58,699 bases of DNA, filler included, from Sphacelaria rigidula (GCA_964200075.2; 9 parts of 9 records of this genome joined end to end with filler, not necessarily neighbours in it), one strand, 5' to 3'. Numbered from the whole stretch's first letter, positions 1 to 58,699 are shown. Made by a program: numbers and translations. The notes: generated from the letters alone by a model not told the origin.

Positions 1-144
1 ATTGGCGACATTGGCTAGAATGAACCCAAGCGTGGGAATTCCCAGCTTCTCGTTGTGCTAGGCTTTTTCCATTTCGATTTATATGAAGATTTTGCCTCCC
101 AAAACCATGCGCTTTTTTGGGGGGGGGCTATCGTAGAAAGTGTC
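1..144 (-). mobile_element. Fragment of the Ty3/gypsy family seen in contig 3
   Basis: Aligns by eye, with scattered substitutions, to 15784-15927 (pre-protease region of the contig 3 gypsy element); similarity ends abruptly after ...GTAGAAAGTGTC. Confidence 0.8.
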
Positions 145-1975
145 CTCTTGCTTACAGTTCATGATTACTTTGCTTTTCCTCCATTAACACTACACTGTTG
201 CACCGGTGTCTTCTATCCCTGTGTGCCTCGTTTTGCTACAGTACTTTGAAAACAGCGCCTTCAAGGCTACACATGAACATCAGATGAGCCTACACTAAAA
301 CTACGCTCCTCCCCCCGCCCCTGCTGCTTTTGCTGTTCGATTTTGCTTGTCCCGAACGCACCGGCGCAATGTTGGGACCCATTCGTGATCGTCGTTACCG
401 CATCACACCATGTCAGTGATCAGGGGCTTCTCCCCTTGTTTGTTTTCCTGTTCCTGTTTACCTCTTCTGTTATTTTTAATATAATTAGCCATCTCTCTCG
501 CTACAATACTGTTCTTATTTGCGGCCTTTTCTATACTTTTCCCTCTCTGCCGCTTGCCCTCCTCATTATTTTTTTTCTATTAGCCATCACTTGCCTACTC
601 CGCCACCGTTCTAATTTTGCGACTTTCTCCACACGTTTATTTCCTCTCCCGCTGGTATTTTTCTTGCTGTTATTTCTATTCTCTTTCGCTATCACACTGT
701 TTTATACTAGTGATCCCTTTCCCTCATCGTCTGGATTTAGCAGTCGTAGCCCACGATGCATTACTTGCGTCGTTTTTTCCTTTCACTGACTCAGTTATTG
801 TTTCTTTTTTTCCTTTTGCTCCCCTGTCTGCCGTATGGTACCCCTTGATTTTCTGCCCTCTTTCTCCCCTCTTTCTACATTTTCAGTTATATTCTCTCTA
901 CTCCCCGTGGTAATTTTACTGTGAAGCCATCTTCGCTTTTTTTTTTTGCTACTTTCATGTTGCAAGCGTATAGCCCGCCCACCCATAGCGTTTTTTGGCG
1001 AATATTTTGCGAGAGCTATTGCGTGATGCACGAAGTACACCCCAGGTACATCTGTCTTGAGCAACCTGCGATGGCAAACTTCAGGGACGACCACTAGGCA
1101 CAACGAAAGCCAACTCAGGGGTAACGGGTGAGATCGGGCATCGACAGCGACTCCACCAATCGCAGCTAATGGAGATTTTGCTAGACATCGAAGAAGGTGG
1201 TGTAACTATATATCGGTAAGGTTGTAGCGTAAGTCCAACAGGTGGGACGGTAATCTAAACCTTTGCGCGACAGGCGTTTCTCCGCTTCCATCTGCTCAGA
1301 GTAAGGTTCCCCCGACGCGCGTAGTTGGATCCGTAATCACACCCCTGCCTCTGACCTCCCGACTGACGGGTCCGTAACATACTCGTGAGAGTAATCAAGG
1401 TCGACCCAAACACATGTGGAGTAGATCCTCGTCATACCTCCCTCCCCGGGCAGCACGTCCTAACAGTGTCGCTCGACCCACCCGCCTCCAAGGTAAGCGT
1501 ATCAGACAAATATGAAATAGGTGGGTGAATCAGAGAAACGGGAGCTGGTAGACGTCCTGCTGGGCTTTCTGGACACTGAGCTGTTCTCCACGGACCCGAG
1601 GCAGTTTCTGGTCACCATCAACGATGAGCTAGAACTACCCCTTGTTTAAGCGTACTGTACTCAATTCGCAGCAAATCATCACGTTGTTTTGCCGAGTAGC
1701 GTCACGTAGCTCCTCAAGTGGTAGATCCGAGCCCGCTCGCACAACACCGATCAAGATTCCGTAACAGGTGTAAATACTGGTCATCCCGCACAGTCAGCGA
1801 ACGAACGAAGGTAGTCGAAGTGCTCTCCGCTGGGGGGGAGACGCCTAGTTCATCCGCAGACCTCCAACTGGACATAGTGGCGAATAATCGTGCTTTGCAG
1901 ACCCTTACTAACGCACCCAATCTGATCGCCAGCAAGAGACCCTTTGCGAGAACAGGCACAATCGGACCTGAGGGG

Positions 1976-2650
1976 GGGCGTACTCATTTATTGCTTGCCT
2001 TAGTCGTTTGACCATTGACCATGCAGCCCTTTCGAGACGGAGCACCGCTCCTACTCCTAATAAAACTTTCTCGACTTCTCTACCCCACCTTATGTCATGC
2101 CTTTTCGTACTTTTCTTCCATACAGCCTTATCAACTATAGCTGGCAGTTTCCTTCTCTGCATGTTCTTCAAGCTATGTTGCCATCTCAATTCCCTCATGT
2201 CTCTGTTTTGAGTGAGTACATTCCCAGCTCTTTTAACTTCTTCACCAACTTCACGTTCCCCTCCCATACTTCTCCTGCATATTTCAGCTTTGGCACGATC
2301 ACATTCATCAAGATACATCTCTTGATCCTAGTGTCTAGGTGCGACTCTCTGAGGATCACGTCCATCCTTCCTATCTGTGCCTTATCCTTTTCTATTATTA
2401 TTTTTATGTGTGCATCCCAAGAACACTGTTTCGAGATCTCTACGCCAAGGTATGTATACTGGTCTACAATCGGCAGTTCCCCTCCTCCCCACTTCCACTT
2501 GAACTCTACTGGATTTTTCTTATCTTCTTTACAGATGAGTACCGCGCATTTGTTGACATTCGCGGTCACTCTCCATTTCCTAGTGTATTCTAGCGCCTTG
2601 TCCATCTGTTGTTGCAATCTTTCTGCTATTCCTGAAATCCCCACAAAATC
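1976..2650 (-). mobile_element. 5'-truncated, internally deleted non-LTR retrotransposon (LINE): RT C-terminus plus 3' end, with target-site duplication
   Basis: ORF 2195-2776 reads DDFVGI...WRVTANVNKCAVL...YTYLGVEIS...YAGEVW (LINE RT motifs from the catalytic DD onward). Flanked by the direct repeat ATCGGACCTGAGGGG at 1961-1975 and 2651-2665. The 3' end matches 25969-26035. Confidence 0.85.
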
Positions 2651-3348
2651 ATCGGACCTGAGGGGAAAACGACTGCCGAAACGGTAGGTGAGAGGTGATA
2701 TGAGTGCAAAATAGAAGCGATAACTGGGAGTCGATGATGAGGAGCTGCCGGCAGTTCCAAAAATAATGACCGCCAACCTGTCGGCACTCGTTCACATATT
2801 TCATGAAAAATTAGCAGTAGGCGCCACCCTATCCACGATGCGTGACCGACCACTTTCGTCAACGAGTACGAAAGATATCACGCAAGATGTGCTGCCATGT
2901 AGTTGCAGGAGGCCCAAGAGATCAAGCCGTCGTCAAACGACCATGAGGTAGGGGCGTGCGGTAGACCCATGGGACGAGGTGATCAACTTGCCAACGATTA
3001 AGGTAATGTTGCACTCACATACATACATCTGCCGGGCAGTTGACCTTGCTTCCTGATCCCCATTTGATTTTCCACAGCCATCAAAATATGTCAACGGGGT
3101 GATCCGTGCCTCTACGGAATGTGCCTAACCTCCGATGCCCCTCAAAAGATTCGCTGAACAGAGGCGAAGAGTTTAGCGTGAAGGTAATCACCCATTTGGG
3201 CAGGTGACTGAAAGAGTGCATCGCTTTCCGAAGCGTCATATCTCCCACGCGGTCAGGACGCAGTCGTAAGACCAGGAGAATCGCTACTCGATATGTTGTC
3301 GAAGCTTTGCAAGTCAAGACGTCACGTGGGGTGAGCACGTCCCATTGG

Positions 3349-3579
3349 CTCTTTGAACCAAGCGCGCATTTCTTGACACGCTGCTTCCCTCCCCGAGCTG
3401 CCGTGTCGACGCAAAACCACGCATATATTTAAGCTGACTTGCACCTATCTCACAAGGACGTCTCATTGACTCTTCGAACCAAGCGCACATTGCTTGACAT
3501 GCTGCTTCCCTCCCCGAGTGCCGTGTCGACGCAAAACCACGCATATATCTATAACTGACTTGCACATATCTCACAAGAA
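3349..3579. repeat. Diverged tandem duplication, about 121-bp period, 2 copies
   Basis: CTCTTTGAACCAAGCGCGCATT...CTCACAAG at 3349 is repeated as CTCTTCGAACCAAGCGCACATT...CTCACAAG at 3470. Confidence 0.85.
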
Positions 3580-6434
3580 GCAGAATTGAGTATAGGACTG
3601 GACCCTTTGGTAGAACAGCGCGAACAGCCCCTATGCGAGGTAAGACTATTAATGGATCCGGAGAGAGAAATCTCAACGGGTCGGGATGGCAACGGCAGGA
3701 AACTGCAGCACGAGTACAAGGTACATGGAAAGTTGACAAGGATCGATGACGGCACGCGGTCCGAAGGTGGTGGTGCAAGGACACAAAATACGTACGCGCA
3801 AGATAGCCCGCCATAGGTTGAACCGCATCTCGTTACCCGCCTAACCTGAGATACCCAATCGCAGACCGGTCCGCCTAGTTTGCCTGAACACTAGACTTCA
3901 AGGCGAAGCCAACCTTTAACCCAAAACCCGACCTCCTTACCCTGAAAGACGGTCGCGAGTCTTAATCCAGAAAAAATCAGGTCGAAAAAAGCGAGGAAAG
4001 GCTCAGGATGGAGAAATGTCGGAGGGGCTACCAGGAAGCGGAATCCTGAAAATCCCCACACTTGTACAGGCGGACGGGTTCCACGCCCCTTGGCACCTGC
4101 ACCACCCAGCCAAGGCATCAAGTGTGCCATCCTGCCCGAGCACGCCATGTCCCTCTGTCGCGCAGTGATGCTCTGAACTTGTTCCCCACAGGTTTCGTAT
4201 TCTGAGAGGAATTTGACGGAGCTGAGCAAAAAGGACAAGTGTTCGACGACGGCAAACGCTTCGGGAGAGTGATAAGACGACGAAGACTGCGTGGAGTCTT
4301 CGAGTGAAGAGCTCCAGCAAATGGCCCAGACGAGCGAGTCTATGGCATTGAGCGAACGAAGCAGAGAAAAGCAATAATATTGTACGAAGGAGAGAGTAGG
4401 AGACCGTTTTGTGCTGCATTACAGGAGCGAGAAGCGGTTTGTATTTTCTTTTTTTGATAGTGATGAGCAGTAGTTCAGTACTGTTTTTTTTTTGTCATTG
4501 CAACAGCTGTTCAGTTTTTCTTTTTTTTTTCTACCCTCGTCGGGTCTATTTTCATTCGTGTTTTCCCGTCGATCATGAACTCGGTTATATATCTGGTCAT
4601 CGTTTCCGGCTTTATTGCCACGCCTTATAACGATTGATCTTGACTCAGTTCCGGGGGCATGGTCCGCCTTCTTGATTTTTTTCGCCCCGTTTGTTTCGGA
4701 CGAGAACTTTCCCCTTAGGCCCTCATATTTTTTCTCTGTTCGGTTTTGTGGTCTGGATTCCATTTGTTTTTTTTTTCCTCTTCCGTTTCGGCTTCTCTTA
4801 CTTTTGTAGGACCTGATCCTTTCTCTCATGTCAGTCCTTGTTTATTTTTCATTTGTTTTTTTGTTTCATGAATTGTGTTTTTTCGTATTTTGGACCTGTT
4901 ATGTCCTTTTTGGTTTTCCTTCATGTTTCGGATCTCTTTTTCCTGTCCTCTGTTTTTTTTGTGGGTCTGGTTTGTTCCTCCGGCACTATTTTTCGGGGGG
5001 GGGTTTCCTTTCCACGTTTTCGCGGAATCGATCTTGCCCCGATCCTTGTTTTTTTCCCCCCGGTCTTGCATTCCATGGAGATTATGTATTTCTTGGTTTT
5101 GTCAGACCTGATCGCACCCTTTGCTTCAGGTACCTGGTCCGCTCATCACGTTTCTTCATCCTCGGAGAATGTTGATCCGACTTTTAAGGTGCCTCGCCCC
5201 TTTCGAGTAGAGAAATTCATGTCGTTGAGTCAGCATTGTACAAAAAGGGTGCGGACCGAGTACCCGCCTGGGCACTGTACCATGACGGAACTGTTAATCT
5301 GAGATGTAGGGGTCCCCCGGTGTCCAGTAGGTCAGTTGCTGCTGGTGGGCGAGAGAAAAGCCTACCCACTCCCATCAACCAGTAAGAGCTTTCTTTCTTT
5401 CTTCTTAGCGGGTCAGCTCTTTTTGCGAGTCCTACACTACCCAGGATTGGTGTAACCAATCAGGGGTATCTAAGCGCCGTTACCATCGGAAAATAGTCGC
5501 CGGCTATTCTCGGTGGTTTCTGTTCCCAGTGTAACTGGGATCCCGGGACGACATAGCACATGCGAAAGCACTCGCTATGATCTGAAAGGGCATGAGAGAT
5601 TTCCCCCCCAAACGATGAGGCTGTCCCCCCCCTGAATAACAGCTTTTCCCCATATCTTTTATTTTTCAACGAGTTTTTCCCGCGGTTATCTCTAGCCCGA
5701 AATTCTGTGGTTTTCTCGTCTTTGACGTGATATTAGGCTGATAGCATAGAAACTTGAGTGAATCACCCCCGGAGTGAATTGAGCTGTGTCTTTCCTCGTC
5801 TTGCATGGGCAGCGTGCACAAAGCAAGGGAGGGGGATGTTACGGCAGATATCGGTTGTAAATATAGTAGGCGTTTCGACGCACGCATGGCATGTGCAATA
5901 GGTCGTATTCCATTCGCATATTAGTGTTATTGCTAGTTTGATGTGTTGCCTACCCAGTCTGTCACAACTTTCCAGCACTTAGCAACTTCGGTTCTAGCTA
6001 ACCAGTAGCCAAGCCTGATAACAAAAGATATTAGCCACACTTGGAGACATCCCGCTTGCAAGCAAGTCAAGATCACATCTCTTCACGTGAAAGTGAGTCC
6101 CTGTTTGGCCTTATGATGCAGTGCTGGTCAGACTCAAGGGTCTATGAGCCACGAACTGCATTCGACTGTCTGTAACCGTCCTCTCAAGTCGGCCGATTAC
6201 ACATTGCAACTCCCTGCTAAAGAGTGACGCCCTTATCACCTCGTGGCCAGACCACAACGGTACTGCCCATACTGTCTGTACCGGTGGTGCAAGTACCGCG
6301 GTTAGAGGTGGTGCCAGTGCTGTGCGTACCACCCGGTATTCGACCTACTACTCTGTACCGTGCCCCCTCACCTCTAGACTCTTGGGTTGGCGTCGAGTGG
6401 CAACGGCGCTGTAAAACAAGCCTCCAATACCTAT

Positions 6435-6534
6435 NNNNNNNNNNNNNNNNNNNNNNNNNNNNNNNNNNNNNNNNNNNNTTAATTAATTAANNNNNNNNNN
6501 NNNNNNNNNNNNNNNNNNNNNNNNNNNNNNNNNN
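6435..6534. other. Artificial contig-joining spacer (44N-TTAATTAATTAA-44N); also at 12969-13068, 19503-19602, 26036-26135, 32569-32668, 39102-39201, 45635-45734 and 52168-52267
   Basis: Identical 100-nt spacer eight times, with stops in all six frames; the contigs between them are 6434, 6433 and 6432 bp in descending order. Confidence 0.99.
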
Positions 6535-9500
6535 CCCTAACTAACTCCATACCTAATACATTCTTTGGATCCCAAATAGGAGGAGTAGTAGTGCATAATT
6601 CTCGAAACTTTACCACAGTAGCTTCCAACATTGCTTTATTGTTCCCCGTCATTATAAAGTCATCCACGAAGTCATATATTATAATCAGTGACTCATCATC
6701 TAAATCTCTTAGAATATAAAGCTTAGGACTCATGCGAAGAGGCTTAAATCTCATCGATCTCAGTCGCTCATCCACTTCAGTTCCATAATCTCTAGGTGAT
6801 GTCTTTAATCCATATAATGCCTTCAATATTTCATAGTATCTCTCTACACCTTTTAGTTTTGCATATACTACCTTCTCTCCTTTATAAGTTGCATTCAGGA
6901 ATGCTCTTACCTCATCAATATGTACCAGTGACCACTTAAATTTCGCCACCAAGTGCAATATAACCCATAATTCTTCTCTACTAGGCGTAGCTGAGTAGGT
7001 TGCTGTAGCTCCATAATGTGTTCTACCATCACCTACCAATCTGACTTTCTTTACTAACACACCTTCTTTCTCTTTTTCTTCGTATACTGGGAATAGTACC
7101 ACTAAGTCTGCACCATTCTTGATAGCATTCCGTGCCATTTCCGTATCAACTTGTAACATGGTCTTTGCTTCGGTCAAGGTATTCCATTCCTTCCTAGCAG
7201 GTTCCCCCCATTCACTATGTTTTAATGCTTCATCGTAATTCTTGGGTATATTTCTTGTCACTGCCCTGTAACTGTCTTCATACTGTACTTCAGGTCTTAC
7301 TAAATCCTCCATAGATACAGTGTAAAACGCATTTTCCGTTACCGAATAGTAATATTCATCTTTCTTAACTGTACTCCAGTCAGCAAAACATGCATCAAAT
7401 AACTGTTTTGATGTGTTTATGTCCTTCTTTTCTATAAATACATAATTTGCCGCCTCACTTCTTCTCATGTAGCGCTCCTCTCTGGTTCCCCAGCTGCTTC
7501 TATCAATCATTTTTCTTTGTTTTGTACGTGGTTTCTTCTTCTTTCTCACCCCTGAGCCCACATTTGGCTCACGTACTGTCGTTTCTTCTGGTATAGCCCC
7601 ACCAGTTACCACCTGATGTCGGGCTCCCTCTATTATATTGGATGTATTATCACCCCTCAACTCTGAGCCCCTATCGGTAGACTCAGATGTTGATGTAACA
7701 TCCAAATTTGCTCTTGTATTTTCATTTCGGTCCTCACTTAATACACCTTGATTATCTGAACTATGCGAAACTTGTACCGGTAATGGAGTAAGTGTACTAG
7801 GAAAAATACGTTGATCAGACGTTACTTCCGTTCCTTCTTCCTCTGTTACCTCCTCTTCTAATAATTTACGTAATCCTCGTTGCACTTGTGGGTATAAATT
7901 CATTGAACCACCATCAGTAACACACTTATACTTAGATGTCGTAACAATATTCAATCTTTTGTTTGTTAATACTGCTACTCTTATGCCACCTGTTACCAGT
8001 GAATCTGGCCCAACATATAAACCATACTGGAAAAACCTCCGATTTGCCCCATCCAGTGCAGCAGCATTTGGTTCTTCTCTCAGTACCATAAGTACAGAAA
8101 ATATAGGTAGCAGGCGTATTTCTTGAATATTAGGCTTTTTTCCAGTAAACATCTCATATCGAGTAATACCCTTAACAGTGGGACACTCTTTTAAGTTAAT
8201 GACCGTTATAGCCCAGTAAAATAACTCACCCCATAGCTGTAAAATCTGCTGGGTACTAAAACCCAAATACTTCAGGTTGGGATTCCGTAAGATATATTGT
8301 ACCGCCATTCTTATTTTTTCTTTGATAACGCCAATAATGCGCTCTACATGTGGAGTACCATTCGCATGGTTATATGGTTCAGCTCCACTAAATTTTATTT
8401 GTTTACTCAATAAATATGCGATAACTTCAGGTGTACTAACACGAAATTTCCCTTCATGAATAATACCTCTATCAGCTGCCATCTCGCCAATCTTATATCC
8501 TGCTGTATCGTATGTATTTACTGTTTCTTTTACCCACGTGACGGCATTCGCCATACTCTTTATTAGACGACCATGGACAAAACCAGAATAAACATCATAT
8601 GTAACATTTGCTGCTATAGCACCACCGTGAGTTGGAAGTTTCCTAGCCCTTTTCCGAGAAAGTACAGAAGTAGGGTTAACTGTAGCAACTTCGTCAGTGG
8701 TATCGCCCTCATTAAAATCGCTTTCCATGTTATCTATCTCCACTAGTTCTCCACATCTCGTAAACTTACGAGGCTCAGTCATATAACCTTTTACATTTCC
8801 CATCTTATTGGGATGAGCTAAGTGTACTACATCGGGTGTCCTACCCCACTTAGACTCAAAATTGGACAAAACTGCCGTCTTCAACTCTGGATGGAAACCC
8901 GTTATGCTTCCCTCCGAGATGGCGGCTTGTAAATCCCTTAAACTTAAACCTGTCAGCATATATAATAATACTAATTCTTCTTTGGTGGACACATTCACCT
9001 TAGTATTAAAATAATTACTCGCTGCATGAGCTTCTTCATCATTCTCTTTTATTACCTCATATGTACGATTTCTTACACGTAACCTCTTGAAAACAGTAAA
9101 GTCGCGAATAAATTCACGTAACTTCTGCTGTTCTTCATCCGACAGTTTCAAAACCACTCCATCCAAGTGAAATAGAATTGCTGCGCCGTTTTCAACGTAA
9201 TCATTTCCGCATAATAGTGCCAAATCATTTGGCATACTTGATACAAAATATTCCGTCATACCATCAAAATTTACTCCCACTTGATCCACATAACTCCGAG
9301 CATCATTAAATCCTCTTATAACAATATTATGATCTACATCAACTGCATTAATTCGTCCCGATGCCCCTGACATAGACTTGCTAGCCGCTGTATCAAACTT
9401 TTCCGTCACATTTAAATCATTTTCTGCCATACTGCATTCTTCTTCTTCAACACGCGTAACATCATCCCAGTTAATACTATAGGCAGCAAGAGCTACTGGA

Positions 9501-9718
9501 TTCATCTTACCAGACTTACAACCTACATCCACCACGATATCTTTCATGTAATCACTTACAAAACTACTTTCATCCTGCTCACACTCCAAACAACATTCTG
9601 TACAATTCATTGCTGCAAAAGCCGTTTCAGAGTCCATTTTTATATTTTTATTATTTACACATACACCACAAGTTTGTTCACCAGACAATTTCTTATCCAG
9701 TATAACATTAGTTTTCAT
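6535..9718 (-). CDS. pol: Pol of the copia element, part 1: protease, integrase, RT (continues across the circular junction)
   Basis: Protease FDTAASKSMS; integrase core VEIDN / AADRG / PHVERIIG; GKGY-like region YGLYVG; RT motifs PKNYDEAL, KVRLVGDG, HIDEVRAFL, LKALYGLKTSPR, FVDD. Confidence 0.95.
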
Positions 9719-9724
9719 AATTTG

Positions 9725-11389
9725 TCAGCCATTCGTAGGATTTTGTTCCTTTCTATAGGTATCTGTATGTTGCATACAATTTGCCCCTGTATGGCCATAC
9801 AAACCACAAACTTTACACTGCCCACAATAGCACTTGGGGCGATGTGGTTCCACTTTTCCGCCTGATGGTTTTCCACAACAAATTGTACACCCTACTAATG
9901 TGGCACTGTATGGATATTCAAATCCCGTGTTCACGTCTTTAATTTTGTAACCTTGATCCCTATCAATTAACGTGTTGTATTGAATGTCCACCGCATGTGC
10001 TGTCTCAACATTTCCACGTCTACCTGGAAAAGTGCCAGATAATGCCTGCGAATTGGAATTTCCGGTGTTTTGAGTATTCGACGCTTTCAGACGAGAACTA
10101 TTCTCAGAAAGCCGAATATATTCACACAAATGTCTGTAAATAGGAAGTTTATTTACCGTATTTGTTGAAATCACAGACTGGTCATCATATAATTCTCCTC
10201 TTTGTTTCTTGGAAATATATTCACCCACAATCATTACGCATTTTTGTTGAAAATCCGACGAAGGCATAGACATCAGTAAAACATTTACAAAGAAAATATC
10301 TTCATCCATGTAGTTCCAGTAATTCATGGATTGCCAAATATCATACCACTTATCGGTCAGTTGAATGGCCTTGGTAGGGGTTCTCATCAACTCATCTTTA
10401 TTAATACTTATACGTAAAGTATCTTGTAAATCTTTATTAAATTGAACCAGATTCGCAGTAAAATACTCCGATTTTAGGATTTGATACATCCCTGCTAGGT
10501 TTGCCTTTTCCAAAGGATTAGCAATGCACTCTCCAGTAGATTCTAAAAGAACCGTACACGACAACTTTTGTTTAACTTTCTCATACGTAGATGCTATTGC
10601 TTTAGTCTTATTCGCCATTAAATTAATAACAGATTGCAGACCTTCTAAGATTGTTTGCATAATAACCAACCTATCCATTATTTTGGTGAGTTTATCCTTG
10701 GAAATTTTTGCGTTTAAAGCATTTTCTCTGGCGGTTTCAAATGCTTCATGCTGTTCCACAAACTTTTGGTCATAATATGCTTCAAGAGCTCTGGTTTTAT
10801 CTAGTACCTCCTTTTCTTCGTCTGCAGTTTCTGTCTCACTATCTTTTTCTACATCAGACAGTCTATCCGCATCAGTTTTTAATTTCGCATTTTTTCTAGT
10901 TTTAATGCCTTTATCTAAATCTTTTGCTTTCGCTCTATTTTCCTTCCACTTTCTTAACTCCACAGATACAACTCTGGAGTAGTATTCAGAATTCGGTTCA
11001 CGAGGTTGGTGTTCAATTATTTGTTCCCTGGCGCTCACTTCTGATTGCAATTTTACTAATTCCGACGTCCGTTTCGAAATTAATTTTTCAATTGAAAAAT
11101 TTGTGGTAACCAATAACAGCAATTCTTCTCCCCAACCATATTTAAACATTTGATAGATATTTTTATACAGTTTTCTACCGAATACAGCTTCACTTGTATT
11201 CGTTTGTTCCTTTAAATCTATTGATTTAATATTTTCAACGAGCATCCGCACTCGATCCTTTACTAATTCCTTATTGAGGCCATCTCCTACACCACGTAGT
11301 TTAGATTCAACCTCTAAAAATTTGTCATTCTCTTCAAAACCATACATCGGTTCTGGACTTAAATAAACACTATCTTCATCTTGATTCAT
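9725..11389 (-). CDS. gag: Gag of the copia element, 554 aa, with a C-terminal CCHC zinc knuckle
   Basis: Uninterrupted ORF upstream of pol. CKVCGLYGHTGANC is CX2CX4HX4C, preceded by a second Cys/His cluster CTICC...HRPKC. Confidence 0.9.
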   Translation of the reverse strand: MNQDEDSVYLSPEPMYGFEENDKFLEVESKLRGVGDGLNKELVKDRVRMLVENIKSIDLKEQTNTSEAVFGRKLYKNIYQMFKYGWGEELLLLVTTNFSIEKLISKRTSELVKLQSEVSAREQIIEHQPREPNSEYYSRVVSVELRKWKENRAKAKDLDKGIKTRKNAKLKTDADRLSDVEKDSETETADEEKEVLDKTRALEAYYDQKFVEQHEAFETARENALNAKISKDKLTKIMDRLVIMQTILEGLQSVINLMANKTKAIASTYEKVKQKLSCTVLLESTGECIANPLEKANLAGMYQILKSEYFTANLVQFNKDLQDTLRISINKDELMRTPTKAIQLTDKWYDIWQSMNYWNYMDEDIFFVNVLLMSMPSSDFQQKCVMIVGEYISKKQRGELYDDQSVISTNTVNKLPIYRHLCEYIRLSENSSRLKASNTQNTGNSNSQALSGTFPGRRGNVETAHAVDIQYNTLIDRDQGYKIKDVNTGFEYPYSATLVGCTICCGKPSGGKVEPHRPKCYCGQCKVCGLYGHTGANCMQHTDTYRKEQNPTNG

Positions 11390-11390
11390 G

Positions 11391-11405
11391 ACTTTTAATC
11401 AGTAA
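11391..11405 (-). promoter_or_regulatory. Candidate self-priming primer-binding site, complementary to 11491-11505
   Basis: Minus-strand TTACTGATTAAAAGT is the exact reverse complement of ACTTTTAATCAGTAA 100 nt upstream; it abuts the LTR-terminal CA and has no TGG tRNA signature. Confidence 0.7.
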
Positions 11406-11592
11406 TGTAAGCGGTAGGCTCCGCTATTTCAACTAATTAAATAAAATATAAGAAAGAATACAGCAAGATTATCAACTCCAATTGTTTATCTTACTGATTA
11501 AAAGTGCGCAAACCAGGTTGGCTGCTTCACCACAAACAAACAGCATATGGATTCCCACAATCCCTACAAACTACATCAATCTACCTGATACA
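11406..11592 (-). repeat. Putative single LTR of the copia element (about 187 bp, TGTA...TACA)
   Basis: On the minus strand it starts TGTATCAG after CAGCGGTG (weak PPT candidate) and ends CTTACA directly before the 15-nt primer-site candidate. Only one copy is present, so the boundaries are inferred, especially the 5' one. Confidence 0.55.
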
Positions 11593-12048
11593 CACCGCTG
11601 ATTATGTCTAGAATATCAGATAGGCAGAATCACAACAGGTTGATGAACTAAAACTACTCAAAATCACAACATTATATATCAAAATTTTTGCCAATTTATT
11701 CCGGATAATAACATGTGTGGAGTTCGCTAATTAATAATGTTTCACATTTTTGCGTTTCACACTCAAAATGTCATATACACTCAAAAACATGTTTTTTTCA
11801 ATTTTCTCGCCAAATAAAGCGTGTTTGAGCGTGATATTTACGACTTAGAGTTTTCACAGCAGACTCTGGACGACCCTCGACGACATATATTGTGTACAAA
11901 ATTAATACCGATTTTATTATTTCCACTAAATTTTCCATTCTTTATTATTCAGTTTTTGTATTTACTGTATCATAAATTTAGATTCTTGATTCTAGATTTT
12001 GACTTAATAAATCCATTGTTAATTATTATTTAATAATTGTATTCAGTC

Positions 12049-12968
12049 TTATAATAAGCTTAATCCTTGCACATCTCTCAAGAACTCCTGATGATCTAAG
12101 CGATCTCCAAGCTTAGTAAACTTATCTGCTGATAAAATCTTACCCGACATATATTCTAAATTAAAGTTCTGCATCAGGTATTGTTCTCTTGTATACCACA
12201 TTCTTAATTCCATATGTCTAACACCTTTAGCTACTCCTTCTCCTTTCACAAAACCAATCATAGCTTGATTATCACAGTTTAATACAGGTTGATTCTGTTC
12301 TATACCAAGTTGCTTTAACAAGTTAACCAAGAATCTCATCACCTTCATTCCACGTGAACAAGCATCTAACTCAGCTTCGAATGAAGATAAGGAAACAGTA
12401 TGTCCAGCATTCGACTTAGCTATTACACCACCAGATTTATCACCTAATCTCATAAAAACTGCTGATATACTCCTACCCTTAGGTCCAGTACCCAATGAAG
12501 CATCCGTAGACCCAATTATACCAACATCATCACTACCACCTAACACTAGAGGTATGTCTATACTATGATATAGGTATGAAACTACATATAATGCCATGTC
12601 CATATGATGTTGTCTAGGTGCTTTAGTGAACCAAGCTAGGTATGTAGTAGCAAAAATAATGTCCAATCGTACCCCATTCAGCCATATTAAGCTCCCTACT
12701 ATCTGCATATAGCGTTCACGCCCCTTATTATCCAAGAATGATCTCTTAATGTCCGATAACTCCTCAAACTGATGATCGTGCACTATATACCCAGATTGTG
12801 GTATAGGCACATGCTTCACCTTACTATTAGTCATATGAAACTTTTCTGCTAACTCTCTTATCTTATCCCGCATATAAATGCTTATAGTATTACTGTTGTA
12901 ATCCCTAACTAACTCCATACCTAATACATTCTTTGGATCCCAAATAGGAGGAGTAGTAGTGCATAATT
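12049..12968 (-). CDS. pol: Pol of the copia element, part 2: RT end and RNase H (joined Pol is 1345 aa from ATG 9718)
   Basis: YMQIVGSLIWL...RLDI; RNase H motifs TDASL, SLSSFEAE, CDNQAMI, RHMELR, ADKFTK; in frame with part 1 through the 66-bp overlap. Confidence 0.95.
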
Positions 12969-13068
12969 NNNNNNNNNNNNNNNNNNNNNNNNNNNNNNNN
13001 NNNNNNNNNNNNTTAATTAATTAANNNNNNNNNNNNNNNNNNNNNNNNNNNNNNNNNNNNNNNNNNNN

Positions 13069-15541
13069 CTGTTTCGGGGCATTGCAGGTCGAGCGCGTAG
13101 ATGGGCGTAGAAAAACGCCGGATGGGGTAGACGCCTGGTTCGTCAGGTTCAGTCAAGCGGCAAGCGGGACTGAAATCTACCGCTGTAGGAGGTAGGGGTA
13201 ATCGCGAAAGAAGGTCAGCATTGCCGTTGGTTTTGCCCGGACGGTGTCTGACAGTGTACTGGTAGGCAGTCAAGAACTCTAGCCACCGTTGTACGCGGAG
13301 CTTATGTTCTCCAACCTTAGCGAGTCGTTCAAGAGCTCCGTGATCTGCATAGATGTGGAAAGGCACGTGGAACGAGTACTGTCGAAGCCTTTTAATAGCC
13401 CGAGCTATGACTCCGCCTTCGAGTTCGAATGGACTCCACTTTGCCTCATTTGGGAGGGTCGCGCGGCTGATGTACAAAACAGGTCGCACAGAGCCATCCA
13501 GTTGAGGCTGATTCAAAACCGCGCCGAACCCATCTGTGCTAGCCTCGGTGTGTAGTTGGAAAAGACGTGAGCCGTCTTGTACCGCATCCCAATCCGGGAA
13601 ACAAAGAACCGGTTTTTCGGTCAGTATTTTGAGCAGTTCGCGGACTGTGGCCTCCATGTCTTTAGTGAAGACAAACGGGACGTTTTTATACAGTAAATCT
13701 GTGATGGGCCGGATCCGCTTGGACAAGTTGGGCAAAACTTTGCGATAGTATGAAAGTCCGCCTAACAGCGAGCGAAGCTGCGAAATATTGGTGGGCATGG
13801 GCAGATCTGTCATAGCTTTGACCTTGTTTGTGTCGGGGTGCAATCCAGCAGGAGAGATAGAGTGTTCAAACAAATCCAATTCAGTGGCTCCGAGTCGAGC
13901 TGTGGATGGAGACAATTTTAAGTCGTGTGTACGAAAGCGGGAGAGAAATTCCCGTAGAGTGCGAACATGCGCCTTGGGGGAGGCATCAAAAGCGATAGCA
14001 TCGTCTAGATACATGATAACATGCTCGAGACCGTCAGTAACGCGTTGCATGAGACGTTGAAAGCAGCCAGGTGCGGTGGCAACGCCTTGTGGCATACGAA
14101 GCCATTCAAAAAGCCCTGAAGATGTACAGAACGCTGTCAAGGGGGCTGTATCGGGATGAATTGCATTTTTGAAAAACCCAGACGCCAGATCGAAAGTGCT
14201 GAATATGTTTCCTTCGCCAAGAGTGTCGAAGACTTCGTCGATGCGAGGTATGGGGAGTTTTCCCACGACAGTGACACGGTTCAGCCGTTTGTAGTTTACG
14301 GTGATGCGTATGTTGCCATCTTTTTTGGGGACGACCACAAGGGGTGAGGCCCATGGCGAAGATGAGTGTTGAATCAGACCAGCTCCTAAGTAGGCATCCA
14401 AAATAGCATTGACTTTTTTGGTGGGGAGGGGATTCGTTCGATAGGGTCGAGATGAGATTGGCGGAACGCCAGGTTGCAGTGTTATCTCGAATGGCAATGT
14501 TTTACAATTCCCGAGATTCGTCTTGGATCGTGAAAACCTGTCCTGATATTCCAGGAGAAGATCTTGTAACTCTTGGATGACGGCGGGCTCCCAGCCCGGA
14601 CCATGTAGGTCAAAATGGATATCACGCAAATGAGGTGGAAGTTGATGCCACATTTGCAAGATTTGTTCCCGAAAATCGACTGACAAGCGTTGAAGCACTT
14701 CATCAAGAGGTTTAGCAGGGGGTCTGTCAGATTCCACCGCGGAAATCTGAGGCGGCGATGGGGCGGAGAGATTGAAGTATGGCTCATCGACGCAGTGAAC
14801 AAAACCATCAGTCGGCGGCGTGAGATCAGGCGCCGGAGGGTCGGCTACACAGGTTTCGAGAGGAATGTGCATAAGAGGAGCCGCGGCGATGCCCAATAAA
14901 TTACCAGGTTTCAAATTAGCATGGCCTGTGAGAGGCAGGAGTTGTTCGCTGTTCGAGACAAGATGCTCAGTGCCAGCGGGCGCACCGACTTTGGACAGAA
15001 ATTCCGCAAGGTAGTGGCCTGTGAGGGCAGGCATACCGTTGCGGCGAACAAGCAAAACTTCCAAAAGTTGAGGTTCGTCGGAAAGGGTGACGCCAGAACT
15101 GCCATTGTACCGTAGATGGTAAGCCGCTCCAGTAGCCTGCTCATTCTTTTTGTAGGCTAAGGCACCATTGAGGGTACCAAAGTGTTCCAGTTGGAGCTCT
15201 CCACGAGGCGCCGACTGAGGCGATAATGGTGGGAGGGTGCGGTACGTACGTTGGTCGAACCGCATGTAGCTATCTCTGCCAAGAAGGAGAGCATGATGCA
15301 TGGTGCTATCAGGGACGATGTAAGCCCAGACTGCGAGACTAGCCGAACGTGTATCGTGGTGGAAGAATTGCACACTAAGACGAACAGGTTTTCGTGTCAA
15401 GGGTGAATTTGAGTCGCCGAAATCGCCCCAAACGCGAGGTTGGGTGGTGATTTCGCAGACATCGGAAGCAGCGCTAGTCTGCTTCATATGATTCCACATG
15501 GATTCTTTGATGAATGTCGGTGGACTTCCGCTGTCTAACAA
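13069..15541 (-). pseudogene. pol: Ty3/gypsy pol: protease, RT, RNase H (cut by the contig end before integrase)
   Basis: LDSGS; SPWASPLVVVPKKDGNIRITVNYKRLN; LPIPRIDE; FDLASGF; MPQG; YLDD; LRSLLGGLSYYRK; LHTEAS (expected catalytic D is E); ADHGAL; NADLLSR. Confidence 0.92.
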
Positions 15542-16926
15542 CTAGACGCACTTAGCACGCGCGGTGGCGTAAGGACCGCAGTGTAATGCTACGCGGGTAG
15601 TGAAGGTGGCAGGATCAACGGACACCTTACCACCAACAAGGTCAGGGTCATGTTCAGATAAAGTGAATTGGTCAGGAGATACTTTCTACGATAGCCCCCT
15701 CCCAAAACCAGCCCAAAAGTGTCACGGAAAAAATGGCCATACAGCGCCTGATGTTTGGGTTCAGGCTGCATGAAGCGCCTCATATTGGCGATATTGGCTA
15801 GAACGAGCCCGAACGTGGGAATTCCCAGCTGCTCGTTGTGCTCGGCTTTTCTCATTTCGATTTACGTGAAGATTTTGCCTCGCAAAACCATGCACTTTTT
15901 CGGGGGGGGGCTATCGTAGAAAGTGTCAGGATTAGTTGGACTGACCGTGAAAACGGATGGCGGGTGATCCGCGGGGGGTTCGAAGGTATCGGTAGACATC
16001 TTGGGGGGCTTATCCGATCGTGAAGGGCAGCGTAATTCATGATTTTGATCAATCTCGTAAATCACTGGCTTGGAAGTACAAGGATCATTGTTGAAGAGAG
16101 ATTGCTGTGAAGTGCGACAGGGGTAATCGGTGGAGGATGCGGTACCGTCTGAAAGGTCCGATTTGGATTCCTCTGGGATGCCTGGCAATGTCATCGAGCT
16201 CGTCCGATTTGGATTCCTCTGGGAGAATGAGGTCGGAATTTTCCTCTGACGGGAGGGGGGCGTGTCAACGCTCAAGCTTCCGTGGGGGCATGACGACGAG
16301 GCTTCCTCTCGTGCCATGACAAATGACTGGGAACTTCCAAGACTCCTTGGGAAACGGCAACTGCGTCCAGTTGAGGTGATGTTGTCAACATCGGGGCATG
16401 CTCGGCCGAAACTTGTGGACTGTCCGCTGGCAAGCTCGGTACAAAGAGCACTGCTGAATATGAAAGGGGACGAGTGTTGTCTGCTGCATGTCGGGGTAGT
16501 ATCGCGGAAGAAGAGTGTCGCGAAAAACGACTGCGATCAGGCCGGCGGGAGTCGAAGGGTTTGAAGTGGTCAGTTTCGAACCATCAACACCAGAACCAGG
16601 TGAAGGAAGTCTGCTACAACCGGTGCGTGCGGTCGTTGGGGGAAGTCGTGCCTCAAGAGTCCGCGGTCAGTCTTCCCACACCTCCGATTTATACTTAGTT
16701 CCGGAGGACCAAGTTCGGAGTCAAGCATAGAGCTGGGTTGTGAGTCAACACAACGGTTACGCTGCGTAGATAAAGATAAAGACGGGGGTCGAGAAGAACG
16801 GCCGTTTATTGATTTTCGGAATAGTGATGGGTGAGAACGTGTTGTCACCCGAGCGGTGTTGTGATTTAGATGAGTCTTCGAGTCTGCTATCGGCGGCACC
16901 GAAGACTTCACGCCGTCATCGGCGTG

Positions 16927-19474
16927 TCATGGGTCGTTGCGATCCGTTATGAAAGAACCAGGGAATCTGGCATTGGGGTTGGTGTTGTGGTGAGTCGGCC
17001 CTGTTCGCTGGTGATGATCATGCGAAGACTGAGAAGGGCGGAAAGCACTATCTCTATGGCGAGTCCCTGAGACTGTGTTAGTGGTGTGGCGGCGGTTGCG
17101 ATTTGAGCGAGAGTCGCTATGAGTTTGGTAAGGCTGGCGAGGGTGGCGAGAAGGTGGAGTATACTCGCGCATGCGTTTTTGCCATCGATGCCACACCTGC
17201 CTGTTGCTCGGAAGTTCAGGGTTCATGAGCGAAAAAATATTGATGCAAGGTTCAGGGCAATCTCGCATACTGTGGCCAGTACCACTGCAGTTAATGCATG
17301 TGTTAGCATGGCGACGAAAAGCATCCCTGCGAGCCGAAGGCGATAGCAAGGGGGTCCACAAATGTGGGTCATTGGTGATGAAAGCAGTCGTTGAAACGCC
17401 ATAAACGTTATCAAAAGTGTCTGCCGAAAAAGGCCAAGCATCAAAGCTTGCACGGAACGGGTCTCTTTTGTTACGAACAGGCATGACCGATCCACCGACA
17501 GAGTTTGGTGTCCAAGTATTATTGGACAAAGTCTGAGTGCGTCTACGAGGCCCGGAGGTACTCGTTGAAGCGGCACGCAAGGTCTGCGAAGACCCAGAAG
17601 AACACTGTGCGCCACGAATGGCAGGCGTTAAATTTTGTTCCTGATCTACAAACGCATTTCACATCGCGTTCACACAGGCGTAAGGCACCTCTGTGGGCGT
17701 CAAAGCGCCCGGAAACAAAGACGGCATCAGCGTCGGAAATTGCTGAGCAATACTATTGCGAACGTATGTTTGACACATAGCATCACTAGGGCCATTCTGT
17801 CGCCCGGTACCAGTCACACTCGACACCAAAAGCTTGAATTCGCGGAGTTAGTCAGCAAAGGGCACGTCTGTCGCGACGGCGAAGGAACTAAGGCGTTTGA
17901 TGGCGCCTGCCTGATCAGACTTATCGAAATACCCCATGAAACGCCTTTCCAAAATGCTGAATAATAACGGCGCTGGTTGCCCGCTGGCACGAGCTTGGTC
18001 CACGACGGCGAAGAAGGAATCGAGAATCTGCGTCAAAGAGGCAACAACGTCAGGGGAGCGACGGCTAATTGAGCGGTGCAAAGCCTTATGCAGCGGTGCA
18101 AAGACTTATGCAGTCAGAGTCTTCGAAGCGTTGTTGACCAGTTGCATCGGCCAACTCAAGGATATTGCGCATCGTTCGACGCAGAGAAGAAATGAGAGCG
18201 GACGTAAACTGACCAGAGTCCTCATTGTCTGCAGCAGGCATGGTTTTGATATGCCATAATTTCCTAACATCCATCTGTAAGTATTCACGTTTGATTGCTG
18301 CGACACGAGAAGCTTCTCTCCGAGTATCAGCAGCGGCTTTGTCAGCGACTGCTTGTTGTTTAGCGGCGGCGGCGGCAGCTAGTGACCGAGCCGAGTTGGA
18401 AGACAATGGGCGAGCCGAACTATCACTGTCACTATCCGTGAGACCTAAGATGCGAGCAGACGCATCAGCTAAAGGAGGCGTTACTTGCCCGACGGCCGAT
18501 GAGGACCGGTCGTACCGCGTTGAGGCGTGGTGGCGGTGTCGTGCAGTCGACGAACCCGAAGACTGGTTGCCAGCCCGTTTGTGAGTGCCGCGAGTCGATC
18601 GTCGATTGTTGTTGGTAAGACGGTGGGGCCCGTGTCCACGGCGTGATGCAGCCTCGGAAGGGTCGTCGTCAGAGTCGTCATCATCATGACGATGGCGAAG
18701 GGGGTGCGGGGTGATCCAAGCTCCATCATTGTCGGGCGGCAGTGTGTTGCGGGCTGCCCGCATGGCGGCAAAGAGGGCGGCGACGGCGGTCTCATTTTGA
18801 GAACGAGCGTCCCCGGTACCAATCGTGAGATAAAACACGATCCGTTCAATGGTAAGAGCGCCGGGGTCGTTGCGCGGGAGTTGTCCACCTTGTTGGAGGA
18901 AGGGGACGATGACACCATTGACGGGCAGGATGAGGGAGATCCGAGCCTGCTCAGAGGCGCGGAGTATGTTGTTGCAAGTGTTCTCCCCCGAAAGTTGACG
19001 GAGCGTCCAACCGAACCAAGCACGTTCGCTACACTGCAGATGCAGCCCGGGTGTGGCGGCGGGGGGCGCCGAAGCCCGAGGGACCTGCAGTGGTGCAGGC
19101 GGGGGAAGCGTAAGCGAAGTCGCAGAAGCCGCGGCAGCAGCGCGTAAGCGCGAAGGCTGGCGATCTGTTCGAGAGCCAGGAATGGCGGCGGCAGGTGCAG
19201 TCTCGGCCGGCATGGTCCGGAGCAGAGGAAGATGTAGTTCCTGTTCCATGGAACGTAGGGCCGTAGTCGCAGTTTCGGTCGCGGTCTCGCATGGACGCAA
19301 ACGGTGTTCATCGCGGCGTACGGAATCCTGTAACTGACCGAGCGCAGCGAAGCGTTCATTGAGGGTACGCTGAGTCGCCCGCTGGCGGCTGGATGCTGAA
19401 TCAACGGCCTGGCGTTGGCGCGCCAGTCGTTCCGCGAGGTCATCCGGAGGGAGACGGGGAGCAGCGTTGTCCAC
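16927..19474 (-). pseudogene. gag: Frameshifted gag region of the same Ty3/gypsy element
   Basis: Successive minus-strand ORFs (18086-19474, 17848-18081, 16927-17580) upstream of pol; the last has the CCHC knuckle CINCSGTGHSMRDC. Confidence 0.8.
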
Positions 19475-19602
19475 CGGTTGTCGGGGTGAAGGTGGTGCCG
19501 GGNNNNNNNNNNNNNNNNNNNNNNNNNNNNNNNNNNNNNNNNNNNNTTAATTAATTAANNNNNNNNNNNNNNNNNNNNNNNNNNNNNNNNNNNNNNNNNN
19601 NN

Positions 19603-19677
19603 GGAGTTCCTTCGGCATCAGGACGGCAGTCTCCCCCCGTAGGTCTCTGACTACTCTAGCGATACGCCTTCCTTACA
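19603..19677 (-). repeat. Probable LTR 5' terminus (TGTAAGGAAGGCGTATCG...), shared with 52268-52323
   Basis: Near-identical sequence at the start of contigs 4 and 9; similarity stops exactly at a minus-strand TG. Confidence 0.7.
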
Positions 19678-21627
19678 GAGACAGTCGAGAGTTGTACTGC
19701 ACTCTTGTTGCACTGTCTGTACACAGTTTTGTATACTTTCTGTAGCAAGTGTTCTGTCCTGTACTACTGTCTGTAGTACAAGTGTGCACATGCCTTTGTG
19801 CGTGCGTTGGCATACGTTGAGAAAGTGCATTCGTTTTCGATCAAGGTTCACTATACGCAGTAATCCTAGCTGCGTTGAGGGGAACGGGGGAACAGAGTCG
19901 CCTGTGGCCTGGCAAAATATCACGTGGAAGGGCTGAAGTGGGGCCGCTCATGCAGCCGCTACGAGGACTCCGAACAAATCGCCACCCAACGGTGGTGTAC
20001 CTACGCGAGGGAAGCAAGCTGCACATTGGGTGGTCATTTTTTCAAGTCCTCGTAGCAGCTGCTTGAGCGGCCGACTCTCGCCCTTTCGCATCATCATAAG
20101 CGAGTTCGACTGGGTCTCTTCTCCCCCGTTCGCCTTCAAGTGTTCCTCGTAGTCTTGGGTCACCCTCGTGAACGAGCTGCCATCACCAGCGTTGTCGCGG
20201 GCGTTCACGGCATCCGCCATCGCCTCACTTACGATATTTTCCCTACGACTGTGTTCTGTAAACCTTCGTCGTTATCGGGCAGGGTGTCTAGTTCCGTTTC
20301 ATAACCCTGAGTGTGGCACCAACGCTTTGGGATGTTTAGCAACTCAAGGTTGATTTTAAAATTTTCATTTAAATCCTGAGTTGCTGCGCGTGTCTCTTCT
20401 CAGGGTCCAGTTTTCGGGATAGGGGAATTCGTCATATCCTGGTCTTGAATCTCAACTTCTAAACCCTGACCCTGAGTTTTTCCGGTCAGTTTTTTGTTCC
20501 CGAAACTCTCCAATGTCCTCAATCCGCTGAAGTAGAAGCTATCGACTGACTTGCGCTTCTTTGAAAGCTGGCCATCACACGCGTATGATCGACTGAGATA
20601 CTTGGGGAATTCGGAAAAGTAATGTATGGCACAAAACAAATGAGCAAGCTTTCATCCACGTTCAAGGCCGACCAGTAGGGACTCAGCTAGTTCATATGGG
20701 CAAGAGCCATGATGTTGTCCAAAAGTAGTTCACTAGGCCTAGGCCTTAAGGCCATGTTGGCAAGTATCCAAAAGGAGGGCGACAAAACCAAGAGCTGAGG
20801 CGACACAAACCGGCGTGAGTCACTGATCCAAGTGAGGGGGATGAGGGCGATGAGGGCTGCCCCCTCGTTCCCAAGACTGACCTCAGTGCCTTCGTCGGTA
20901 GCTACCGACGAAAACCAACGCAAAATAACATATAATCATGGGCATGAATATCCTATAATGCAGCCCTAACCAGTGCCTACCGTACCAGGAGCAAGCCATC
21001 TGCACGTAAGATCCGGCGGCGCCCTAGCCAGTATTCTCGACCTGCCCAACGGTACCTTCCGGAGTAACCTCTAAACCAAGAGCCCTATTCAAATACCCAG
21101 CAACAATCCGTTGATCTGTCCAAATCGGAGTTTTTTGCATCGAATATTTTAACGAAGCTGATGCCGTGCACAGGTATTTGTCTTCCCGGTACATTTTTGC
21201 ATTTAACAACATGTTCGCGAGATCGATTTAGGGCATATGACCGGCGATCGATTTAGGGCAGGTAACTTGAAGACGTGTGTGCTTTTTCGTTCAGAGCTCG
21301 CGAACAGAAGGGAGGAAGATAATCTTGTTCCAACGACGATTGAGGTTAGCGGCGGTCCGAACCAAGTGCGAGAGACGGTGACTTTGTCTCTTTATGTATC
21401 CTACTCTAGGCCTCTGTGTGCCGTCATCAGTCAGTATTGGGGCGTGGGCCACAATGACGGGGGGGGGGGGGCTGCTGGCACAGCATGTCTTCGACAACCA
21501 GAAGAGCCATGGGTGTCTGCAGGTAGATTTGCCCCAAATCATCCGTACCCCCCTCCAACATGCACAATGGCCTGCTGAGGTCGGGATCTTCAGATAAAAT
21601 CGTCCAGGCGCAGGTCGGGCCACAAAA

Positions 21628-21940
21628 GGTTACCACTTGAAGTTTGTTGGTACTACTTGGTTTTAGTGTGGACACCGAAATCCAGATATTTAATGCGGGC
21701 TGTGCTCAAGCATGCTTTCAGCGTGCGTTTTTGTGTAAATCTCCGCCTGCTGCGCCGATTCGATTGAGGTCTGACAAAGCACACTTTGCCTAGGGAAAGC
21801 TTTACACCCCCTTTGCCTGAGAGCTGTCGGTATGTCTTCGTTGGAGTGAGGGCTAGATTTAGTGTTCGTTAGTGTTGACGTTATACGAAATCATACATTT
21901 CCAATGAATTTCCCACCTTTACCAAGTGGTGAACTCACCT
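21628..21940 (-). mobile_element. Diverged inverted copy of the MITE at 28492-28810
   Basis: TTTTAGTGTGGACACCGAAATCCAGATATTTAATG and GATTGAGGTCTGACAAAGCACACTTTGCCTAGG match the reverse complement of 28620-28770. Confidence 0.6.
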
Positions 21941-22221
21941 CGACCGCGTAGGGTATACCCGATATTTGGTGTTTTGACATCTCGAACACGCCAGTAGCTG
22001 TCCACTGATCCTCTTGTTAGACAATCGCATGGAGGAACACACCCTATGCTCGGTACGCTCGCAGACCACGCCCGTCTAACCTACAGTAGGACTAGTGCAG
22101 TCTGGTACACTATTTGCTGCAGTGTCCTCTATACTTCACTTTTTTGTACTGCACTCTACTGTATTGTGCTGACCTTGGGGATCCGTGATTTTCAATTCAG
22201 CAACTACAAAGTTGCCGCCGC

Positions 22222-22295
22222 GCCCCGGTGGTGTAATAGTCCGACTGTCACTATCAGGGTGGGGAGAACGAGGGTTCGAATCCCGATGCGTTGGG
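22222..22295 (+). mobile_element. tRNA-derived SINE-like head (Pol III A and B boxes)
   Basis: A-box TGGTGTAATAG, B-box GGTTCGAATCC, no canonical anticodon arm, T-run downstream; second copy at 32505-32568. Confidence 0.65.
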
Positions 22296-23133
22296 TTTTT
22301 CTTCGAAGTATCTGATTTCCACCGTCGAAAGCGTTAATACGTGAGTAAACAAAAAGCAGTTGAACTGAGGTTGTTTGACGAGAGCTGTCACGGTGCGGGA
22401 GTGCCGGTGCTGACCCAATCTGCGATACCAAAATACAAGGCGTGTGCCGGAGAGAGATGAGTTGATCCCTTGAGACCATTAGCCACGGACTCGTCCAAAG
22501 GAAGGGGAGGAGTTCAACGTGCGACAAACAGATGAAAACAACAAACGAATATATGAGTAAAAAAAGCAATCTTGAGGTTTGTTTTGGTTCCCGAAGTGAT
22601 GGTTACCAGCCGACGAATCAAACAGACTGTAGTATCTCGCAATCTCCTGAATGAAATGGCTATTGGACTTCTGAGCTCAGACAGGTGATGCAAAAACTGA
22701 AATACGTCAAATCGCTCGTGACCGATAGAACACGAGTGAAAAATTGTTCTCTCAGAGTACACTTGAAGCCAACTGATATCAGAGTATTCCGAGGTCTTAT
22801 CCGTTCCACATCGATAAGCCGTAAGTGTTCATAAATGAAATCGTGGGTGAGATGAACTTTTGAAAGCTCTCCCGCAAAGAATCGAATCGGCACATCGACA
22901 CCCTTTTTTAAATATCTGGTGAGGCTTTAGGATGTAGCCATACCCCATGATAACACCTGGGGATCCCGACCTCTGCAGGTCATTGTGCATGATGGAGGGG
23001 AGTACGGATGATTTGGGGCACATCTATCAGCAGACGTCCAGGGCGGTTCTAGTTGTGCAGGACTTGTTGTGCTAGAAGCCCCCCTTTGTGCCCCACGCCC
23101 TCTTGTTATTTATCAGACGTAACGCCTCCGAAA

Positions 23134-23252
23134 TCTCACAGCAACCTGGGCTTCCCCCGTAGTCTCTCACCGTGATGCTAGCCTGGCCCAACGCCGCTTA
23201 ACTCCACAGAGCGAACGGGATATTGTGCTATCGACGTGGTACGGTGGTGCCT
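23134..23252 (-). pseudogene. Diverged 5S rRNA copy (pseudogene or 5S-derived SINE)
   Basis: Minus strand CCGTACCACGTCGATAGCAC...TCCCGTTCGCTCTGTGGAGTTAAGCGGCGTTGGGCCAGGCTAG...GGGAAGCCCAGGTTGCTG follows the eukaryotic 5S pattern over about 119 nt; the terminal helix is disrupted. Confidence 0.8.
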
Positions 23253-23906
23253 GACAGCGTTGCAAGTCGCGAACCTTGATGATTCTCAGTACTCAGCTTA
23301 CTGCAGCAACCGTGCACACAGCAGATACACGTTGGTTGACTTGAGCCGTTTGCGCTGCAGCGCGTGGGCTCAGATGTCCAGTACAGTGTGTTCTTAACTT
23401 CAAGGCTGCTCCCGTGCATGGACAAAAGCCTGGCCTTGTCGCCGTTTCCAGCAAACATGGCCACGTGGTGTACTAAGGCCTGGTAGGCCTTAAGCTGTAT
23501 GATACACTGTAAGGCCGATTCCGGTCTCAAACCGCGCACATCCGTCCCGGATCGGGCCGTGTCCACACCGAGATGAGCGTGTTTCAACCGGTATGGGGCC
23601 CTGGGACACACACTCTATGGTGGAGGAGCAGAACACGAAATGGTGCAGTCCCAGTTGCTGCATTTGCCGTAACTGTGACAGCCTCCTGGTAACTTCCACC
23701 CCACAAACATGTCGAGTCTCAGTCCGACCTAGAGGTGGGCACTGGGAGCCAAAAGAAACAGTGACCGGATAGGAGCGTTATTCTCAGAATCGAAAAACTG
23801 GTTATACCGTTTTTCTCAGCCGTCTAACCGGTTCACCGATGATTGGTTTAACCTGATGAGCAAGGGAAAATGCCTGCATATCATTGAAGCACAGGTGAAC
23901 CAGGCG

Positions 23907-23936
23907 TTGTTGTTGTTGTTATTGTTGTTGTTGTTG
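23907..23936. repeat. (TTG)n microsatellite, possibly a retroposon tail
   Basis: About 10 TTG units with one substitution. Confidence 0.85.
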
Positions 23937-24801
23937 TGTGTTTCGTGTGTGATGAGTGATCGATACGTTCAAGCACACCCATTGCCGGTGATGGCAAGGC
24001 TCAATCTCATACGTCCGCACCCGTGCGATATATGTCGAACATACAGCACAGTGGCTGGTGACACATTTCTTAATGCTTGATAGGAAATGGTGTTGGTGAT
24101 TACTCGAACCGCTGCTGTTCGAAACTTTATATTGCCCTGGACAAATCGACTAGGCATTAGCACGAAGGACTACTCTGTACATCCGAAGCATTTCCGGCGT
24201 GAGCGATCGCGTGCAAGCAAACCTAGGGTGCCGAAAGGGAGAACTCAAATACCACGTAGATGTCCACGGTATTTGCGGAATCTGTGAAAGGTGAATAGTG
24301 TGGAGGCTTGGGAGAGTTCTGCTTGATCTTACAAGGGTTACCCGCTGCGCAAGGCATCGTGCAGCATGTCGCCGCCGGTCTGCAGGTGGGTTTGGCGCCC
24401 GGCTGCAGTGGTGGAGGGTACCGTTGCCGGCGGGGCGGCACGGTTCAAGGCCGGATTGTGCCTTTGCGAATGAAATCGGCCTTACCGCTGTTATAAATCG
24501 TGCAAGCCGAGAACCCCGGCCTTGAGAACGTAACCGCCTTGAGGTGATCGGCCTTAAAGTGTAGAATCAACCCACTGTAACAGAGAACCCGCGTTGTATC
24601 GGTATCACTAATGTTGACTTTTTCTTCGGTATGTATGACAGCAAATATCTACAGCTCTCATCAAAAGTATTGATATAGCAAACGTTTTTAACTGTGAATG
24701 CATTTTTGTGAGATATTTGATATCCGTATACGACTACAAGCGTTTGTCTGCGGTGAGTATTTATGAGGAACGAGTAACAGCGCAATCCCCACTCCTTGCG
24801 G

Positions 24802-24875
24802 GGGGATGTAGCTCAGTCGGGTAGAGCGTTTGTCTCATAAGCAGAAGGTCGAAAGTTCGAGCCTCTCTATCCCCG
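24802..24875 (+). tRNA. tRNA-Met (CAT), elongator-like; possibly a pseudogene
   Basis: Acceptor GGGGATG/TATCCCC; D arm GCTC/GAGC; anticodon arm TTTGT-CTCATAA-GCAGA; T arm GAAAG-TTCGAGC-CTCTC (one A-C mismatch); T-run about 8 nt downstream. Confidence 0.85.
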
Positions 24876-24961
24876 CTTAATTGTTTTTCGCCGGACCCCC
24901 GCGACCTGACTTCAAAATACCATACTGGTACAGCAAAACCGTTTGGGGAACGTAGTATTCA

Positions 24962-25002
24962 TACTCATGATCATGCATGCCATAGTCATAAGACCATTGA
25001 CC
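24962..25002 (-). mobile_element. Short LINE-type 3'-end fragment; exact inverted copy at 25915-25955
   Basis: TACTCATGATCATGCATGCCATAGTCATAAGACCATTGACC is the reverse complement of 25915-25955; it shares GGTCAATGGTC...GACT...ATGAGTA with the LINE 3' end at 1981-2045. Confidence 0.75.
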
Positions 25003-25684
25003 TTGCATCCCTACAAAGCCGGGACGGAGCACGCCGGGTTTTCGCCGGACGGGGAGCGTAGTAGGGGGTGCGATTCCCAGCAGATGCAGGTCTTCACCAT
25101 TTCCCTCTCAGAAACACGGGACAGTGATAACAGTGTGTTTGACAACACATCTCGGGGCGTAAAACCGTATCCAGATCTTCATACAGGTTTTCACTCGGCT
25201 TTCACGACATTCGTTTCTCGTAGATGCAGGAGGGCAAGTTTTTACCACGGTGTGCCACATCGTACCTTTTCATGCTAAAGTATGTGCCGATTTCAGCAAA
25301 AACAACGCAGAACCTGCGCAAAACTTGTATTAAATGCGCTCGTGTTACGATCATGTCAACACCGATCCCACATCACAGTGCAAATGTTTATGCTGATCTC
25401 AACTCACTGCGAATCTTGCGCCACTCGATGTGTCCCGGTGTAGGCAAGAGGATCCCGTGAGTTCTGCACGTCTTTCCAACTTCTATCGTCTCCTGCGGCG
25501 TTCTAAAATCGATGTTGCGCTTTCAGACGCCAGGAGAGACATCTATCTGCTGTCGTTGTGGTCAGGGTTGTCGTTATGACGCGTGTGGAACTCGAATGTG
25601 AATACGTGTGTCATACTCCAATGCGCTGGCCGTGACCGTGGCGTTTTTCATATATATATATATATATATATTGTTTTTGGACAG

Positions 25685-25839
25685 GCCAAGATCGAGGCGA
25701 ACGGCTGCGGTGCGGCGGATGCAGTGATGCTCGACGTGGACGGCTTCGTGTCAGAGACCAACGCGACGAACCTGTTCATGGTGAAGAACGGGGTGCTCAT
25801 TACTCCCGCCACCGGCAGCTGTTTACCGGGCATCACCAG
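25685..25839 (+). CDS. Internal exon of a class-IV PLP aminotransferase (branched-chain amino acid aminotransferase-like)
   Basis: AKIEANGCGAADAVMLDVDGFVSETNATNLFMVKNGVLITPATGSCLPGITR contains the E-x-x-x-x-N-x-F...L-x-G-I-T-R signature; bounded by CAG| and |GT. Confidence 0.9.
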
Positions 25840-25968
25840 GTGGGCTGATGGCGGCAGTTTTTGCGTTGTTTTGGTGTAGGTGCTCTGGTTTATTTTCTCT
25901 TCTTCTGTCCCTCCGGTCAATGGTCTTATGACTATGGCATGCATGATCATGAGTAGCCCCCCCCCCCT

Positions 25969-26035
25969 CCCATGCTCCGTCTCGAAAGGGATGTGTGGTC
26001 AATGGTCAAATGACTGAGGCAAGCAACAAATGAGT
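25969..26035 (+). mobile_element. LINE 3'-end fragment of the contig 1 family
   Basis: Reverse complement closely matches 1982-2045. Confidence 0.75.
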
Positions 26036-26172
26036 NNNNNNNNNNNNNNNNNNNNNNNNNNNNNNNNNNNNNNNNNNNNTTAATTAATTAANNNNNNNNN
26101 NNNNNNNNNNNNNNNNNNNNNNNNNNNNNNNNNNNAGACACGTGGAATAGCGCAAAAGTTGCGTGGGACACC

Positions 26173-27132
26173 CCTTGGACCAGAGGTCAACTTTTCCCTC
26201 CCTTTCTGGCAATCAGGCAGAAGAAATCGTGAATTTGGTGATTTTGGTGATTTTGAGTCGTGATGATTTGTCCTAACCGTGCAGTCTTTGAGAAAGTAAG
26301 AAATTACGGATTCTGCTTACCTCTGGCACTGACTACTGTATGTCCCATTTGGGGTTCAGAACTGCCCTTTTCTCGCTACACAGAACGCATTTTTCATGAA
26401 CGTGTGGATATTTGTCATGTACATGAAAAATAGTCCCGGAGAACCGCTGACCAGTTTTGGCCCTGCAATCAATTATTTGCAGAGTCGGTATGTAAGTATG
26501 CTGTATGTCTTCACTGGATACAAAAGCAATGAACTGTGGTAGGTACGATACTGTACCAGAGAATAGCTGTGCAGTATTTCACGGTATCGGGGTGATGATT
26601 TCGCGTTACAGTACCGTGGTATGGTACGGGAGACAGTAAAAGTGTGCCATCGCTCTCCACCGAACAGAATCTACTGCATGCTGCTGGTGCCTCTGACTAG
26701 AGCTCAACAATAACACTACAGACAGTGTGAAGCTCTGCTGGCAGCACATGAGGGGTCAGGCAGGCGGCGTAGACCGCGAGCAGAAAACACAAGAAGTTAT
26801 TTGTAACCATGTAATCTATGGTTGATTTCCCATGACCAAAATGAGTCGTGGGGGCAGACAGCGAATTCGTCCATTTTAGTCCACCCGAACCGGAACAAAG
26901 ATGCTCATTTTGACGACCTCGATTGGTCGGAATGGGCATGCCGCGCCTCTCGGGCCCCTTTCACGGTTCATAATTTTCCGAAGTAACTTCTAAACACACA
27001 TGGTTGACTCCGTAAGCTTCTCCGGTGCTCTGCGTACAGACAGACCCCCCCCCCCGAGCATTGGAAGTCCCCGGATGTCTCAGGACTGTCGGCCTGTAGA
27101 AGTGTTTTGAGGCGACGCTCGCTATCATAGGG
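26173..27132. mobile_element. Non-autonomous piggyBac-like DNA element (diverged second copy about 30179-30700)
   Basis: Starts CCCTTGGAC and ends ATAGGG|TTAA; about 26340-26930 aligns by eye with about 30220-30690. Confidence 0.5.
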
Positions 27133-28491
27133 TTAAAACGCTCCAAGAAAACCGAAGAAAAATGGACATATCATTTTACCTCATTTTATCATGCACTAGC
27201 GATTCTCCATACGAAATTTTAAAGCACAACTCTCAAGAACTGAGACGCGATATCCAGATTTAGTGTTTTAGTGCCTCTGCTCGTACTGTATCGATTTGAG
27301 TATGGAACCTCATGTGCGTCATATCTCGAGATGGACAACGATTTAGAATCAGGCGAAGGTGAGGGTATCGATCGTTTCCCCGTACCCCAGGGAATGTCCA
27401 CACCGAAAATCGTCATCATCCGCTGTACATATATATCATTCGGAGTTTCATGCAGACTTTAGTGTGTACACTGTCTCCGTACGGTATAGGAATTACTGGA
27501 CACGAGGTTTATTCAACGGGGGGAAAATGGCCCAGATTTTTGAGCAGACGGGCATCTTCCTCTTCATCAGAAGATTAATGCGATATGCGGATCACGGCCC
27601 AACTCGTCTGTGTCGATGATATATTGCTTTGAGAGGTTGAGCTCGCGTCTCGGTCGGGCCAGCTCGTAGGGGAAAATGATGGCGATTCAGCACAGGACCT
27701 GACGTGGAGGGAGGTCGAAGCATCAACGCCGACCGTCAGACATTGTCGTTCCTTGATTGTCTCGCCCCTCAACAAGTCATGAGTGTAGATATTGTATTTG
27801 AGTCATGATCGACAAGCGTAAAAATGTCTCGCCTCTGGATGTTCTATTATCCAACGAAGTACTCGGTCCCATCGACTACCTCGAAGATTTCGCCCCGTTG
27901 AACACCCGTGCTTTCTGTTTCGAGATTTTGATTGCTGATACTCCCGTAGGTATTGGGTGTATCGTGTATGGTCTTTGTAGGCGTAGATGGACGCTAGGAG
28001 GACATTGGCGCTTCCCAATAGTAGTGGTTTCTCATGGTTATGTCGGGTAGGGTATATTAGGTTATACCCGATGATTTGGGTATTTTGAAAAGTGGAGATC
28101 CGACCCATGCCCACGACAGTAGCCAGCTCAGTGCTGTTGTCCCCTCTCTAAAGCCTGTACAAATCATTGTGACTGACTTTGGCGGGTTATGTGCGACTTT
28201 TCGGCGGCCTAAATTATCGGGTGTACCCTAGGCGATGGCTTGGAACTTGAAGCCTTAGACCGCGAGCCTCGTCTCGGAACAATATCGCCGGGTGGCAGTT
28301 GTGCGGTTTCCGGCGGAGGTTGGAGTCTCGCAGGTTCCCAGAAGGTTGACGAAGGCTTACCAGGCTTACCATTCTTGTTGACAGGAAAAATTCAAGTCAA
28401 GGACCAAACACAAAGGGAGGGGGATGGAGAGTCACTGCATTTCGTTGGGGTTTTAGGGTCACGGTAAGCGTCAGGGCTGGATTAAGGAGGT

Positions 28492-28810
28492 TAGTTTACC
28501 ACCTGGGAGGGTGAGAAATTTCTCAGGTATTCATGATTTCGAACAAACTATAACCCTAACCCTAACCCTAACCTCAACGAAGGCACAGCGAGAACCCTCG
28601 AGCGAGGGAGTGGAGAGTATTGCCTAGACAAAGGGTGCGTTGCCAGACCTCAAATCAGCGCCCCAGGCGCCGATTTCAACAAAAACGCGTTCTACGCAAG
28701 CTAGGAGCACGCTTGGAGCATAGTCTCATTAAAGATCCAGATTTCGCTGTCCACACTAGAATCAAGTCTAACTATCTGAGAAATTTCTCACCCTTCCAAG
28801 TGATGAACTA
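28492..28810. mobile_element. MITE with about 38-bp imperfect TIRs and internal (TAACCC)n
   Basis: TAGTTTACCACCTGGGAGGGTGAGAAATTTCTCAGGTA versus TATCTGAGAAATTTCTCACCCTTCCAAGTGATGAACTA; TAACCC x3-4 at 28551-28573. Confidence 0.8.
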
Positions 28811-29581
28811 TTTTGAATTGAGTTGGCGGGATGGTTCACAGTTCACAGTGGCACGCTCGAGCACTTTGTGGACAACTAACGACACTTTTTGCGTTCACCA
28901 AAATTATGGCCTCGTACTGGTGGCGTTAGTGATTCTTGAGGAAGTGACAATCTGACCATTCCTGTCTTTAGTTTTCACCAGTTATGACAGTTACTTCGGT
29001 GTATAGCCGTTGATGACAATGGTTAGCGGTAATCACCGTACGAGCACCGCCGTTGGGTCTATGTAGGCATGCAGTGCCGACAGCACAGTAAACTCTGACT
29101 TTGTGACACGCACTGCAACATCAAAGCATGCTGGAGGTGTGTCAACACGGTCCACGGAGATCCCCATACCATCACTGCGAAAACATACCGTCAGTGAGTA
29201 CCCTTTTGCCGGAGTGTATCGCAGTACCTCAGTAGTGTAATAGTGCAGGGGCGAGCGAGCACCACTTGCAGTTCATCACTTGTCATAGAAGTGAAATCCC
29301 AGCAGAAGTGCGTCCTGAACTTGTTTCTCAAAACCGATCGGAGTTTCCCCCTGCACTAATTTATCGAATGTTTCTCTTTTTTTATTGACTGATTGTCGCA
29401 CTTTAACTGACCCCCGAGGGGTCCAGTCGTGGTCTCGTGATGGACGTCCCCAAGAAAAACGAAATTGAAACACGCTTTGAGAAAAAGAAACGGGAAAAAA
29501 AGGGCGGGTCGAACAGAACGACAGAGCAGACTAACTCGTAACAAGACTCTACGTCCACCTAGTCATGAAAATAGGCGTTAA

Positions 29582-29680
29582 CCCTTTGACCGCGAGGGTA
29601 GGTCACCAGCTGAATCGGCATCAATGCTCACTTGAAAAAAGTATAGATCCAGACGGACTACCCGCACCGCGGTCTAAGGG
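29582..29680. mobile_element. 99-bp piggyBac-like MITE (further copies 29857-29954 and, inverted, 30077-30174)
   Basis: TIR CCCTTTGACCGCG / CGCGGTCTAAGGG, flanked by TTAA and TTCA; shared core TGAATCGGCATCAA...TCACTTGAAAAAAGTA. Confidence 0.8.
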
Positions 29681-29789
29681 TTCACGTCCAGCTAATCATG
29701 ACCGTAGGAACCAACATCCAACTTATCATGAAAAAGTGTCAACGTCTACCTAGTCATGTAGATGGCTTCAACATCCACCTATTCATCAA

Positions 29790-30071
29790 CCGTTTTGGGA
29801 TCGGACTGCCCCAAAATCGTATGTTTGCGGCAGGTGTCCGTTTGCGTTTTTTTCAACTCTTTGGCGGCGAAAGAAGGCCATCTGTTGAATCGGCATCAAT
29901 TTCACTTGAAAAAAGTACTAATGGTCCAGATGGACTACCCTTGCGGTGTAAGGGTCAAGTCGAAATGATACCGAATACAAAAGGCCTCTGCAGCATCATT
30001 TTGACGTGAAAACAACACAACTAGACACCTGCCGCAAACATACAATTGTGGGGCAGGCGGTCCCAAAAGGG
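29790..30071. mobile_element. piggyBac-like MITE with about 50-bp TIRs, containing a nested 98-bp MITE
   Basis: CCGTTTTGGGATCGGACTGCCCC...GTATGTTTGCGGCAGGTGTC versus GACACCTGCCGCAAACATAC...GGGGCAGGCGGTCCCAAAAGGG. Confidence 0.8.
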
Positions 30072-31723
30072 TTTAACCCTTAGACCGCGATAGTAGCCCA
30101 TCTGGGCCATGCATACTATTTTCACGTGAACTTGATGCCGATTCGACATTTGACCTACCCTCGCTATTTAAGGATCAACCCTTGGACAGCGACCCCCCTG
30201 CAGGTAGACAGAGATGCGCTGTGCCACATTTGGGGTTTAAAACAGCTCTTTTCTCGCTACACAAAACGCCTTTTTTCATGGTCATGTGGATGGCTGGGTA
30301 TCTATATAGTGGAGAGTTCCGGAGACCTTATCAGTCTAGACAGTGCATTCAATAACGTGCGGAGTCAGTATTTGAGCGGTATGTCTCCGCTGGATACGAC
30401 AAGAAACAGTCAGCGTGCCATCGCTCTCTACTGAACACAATTTACTGCATACTGTTGTTGATGCCTCTCCTTAGTGTTCGACAACACTACAGGCTGTGGA
30501 GCTATGCTAGCAACACATGAGGCGTCAGACAGGTGGCACATACCTCGAGCAGAGTTCAAAGCAAGCTGTTTGTACCCATGTAATCCATTGTTGAATTGCC
30601 ATGATCAAAACGAGAATTACCGGTAGACGGCGAAGTAGTCCACCTGTAGGGGAACTACGTGCTCATTTTGACTGCCATGATTGGTGAGGACAAGGGGCCT
30701 TACAGACTGGAATACGTTGCGGCGGTGGAGAAAGCGGAAAATCGAAAAAAAGGTTTCAAAAAAATTCTTCCTGTTTCTTCGCCAGAATAAGGAATTGAAC
30801 GATATCTTCACCACCACGATGCTGGTCTATACTCGAGCAGCCCAAAACTGAGAACTTGACCGTTGGATGATGACTTTTTAGTCAAGGTGATCGACCACTG
30901 GATAATGACTTTGGGGTAGGTATTGCAGTAGTGAGGCCGCGATGCTGGAGAGGGCCGCGTACTCGAGACGTACACCCGAGGGCGTTCGGTTTGTCGATCA
31001 AGGAAAGTGTACCACGAGTCGTACGTGTCGCTGAGTGACACCGTAGATATAGATATACACTACTACTGTGACTCGACTGTGTAATTCCAAGCGGCATAAA
31101 AATGTTCTGACAGTACTCCTATGGTATCGGCCAATTGTAGATTATTCAAGGATGATCACCTGGTGCCCGCGTAGGCAGTGCCCACGTTCGGATAGCTGTG
31201 TCGAGGGGCAATATCTGAAGGTCGACATACGGCACAGCAACACAATTCGAACAGACAAATGAGAGTCTCGTGAAGATGGCGTCGCTGAAGAAAGTAGTCA
31301 GCAAGTCATAGTTCTGTATTCTTTGTTCGTGCTGGCATAATCTGTTCCAACAAATGCGGGTCTTACAACAGCCACGGCTACGTTTCCAATTTTTTTGGCC
31401 GATTTAGGTGGTCGTGCAGCATGCTGTTGAGTCGATTATTACGTGAGGATACTGTTCCCACGAATAATAATAGAGACTTGGACGTACCAGTCACAATCCT
31501 ACCACCTGCCGTGCAACCGTAGCATGCACAACTTGTACACAAGCCTGGCACAAACCGGAAAAAGTAGTTCATGCACGTACTGCACAGTACAGTACCTACT
31601 ATTGTCATTATCCATCTGATCAGGAGGGTACCCACTCCTCCAGAAGCCCCCCCCTTCCCCCGTTGCCAAGAATGAGGTGTTCGGGAATCGGGGGCGGTGT
31701 ATAACGTATTTCAGTCTGTAGGG

Positions 31724-31880
31724 CAGGGTTGCACATCGGATATCGATGATCGATACGATCTCGATAAATATCGGCGATATGCCATATCGGTGTCGGAGCA
31801 TAGAAAAGCGATATATGTGATACTTCGTATGTATCAATATCGAATATCGATACGCTCGATATTTTGGTATATATTTTCGT
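31724..31880. mobile_element. Probable DNA-transposon end with clustered ATATCG/CGATAT subterminal motifs (hAT-like)
   Basis: Starts CAGGGTTGCA, followed by many ATCGAT/GATATC-type motifs; partner TIR not found. Confidence 0.45.
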
Positions 31881-32504
31881 CACATTAGCTCAATTTCTCG
31901 AAACCGTCGTCACAGGAAAAGCAAGGGGGTGGTATATCCCGAACGGCAGACCCCCATTAGTAGAGCACTTGCAAGTAGAGCGGTACAGTGGTTGCACGGT
32001 GTGGAAATGGATGCAGTATCTATTCGTAGGATGGGAGGCGACAGAGTACCCGCTGGTGCCTCGTGGGTTTGGTGATATGATTCAGCGGAGGCGTTTACCA
32101 ACGGCAACATACGGGTGGCGTGGCGGAGTAGATATGAGGTCACGATCAATGCAAAACTGCAGATAACAGTAGGAAACAGCTGTCGTTGGGAGTATGAGCA
32201 GATGGTACCGTCGCTTCGCCTTTCCTTCATGTTTGAAGAGTATTGCATTTATTTTCCACTCCATCCATTAGTCTGGACATTCTTATCGTTGCAAGCTTAG
32301 TAGGTTTTTCTTCTTGGTTGATGACCTACATATATATATATATATATATATATATACTGGCATCCAAAAAATTAAAACTTGACGCATGCTGCCGACGTTC
32401 CCCGTTATACTGGTGATGAAAAACGTTGAAAAAAAAGAGCGCGCACTTGAGTTTGTGCATGTTTGAGATTTGACACGTTTTCTTTGTCTGATGTTTGCTG
32501 CTGC

Positions 32505-32568
32505 GACCCGGTGGTGTAATGGTCCAACTGTCGCCATTAGGGTGGAGAGAACGAGGGTTCGATTCCCG
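32505..32568 (+). mobile_element. Second tRNA-derived SINE-like head, cut by the contig end
   Basis: CCCGGTGGTGTAATGGTCCAACTGTC...AGGGTGGAGAGAACGAGGGTTCGATTCCCG, homologous to 22222-22285. Confidence 0.65.
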
Positions 32569-33734
32569 NNNNNNNNNNNNNNNNNNNNNNNNNNNNNNNN
32601 NNNNNNNNNNNNTTAATTAATTAANNNNNNNNNNNNNNNNNNNNNNNNNNNNNNNNNNNNNNNNNNNNCCCCGCGCGCGCGCATTATCACTCTGGTGGAT
32701 ATCGTTCGAAATCATGGTGAGAACCTCGATTAACATCAAGATATTTCTGAAGAGGAGCGTGAATGCATTTTGCGCTCGTCACGTTTGGCCTCCATCATCC
32801 TCGAAATAAACCCCTCATCACTTAAAAAAATTCCGTGTTTCTTTCCTTTTTGTTGTACACAATAATAACACGACGTCGCTGGTGGCGGCTTACCATAATA
32901 ATGCACGAAAAATGTGGATCATGCGCGGCGCATACATGCGTACAACAATGGCGTTGTCTTTACATTCGCCATTCTCAGCACTTTAGCACGATATTCTTCA
33001 TTTGTGTGCGGTTCACTTTTGTCTCGAGTCCCAGTTTTCATTTACTCTTGGTGGCTCATAGGCGGTTATTTTCATAAAAGCCCGACAAATTGAAATGTCA
33101 TAGGAATTGCCAAATGAAGGCCAGAAGACGATGAGATGTATACGTTTCGAAGAGTACTACAACGATGATATTATTATGGTACTGCTTACTGATATATCAC
33201 TAGAAGGAAGCTATGGCTACGCCAGTGGTTTGTTGGCGTTCTCTTGTGGCTGCAGGTGAAGTCCTGGTGCTTCATCATATATATTGCAACCATGCTTCTC
33301 ATCACAGGTGTTTTATTTTGTCGTCTTATTCGAGAAATGAGTCGAGGTTACTATTTCGAAGGAACGAACTAGGTGTAGCTGACTTCCTAATTTTTGACCA
33401 CTAATCCGACAATTCGTCGCCACCGCCGAAAACGTTGTTGCCGTAGCCCTGAGAGCAGGCAGCGACGTGCGTGTGAGCAAAAAGGTCTACTTGGTAAAGG
33501 TCGATGTGCCCGGGGCCCGTCGCACCCCGTGCAGGAGAAACTAGGCAGGAACCAGAGTAGGTGGGAGAAAGCATAGAGACAGAGAGTAGCCCACGAATGG
33601 TGGATCAAACACCAGAAGAAAAGGGACACGCAGAGACGAAATAAGAGAAGGAGGGAAAAACCAGCTCGGCGAGCAGTCAAGCCACAGGCGCCCGCCAATC
33701 GCGCTGCTACAATAGCGGCGTCTCGATCCAAAGA

Positions 33735-36700
33735 GCTGGTAGTTGTCACCTGGAATGTACCAACCATGGCCAAGAGAGGAACCAACAGTACAGGCCACGC
33801 AGAGGATCCGCTGCTCTTTGCATCCAAATATGATAGTGATTTCGTCGCCCCTCAAGAGACCCGTCCCGATGGAAGAACAACATCCCAATTGCCAACAGCA
33901 GTGTAATCGTGCATTGAGACGGCCACCGCAATGGAGACGGGGGGTAAACCGGGAATGGTCGGAGTCGGCCTGACTATTAACGAGTCTATTGCCAGCACGC
34001 TAGAACCATCGTCCCCGAACGTGAGTGCAAGGATGCTCAAGGTATGAGTAGCTTCCAGACATAGAGTTGCCACAACCTTCATCGTCGGATACGCTCCCAC
34101 TGAGACAGCGCACGCCTCTGAAAAGACGAGGTTCTGGAAGCCACTCAGCAGTTCCATCGCTGAAGTGCCCACCAACGAGCACCTGATACTCATGATGAAT
34201 GCAAATACTCCTGCTAGAAAGAGGAAAGCAGGAGGCATGGATGGCGTCGGGTAGTATGGTAGAGACAACCGAGAGGATAACTCTAGACGCCTACTGAAAT
34301 GCGCTGTGGAATATGAAGTGGTAATTACCAACATGATCTTTCGCACGCCAACCCGGGGGGAACGTTCGACCGCATACAGGTATAAGGGGCTGGAGGCCGA
34401 ACACCGCCGGCGCCTGGACTACATCCTAGTGCGTCAGCAAGACAGCAGACTCGTACGAAGTTTCCTGTTTAACCCCGAGATGAAATCAGATCATCGACTG
34501 GTCTCATTCACCATCGGTTTCCTCGGACGGAGTGCACCTAACCGACGACTGAAATCGAGAGGTGGGGACAGCGGAGTACGCTTCGACGGCAAAATCCTCA
34601 CAACTGACTCACTTTGGAGAGCGACTGTTTCACAGGTTGTTGTCGGTATGCTCGCGAATGCCCCCAACTCCACCGCAGTCCTGGACGTGAACGACATGGC
34701 ATCTACCTCTGCCAACGCCCTGCGACAAGCGGCCGCGGATACAGTCGCTCGCTGCCCGACAACCCCCACATCTAGAGGTTTCAGTGAGTAGCCACATGCT
34801 CAGGATCGCCTCCAAAAGGCGTGAAATATCAGGGAACGTGCATGCAAGAAACTACGCGCCAACTCCGATGGCCCTGGTCTGAAAAAGGGGCTGCAGGTGA
34901 CGCACAAAGCGTTCAAGTGTGTGAAGGGCGCTGAATTGCAGAACTTCATTCACGAGGTAACCTGGACAGCAGAAATTGCTCGCAAGATGGACCAAACAGG
35001 GCTGTACCAACACATCAAGTCCTTGGAATTGGAAGGGAAGAAGGGGTGCGGCTTCACCTGCATTAGGAGCGCGACTGGCGACTGGTTGCGAGACAAGCAA
35101 GCTATTCTGCAACGGTGGAAGGACTGGTTTGAAACTCTTCTAAACACAACCTCGCCTATGGTCGACCACTCTGTCATCGATCTAATCGAACAGATGCCGG
35201 AGCACGCACCGCGTCGGCCGAGCCCTCGATGGAAGAAGTGAAGGAAGCAATGGATAAGCTGGTGAACGGCAAAACGCCATTGGGACGAACAACATCTGTG
35301 GCAAACTGTTGAAGCTCGATCTCACCAAGGACTCTACCATCCTGAAGTGCCTCTACAACATCGTGCTCACCGTGTGGCGTCAGGAAGTAGTGCCGCAGGA
35401 AGGACAAGACACCATCAAGGTGTTCTCCAAAGAACAGAACCCACACGCACGCACGCGGAACCTACCGCGGTATTTCGCTAGATCCCACGCGGGCAAGGTG
35501 GTTCTCGAGATAGTTGCGGCTTGTCTCACCGCCTACTGCGAGTGGAAGGGGATCCTGTAAGAAGCTCAACGCAGCTGTCGACCAGGCCGGTCGACTGTCG
35601 GTACGATGTACGTCGTGCATAGACACCAAGAACAGGCAAGAAAGAATACTATTCCACAGTGTACTGTACACGTGCTTCGTTGACCTCCAGAAGGCATACG
35701 ACTCAGTGTAAACCGCTCTCTTCTCTGGAAGGCGCTAGCACGATACGGTATCCCCGCCAAGATTATTTATTCCATCATCCGTCAGTTCTACGACGGCATC
35801 CGGACATGCGTACGCCTCGACAGCGGCGAGACGTCTGAGTGGTTTAAGGTTAACAAGAGCCTCAGCCAAGGATGTGTGTTTTCCCCCTGTTTGTTCAGCA
35901 TCTTCTTCGCGGCGGTGCTGACGGGGACATTCGACCGCTTCTCGATCGATAAAACGGTGGCGAAGGACTTCGGCCGCATCGCTGAAAGATGCGGGAAGAC
36001 CAGGGACCAACTTAGCAAAGTGCTTTGGGCCATGCTACATGCTGACGGCGCTTGCATCGTCTCACGATCTCAGCCATGCCTGGCAAAGATGATGACGGGC
36101 GTCCAAGAAATCTGTGCGGCGTTCGGTCTCGTCGTGGCGGGAAAGAAGACGATCACCATGCACATGCACTCCCCGATTATGAAGGCGGATAAGGGCAAGG
36201 TGAAGGCAGCGAGCCCAAGTTACTAGCCAGCTGAGTCTTCTGTCTCTCTCGGTAGAAAAATCAGCAGCATCGGCGATGCCACTTTTGGGATCCACAACCG
36301 CATTGGCTAGACCTAGATGTGCTCCAACAAGCACGTATATCACCCTGGCCACCAAGGTTCGTCTCCAGAAGGCTAAAGTGATCGAGATGATGCTGTACGG
36401 CTGCGTGACCTGGACGATCACGTACAACAACTTCGGCGCGTTACGGCAGGCCAACCGAGGATTATTGCCGGGGTGCCTCAAGAAGCATACCTCATGCCGC
36501 AGTACTCCCGACTATCACATGCTGCCGTACTGTGAGGCTCTCAAAAGAACTGGCTGCAAGAGCACCGAGGCTACCGTGATGAGGCTAATCTTCCTACACA
36601 CCGACGAAAGCCTCCCCAACATCGTCATCCATGAAGTGATGATCGGAGAGAAGAAGGCAGGCCAACCAGCCAGACGCCCACAGCAATGTGTCACGGAACA

Positions 36701-36791
36701 CTGCTCCGACTTCGGAATAAACGCGAATTCGTGGACGCAGTTTGCCGAAGATTATTCAGAATGGTACCAAATCGTAACACGAGGGGGCTAA
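33735..36791 (+). pseudogene. Decayed near-full-length RTE-type LINE (APE endonuclease + RT)
   Basis: Across frameshifts: VVTWNV, IVGYAPTE, VITNMIF, LDYILVR, SDHRLV (APE); HAGKVVLEIV, CFVDLQKAYDSV, SQGCVFSPCLFSIFF, MLHADG (decayed YADD), MMLYGCVTWT. Confidence 0.9.
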
Positions 36792-37970
36792 GATGTACAT
36801 GACAGTCTGGACCAAAGCACACCATGCTGAGGAACTGTTTGCTATGCTACCACCAGACTTCCCTCAGTGCCTATCGAGGGCCGCCGAAATGTAGCAGGTA
36901 GACCATCACGTAGTACACTTGCTAGTGTATCTGTCGTCTTCCGAACAGCTCGGTATTTGTCTGTGAGGATGCCTGGGGTTATTCATTTGACCCTCGCTTG
37001 GTGAACATTCTAATCCATCTTGTTTTTCTGTCTTTTCTGTCTTTTCTTTTTTCTTCTGTATACTTTATTTGCTGATCCAAGGGTCTGTCCGGAGAACATT
37101 TCTAAAAACGTAGGCCCCAAGATCGAAAATATGAGTCATTGGGGGGGGGGGGGGGGGAGGGGGGGGGGGCGGAGACATCCAGCCTGTTATTCCCTAGTTT
37201 ATAGCCGAGGCGTTGGCGGATGCCGTCAGCTTCTGTGCACACAGATCCTTGGCATGAACATCGCACGAGTGAGCGGGGCAGACCGATTCGGGCCAACGTT
37301 CGCCACATAGATCACTCACTACCATGATCACACTTATGTGATCCTGTTTCGTGTCGAGTGCCTCGAGTACCTACCAGCAGCCTAGGCAAGTGTGGCAAGG
37401 CGTGAGAGAAGGTTGCTACTTTGACTGCAGGCTGTCGCTACCGTGCGCTCGTGTGCATAAACGTGTGTGAGCGTTGCCGGCATCCGTGGTCATCGGGAGA
37501 GAGCAGAACAAATATATGAACGTCGCAAAAACCGCCAGATCTTGAGCAATTTCTTCAAGAACACTGAACAAAAAAAGTCAAAACGTAACAGGGGTGCACG
37601 ATTTTTTCCCCCCACACACCTACGTACCTTTTTTTTGGACCGCTCAGGGGGGAGTAGGGTACTAGACCACCAATTGCCCTTGCCCCCCCCCCAAACGACA
37701 TACGAACTCCTATAAAACCGATCGCACACTAAATTCTTACAAAATGAGGCAGCGTCGGAGGTGGGGTACGATCCACGTACCCCCCTCATGGGTTGGTCAA
37801 GGAATGTAGTTTAAAACTGCAATTAGAATAGAAATAGAGATGAAAAGAAAAACGATAAATGAAATAAACAAAGTATGCAATAAAAAGGAATGAAGCATGA
37901 CAGAGATAAAAATATGAAAGAAAATAAATGTAAGCAAAAAAGAGAAAATAAAAAAAAACAAAGTGAAGTA

Positions 37971-38454
37971 AGGCCGGATGTTATGGCACACAGATTTTTG
38001 GCCCACGAATTGTTCACTTTTGGGACGTTTGAGCCACTTTTCGACCCCCAAACTGGAAAAATCGCCAAAACAAGTCTCGGACACTTTACATCACTTTACA
38101 GAGAGGAGCCTAGCCCACTTTTCAGATTCGCTTGACTCCAAGGTCTCGAGAGCGGCCGCTGAACAATAATCTGTGTGCACTAAAATCTACGGCGATCTCC
38201 ACAGATTATAGGGCAAACTGGCGGGGATCGACACGCACAGATTTTTGCGCACGAAGTTTTGTTCAGCGGCCAATCTCGAAACCTCGGAGCCAAGCGAATC
38301 TGAGAAGTAGACTAGGCTCCTCTCTATGGGGCGATGCAAAGTGTCCGAGACGTGTGTTGGCGGTTTTCTTGGTTTGGGGGTCAAAAGGTGGGTCAAAGGT
38401 CTCTCAAGTGAACAGTCCGTGGGCCGAAAATCTGTTTGCTGTAACATCCGGCCT
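37971..38454. mobile_element. Foldback MITE, about 484 bp, arms about 215 bp
   Basis: AGGCCGGATGTTA...TAACATCCGGCCT termini; imperfect complementarity continues nearly to the centre (e.g. GTCTCGGACACTTT / AAAGTGTCCGAGAC). Confidence 0.9.
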
Positions 38455-38633
38455 AAAAAAGCACAAATAGATTACAAGAAAATGGGTAGAGTAAATAGAA
38501 AATAAAATAAAATACATGTCAGGGCTGTGAACTAGACCAGTTTATAGTGTGTCGGTCAAACTGGAACTCACTGCAGTTAAACTGGAACTGCCGACGAGGA
38601 GTGTGCTCATAATACATACGTTCCTTCCGTTAT

Positions 38634-38837
38634 TAGAGAGTTTCGGAAAACGCGTTTTTGTCATTTCAGTGTGCAAATATCTCAGGATCAGAGCGCAGAA
38701 TGAAAAAATTCAGATCATCGAAGAAAAATTGAGGGGATACCGCATTTGACGGAGGGGGGAATAGTTTTTCGTTCCAATCTGATTCTGAGATATTTGCACT
38801 CTGAAATGACAAAAAAGCGTTTCCCGAAACTCTCTAT
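38634..38837. mobile_element. MITE with about 60-bp TIRs
   Basis: AGAGAGTTTCGGAAAACGC...TGCAAATATCTCAGGATCAGA versus TCTGATTCTGAGATATTTGCA...GCGTTTCCCGAAACTCTCT. Confidence 0.85.
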
Positions 38838-39201
38838 TACCGATTTGCACAACCTTACATGTGAGTTGTGGCTTTTTTTTGTAATTATTGTTCGAGGTTT
38901 GCGCAGGGGGTGGTCTTTGTCGGGGATCGTCTCCAACCACAATCATCATCAGATGAAGCAAAGCCAACCAACCCACAGCAGCACGAAGGTGTTCCCGACA
39001 AGTCCGAGTCGTGAGTATTTGGTACGTGTTAGAAGGGTCACGTGCATTATACAGGCGAAAGGAAGGATACGTGAACATTTTTTTTTTCGGCCCTCCGGGG
39101 GNNNNNNNNNNNNNNNNNNNNNNNNNNNNNNNNNNNNNNNNNNNNTTAATTAATTAANNNNNNNNNNNNNNNNNNNNNNNNNNNNNNNNNNNNNNNNNNN
39201 N

Positions 39202-39271
39202 AAATGGACACAATCCCGGGGAGCGGTTGATTCTCATTTCAAAATAGGTTCTCATTTTTCTGGCAACCCTG
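39202..39271 (-). mobile_element. DNA-transposon terminus (CAGGGTTGCCAG, hAT-like), shared with 45735-45806
   Basis: Contigs 7 and 8 begin with the same 70 bp; identity ends at ...CTGGCAACCCTG / ...CTGGCAACTCTG. Confidence 0.7.
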
Positions 39272-39759
39272 TTAGTATATGTGCATGGGACCGTCAACAT
39301 ATTTCGGCCTCACGCACACTCCCACAGAGTACATGAAGGAACATTCACGGTTGCCCATTCTGTGGAAGCCCTTCGGCATGCGACGAAATCGCCGGCGGCC
39401 TTGACTTTCCGTGGTAGCTCATACTCTGTGTTGTACATCTCGATGACGGCCTGGGGTTTGATGACCACGACACAATCACCATCAACGTCGAGGACATGCG
39501 TGTTGCTGTTTGATCCGGTGGTGGCGCAGATGAACCGTCCCCACTCGAATCACCACTCGAATCCTGGGTGATCCATTCCGATCGTCTGTAGTGCTGCTCA
39601 TGCTTCGTGTTTCCACTCAGCGTTACTGCAGCACTTTTCAACATTGCAGTAGGGTTAGGGGGCAGTTTTGAATGAAGGAGTTGGGTGGGTTGGTCGATGG
39701 AAGGTGCACGTCCAGGTCATGACGTTGTGTTTGGGTTGAACCTGTATCCGTGCTTCCCC

Positions 39760-40331
39760 AAGGTATATACCTGTGCTCATATCTCAAATCGGGTATATCT
39801 ATAACGGTATACCCTCACCCCGGGTAAAGGTATGGGAGGCACACAGAGCTCACAAAACTATCGGGTACCGGTACTGGATGAAAGGCTCACACAAAATCAC
39901 AAAACGTGTCGGGTAAGGTATGGGAGGCTCAAGAAAACCGGTACCGGCAATCGGGTACCCTTCAAGGACATACCCGCACTCCGGGTAAGTGTCAAAAATC
40001 TGTACAGAATTCACAGAACTGTGGGGTAAAGGCATGGGAGGCTTACAGAGCTCACATAAACTCTCGGGTAGGGTATGGAGGTTGCCCAGCAAAACGTGTC
40101 CGCAATCGGGTATCTTATGAAGAGCGTACCGTGCCCCCCCGGTCACGGTACGGGAGTCTTACAGATATTACAGAAATATCGGGTAGGGGTATGAAAGTCT
40201 TGCAGAGATTACAGAACTGTCGGGTACCGGTACGAAAGTCTTACAGACGTCACAGAACTGTGGGGGGCGGTAAAGAACCGGAAAAATACCTCGGGTACAC
40301 AGAAACCCGTACCCTACAGAACACAACCTTG
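39760..40331. repeat. Degenerate array of ACAGAA / CGGGTA(CC) motifs, probably a non-autonomous DNA transposon
   Basis: Recurring TTACAGA, CACAGAAC and CGGGTA units; ends CAAGGT...ACCTTG. Confidence 0.55.
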
Positions 40332-43300
40332 GAAACTTGGACTGCCCCTATTCTAACTCTCACCTGCCCACCAGTACCTGTAGGATCTTGGTATGCAAGG
40401 CACAGCGTGGGCCGCCGTTCGGCGCTCCCATAGGGTACGACAGGTCACCTACGACCTGCCGAAAGTCGGGAGTTGGCCCCTTATGGTTCCCGAAGGCGTC
40501 GTCGAAGGTGACACGCTTGTTTATTGTGCATGCTGGCCCTTTTTCTCGCTGGGCACCTTGTGCGCCACGAGAACCGCCTCCACGCTGTTAGTAGCATGCC
40601 GCGCCACATCCTTCTTCGAGCGGCCTCTGGGGTGGGAATTGTGCAAAAGGAGCAGCGGGCTGTCCTCCACAACGATAGACGCATCTTGGTCCAGCACATC
40701 TGCGGGTGTGCGGTTGAGGAGGAGGAAATCGGGAAGAAGGGAACGGCGGGGAGTCCATGACTCAGTCCATGTGTGACGTCCGACGTAGCGCCCACCGCGA
40801 CGAAGATTAAAACAACCATGCAGTCGCATGACAAACCTATAAAAGAACTACTGCGTGCACGAATCGCGCATGTCATGCATCATGGAGTGAAATTGCGGTC
40901 AGAACCCGTAGCCGTCTCGAATACGCTCTTGTCATCGCGCGGGCAGCAGTGGACTAAAGCAGGCAACATTCACGGTGATGGGTGAAGCGTGGGCCGGTCA
41001 CTCGACGCGCGGGGGGAAAGGCGCCGAGGATCACAGTTGATGTTTTTTTCGGTCATGTCGAACGTGCTGGTGGGGGCACTCGCCGCGCCTTCGGCAACAC
41101 GGGGCATGTTTTTGTGTCATGATTCCATTCACATGCTCCGTAGAATATGATGTCGGGACGTCAATTTGTGTTTGTTTTTTTGGGTCAGCTGGTATCTCGC
41201 CCCTTCTCAAACGAAGGGCATGTACACAAAAACATGCGCACTCACTCCGAATACGGGCTCCGTGCACCACCCATGGGCGGGGCATGCTAAAAGCGATCGT
41301 TCCGTTGGAGTGCAGGGACTCGAGTATCCGGAGTATGCAACGCCGCAGGGAGTCATTTGAGGTCTTCGACCTTCTCAGGAGACTCTTCTCAGCATCAATG
41401 GCGACGACGATGAGCTTCGGTGGGGTTGTGACCGGCAGCGGACCGTTACCTTCGAAGAGGTCGTCTCCCTTCAGAAGAGGGAGCCCTCTGTGGAGAACGA
41501 TGTTCTGCGCCCTTCATAATCACGACGGGGGAAGAAAATACGGGCGGTAGAGTGATGGTACATGAAATGGTTGCGTTGCTGAATAGGTCGGCGGTGCGAT
41601 GGCATCGGTGCAGCAAGTTGACGGAAGTATTGCAGCGCTTCAACGACCGCCGAAGTATTTCTTTTTCTGAGGCATGTGCAGTCGCGGGAGGAATTCACTC
41701 CTCCATTCTTCTCCGCACCATCGACGAAACAGTGCCACCAAAGATATTTCGTGCTCTCACCTATAGTCCGCCACCGTGTGTCGGGTGGGTGCCGCGATAT
41801 TTACCGCAGACTTCCTAATCTTCTTGCGCTTCCCTTTTCCTCCTCCGCCTTCATCCCCGTCTGTCGTCGATGCCACCTCTTTGCACTCGAGGCATCGGCG
41901 GTACGCCATATCGTTCAACGACAAGCTTGAGTCGTCTACGATGGGCTCGAGGAGGTCGCAGATCGCCAGGTGAAGCATTCCGCAGTGAACGCAATGATAT
42001 CTGTCCATTCGCCACACGAGCGCCGGAGGAGTGGCCATTATTGCTGCAGAAATTGTTGTTGTTGCGTACAAAGGTGCATTTTCTGCCCCATGGGATTGAC
42101 GTGAGGCACTCAAATCACGATATGAATCAGTCCCGATATATATTTGCTCAATATTTCCCCGCAACGCCTCGCACCAGATTTCGAACAACAAGCACCAAAC
42201 CTGCGGCGGTGATTCGCCAGCGTAATACTGTTCCGACAAACTGCCGGCCCCGTGTGTAGCTGGCCCCGCCTGACATCAACTTCTGTGCAGAGTTTTCAAA
42301 TTTGCTGCGGGTAAAGAATGGGGCACAAGAACAAGACTCTCGATGGCTCATTTCATTTCAGAGCAATAATAACCTTTGCAGTTTTCCGTGAAATGACGAT
42401 AAGTCACGGGTATAACCTAACGAAGCAGGGGCCAGCGACATTTGCTTGTTTGCTGTGCCGGATGCACTGTCCGTATCACAACTGAAAGTCAGATTGTCGA
42501 ACTTGCCGACAGGCCGAGCCTAAGGTATACATCCGCGTGCACAGTCTACCACCCTATGACGTTTCTGCAGCGATACCTCGTGGTAGGGCTGGGCTTGCAC
42601 ATTGGACACAGCTCTGCTTTGCGGGACCCCTCCGCAGGGCGACAAGCCTTCTCTTCTTGCGTCCTTTTCTTCGTGCCGCCCCGTGTACCGGCAAGTTTTG
42701 CCTGCCCAATCGTCGCGTCTATTGCCTCAGACTTGCCCTTCCAAACGTCGTAGGCTTTCCGTAGTCCGGGATCTCGGCCGATTTTCCGCGAGACGTCAAA
42801 ATAATACAGACAGTCAAGAGGAGACGGAGAATCCCTGCCTTTCGGCGGCAGCGACTGGTACGACCTGCAAAACGCACCAACATGAACGGCAGAACAAGTG
42901 CGACTACCCGACTACCTCCTGCCATTCGGACCCGGCCGCATTGACAACGCGGGGAGTGCACGTACCAGTTCCAGGCGACGGGGGAGCTTACACATCATGA
43001 CTGCTTCAAATTCGGCCACAATGCTGGCTTTCTTCTCTGATTCTGGGAGCTCCTCCTTCAGCGATGACACATGCTCCTTCGTGGTGTTGAGGTGATCAAC
43101 AACGATCGAGTCGAACTCTTCAGCGGACACTCCCCCACGCGAGAGCTTCTCCACTCCCTTTATACGGCGGCATGTTTATCGAGCGCGGCTCTTTGAGAAA
43201 GGTCGGGGGGCGCAGATGCGTTTGGAGTGACCTCGTCATCGGGAGGGTATCGTGGATTGGGAGTTCGAAACATATCAAGTGTTGGGAAAATATTGAAGTA

Positions 43301-44085
43301 TCTCCTCTACTCGACGTTTGAGTACGACCTCAACTACTCCACCAAAATTTCGAGTACGTCGAGTGCGACCTCAAATACTCTGCTCAGATATTGAGTAATC
43401 ACTCTCAGTATTACCTGAGTATAGAGTATCACATTAGGATGACCTCAGTGCTCGAAATACGAGTAGAGTGTTGAGTACATACTCAAGTGGTACTCAATAC
43501 TCGGGTATAACTGAGAGTGCTCAAATACTCTACTCAAACTTTGAGGAGAAAGAGTGCAACCTCGAATACTCTTCTCAAATGCTGACTACTCACTCTCGGT
43601 ATCCTCAGTATAGAGTATCACTTTAGCATGACCTCAATACCCTACTCATATTTCGAGCACTGAGGTCATACTCAAGTGATACTCAATATCCAGGTATTAC
43701 TGAGAGTGCTTGAACACTCGGCTCAGAATTTGAGTACAACAAGTGCGACCTCAAATACACCACGTAATTTCGAGTGGTCACTCTCAGTATTACCTGAGTA
43801 TACAGTATCACTCCAGTATGACCTCGGTACTCGAAATATGAGTAAAACGAGTACGACCTCAAATACTCTACTCAAATCTTCAGTGAGCACTCAGTAATAC
43901 TCAAGTGTCGAGTATCACTCGAGTATAAAGTCAGTACTCTACCCAAACTTGGATTGCGTCGAGTACGGCCTCAAATACTGCAATCGAAAACGCCGTACTT
44001 TACGCACCCCAGATAAGAGTAGAGTAATGGGGCCATACTCCAGTGACACTCTGTACTCACGTATTACTGAGAGTGCTTGAATATT

Positions 44086-44330
44086 CATCCTACGATAGGT
44101 GGGGGTGTATTTTGGGCCACTTCTTGCACGAGATTCCAAGACAAATCGCCGCTGAAATCAGCAACGGTTGCTCGAACGAGCTTGTTGTAGATACGTAACG
44201 CTCATCCATACCGATTGACACCGTTTTGAACAAAATACAAGCGCATCGCGAGTGTTGCAGGTCATCTCACACGCTCATCGTCCTTTTTTTTCGTGCAACC
44301 AAATACCCCCCCCCCCCCTATCGCAGGATG
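44086..44330. mobile_element. MITE nested in the TACTC field
   Basis: TIR CATCCTACGATAGG..GGGGTGTATTTTGG / CCAAATACCCC..CCTATCGCAGGATG. Confidence 0.75.
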
Positions 44331-44798
44331 GCTTAGAACGAGTAGGACCTTAGCTATACTCATATTTTGGAGTAACCCCTCTCAATAAGACTCGCGTGCA
44401 GAGTATCACTCGGGTATGACCTCAATACCCGACTCGAAATCGGAGTGCGTCAAGTGCGGCCTCAAATCCGGGTAGAGTGTTGAGGTCATACACCCCAAAC
44501 GACGTAATCGACGCACCCCAAATCCGGGTAGAGTGTTGAGGTCATACACGAGTGATACTCTATACTCGAGTACCACTGAGAATTTGAGTTTTTGAGATCG
44601 TACTTGATGTACTCTATATCTTCGTCAGAGAGTATTTGAGCCTGTACTCCACCCACTCAACATTTCAGTAGAGTGTTCAAGACCGTACACGACGCACTCT
44701 AAGTATGGGTACATTATTGAGGTCATACTCGAAGTGATACTCTACACGCAAGTATTACTGACAGTGCTTACTCAAAATTTGAGTAGAACGAGAGAGGC

Positions 44799-45044
44799 AT
44801 GCTACGGTAGGGGTACACAAATATATTCTGAGGATAGGTTGGTTAGGAGCCCTTTATCTCATCCAAAACACGACTTATGACAATATGCGAGACACGCCAG
44901 GATGGCTATTCCACTGTGCTGGGGATATCCCGACTTAATCTGCACACGGGGATGCCCGGACCCATATTCTTGCACGGCTAGAATCGTGAGGAGCCTCTAA
45001 ACCAGACAAAAATTCGCGAAAAATTTGCACCCCTACCGTAGCAT
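44799..45044. mobile_element. MITE nested in the TACTC field
   Basis: TIR ATGCTACGGTAGGGGT / ACCCCTACCGTAGCAT (16 bp perfect). Confidence 0.8.
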
Positions 45045-45453
45045 TGCTCGAGTACGACCTCGAATCCCCCCCTTAAATATTGAGTCAGCATTATCATTAA
45101 TACTTGAAGGTTCGAGTATGACTTGAGTATGACCTCAACATTGCACTCATATTTGGAGGGCGTCGAGTACGGTCTCGAACACTCTGCTGAACTTTTGGTG
45201 TAGGTAGAGTACAGTCTTCAATACTCTACTCAAACTTCGACAACCAAACGTATGACTCTTCGACCACTGAGTATTGAGTGCACTCGACTCGACCTACCCT
45301 TGAAAGAGATGCAACCGCCTGGGGACACGTGATGTCTCTTGCTTGCTTTTTGCATACTACGAACTATTTTTGGCTACGAATGCGCCACATTCCATCTAAC
45401 TGACTACCGGGGGTCGCTGTCCAACGATCAACATCCGTTGTGACGATACTCAC

Positions 45454-45634
45454 TTTTCGAAACGTTCCGTCAACTCCTCGCGGGCAATGGCATTCGAAAC
45501 GTGCTTCAGGAAGCTGGAGCTGACGCGCGCATGCTTCAGGATGGGTTCCGTGATCGCCGCTTTTACGTCCTTCGCCATCCTGTTCGCGGAGCTGTACCTG
45601 CGCCATTGCATGATATCAGGGCGGGGCGGGTGGG
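45454..45634 (-). CDS. Possible partial exon, product unknown
   Basis: Open GC3-rich frame DIMQWRRYSSANRMAKDVKAAITEPILKHARVSSSFLKHVSNAIAREELTERFE ending at a consensus donor AA|GTGAGT. Confidence 0.4.
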
Positions 45635-46440
45635 NNNNNNNNNNNNNNNNNNNNNNNNNNNNNNNNNNNNNNNNNNNNTTAATTAATTAANNNNNNNNNN
45701 NNNNNNNNNNNNNNNNNNNNNNNNNNNNNNNNNNAAAAATGGACACAATCCCGGGGAGCGGTTGATTCTCATTTCAAAATACGTTCTCATTTTTCTGGCA
45801 ACTCTGTTCTATGAAGAAATGAACAAGCACACAGGCAAGGAAGCCAACTGTATCCAGGAACTATGACAGAAACTCAGATGATACAGCGTACGGTGATGCT
45901 GTGCGGTAGTCCCATCCACAAACAAGTGCACCGAAGACTGGCCATGAATGGGGGACATGGTGTGTTTTCACCAAAGGTCGATACGGTCCTTTCGGACCCC
46001 TTTGTTAGTTCAGGATCCTTTTTGGACTTGCGATCGTGTTTGCTAAGAGCTAGAACTCCCGCCAGTAACCGTGCGTGGCTAGTTTCAAAACCTGCTCGGT
46101 CACATTGATTGTCGAACGAGGGGTATATTATCTCAACACCTGCAACAACACGCACGCGTCGGGCGTTGTTCGAGCAGACCAAGTTGTCGATACATAGCTC
46201 ATGATGAAGCAATCAATGCGGCGAGAGGAGGGTAACTAAATCACGGAAGGTAGAAAACGCTGCTCTGATGAGGTAGCTACGTCTTTTCTGCCGTCCCTGC
46301 TCAGTCGCTGTGGGGTGGTCATTTTGTCGAAATCATACTATCGATTACATCATGCCACTTACCCAATATCGCACGGGTGTAATCCTTTCAGTTTAACGTG
46401 TCTCCGGGTGGCTGATGTGGCGCTCGACGTTTGGAGCCCA

Positions 46441-47287
46441 TCACCGACGGTCCAACAGCACATGTTGAACAGCGCCCTCGTCGATGACATCCTCAAGACG
46501 TGCAGACGCTATATCTCCTGGCGTACCCCCGCTCCATTCAACCTTGTACGAGTACCGGCGAGAAGTGGCATCGAAACGTTGTCCCACTATCTTCCCCGTG
46601 AGCACTTTGCCCCCCCGCCAAGCGGGCATCGCACGGCGACACTGTCGGCGCGCGAACCCTTCTCTGGAGCGACGTTCCCTCGGGATACATGCTGTATGCG
46701 AGGATGGGGGCTCTGTCAATGTCCGATGCCTCGAGAGCGACCTCGGGACTGTTGACGAAGGCCTTTGAAGGGTCCAAGGACATCAAGACGGCATTACTGC
46801 GGGAGTTCTTGATCGCTGACATCTTCAACCTCCATGTTGAAGGATGTTTCCTGCTCTGCGTCATGTATGCACACATCGGCATCCCCAGGGCAGCAATGGT
46901 CGCCAGAAGGATAGCACGCTGGTTCTCGTTTCTCACGGTGTGAGTCGAAACGTGGAACCGTGTATCTTGTCCGCCGCTCGCCTCTGGCGATATGTCGTGA
47001 ATCCAAACCATGATATCCCCAGGACTGAACATACCATCCGACGAAAAGGCCCTCTCCCACGGTTGTGGTGATCGGTGCGAGATCACAACAGGTACGACGT
47101 CCCGGCCCCCGTTTTTATTCGGTCTGACGCGCATGAGCGCCGTTGACCCATATGGCAGGCGATCCTGCATGCGCCCTAAGGTGTTCTCCAGTGCAAGCTC
47201 CCGTGTACTGATTGGCTCATCTCGGTCTGCGCGCCGCGCCCACTCGACTGGTGCCGGAATCACTCCTTGTCGGATCAGTGGACACAT
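46441..47287 (-). pseudogene. Frameshifted ORF of unknown function, possible Tudor/chromo-like C-terminus
   Basis: 249-aa ORF overlapping a frame that reads GKVLTGKIVGQRFDATSRRYSYKVEWSGG; no family recognised. Confidence 0.3.
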
Positions 47288-48290
47288 ATGCCCCTCGCCA
47301 GTGCGGCACCTGCAGCATCTTCTCCGAGAACAAGGAAGCGATCACGATGGGCGAATGGCCCTCAGTATTTGCACAAGTCGTGGCGTCTGTCTATTGACAA
47401 AGTTTGGTGAGAGACGATTACAAATGACAGGAAGGAGCCCGTGGGGACAACATGGGGCGCCCACGTGTGGTTGTTGTTCCTCGAACCCCATTCATTACCC
47501 GGTATACGTTCTTCTTATATCCACGTGACATCAGAGGCCAAAACAAACTGTAGCGTATCTGTTAAACTACCATGACTGAACACTCACTCGCAAGATAGCT
47601 GGTATGCCGCCACCACTCCCGGCGTGGACGTTGCGGCAATTCTAGACTGCGACATGCAACTTATGATGGGAATTGCCCGCAGTGGAGACCGTGCAGATGG
47701 GCGTGTTGCCGCGACGTCCGTATCTCTGACGAACAACATCTTCCGTCCGAGGAGTGTATTCTTCTGTTTGGTCAGCGCGAGTAACCTCGTATCCTCGTTG
47801 GAGTCGTTCGCATCCTGATTTTCACGTGCACGATATCAAACAATACCGGGTATACGATTCAGTGTAGTGTAAGCTCGAAGAATGGTGGCACTATGAATGC
47901 ACGGGTCAGGTTTCGACTCCAGCAAGGGCTCCCGCACCACGAACGCTTGAAATACGCTCTCGAGTGTTACCCCACGACGGAGTCGCTGGTCATTCTTAGT
48001 AATGCACCGCGTAGTACAGAGCGCACAAGCTGTGGTATGACACTTACTCTTGTGGTGTTCGCCTTCAGCATCTGGCCCCCGCCTATCGTCCCAAAGAAGT
48101 TTTGTGCCTCTGTATTGTTGGCCTCTCGAAGCTCGAAGTCAAGCTCGGGCGCGAGTTTGTCGAAGAGATCGAAGGAATTGAGGATCTGCATCCGCCCCGA
48201 AACGACCTGGCTTTTGGCGAATGTCTTCACCACGCCGCCTTCGCTGTCCGACACGCTCTTGCCGTGGCAGGCGGCAAAGTAGTGCGCTTC

Positions 48291-48614
48291 GATAGACCTC
48301 TGTCACGCAAGATCAGATTGCCATGCGGACTCCTCCCATTACGGGCACACATGAACTTCAGCAGCTTTAGTTATTTATGTATTAACCCTCAGCATAGTAC
48401 AGGAGAACAGGACCATATAGCCTCTCTCCACCAGAGTAGCAAAACTAAGCCTACTCGCCATGGAGGTCACCATCACAGAGTTCGGCAATCAGACCCGCAA
48501 CTCCACCTACAATGTCCCTGACCTTAGGTAACAATGGTGTATAGGTCTACAGCACCCCAAAGCTCTCTACTACCAACGAGTACTTACATCAGAGCTTGAC
48601 AAACTCAGACATCA
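48291..48614 (+). repeat. LTR (about 324 bp) followed by PBS remnant TGGTGCC; family copies at 55521-55843 and 52144-52167 (partial)
   Basis: Collinear with 55521-55843 over its full length; ends GACATCA, then T-TGGTGC. Confidence 0.8.
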
Positions 48615-48629
48615 TTGGTGCCTGATAGT

Positions 48630-51600
48630 ACCGTCGTTTCCCGCAAAGAAATGCAATCTCTTCGCTGCTTTCGACAACAGCTCCATACAAGCTTGCCCCA
48701 CTTTCGAGCAACTCGCAAGAGATTCCAAGAAAATATCGTACATCATGAACATGCAATCACGCTACTTGCACCACTTCGAGTTACCAAGCAATAGCTAGCG
48801 CCAAGGTCTCAAATCTTCGCCCAAAACAAGTCTCTTGACTCTTCATCGGCACGAAACCGAAAATGTCAGCGAACGTCAAATCCCAGAGCATTCGTGACTC
48901 ATCGCCTCTCTCATCCGACACAAGTTTCTTCTCAATGTACAAGTACGTTCAACACCTGCGCAACGGGGTGCAATAGCCAAATGATACATCATCGTCACGC
49001 TAGAAGGAAATAATGCACCCAACACGTCTAAAACGCACCTGACCTCTTGCTTCTGCAACACCGTAAAAAACGTATGCATCGCATGCCTCCCCGCCGCCAA
49101 AGCTCCAATGCTTCAACTTGCCTTCATTTCATAAAGACAATCAAAGGAAAGCCATGGCTCAAACCGCTTTTCAAGTCATGCATACAAATCCAACGACGGC
49201 GAACGGACCTCGACCTCCGCTATCATTCATCACCCGTGGTACTATCGTTCTCAAACTCTTGTTTTCGAGCAAATCCCAGACATTTCTATATTTCGTTTGG
49301 ATCTTGGACCGTCATATTCCATCCGTGCATCAGCCAAAATGTAGAAATAATTATTCCCTCCACACTCCTGCAGTCCACCTGCACCAGTTCTTCGAACAAA
49401 TGGACGCATCATCCACATGCTCCTTCTGACATGAACGAAAGCTCAACCACGTACTCGTTCAAACACGTGACAATCCATACAAAAACATACCACGGTCAAA
49501 TATCATTGATGAATGCACGCATAATGTCTTAATCTTCAACCAACGGAAGGACTCGCGTCATACCTGCTCACATACGACGAACCTACGCATTTCGTACCTT
49601 TCAGCTCATTTTCACGCTAACAGCAGCAATCCATATATCCTACACTCAGTACGTGCAAACCGCACAAATATGATTCGACTGTGTTCCTGCGCGAACAAAA
49701 TTATACGAGCTTCACTTCATTTTAGCACACAGCAGTATATTGAAAACTGCCCCACCCTAGGTCGTCACCAGATACCATTCATATCAGTACTATTCGAGCA
49801 AACATTCGCACATGCCTGCCAGAATTCCACTCAGCATATGAAAATCCGCACAGACATGCCAATATTTCACTCAGCATATGCGATGCCACTTTCCTCGCAG
49901 CAAACACTATGCATTATCCGTGCCAACCAGATCAGTGCAACACACACATGCCAAATATCCATGTGTACGCCGGAGTTTTACCCTGCACACGCGATACGAT
50001 CATACTCGCTCAACAACCATGTTTCATGCGCAAGCATGACCACAAACCACACAATAACAAGCTGAAATCATCCTCAAAACGATTCGCGAATACCAGTCAT
50101 AATGTGTTTCTTCATTCTCAACAAGCACTCAATCACCACAGCACTTGCTCCTCAACATCAGTACCCCACTCGGCGCTCACCACAACAGCAAATACCTCAG
50201 GTAATACCTTCTTTGTAGTCTTCCAGCCCGCTCCTGAAAAACAGTAGCACTCGAACCACAACCCAGTGCACAGCGTAGAGCAGCCTTTCCTATCGGACAC
50301 TCCCTCCTTGCATCTTCAGTCCAGCTTCACCTGGCACCCCCATGGTGTAGCTCAACACGCCTCTGAAAGGTATATTCGCACCGCCAAACCAATGCGACAG
50401 ATCATCTGCCTCCACAGATACTTGGGCAGTATTGAACACCTGTGCTTCAGTCAGTTTGACAGAGGAAACCAGAGAAAAAACGGGAAGAGCTGCACAGTCC
50501 CGAACAGCAACACCTCCTGATGGCACACTATCCTCCTCAAACACCCCGCGGCGAAACAGTGGAGACACCTCCGCCATCGCCGCCAAATACGCCAAAGCTG
50601 TCCATGCAAACAGCAATGCACACGACCACCCCAACACCACGCGACGCTCGTCGTCGCGGGCAGAATAGTGATCGGTAACAGCATCACAAGCCTGCAGCTC
50701 GCTCTGCGTACCCGCTTCACGCGGGTCACACGCCCCTGTTGTTTCGATAATGCAAGGCGTGTCCACAGCCACGCGCTGCTCAGGCGGGAATTCCGCCAAC
50801 CCGGCATCCACCTGTCCTTCAAGCAGACACCCCTGCGAATCATCTGAACAATCTCTCGCCCTGTCACTGGCGCAGATAGATTCACCATGAGCACGGCAAG
50901 CTCCTTGCTCACCCTGCTCGCTCGCCATACGCGAATAACACCCCCCTGCAGCTTCGAGCATGCAAGGAGTATCTCCAGCTACGCGCTGGTCCGGCGGCAA
51001 CAAGTAACTAGGACCTCCGCCCACCAGTACTTGCTCGTTGGCCCATGTAGGCCCCGCTCTCTCAACATCGCCAGCAGCAGCAGCAGTATCATCCATACTC
51101 GCTACAGCCGCCACCTTCTGTCCGGCTTGCTCCTTGACGGCAATCGCTGCAACGCCTGTAGCCCTCTCGTGACTGCGCACTCGGACAGGCCTATGTTGTG
51201 TCGCCTTCTTGCCCGTCCAAATGCCGTGCCTGTCTCCATCGCCGCCCACCTTCACCCTATCTTGCACCACACTCGGCGATGCATAAGATGCATGCTTGCG
51301 CAGCGCAAAGAGCAGCTTATCTTGCCCAACATCATTCGCACCATCCAAAAATGTGTCACATAGACAGTATTCGATATGTGCGGGCATGAGGTCAGAGACC
51401 TCTGGCTCCTCAACAACGTGCCAAGGTGCTTGACGCTCGTTCGTTACGTGCACCTCACGAAGGTAGTCCTCATAGTTCCACAGAAACTGAGCAGATTTTT
51501 CACTGGAGAACTTGCGACCGTAGTGGGGCATATCCGGAAATCGTACACGGACAGCGCGACCATCGATGACAACATATTGTTGCGGCGCACGAACAACATG

Positions 51601-51693
51601 GCCGTCCACCGCGATATACTCCTGCACCTCGTACATTTCGGTCAGCAGTACAGCACTCCACGCGCCTTTTTGAAAAACGAAGTCGCCTCCCAC
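48630..51693 (-). pseudogene. Heavily decayed gypsy-like gag-pol remnant
   Basis: 467-aa ORF with gag-like QFLWNYEDYLREV; faint RNase H-like (ELSFMSEGA) and integrase-like (YHLAIAPRCAGVER) traces further down the minus strand. Confidence 0.5.
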
Positions 51694-52323
51694 TCACAAG
51701 ATCAACAACTCTTTCCTTATACCGAGACGCGCTGTACCACCTTACAAAGACAATGGCCACAGCGCCTCTTCCTCACGCAGGTTTCACCACGTGTTTGAAG
51801 TCCTTAGACTCCTCTTCCTGGCCGTACCTGGCCAAGCGTGGAACAAGCAACTCTCGCTGGTTCCACTAGGCAGTACGGTAATTGCGCCGCTTTTTTTTAT
51901 ACGCGCACGGGCTCGCCAGCTGTCGGTCAACCCCCCGCACCTCTCGCACGAGCGATACCACAGCCCACCCTAGCACTGCCTCAGAACCTCCTCGGCTCTA
52001 CTTTTCCAACTCCTCGCGACGTTAACACGCCTTGACCTGGTCTCGTTTGCTGCAAACTGATCAGGCCTGCAGACTTCCCTATCTTGTAATGTCAGCTGCT
52101 TTTCAGCGGACCCACCACCTCAGCGGACTTAATGAACGTTCATTATAGACCTCTGTCACTCAAGATCNNNNNNNNNNNNNNNNNNNNNNNNNNNNNNNNN
52201 NNNNNNNNNNNTTAATTAATTAANNNNNNNNNNNNNNNNNNNNNNNNNNNNNNNNNNNNNNNNNNNNGACGGCAGTCTCCCCCCGTAGGTCTCTGACCAC
52301 TCTAGCGATACGCCTTCCTTACA

Positions 52324-53990
52324 ACAACACCATTTCGTGTCGCTTGTTTGACGGAGAACAAGTTCCGCCCCAAGCCAGGCATGACCAAACATGAAATCTG
52401 AACCAGGCGTTTGACCCCTTCGCTGTCTCGGATGTGTCCGCGGAGCAGTCCTTTACCAATCCCTGCCAGTTGATGCCCCCCTGCGGTGGTGATCGTACGC
52501 GGGGTCGCCAGTTCTTGATAGTTGTGGAGTTTATACCGTAGCCCCGGGATGAGGGTATCGTCGAAGTAATGTCCCGACGCACCACTGTCTACCATGACAC
52601 TGACATGGCTATTTCTACCCTCAGTCCACTTATCAAGGGCGGGTCCTGCTGCGAGAGCCGTCCCACCATCAGCATCTGTGATTCCGCCAAACGTTTTAGC
52701 GGTGTCGTCGAGGTTCGACGTGGCCCGGGGGTATAATGAGTTCCCGAGCATCAACCAGACGTAGTGGACTACGGCTACTACGGCCAGCGCGCGCACTAGT
52801 GGGGAAAGTGTCTCCCTGATTCTCCGCAGTACGTTGCGAGCTCTGCGCCAGAACCTCGGACCCCCGGCCTCCTCTCCGTCGGCCCCTTCGAAGGCGCCGA
52901 AGAGGCCATTGCTGTCAAAAGAAGCAACGGGTTTGTTCGTTGGAGCGAAAGGTCAAAGGTTGTCCGCTTGGGGATGGTTCGCTTTGGGCGCTTTTAGGGC
53001 ATTGAAGGAGATGGCGGGAGGGGGCTCCCTTGTACCGGTGGCTGGTGGATACCCTGAGCATTGTGCGAAATCGGCTGTCTGCTGGTTGCGCTGTTGCAAG
53101 GAACGGCACTCTTCTTCGCTGTGGGTTGTTGACCTGTGGAAAGGGCACCACTTGCCTACATTCCCATTGTTTCCCCCGTCCTGACCGTCTACCCCTGTCA
53201 GCGCTCGGGTCGCACTTCGGGCGGGGCAATTTCTCCTAACGTGACCTTGCTTTCCGCAGTGGTAGCATGTTACTTTCTTTATTCTACCGTCAGCATTCCG
53301 TCCACTAGCCTGAATAGCAACCCCGCGGCCTGCGACCGAGTTGGTGGCGTCCGGTCGTGAAAGGTAGTCAGCATACATGGTGCTGACCATGTATCTGAGG
53401 TCCGACAAATTAGAATCGCGCCCTCTCACAGCTAGCAATGCGGACCCTATCGTACTCGGCAGGTAAGGCTCGAAGGATAATGTCCTCATATCGTTCGTCA
53501 GGCACGGACTGCCCCATTTCCTCTAGGCGGTCACGGTAGCCATCCATGACAAACAAAAAATCGTCCGGATCATACCCTGACTGCATCGTCGTATTGTGGA
53601 GCTTATCATGGAATTCCCTGCGTGCCTCCTTTGTGTTGCCGTCATATTTTTCTTGCAGCGCTGCACACGCTGCGTGGCCATTACCAACCCCGTCCTCCTC
53701 GGTTTTCCCATGAAACGTCTCACGGTATTGTTCGCTGATTTTTCGGTGGTGAAAAATAAGATGCTGAACAGGTGATTGTTTGCGCGATTCCAAGCCAGTG
53801 AAGCTGCCGTATCACGGGTTGATGGTTCATCACCGATTACGGTGTGTGCGGGTCGCTGCCGCCCCTGCAGAACTTCTGCGGCCGCATTATGGTGGAGGGA
53901 GAGGACCACTCGTAGTTTATCTTGGTACTCTCGGAAACTAGCCTTGTCTCTGCCATCAAATTTTATACCCACCACGATAGCGGCCCCCAC
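52324..53990 (-). pseudogene. Frameshifted Ty1/copia gag-protease, interrupted by an LTR insertion at 52323
   Basis: KFDGRDKASFREYQDK; ALQEKY; IILRALPAEYD; CYHCGKQGHVRRNC; WCPFHRSTTHSEEEC; MVDSGASGHY; RNLFSVKQAT. Confidence 0.9.
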
Positions 53991-54561
53991 AACGCCACGT
54001 CACTTGGGCACCTTGACAGGTTCAGATAGATAGTCCATGTACAAGACGTTACACAAACTGCACACGGTTGTGCAGGCACGGAAAGTTTTCTTTCCGGAAA
54101 AGGATCCGACCACTGACTGTTCCTGTTTCCGCAGGTCAGCCATGGTGCTGCACACGCTACTGTCGTCTCCTCAAAGAATTGATCACACGCCCTACTCGGT
54201 TCAGGTTGTGGTACCCTGCTGTAGCGCCAGTCGAGAGTAGATGCGTTTGTCACAGTTGCAGAGCTACTCCTGTTCACCTGCGGTTGTCCCGCTTTTTCAA
54301 AAACTTGTCACTTCGTATCACAGCGATCTTCGCACTGCGATGTTGCCAGGTGCGCACAAAGTGAGTGCCGTCCTCAATCGTAACGCAACGCACTGTTGTA
54401 GTGCCAGACGCACACAGTGCCGTCTTCCTTTGACGCAACTCACGCTTTTTTCCAGGAAAGATAATATGTCCTTTTGCTGCTGCCCTTCCTTCCTTCCTTC
54501 CTTCCTTCCAAGGTCCAACATCCGCTCCGTCAGCACCAACACGATCGAGGCTCAGCAAACC

Positions 54562-54735
54562 TGTTAGAGGATTCACTCGGAACCCCTTTGTCGTGGTGGC
54601 TAGAGTTGGCGCAATGGCGGCTAAGCCAAGCAGGCAAATAGACTGCTTTGGAGTGCAGACAGAGATAGTGTTCAAGGCGCCGCTTATGGGCAGGACAAAT
54701 ACAAACAACCCAAACCGGTACCTGCGATCCCAACA
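54562..54735 (-). repeat. 5' LTR (174 bp) of the contig 9 copia element
   Basis: Minus strand TGTTGGGAT...CCTCTAACA, followed directly by GGTTTGCTGAGCC, resembling the GGTTATGRGCCC half-tRNAiMet PBS of copia elements. Confidence 0.7.
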
Positions 54736-55520
54736 CTACGTATACATAAAGTCAATACCATACGAAGCGTTGAAGAGCATGACCCCACAGCCTCATTTTC
54801 TAGCAAAGTTCTCATTTTTATTTTCAATTTTGTTTTCAGTACACGACCTGCCGTCCGCGGTTGCCTTCCTTTTTATCGCGAGAAGAAGGGTTCAGCGATA
54901 CCTTTCCCTCGTCGAGCGCGTGAGGTCGAATATGGTGTTCCCACGACGTGGTCGCTCTCTGTGTGCACTGGTAGTGTCCAGGACGTGTGGTGGCGATATT
55001 CTCGGTGTGTTAGAGGCCAAAAACCGAGTCGAATGTCCCTCCTCCAAAAGTAGAAAATATGAAATATTCCCCCTCCCCGAATGACAACCATTTATTTATA
55101 ATTACAGCAGGCTGGTTCACGCGAAAGGCCCCAAATTCTGTCATCAGCAAATGCCTTCCGCAATACACACCCAATAGTCGCATACATGGTATCATGCTGA
55201 CCGCAATGAAGAGACGAAGAGGGTGACACAGCCGGATTTTGGTTTGAGGCTGAAGCCGTGGTGCTACGGACAGAAATTCGTCTCGACCAATCAGCACCTT
55301 TCAAAATGCTCTGAAATTTAAAACACGAATTCCAAGCTCAATTTCCCCCGAATCTTCAGATACTTGTAACCGCAGTAGCCATCCTCAGCTCGGAAATCTA
55401 ACGGGAGAAACAGGTTTGAAAACGGTCCCAACAGGGTCGAATTATACCCGAAACCGCTGTTTCGGTGATGATGTGGAGTTTTGGCGTCGTCTTATTTCCA
55501 CTCATCATGATACTCGTACG

Positions 55521-55861
55521 TGTAGACTTCTGTCACTCAAGATCAGATTGCCATGTGGACTCCTCCCATCACGGGCACATGGACCTCAGCAGCTTTAGTT
55601 ATCTATGTATAAACTATCAGCATAGTACAGGAGAACGGGACCATAACCTCTCTCCACCAGAGTGACAAAATCAAGCCTACTCGCAATGGAGGTCACCATC
55701 ACATAGTCCGGCAATCAGACCCGCAACTCCACCTACAAACGTCCCTAGCCTTAGGTAACAATGATGGCTAGAGTCTACAGCACCCCCAAAGCTCTCTACT
55801 ACCAACAAGTAGTTAGATCAGAGCTTGACAAAGTCAGACATCGTTGGTGCTTGTCGTGAGG
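55521..55861 (+). repeat. LTR (55521-55843) plus tRNA PBS TGGTGCTTGTCGTGAGG (55845-55861)
   Basis: Starts TGTAGAC; the PBS complement CCTCAC-GACAAGC-A-CCA has tRNA 3'-end architecture (elongator Met-like T-stem CTCAC). Confidence 0.8.
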
Positions 55862-55961
55862 AAGGAAGATAGAGAGGCGTTATTTGTTCCCACAGACAAC
55901 TTTGGGGCAGGTTGGCTTACAGATCATCCGATCTGTCCACGGGGAATGCTCCCATAGCTCT

Positions 55962-56069
55962 GGGAAGATTGGTGTACAGACTGGTCTACCCTAGCTCGGG
56001 AAGATTAGTGTACAGACAGGCGTACTCTACCTGGGGAAGAGTAGTGTACAGATTGGTGTGCCCTAGTGC
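55962..56069. repeat. 36-bp tandem repeat, 3 diverged copies
   Basis: GGGAAGA..RGTGTACAGA starts at 55962, 55998 and 56034. Confidence 0.85.
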
Positions 56070-58549
56070 CGGGGAGGCGAAACGCCTTCCCGGGTCGAGT
56101 TCAAAAATAGGTTGCTCTATCGTGCCTCATGCACCCCTCGTTCACTCTTGAGCTACCCTTCAAGCCGGACCATCTGTTCCTACTGTTCATCATTAGTGAG
56201 AACAGTGTGCTGGGCGATCAAGGGAATAATCAGTGAGAGTAAAAAAGATATCAAGCCTTTGAGCTCCCTTTGTTTGTTGCTACAGTGACCAACAGTCACG
56301 TGAATCTGCACGTGTGCATTTGCAGCTTGTTTTACTCGGACACCCGGTGCGTTTGCGCACCTACTCAAGCTTGCAGCACATTGATTATAGCTAGGAAGGT
56401 GTGGAACCTGTCTATACCCCTCTCTATATCACACTGGCGTCCGACTAATTGGCCGTGTCTTGCTTGGTTTTTCAGTAGCCGACACGTATTCTCATGGCCT
56501 TGTTGCCTTGTCTAGCTGTCCCTTTCTGTAGCCCCCGTTTGCTGCTCCTCACGTTTGGTTCATCTGTATTTTGACCCCCCCAGTTAGTAGCAGTTCCAAC
56601 AGTCCTTCGGTTGCGTTTACCTTTTAGAGTGCTTTTCTTTTCCTGTACTACAGTGCTGCCTCTCTGCATTTCTTTCCGTTGCATTTCCGCCGCAGCAGCA
56701 ACGATTGCAAGCTGCCATTTGTCCCTCTCTTGTTTGGGTCGCTCATTTTGTTGGGCGACACTCTTGCTTTGCAGTGCCCTTGTTCTATTGTCATCGTCCT
56801 TTTCAACCCCGCCCAACGTTGTGTCAACTGGGTTGTTGTAAAACCTCTACGAACAGTTGACACTATCCCTTACTGAACCGTTACAGAACACGCCGCTTCT
56901 CTCTTACGGTGACATCGACTGTACCTTTTCTCCTTGCGGACGTTGCCACTTTTGTGCCGCTGCTGTGCTTATAGTGTGGTGTCCTTTTACTCTTGACACT
57001 GACTACTTTAGTGTATTCATACTTTTTCGGCGCGACAATTGCGTAGTCACAACTACCGCAGCACGGTTATGGTAGTCGCGACTGCCGCTCCGGCGTGCAG
57101 AGTACTGTCGCGCACACCATTTGTTCTTTCGCGCGATAATCTGCACCAACCTTATTGATGCATTCGGTGCTGTCATCTTTCGTCGCACCTCTCATCAGGT
57201 TTCTATCACACCTCCGCCCCGCTACTGCATTTTTCGCTGGGTGAGCACTACGTGGTCAACTTTTCACCTTTGGGTTGTGCATTCCCCGCCGCGCTCTTCA
57301 ATTTTCTGCGAGTACTGGTGACTACATAATATATATATTTTATCTTTCGCACGGGTACTACATACACGTTTTTTGTTCTCTTCCTTTAGCCTTGGACAGC
57401 GTGTTCCACTTTTCCGCCTTTGGTGCTCCACCACCTGGATCGCTTAACGATTCCCTGATTTCTTGTTTGAAATTTTTCGCATTCCCCTGTAGTTTTTTTC
57501 CGCTTGGCACCTGACCTGCACCAACAACTCGTGTTTCAGTCGATTGCCACAGCTGTCTTGTCTTGGACCCCTGCACTTGAGTTCTCTGCTTCGCACCCTC
57601 GTTGCCGCACTTTGGATTCTCTTTCTGTCTTGACTTTCACAGATATTTACACATCGCCTCCCTTTTAGCAACGTATTCTACACTAGTATTGGTGCCTCCT
57701 TCCGCGGTCCCGAGTGGTGTTCTTTTTCTACACCTCCTGTGTGCGGTATTTTACTTGCACCACTGCAATACCCTTCTCCAGCGTGTGCCTGGTCACTACG
57801 TATACCTGTCATCTTTGCCGTGCACAGCGCGCCCGTAGGACATTTGCCCGGGTGTCTGTCTCCTTTCACAGTCGCCTATTTGTTAGGTTTTACTCTCGCA
57901 CCAAATCCCTTCGTGCGACCACTATTGGGTTTATCTGGGTTTATCTGTGAGTTTGTTCCCTTGCGGCTATTTACGCCTTTGGTACACCCTCCGTGCGCCC
58001 CCCCCTACTCCCCCATATGCAGTTTTCTCTAGAGGTGTCTTATTTCCGCCGCAGATTTTCCCTTTTCGGCGCTTAATAATCTCCACCTTTTTGCTCTGCT
58101 GTGTGCCTTTTGGCACTTGGAATTGCCGTGATTACGCTGATTGTTATTATCACAGCAGTCTACTCTAGTTTGATGTAACTCCGTTTCTAAAATTCTGTAG
58201 TCTTTACTGCTTAATTTTTCTTTTTTTTCGGTACTTACAATCTCCTGCCGAGTCTACACTACCTGCTATTATTATACCAAAACCTTTGTACTCTTGTGTC
58301 TGACGTCTATTTCTACTTCTTCGCTTTAATATGGCGCAACCACAGAAAATAACTTTCCCCTCGGCCTTGCCTACTTACGAATCTTTACGCCGTCAGCGTT
58401 TGCTTTCATCACTCCCTTCAAAACCAAAACCCTTCACTATTACTTCCCCCTGTACACGAAGAAGTGAAATCCGACAGAGCTTCGACTTGCAGCTCTGGCG
58501 ACTACACGTCTCAAGACGTAGCTGCTGCTGGTGCCGACGATCGCCATCT

Positions 58550-58699
58550 GCCCAAGACTCCCGGCATTATCGACGAGTCGCTCCGCGCTCGCTCTGTCGC
58601 GGATCGTTCATTGCCCAAGACTCCCGGCATTATCGACGAGTCGCTCCGCGCTCGCTCTGTCGCGGATCGCTCATTGCCCAAGACTCCCGGCACTATCGA
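58550..58699. repeat. 63-bp minisatellite, at least 2.4 near-identical copies running off the contig end
   Basis: GCCCAAGACTCCCGGCA starts at 58550, 58613 and 58676. Confidence 0.95.

Follow-up and report, generated by a model that had tools for sequence, protein, structure and literature searches.

To our knowledge, experimental proof of self-priming is confined to Tf1 and its kin, and in copia elements self-priming is a prediction for one plant lineage. A stem-loop in U5 is reportedly required in Tf1. The relevant passages of PMC7175516 state that the first 11 bases of Tf1 RNA pair with its primer-binding site (PBS) and that RNase H cuts between bases 11 and 12, and Tj1 of fission yeast is described as a self-priming relative of Tf1 (in the part of PMC4600332 that treats it). 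For the plant copia TAR lineage self-priming has been predicted, following earlier proposals for Houba and Osr-1, on the criterion of an LTR-internal complement of at least 10 bp that starts 0-5 bp after the 5' LTR (excerpts of PMC6317226); a reading of the present locus made from its sequence alone (hereafter the sequence-only reading) had referred to such a proposal for TAR, and did so correctly. Elsewhere, the sections concerned of a survey of fungal copia elements report an unusual conserved hairpin in the PBS region and no self-complement (PMC5445492), and the dictyostelid Skipper elements are presented without such complements in the corresponding part of PMC5006619. Our literature search, which was of limited coverage, returned no description of self-priming copia elements outside plants.

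A Ty1/copia element assembled as a circular permutation

The window, by which we mean the whole stretch of 58,699 nt that was analysed, consists of nine unrelated contigs of 6432-6434 nt joined end to end, with linkers of 100 nt of N that carry TTAATTAATTAA in their middle. The element is the second piece, with N linkers on either side (Table 1). The first and last 66 nt of its contig are identical (6535-6600 and 12903-12968) and lie inside pol, so that the contig represents a 6368-nt unit that is circularly permuted and has one LTR copy; contigs of the public runs X1, X2 and X4 (see below) join 12902 to 6535 and confirm the permutation. A full copy with two LTRs would measure about 6555 nt. 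The non-coding stretch of the element comprises 659 bases, from 12048 to 11390.

Table 1. Features of the element, with coordinates counted from the first base of the window
Feature	Coordinates	Strand	Basis and remarks
Assembled unit of the element	6535..12968	-	66-nt terminal overlap, N linkers, 12902-6535 joins; break inside pol
gag, 554 aa	9728..11389	-	ORF, translation; putative C-X2-C-X4-H-X4-C knuckle near the end
In-frame TGA between gag and pol (GGC TGA CAA)	9725..9727	-	Presumed read-through site
pol, first 1063 aa	6535..9724	-	Translation; protease-like DTA motif, integrase, start of RT
pol, continued: end of RT and RNase H	12052..12966	-	Frame runs across the 66-nt overlap; stop codon 12049-12051
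Integrase region, pol residues 290-640	7805..8857	-	AlphaFold2 model, mean pLDDT 79.0
RT core, Pfam RVT_2	6620..7087	-	pol residues 880-1035, E 4.3e-11
3' untranslated spacer, pol stop to polypurine tract	11604..12048	-	A+T-rich; no ORF of at least 100 aa
Polypurine-tract-like AATCAGCGGTG	11593..11603	-	Directly 5' of the LTR; aligns with AATTAGGGGTG in L001 and L002
LTR, 187 nt, TGTA...TACA	11406..11592	-	Junction contigs; start TGTAT after GGTG kept in L001 and L002
U3, 87 nt (proposed boundary)	11506..11592	-	Between the mapped LTR start and the 5' arm
5' arm, proposed self-primer ACTTTTAATCAGTAA	11491..11505	-	Preceded by gcgc; homologous arm in 44/70, plus 4 with at most one mismatch
Conserved motif GATAAACAA	11482..11490	-	Directly 3' of the 5' arm
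U5 hairpin, 5-bp stem, 6-nt loop (AGCGG/AGCCTA/CCGCT)	11410..11425	-	4 nt before the PBS
Putative PBS TTACTGATTAAAAGT	11391..11405	-	Begins 0 nt after the CA of the LTR; reverse complement of the 5' arm

The proteins lie far from the usual profiles. Gag matches no Pfam family even at E values up to 5, and neither a protease nor the putative gag knuckle has a Pfam match; at the start of pol FDTAAS can be read, with DTA in place of D(T/S)G. The only Pfam match in the window's pol is RVT_2, at 43.3 bits against a cut-off of 31.6, and this profile matches 26 of the 26 aligned family members; rve was not detected in the window's pol and matches 2 of the 26 (best E 0.0047). Structure comparison with Foldseek returned the integrases of PFV (4bac_A), RSV and HIV as the best matches to the integrase model (E 3.5e-10, probability 1.00), and RNase H1 (E 6.2e-5) together with the RT-RNase H of CaMV and Ty3 as the best matches to a model of the last 305 pol residues (pLDDT 92.6), and no PDB chain was matched when the family profile was searched by sequence (E up to 0.01). 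Integrase precedes RT and RNase H follows it; this order, together with RVT_2, places the element in Ty1/copia, the class to which the sequence-only reading had assigned it and which the RVT_2 match and the integrase fold upstream of RT now support. Pol is probably made by read-through of a UGA-C stop; at the gag-stop-pol junctions of the relatives described below (rows not deduplicated) the stop is TGA in 31 of 32, TGA-C in 30 and TGA-CT(A/G/C) in 25.

Junction contigs define the LTR

With a single LTR copy in the window, the LTR ends could not be read from the window itself and outside contigs were needed. The Logan contigs of four public runs were therefore mapped on the element; these runs belong to one study, contain 85-89% of the words sampled from the element and may include the source of the window. 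Loose-ended contigs were found at 11592, with two in X1 (agreement 0.57) and one in X3, which has another at 11591, and at 11406, with two in X2 (agreement 0.65) and two in X4 (0.63). Single loose ends occur elsewhere too (11433, 11532 and others, with 31 more beyond those listed), and among the ends listed 11592 and 11406 are the only two places at which two loose-ended contigs were found within a single run, with differing flanks. We read the differing flanks as LTR junctions with different insertion sites, which sets the LTR at 11592 to 11406, exactly the two ends that the sequence-only reading had predicted. The flanks are 30-nt consensus strings from different insertions, no one copy being seen with both, and the junction contigs are direct evidence that comes from four runs of one study and so carries no independent replication. 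Junction mapping of LTR ends applies to the window's element only. We conclude that the element is an integrated, multi-copy LTR retrotransposon of Ty1/copia type with 187-nt LTRs.

A 15-nt complement abuts the LTR

On the minus strand ACTTTTAATCAGTAA at 11505-11491 has its perfect reverse complement in TTACTGATTAAAAGT at 11405-11391, which directly follows ...CCGCTTACA, whose CA is 11407-11406; the gag ATG at 11389 lies one base past this 3' arm. A repeat search reports the arm pair as 20 nt, 90% complementary, the arms being 75 nt apart. In the 673-nt non-coding region inverted repeats (loop 3-200 nt) reach at most 15 nt, a length that 0 of 300 dinucleotide-preserving shuffles of this region reach (maximum 13). 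Set against the published criterion for self-priming cited above, the complement covers 15 of 15 nt and starts 0 nt after the LTR. The polarity fits priming as well: the beginning of the PBS is complementary to the 3' end of the 5' arm, and extension would run into U5.

TGG is absent after the CA of the LTR, and a search for complements of the site from 11405 onward found none beyond the LTR-internal 5' arm. A single tRNA was found in the window, on a contig other than the element's; compared with the 43 nt that surround the LTR end, it has no complementary 6-mer. By eye, no TATA box was seen at a fixed distance upstream of the arm. The positions that had been given for both arms and for the U5 hairpin (11425-11410) in the sequence-only reading, like its statement that TGG is lacking, all agree with the sequence.

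Relatives retain the complement through compensatory change

A search with the pol protein yielded 144 relatives at E values of at most 0.001 among 8000 candidates scored, the best at 83% identity and nearly all on contigs of 5-7 kb. Scanning metagenome contigs with the family alignment gave 69 loci, which together with the window make a compared set of 70. Many of these loci are likewise circularly permuted and overlap at their termini by k-mer-sized stretches, and L017 comprises 1.85 tandem units; on no relative contig were two LTR copies with flanks found, only terminal overlaps or tandem units. As second LTR copies are lacking, the LTR starts of the relatives rest on a GGTG/TG motif (slash, junction) and on terminal inverted repeats.

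Both strands of the window and of the 69 loci were searched for inverted repeats that are perfect over 12 nt or more. Exactly one perfect repeat of 13-16 nt, with a loop of 44-120 nt, was found in the gag-upstream region of 44 of the 70 sequences; elsewhere a mere handful of 12-14-nt matches turned up, in L003, L014, L043 and L044. The 44 repeat-bearing sequences reduce to 39 distinct regions, whose arms make up 33 distinct pairs. The remaining 26 loci were scanned again under looser conditions, which recovered a one-mismatch repeat in L027 (G.U), L041 (U.G; both pairs as read on the sense strand) and L035 (A/G) and, in the degenerate copy L044, a perfect 14-mer after ...TTACA. The sequences without the repeat (22 of 70) are mostly short fragments or miss the gag-upstream part; in L032 pol runs into unrelated purine-rich DNA, L053 stops before the PBS, and L014 has no repeat in its 229 nt upstream of gag, in a subclade where the repeat lies 159-640 nt upstream. 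No locus with a clear LTR-gag junction that lacks the repeat was found among the 70 sequences.

For the covariation counts the arms were anchored at their LTR-proximal end and compared over 13 positions. Each of the 33 distinct arm pairs is Watson-Crick paired with its own partner at 13 of 13 positions, so that the conservation of complementarity in relatives, which the sequence-only reading had proposed as a check, is borne out. The 1056 combinations of arms with partners other than their own pair at a mean of 6.3 of 13 positions (maximum 12), each of the 13 pair positions is occupied by 2-4 Watson-Crick pair types, and the PBS sequences of the relatives differ from one another at a mean of 6.7 of 13 positions. 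Compared with its closest relatives, L001 and L002, the window shows three arm differences, each compensated in the PBS.

When the sequence from arm to arm is folded, the duplex appears in the minimum-energy structure of 36 of the 39 distinct regions, the window and L001 being among those where it does not. The minimum-energy fold of the window, without the long-range duplex, has -27.2 kcal/mol versus -26.0 with the duplex forced, a preference for the alternative fold of 1.2 kcal/mol in the window and of 0.3 in L001; the arm duplex is A+U-rich. RNAalifold, run on a plain MAFFT alignment of 34 regions, predicted the arm helix alone, with double changes at 13 of 13 pairs. The 'broken' cells in its output result largely from rows that MAFFT had placed out of register.

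The three bases before the 3' arm in the 33 distinct sequences are ACA (20), GCA (3), ATT (4), ACT (3), GGA (2) and AGA (1), and the LTR end is less sure in the 10 of the 33 pairs where no CA precedes the arm. Within the 260 nt upstream of the 5' arm, 18 of 33 distinct relatives carry a GGTG/TG junction, at a distance of 47-219 nt, and the bases after it mirror those before the PBS (TGTTAG...CTAACA; TGCTTTA...TAAAGCA), forming terminal inverted repeats of 3-7 nt, the exceptions being L046 and L047, in which the first base only is mirrored; the window's own junction, AATCAGCGGTG/TGTAT, aligns with AATTAGGGGTG/TGTAT of L001 and L002. Read from this junction, the predicted LTR of these relatives is abutted by the 3' arm and contains the 5' arm. 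Of the 33 distinct sequences, 30 have a predicted hairpin within the 30 nt that precede the PBS, with compensatory changes in the stems, of which there are at least six (AGCGG/CCGCT, AGUAGUU/AACUACU, AGUGGU/ACCACU, AGCAG/CUGCU, CCGA/UCGG and CCUG/CAGG); it is missing in the group of L011, L018 and L026.

The outer edge of the 5' arm is similarly uniform. In 19 of 33 the first base of the arm is an A that follows c or t, and in 12 of 33 the arm is preceded by 'ca', together 31 of 33; such a stop of the complementarity at a pyrimidine-A is what would be expected if the RNA begins there. The start of the L002 contig, 10 nt before the arm, was considered as a sign of R and rejected, since it is likely a k-mer overlap (31-nt terminal overlap). 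Directly after the 5' arm the motif G(A/C)(T/A)AA(A/C)CA follows in the closer subclades, most of which carry gataaaca, gataacca, gacaaaca or gctaaaca; GATAAACAA, its form in the window, could mark a cleavage site or be a poly(A) signal.

In a quick maximum-likelihood tree, built without an outgroup from 36 pol rows that all bear the repeat, about seven deep, well-supported subclades can be distinguished, and the repeat is found across all of them. Paths in this pol tree from the window to the other subclades amount to at least 2.6 changes per column, with long branches flagged. The leads to host range are that the relatives come from water metagenomes and protist sets, with one EukProt match under an Ochromonas name; look-alikes in the ESM Atlas are copia Pol clusters whose few recorded taxa include Bacillariophyta, Oomycota and Streptophyta (leads only). 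A search of viral contigs with the pol protein gave 346 pattern matches and no relative among them.

Proposed mechanism and its alternatives

We consider it quite likely, from the arrangement and covariation of the two arms, that the element primes minus-strand DNA with its own RNA in the manner of Tf1, without a tRNA PBS. Transcription would begin at or within a base of 11505, which would make the 5' arm the first 15 nt of the transcript. Bending back across roughly 85 nt of R-U5, these 15 nt would pair with the 15 nt past the LTR, the small U5 hairpin adjoining the primer-PBS duplex. By analogy with the cut after nt 11 in Tf1, the RNase H of the element would cut after nt 15, and the freed 3'-OH would be extended into U5, setting the LTR end at the mapped position 11406. 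Since the minus-strand primer fixes the 3' end of the LTR, and this end maps to 11406, the 3'-OH of the primer would lie on 11405. In plus-strand strong-stop synthesis the RNA primer would, on the standard scheme, be copied back into the PBS and perfect complementarity reset with every cycle; the exact match of the arms in nearly all relatives, even in the degenerate L044, would thereby be accounted for.

Selection for a leader stem of another role could also keep the arms complementary, and the long-range duplex might accordingly serve packaging, dimerisation or the control of gag translation while another primer is used. The position of the gag ATG (11389), one base past the 3' arm, speaks for such a leader structure, as does the slightly greater stability of the local alternative fold of the PBS region in the window; we nevertheless judge it unlikely. 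The 3' arm begins at the first base past the mapped LTR end, where the minus-strand primer must sit, which leaves no room for a second site, and the distance from arm to gag ATG ranges in the relatives from 1 to about 640 nt, so that control of the AUG would not be general. The variation of the site (a mean of 6.7 of 13 positions) means that no common cellular RNA fits it, and the complementarity is exact and sharp-ended (13/13 in 33/33), whereas a structural stem would tolerate wobble. Priming by a tRNA or half-tRNA at an unrecognised PBS has a precedent in that half-tRNA primers without TGG occur in some copia lineages (excerpts of PMC6317226), yet with 33 different PBS sequences across the relatives, no TGG past the LTR and no 6-mer complement in the window's one tRNA we regard it as extremely improbable.

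Self-priming might also take a geometry other than the one proposed, with the arm supplied by the 3' LTR copy or by a second genomic RNA, or with an upstream start that leaves a 5' tail. The arm is present in every LTR, hence near the 3' end of the RNA provided that polyadenylation takes place downstream of it, and 12 of 33 pairs have an unpaired 'ca' ahead of the arm; against this, the complementarity ends at the conserved pyrimidine-A in 31 of 33, and on the standard scheme a 5' tail would put unmatched bases on the plus-strand strong-stop DNA, so that these variants appear quite unlikely to us. A chance repeat or an assembly artefact might be suspected in a contig that is a collapsed, circularly permuted assembly, but this explanation has next to no probability left: no shuffle of the 300 reaches 15 nt, the feature is present in 47 other loci from many assemblies, and independent Logan contigs cover the region, so that we take it as already refuted.

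Comparison with described elements

The closest parallels are Tf1, Tf2 and Tj1 of the Tf1/sushi group of Ty3/gypsy, in which the PBS likewise lies directly against the 5' LTR and forms the complement of the first bases of the element's own transcript (a transcript start that is presumed here), a U5 stem-loop lies beside the duplex and an RNase H is present. The present element differs in belonging to another superfamily, with integrase preceding RT and an RT of the RVT_2 type; the gypsy order, with RT and RNase H before integrase, is not the one seen here, which puts the element outside the Tf1/sushi clade. The arms are also longer, 13-16 nt versus 11 in Tf1, and the mechanism, proven by experiment in Tf1, is here one that we infer from sequence.

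Among copia elements, TAR (Houba, Osr-1) is alike in that self-priming is predicted by the same sequence criterion (as excerpted from PMC6317226). The usual copia profiles are remote from the proteins of the present element (RVT_2 at 43 bits, rve undetected in the window, no PDB sequence match), and these scores, together with the non-plant leads, argue against membership in TAR, the lineage of Houba, Osr-1 and Fourf. Tca2/pCal of Candida albicans resembles the element in being a copia element of about 6.4 kb whose gag and pol share one frame split by a stop (in the passage on it in PMC7175516). Unlike the UGA-C(UA/UG/AA) found here, the Tca2 stop is associated with a purine-rich tract with a pseudoknot. 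We know of no report of self-priming for Tca2. The CoDi elements of diatoms, likened here by description, are copia elements from algae of the stramenopile group and have one gag-pol stop or none (according to the main text of PMC2806351), and a term search of that main text returned nothing on a PBS or on tRNA priming.

Significance

The architecture as such is already known; what is new is the lineage, how deep it is and how strong the comparative evidence is. This comparative ground is the stronger for an LTR end that is exact to the base, for 33 independent arm pairs that covary perfectly across subclades more than 2.5 substitutions per site apart, and for a U5 hairpin that covaries as well. 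The elements provide a second, very distant set in which to ask which RNA structure is recognised by RT and RNase H, and they also serve the questions of the length limit of a self-primer and of the repeated origin of tRNA-independent priming. For annotation, tools that seek a tRNA PBS will miss such elements or set their bounds wrongly, and such elements seem to be common in freshwater and marine metagenomes.

Beyond the single element, we suggest tentatively, as a possibility that we put at somewhat below even, that these sequences represent a deep, species-rich Ty1/copia clade of aquatic protists that has wholly abandoned tRNA primers, uses self-primers of 13-16 nt and UGA read-through, and gained self-priming independently of Tf1/sushi and of TAR. 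If such a clade-wide independent origin holds, self-priming would have arisen repeatedly among LTR elements or, possibly, be ancestral to them, and if the PBS is rewritten from the primer in each cycle, the arm pair would evolve as one unit.

Pairing and sequence context of the PBS

In the window, the proposed duplex between the PBS and the 5' arm within the LTR may give way to a local structure, in which the PBS pairs across the U5 hairpin with bases lying some 30 nt upstream. The same local pairing is possible at the matching place in L001, one of the two related metagenome loci nearest to the window, and in predicted folds of both the window and L001 it is better than the long-range duplex by about 1 kcal/mol; local PBS pairing of this type is absent from the other 37 distinct arm-to-arm regions. 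In the window the 5' arm is followed immediately by the motif GATAAACAA, which takes the general form G(A/C)(T/A)AA(A/C)CA in the closer subclades, while more distant subclades carry ..GTAAG or ..AATCGC at this place. A complement to the PBS region was sought in the tRNA-Met (CAT) gene of the window, and none was found there.

Features of the window (coordinates along the whole stretch)
Feature	Position	Strand	Remarks
Local PBS pairing	11436-11391	minus	
Motif GATAAACAA	11482-11490	minus	immediately 3' of 5' arm
TGA between gag and pol	9725-9727	minus	
A+T-rich spacer	11604-12048		~445 nt, ahead of polypurine tract
tRNA-Met (CAT) gene	24802-24876	+	contig other than the element's
Repeat, ~120 nt	3334-3577	+	two copies, 89-97% alike; first contig; families D3, D4, D7
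N linkers	6435-6534, 12969-13068, 19503-19602, 26036-26135, 32569-32668, 39102-39201, 45635-45734, 52168-52267		

Copies and their assembly

Five of the related loci (L043, L044, L057, L064 and L068) are degenerate copies with many stops. Though degenerate, L044 has arms that still match perfectly over 14 nt after ...TTACA, and it has in common with L043 a second perfect inverted repeat of 14 nt with a 27-nt loop (ACTATAGCTGGTGG).

Most full-length relatives are assembled in circularly permuted form with terminal overlaps of 31-127 nt, and L017 comprises 1.85 tandem units of 6414 nt; a search across L001-L069 for two LTRs with host flanks found them in no locus. Circularly permuted contigs are the outcome expected when multi-copy elements collapse in assembly; permuted or tandem contigs may alternatively stem from extrachromosomal one-LTR circles or from tandem arrays. 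The window itself (1-58699) consists of nine contigs of 6432-6434 nt each, joined by 100-nt N linkers with TTAATTAATTAA at their middle, and its adjoining contigs need not come from a single source organism. Its G+C content is about 0.34-0.42 within the element, versus about 0.45-0.55 outside it.

Coding organization and the gag-pol junction

Among relatives, the spacer from the pol stop to gag is shortest in L041 (180 nt) and longest in L025 (2516 nt); the A+T-rich spacer of the window, ahead of the polypurine tract, contains no ORF of at least 100 aa. Variation in this spacer was noted for L020, L021 and L025 beside the window. Chromodomains are a typical feature of gypsy chromoviruses, and a precomputed chromodomain match (PF00385) occurs alongside RVT_2 in three relatives of the element's copia-type Pol (P0045, P0074 and P0117).

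A single TGA parts gag from pol, which lie in the same frame. Among the relatives L002-L060 the junction stop is TGA in 31 of 32 rows, TGA-C in 30 and TGA-CT(A/G/C) in 25, these rows not being deduplicated and that of L033 representing an internal stop in a damaged copy. The junction TGA appears to be a conserved site of UGA read-through. We take the TGA-CT(A/G/C) context of the family to resemble known UGA-CUA read-through contexts, and the putative read-through between gag and pol would be as in Tca2 and Tj1.
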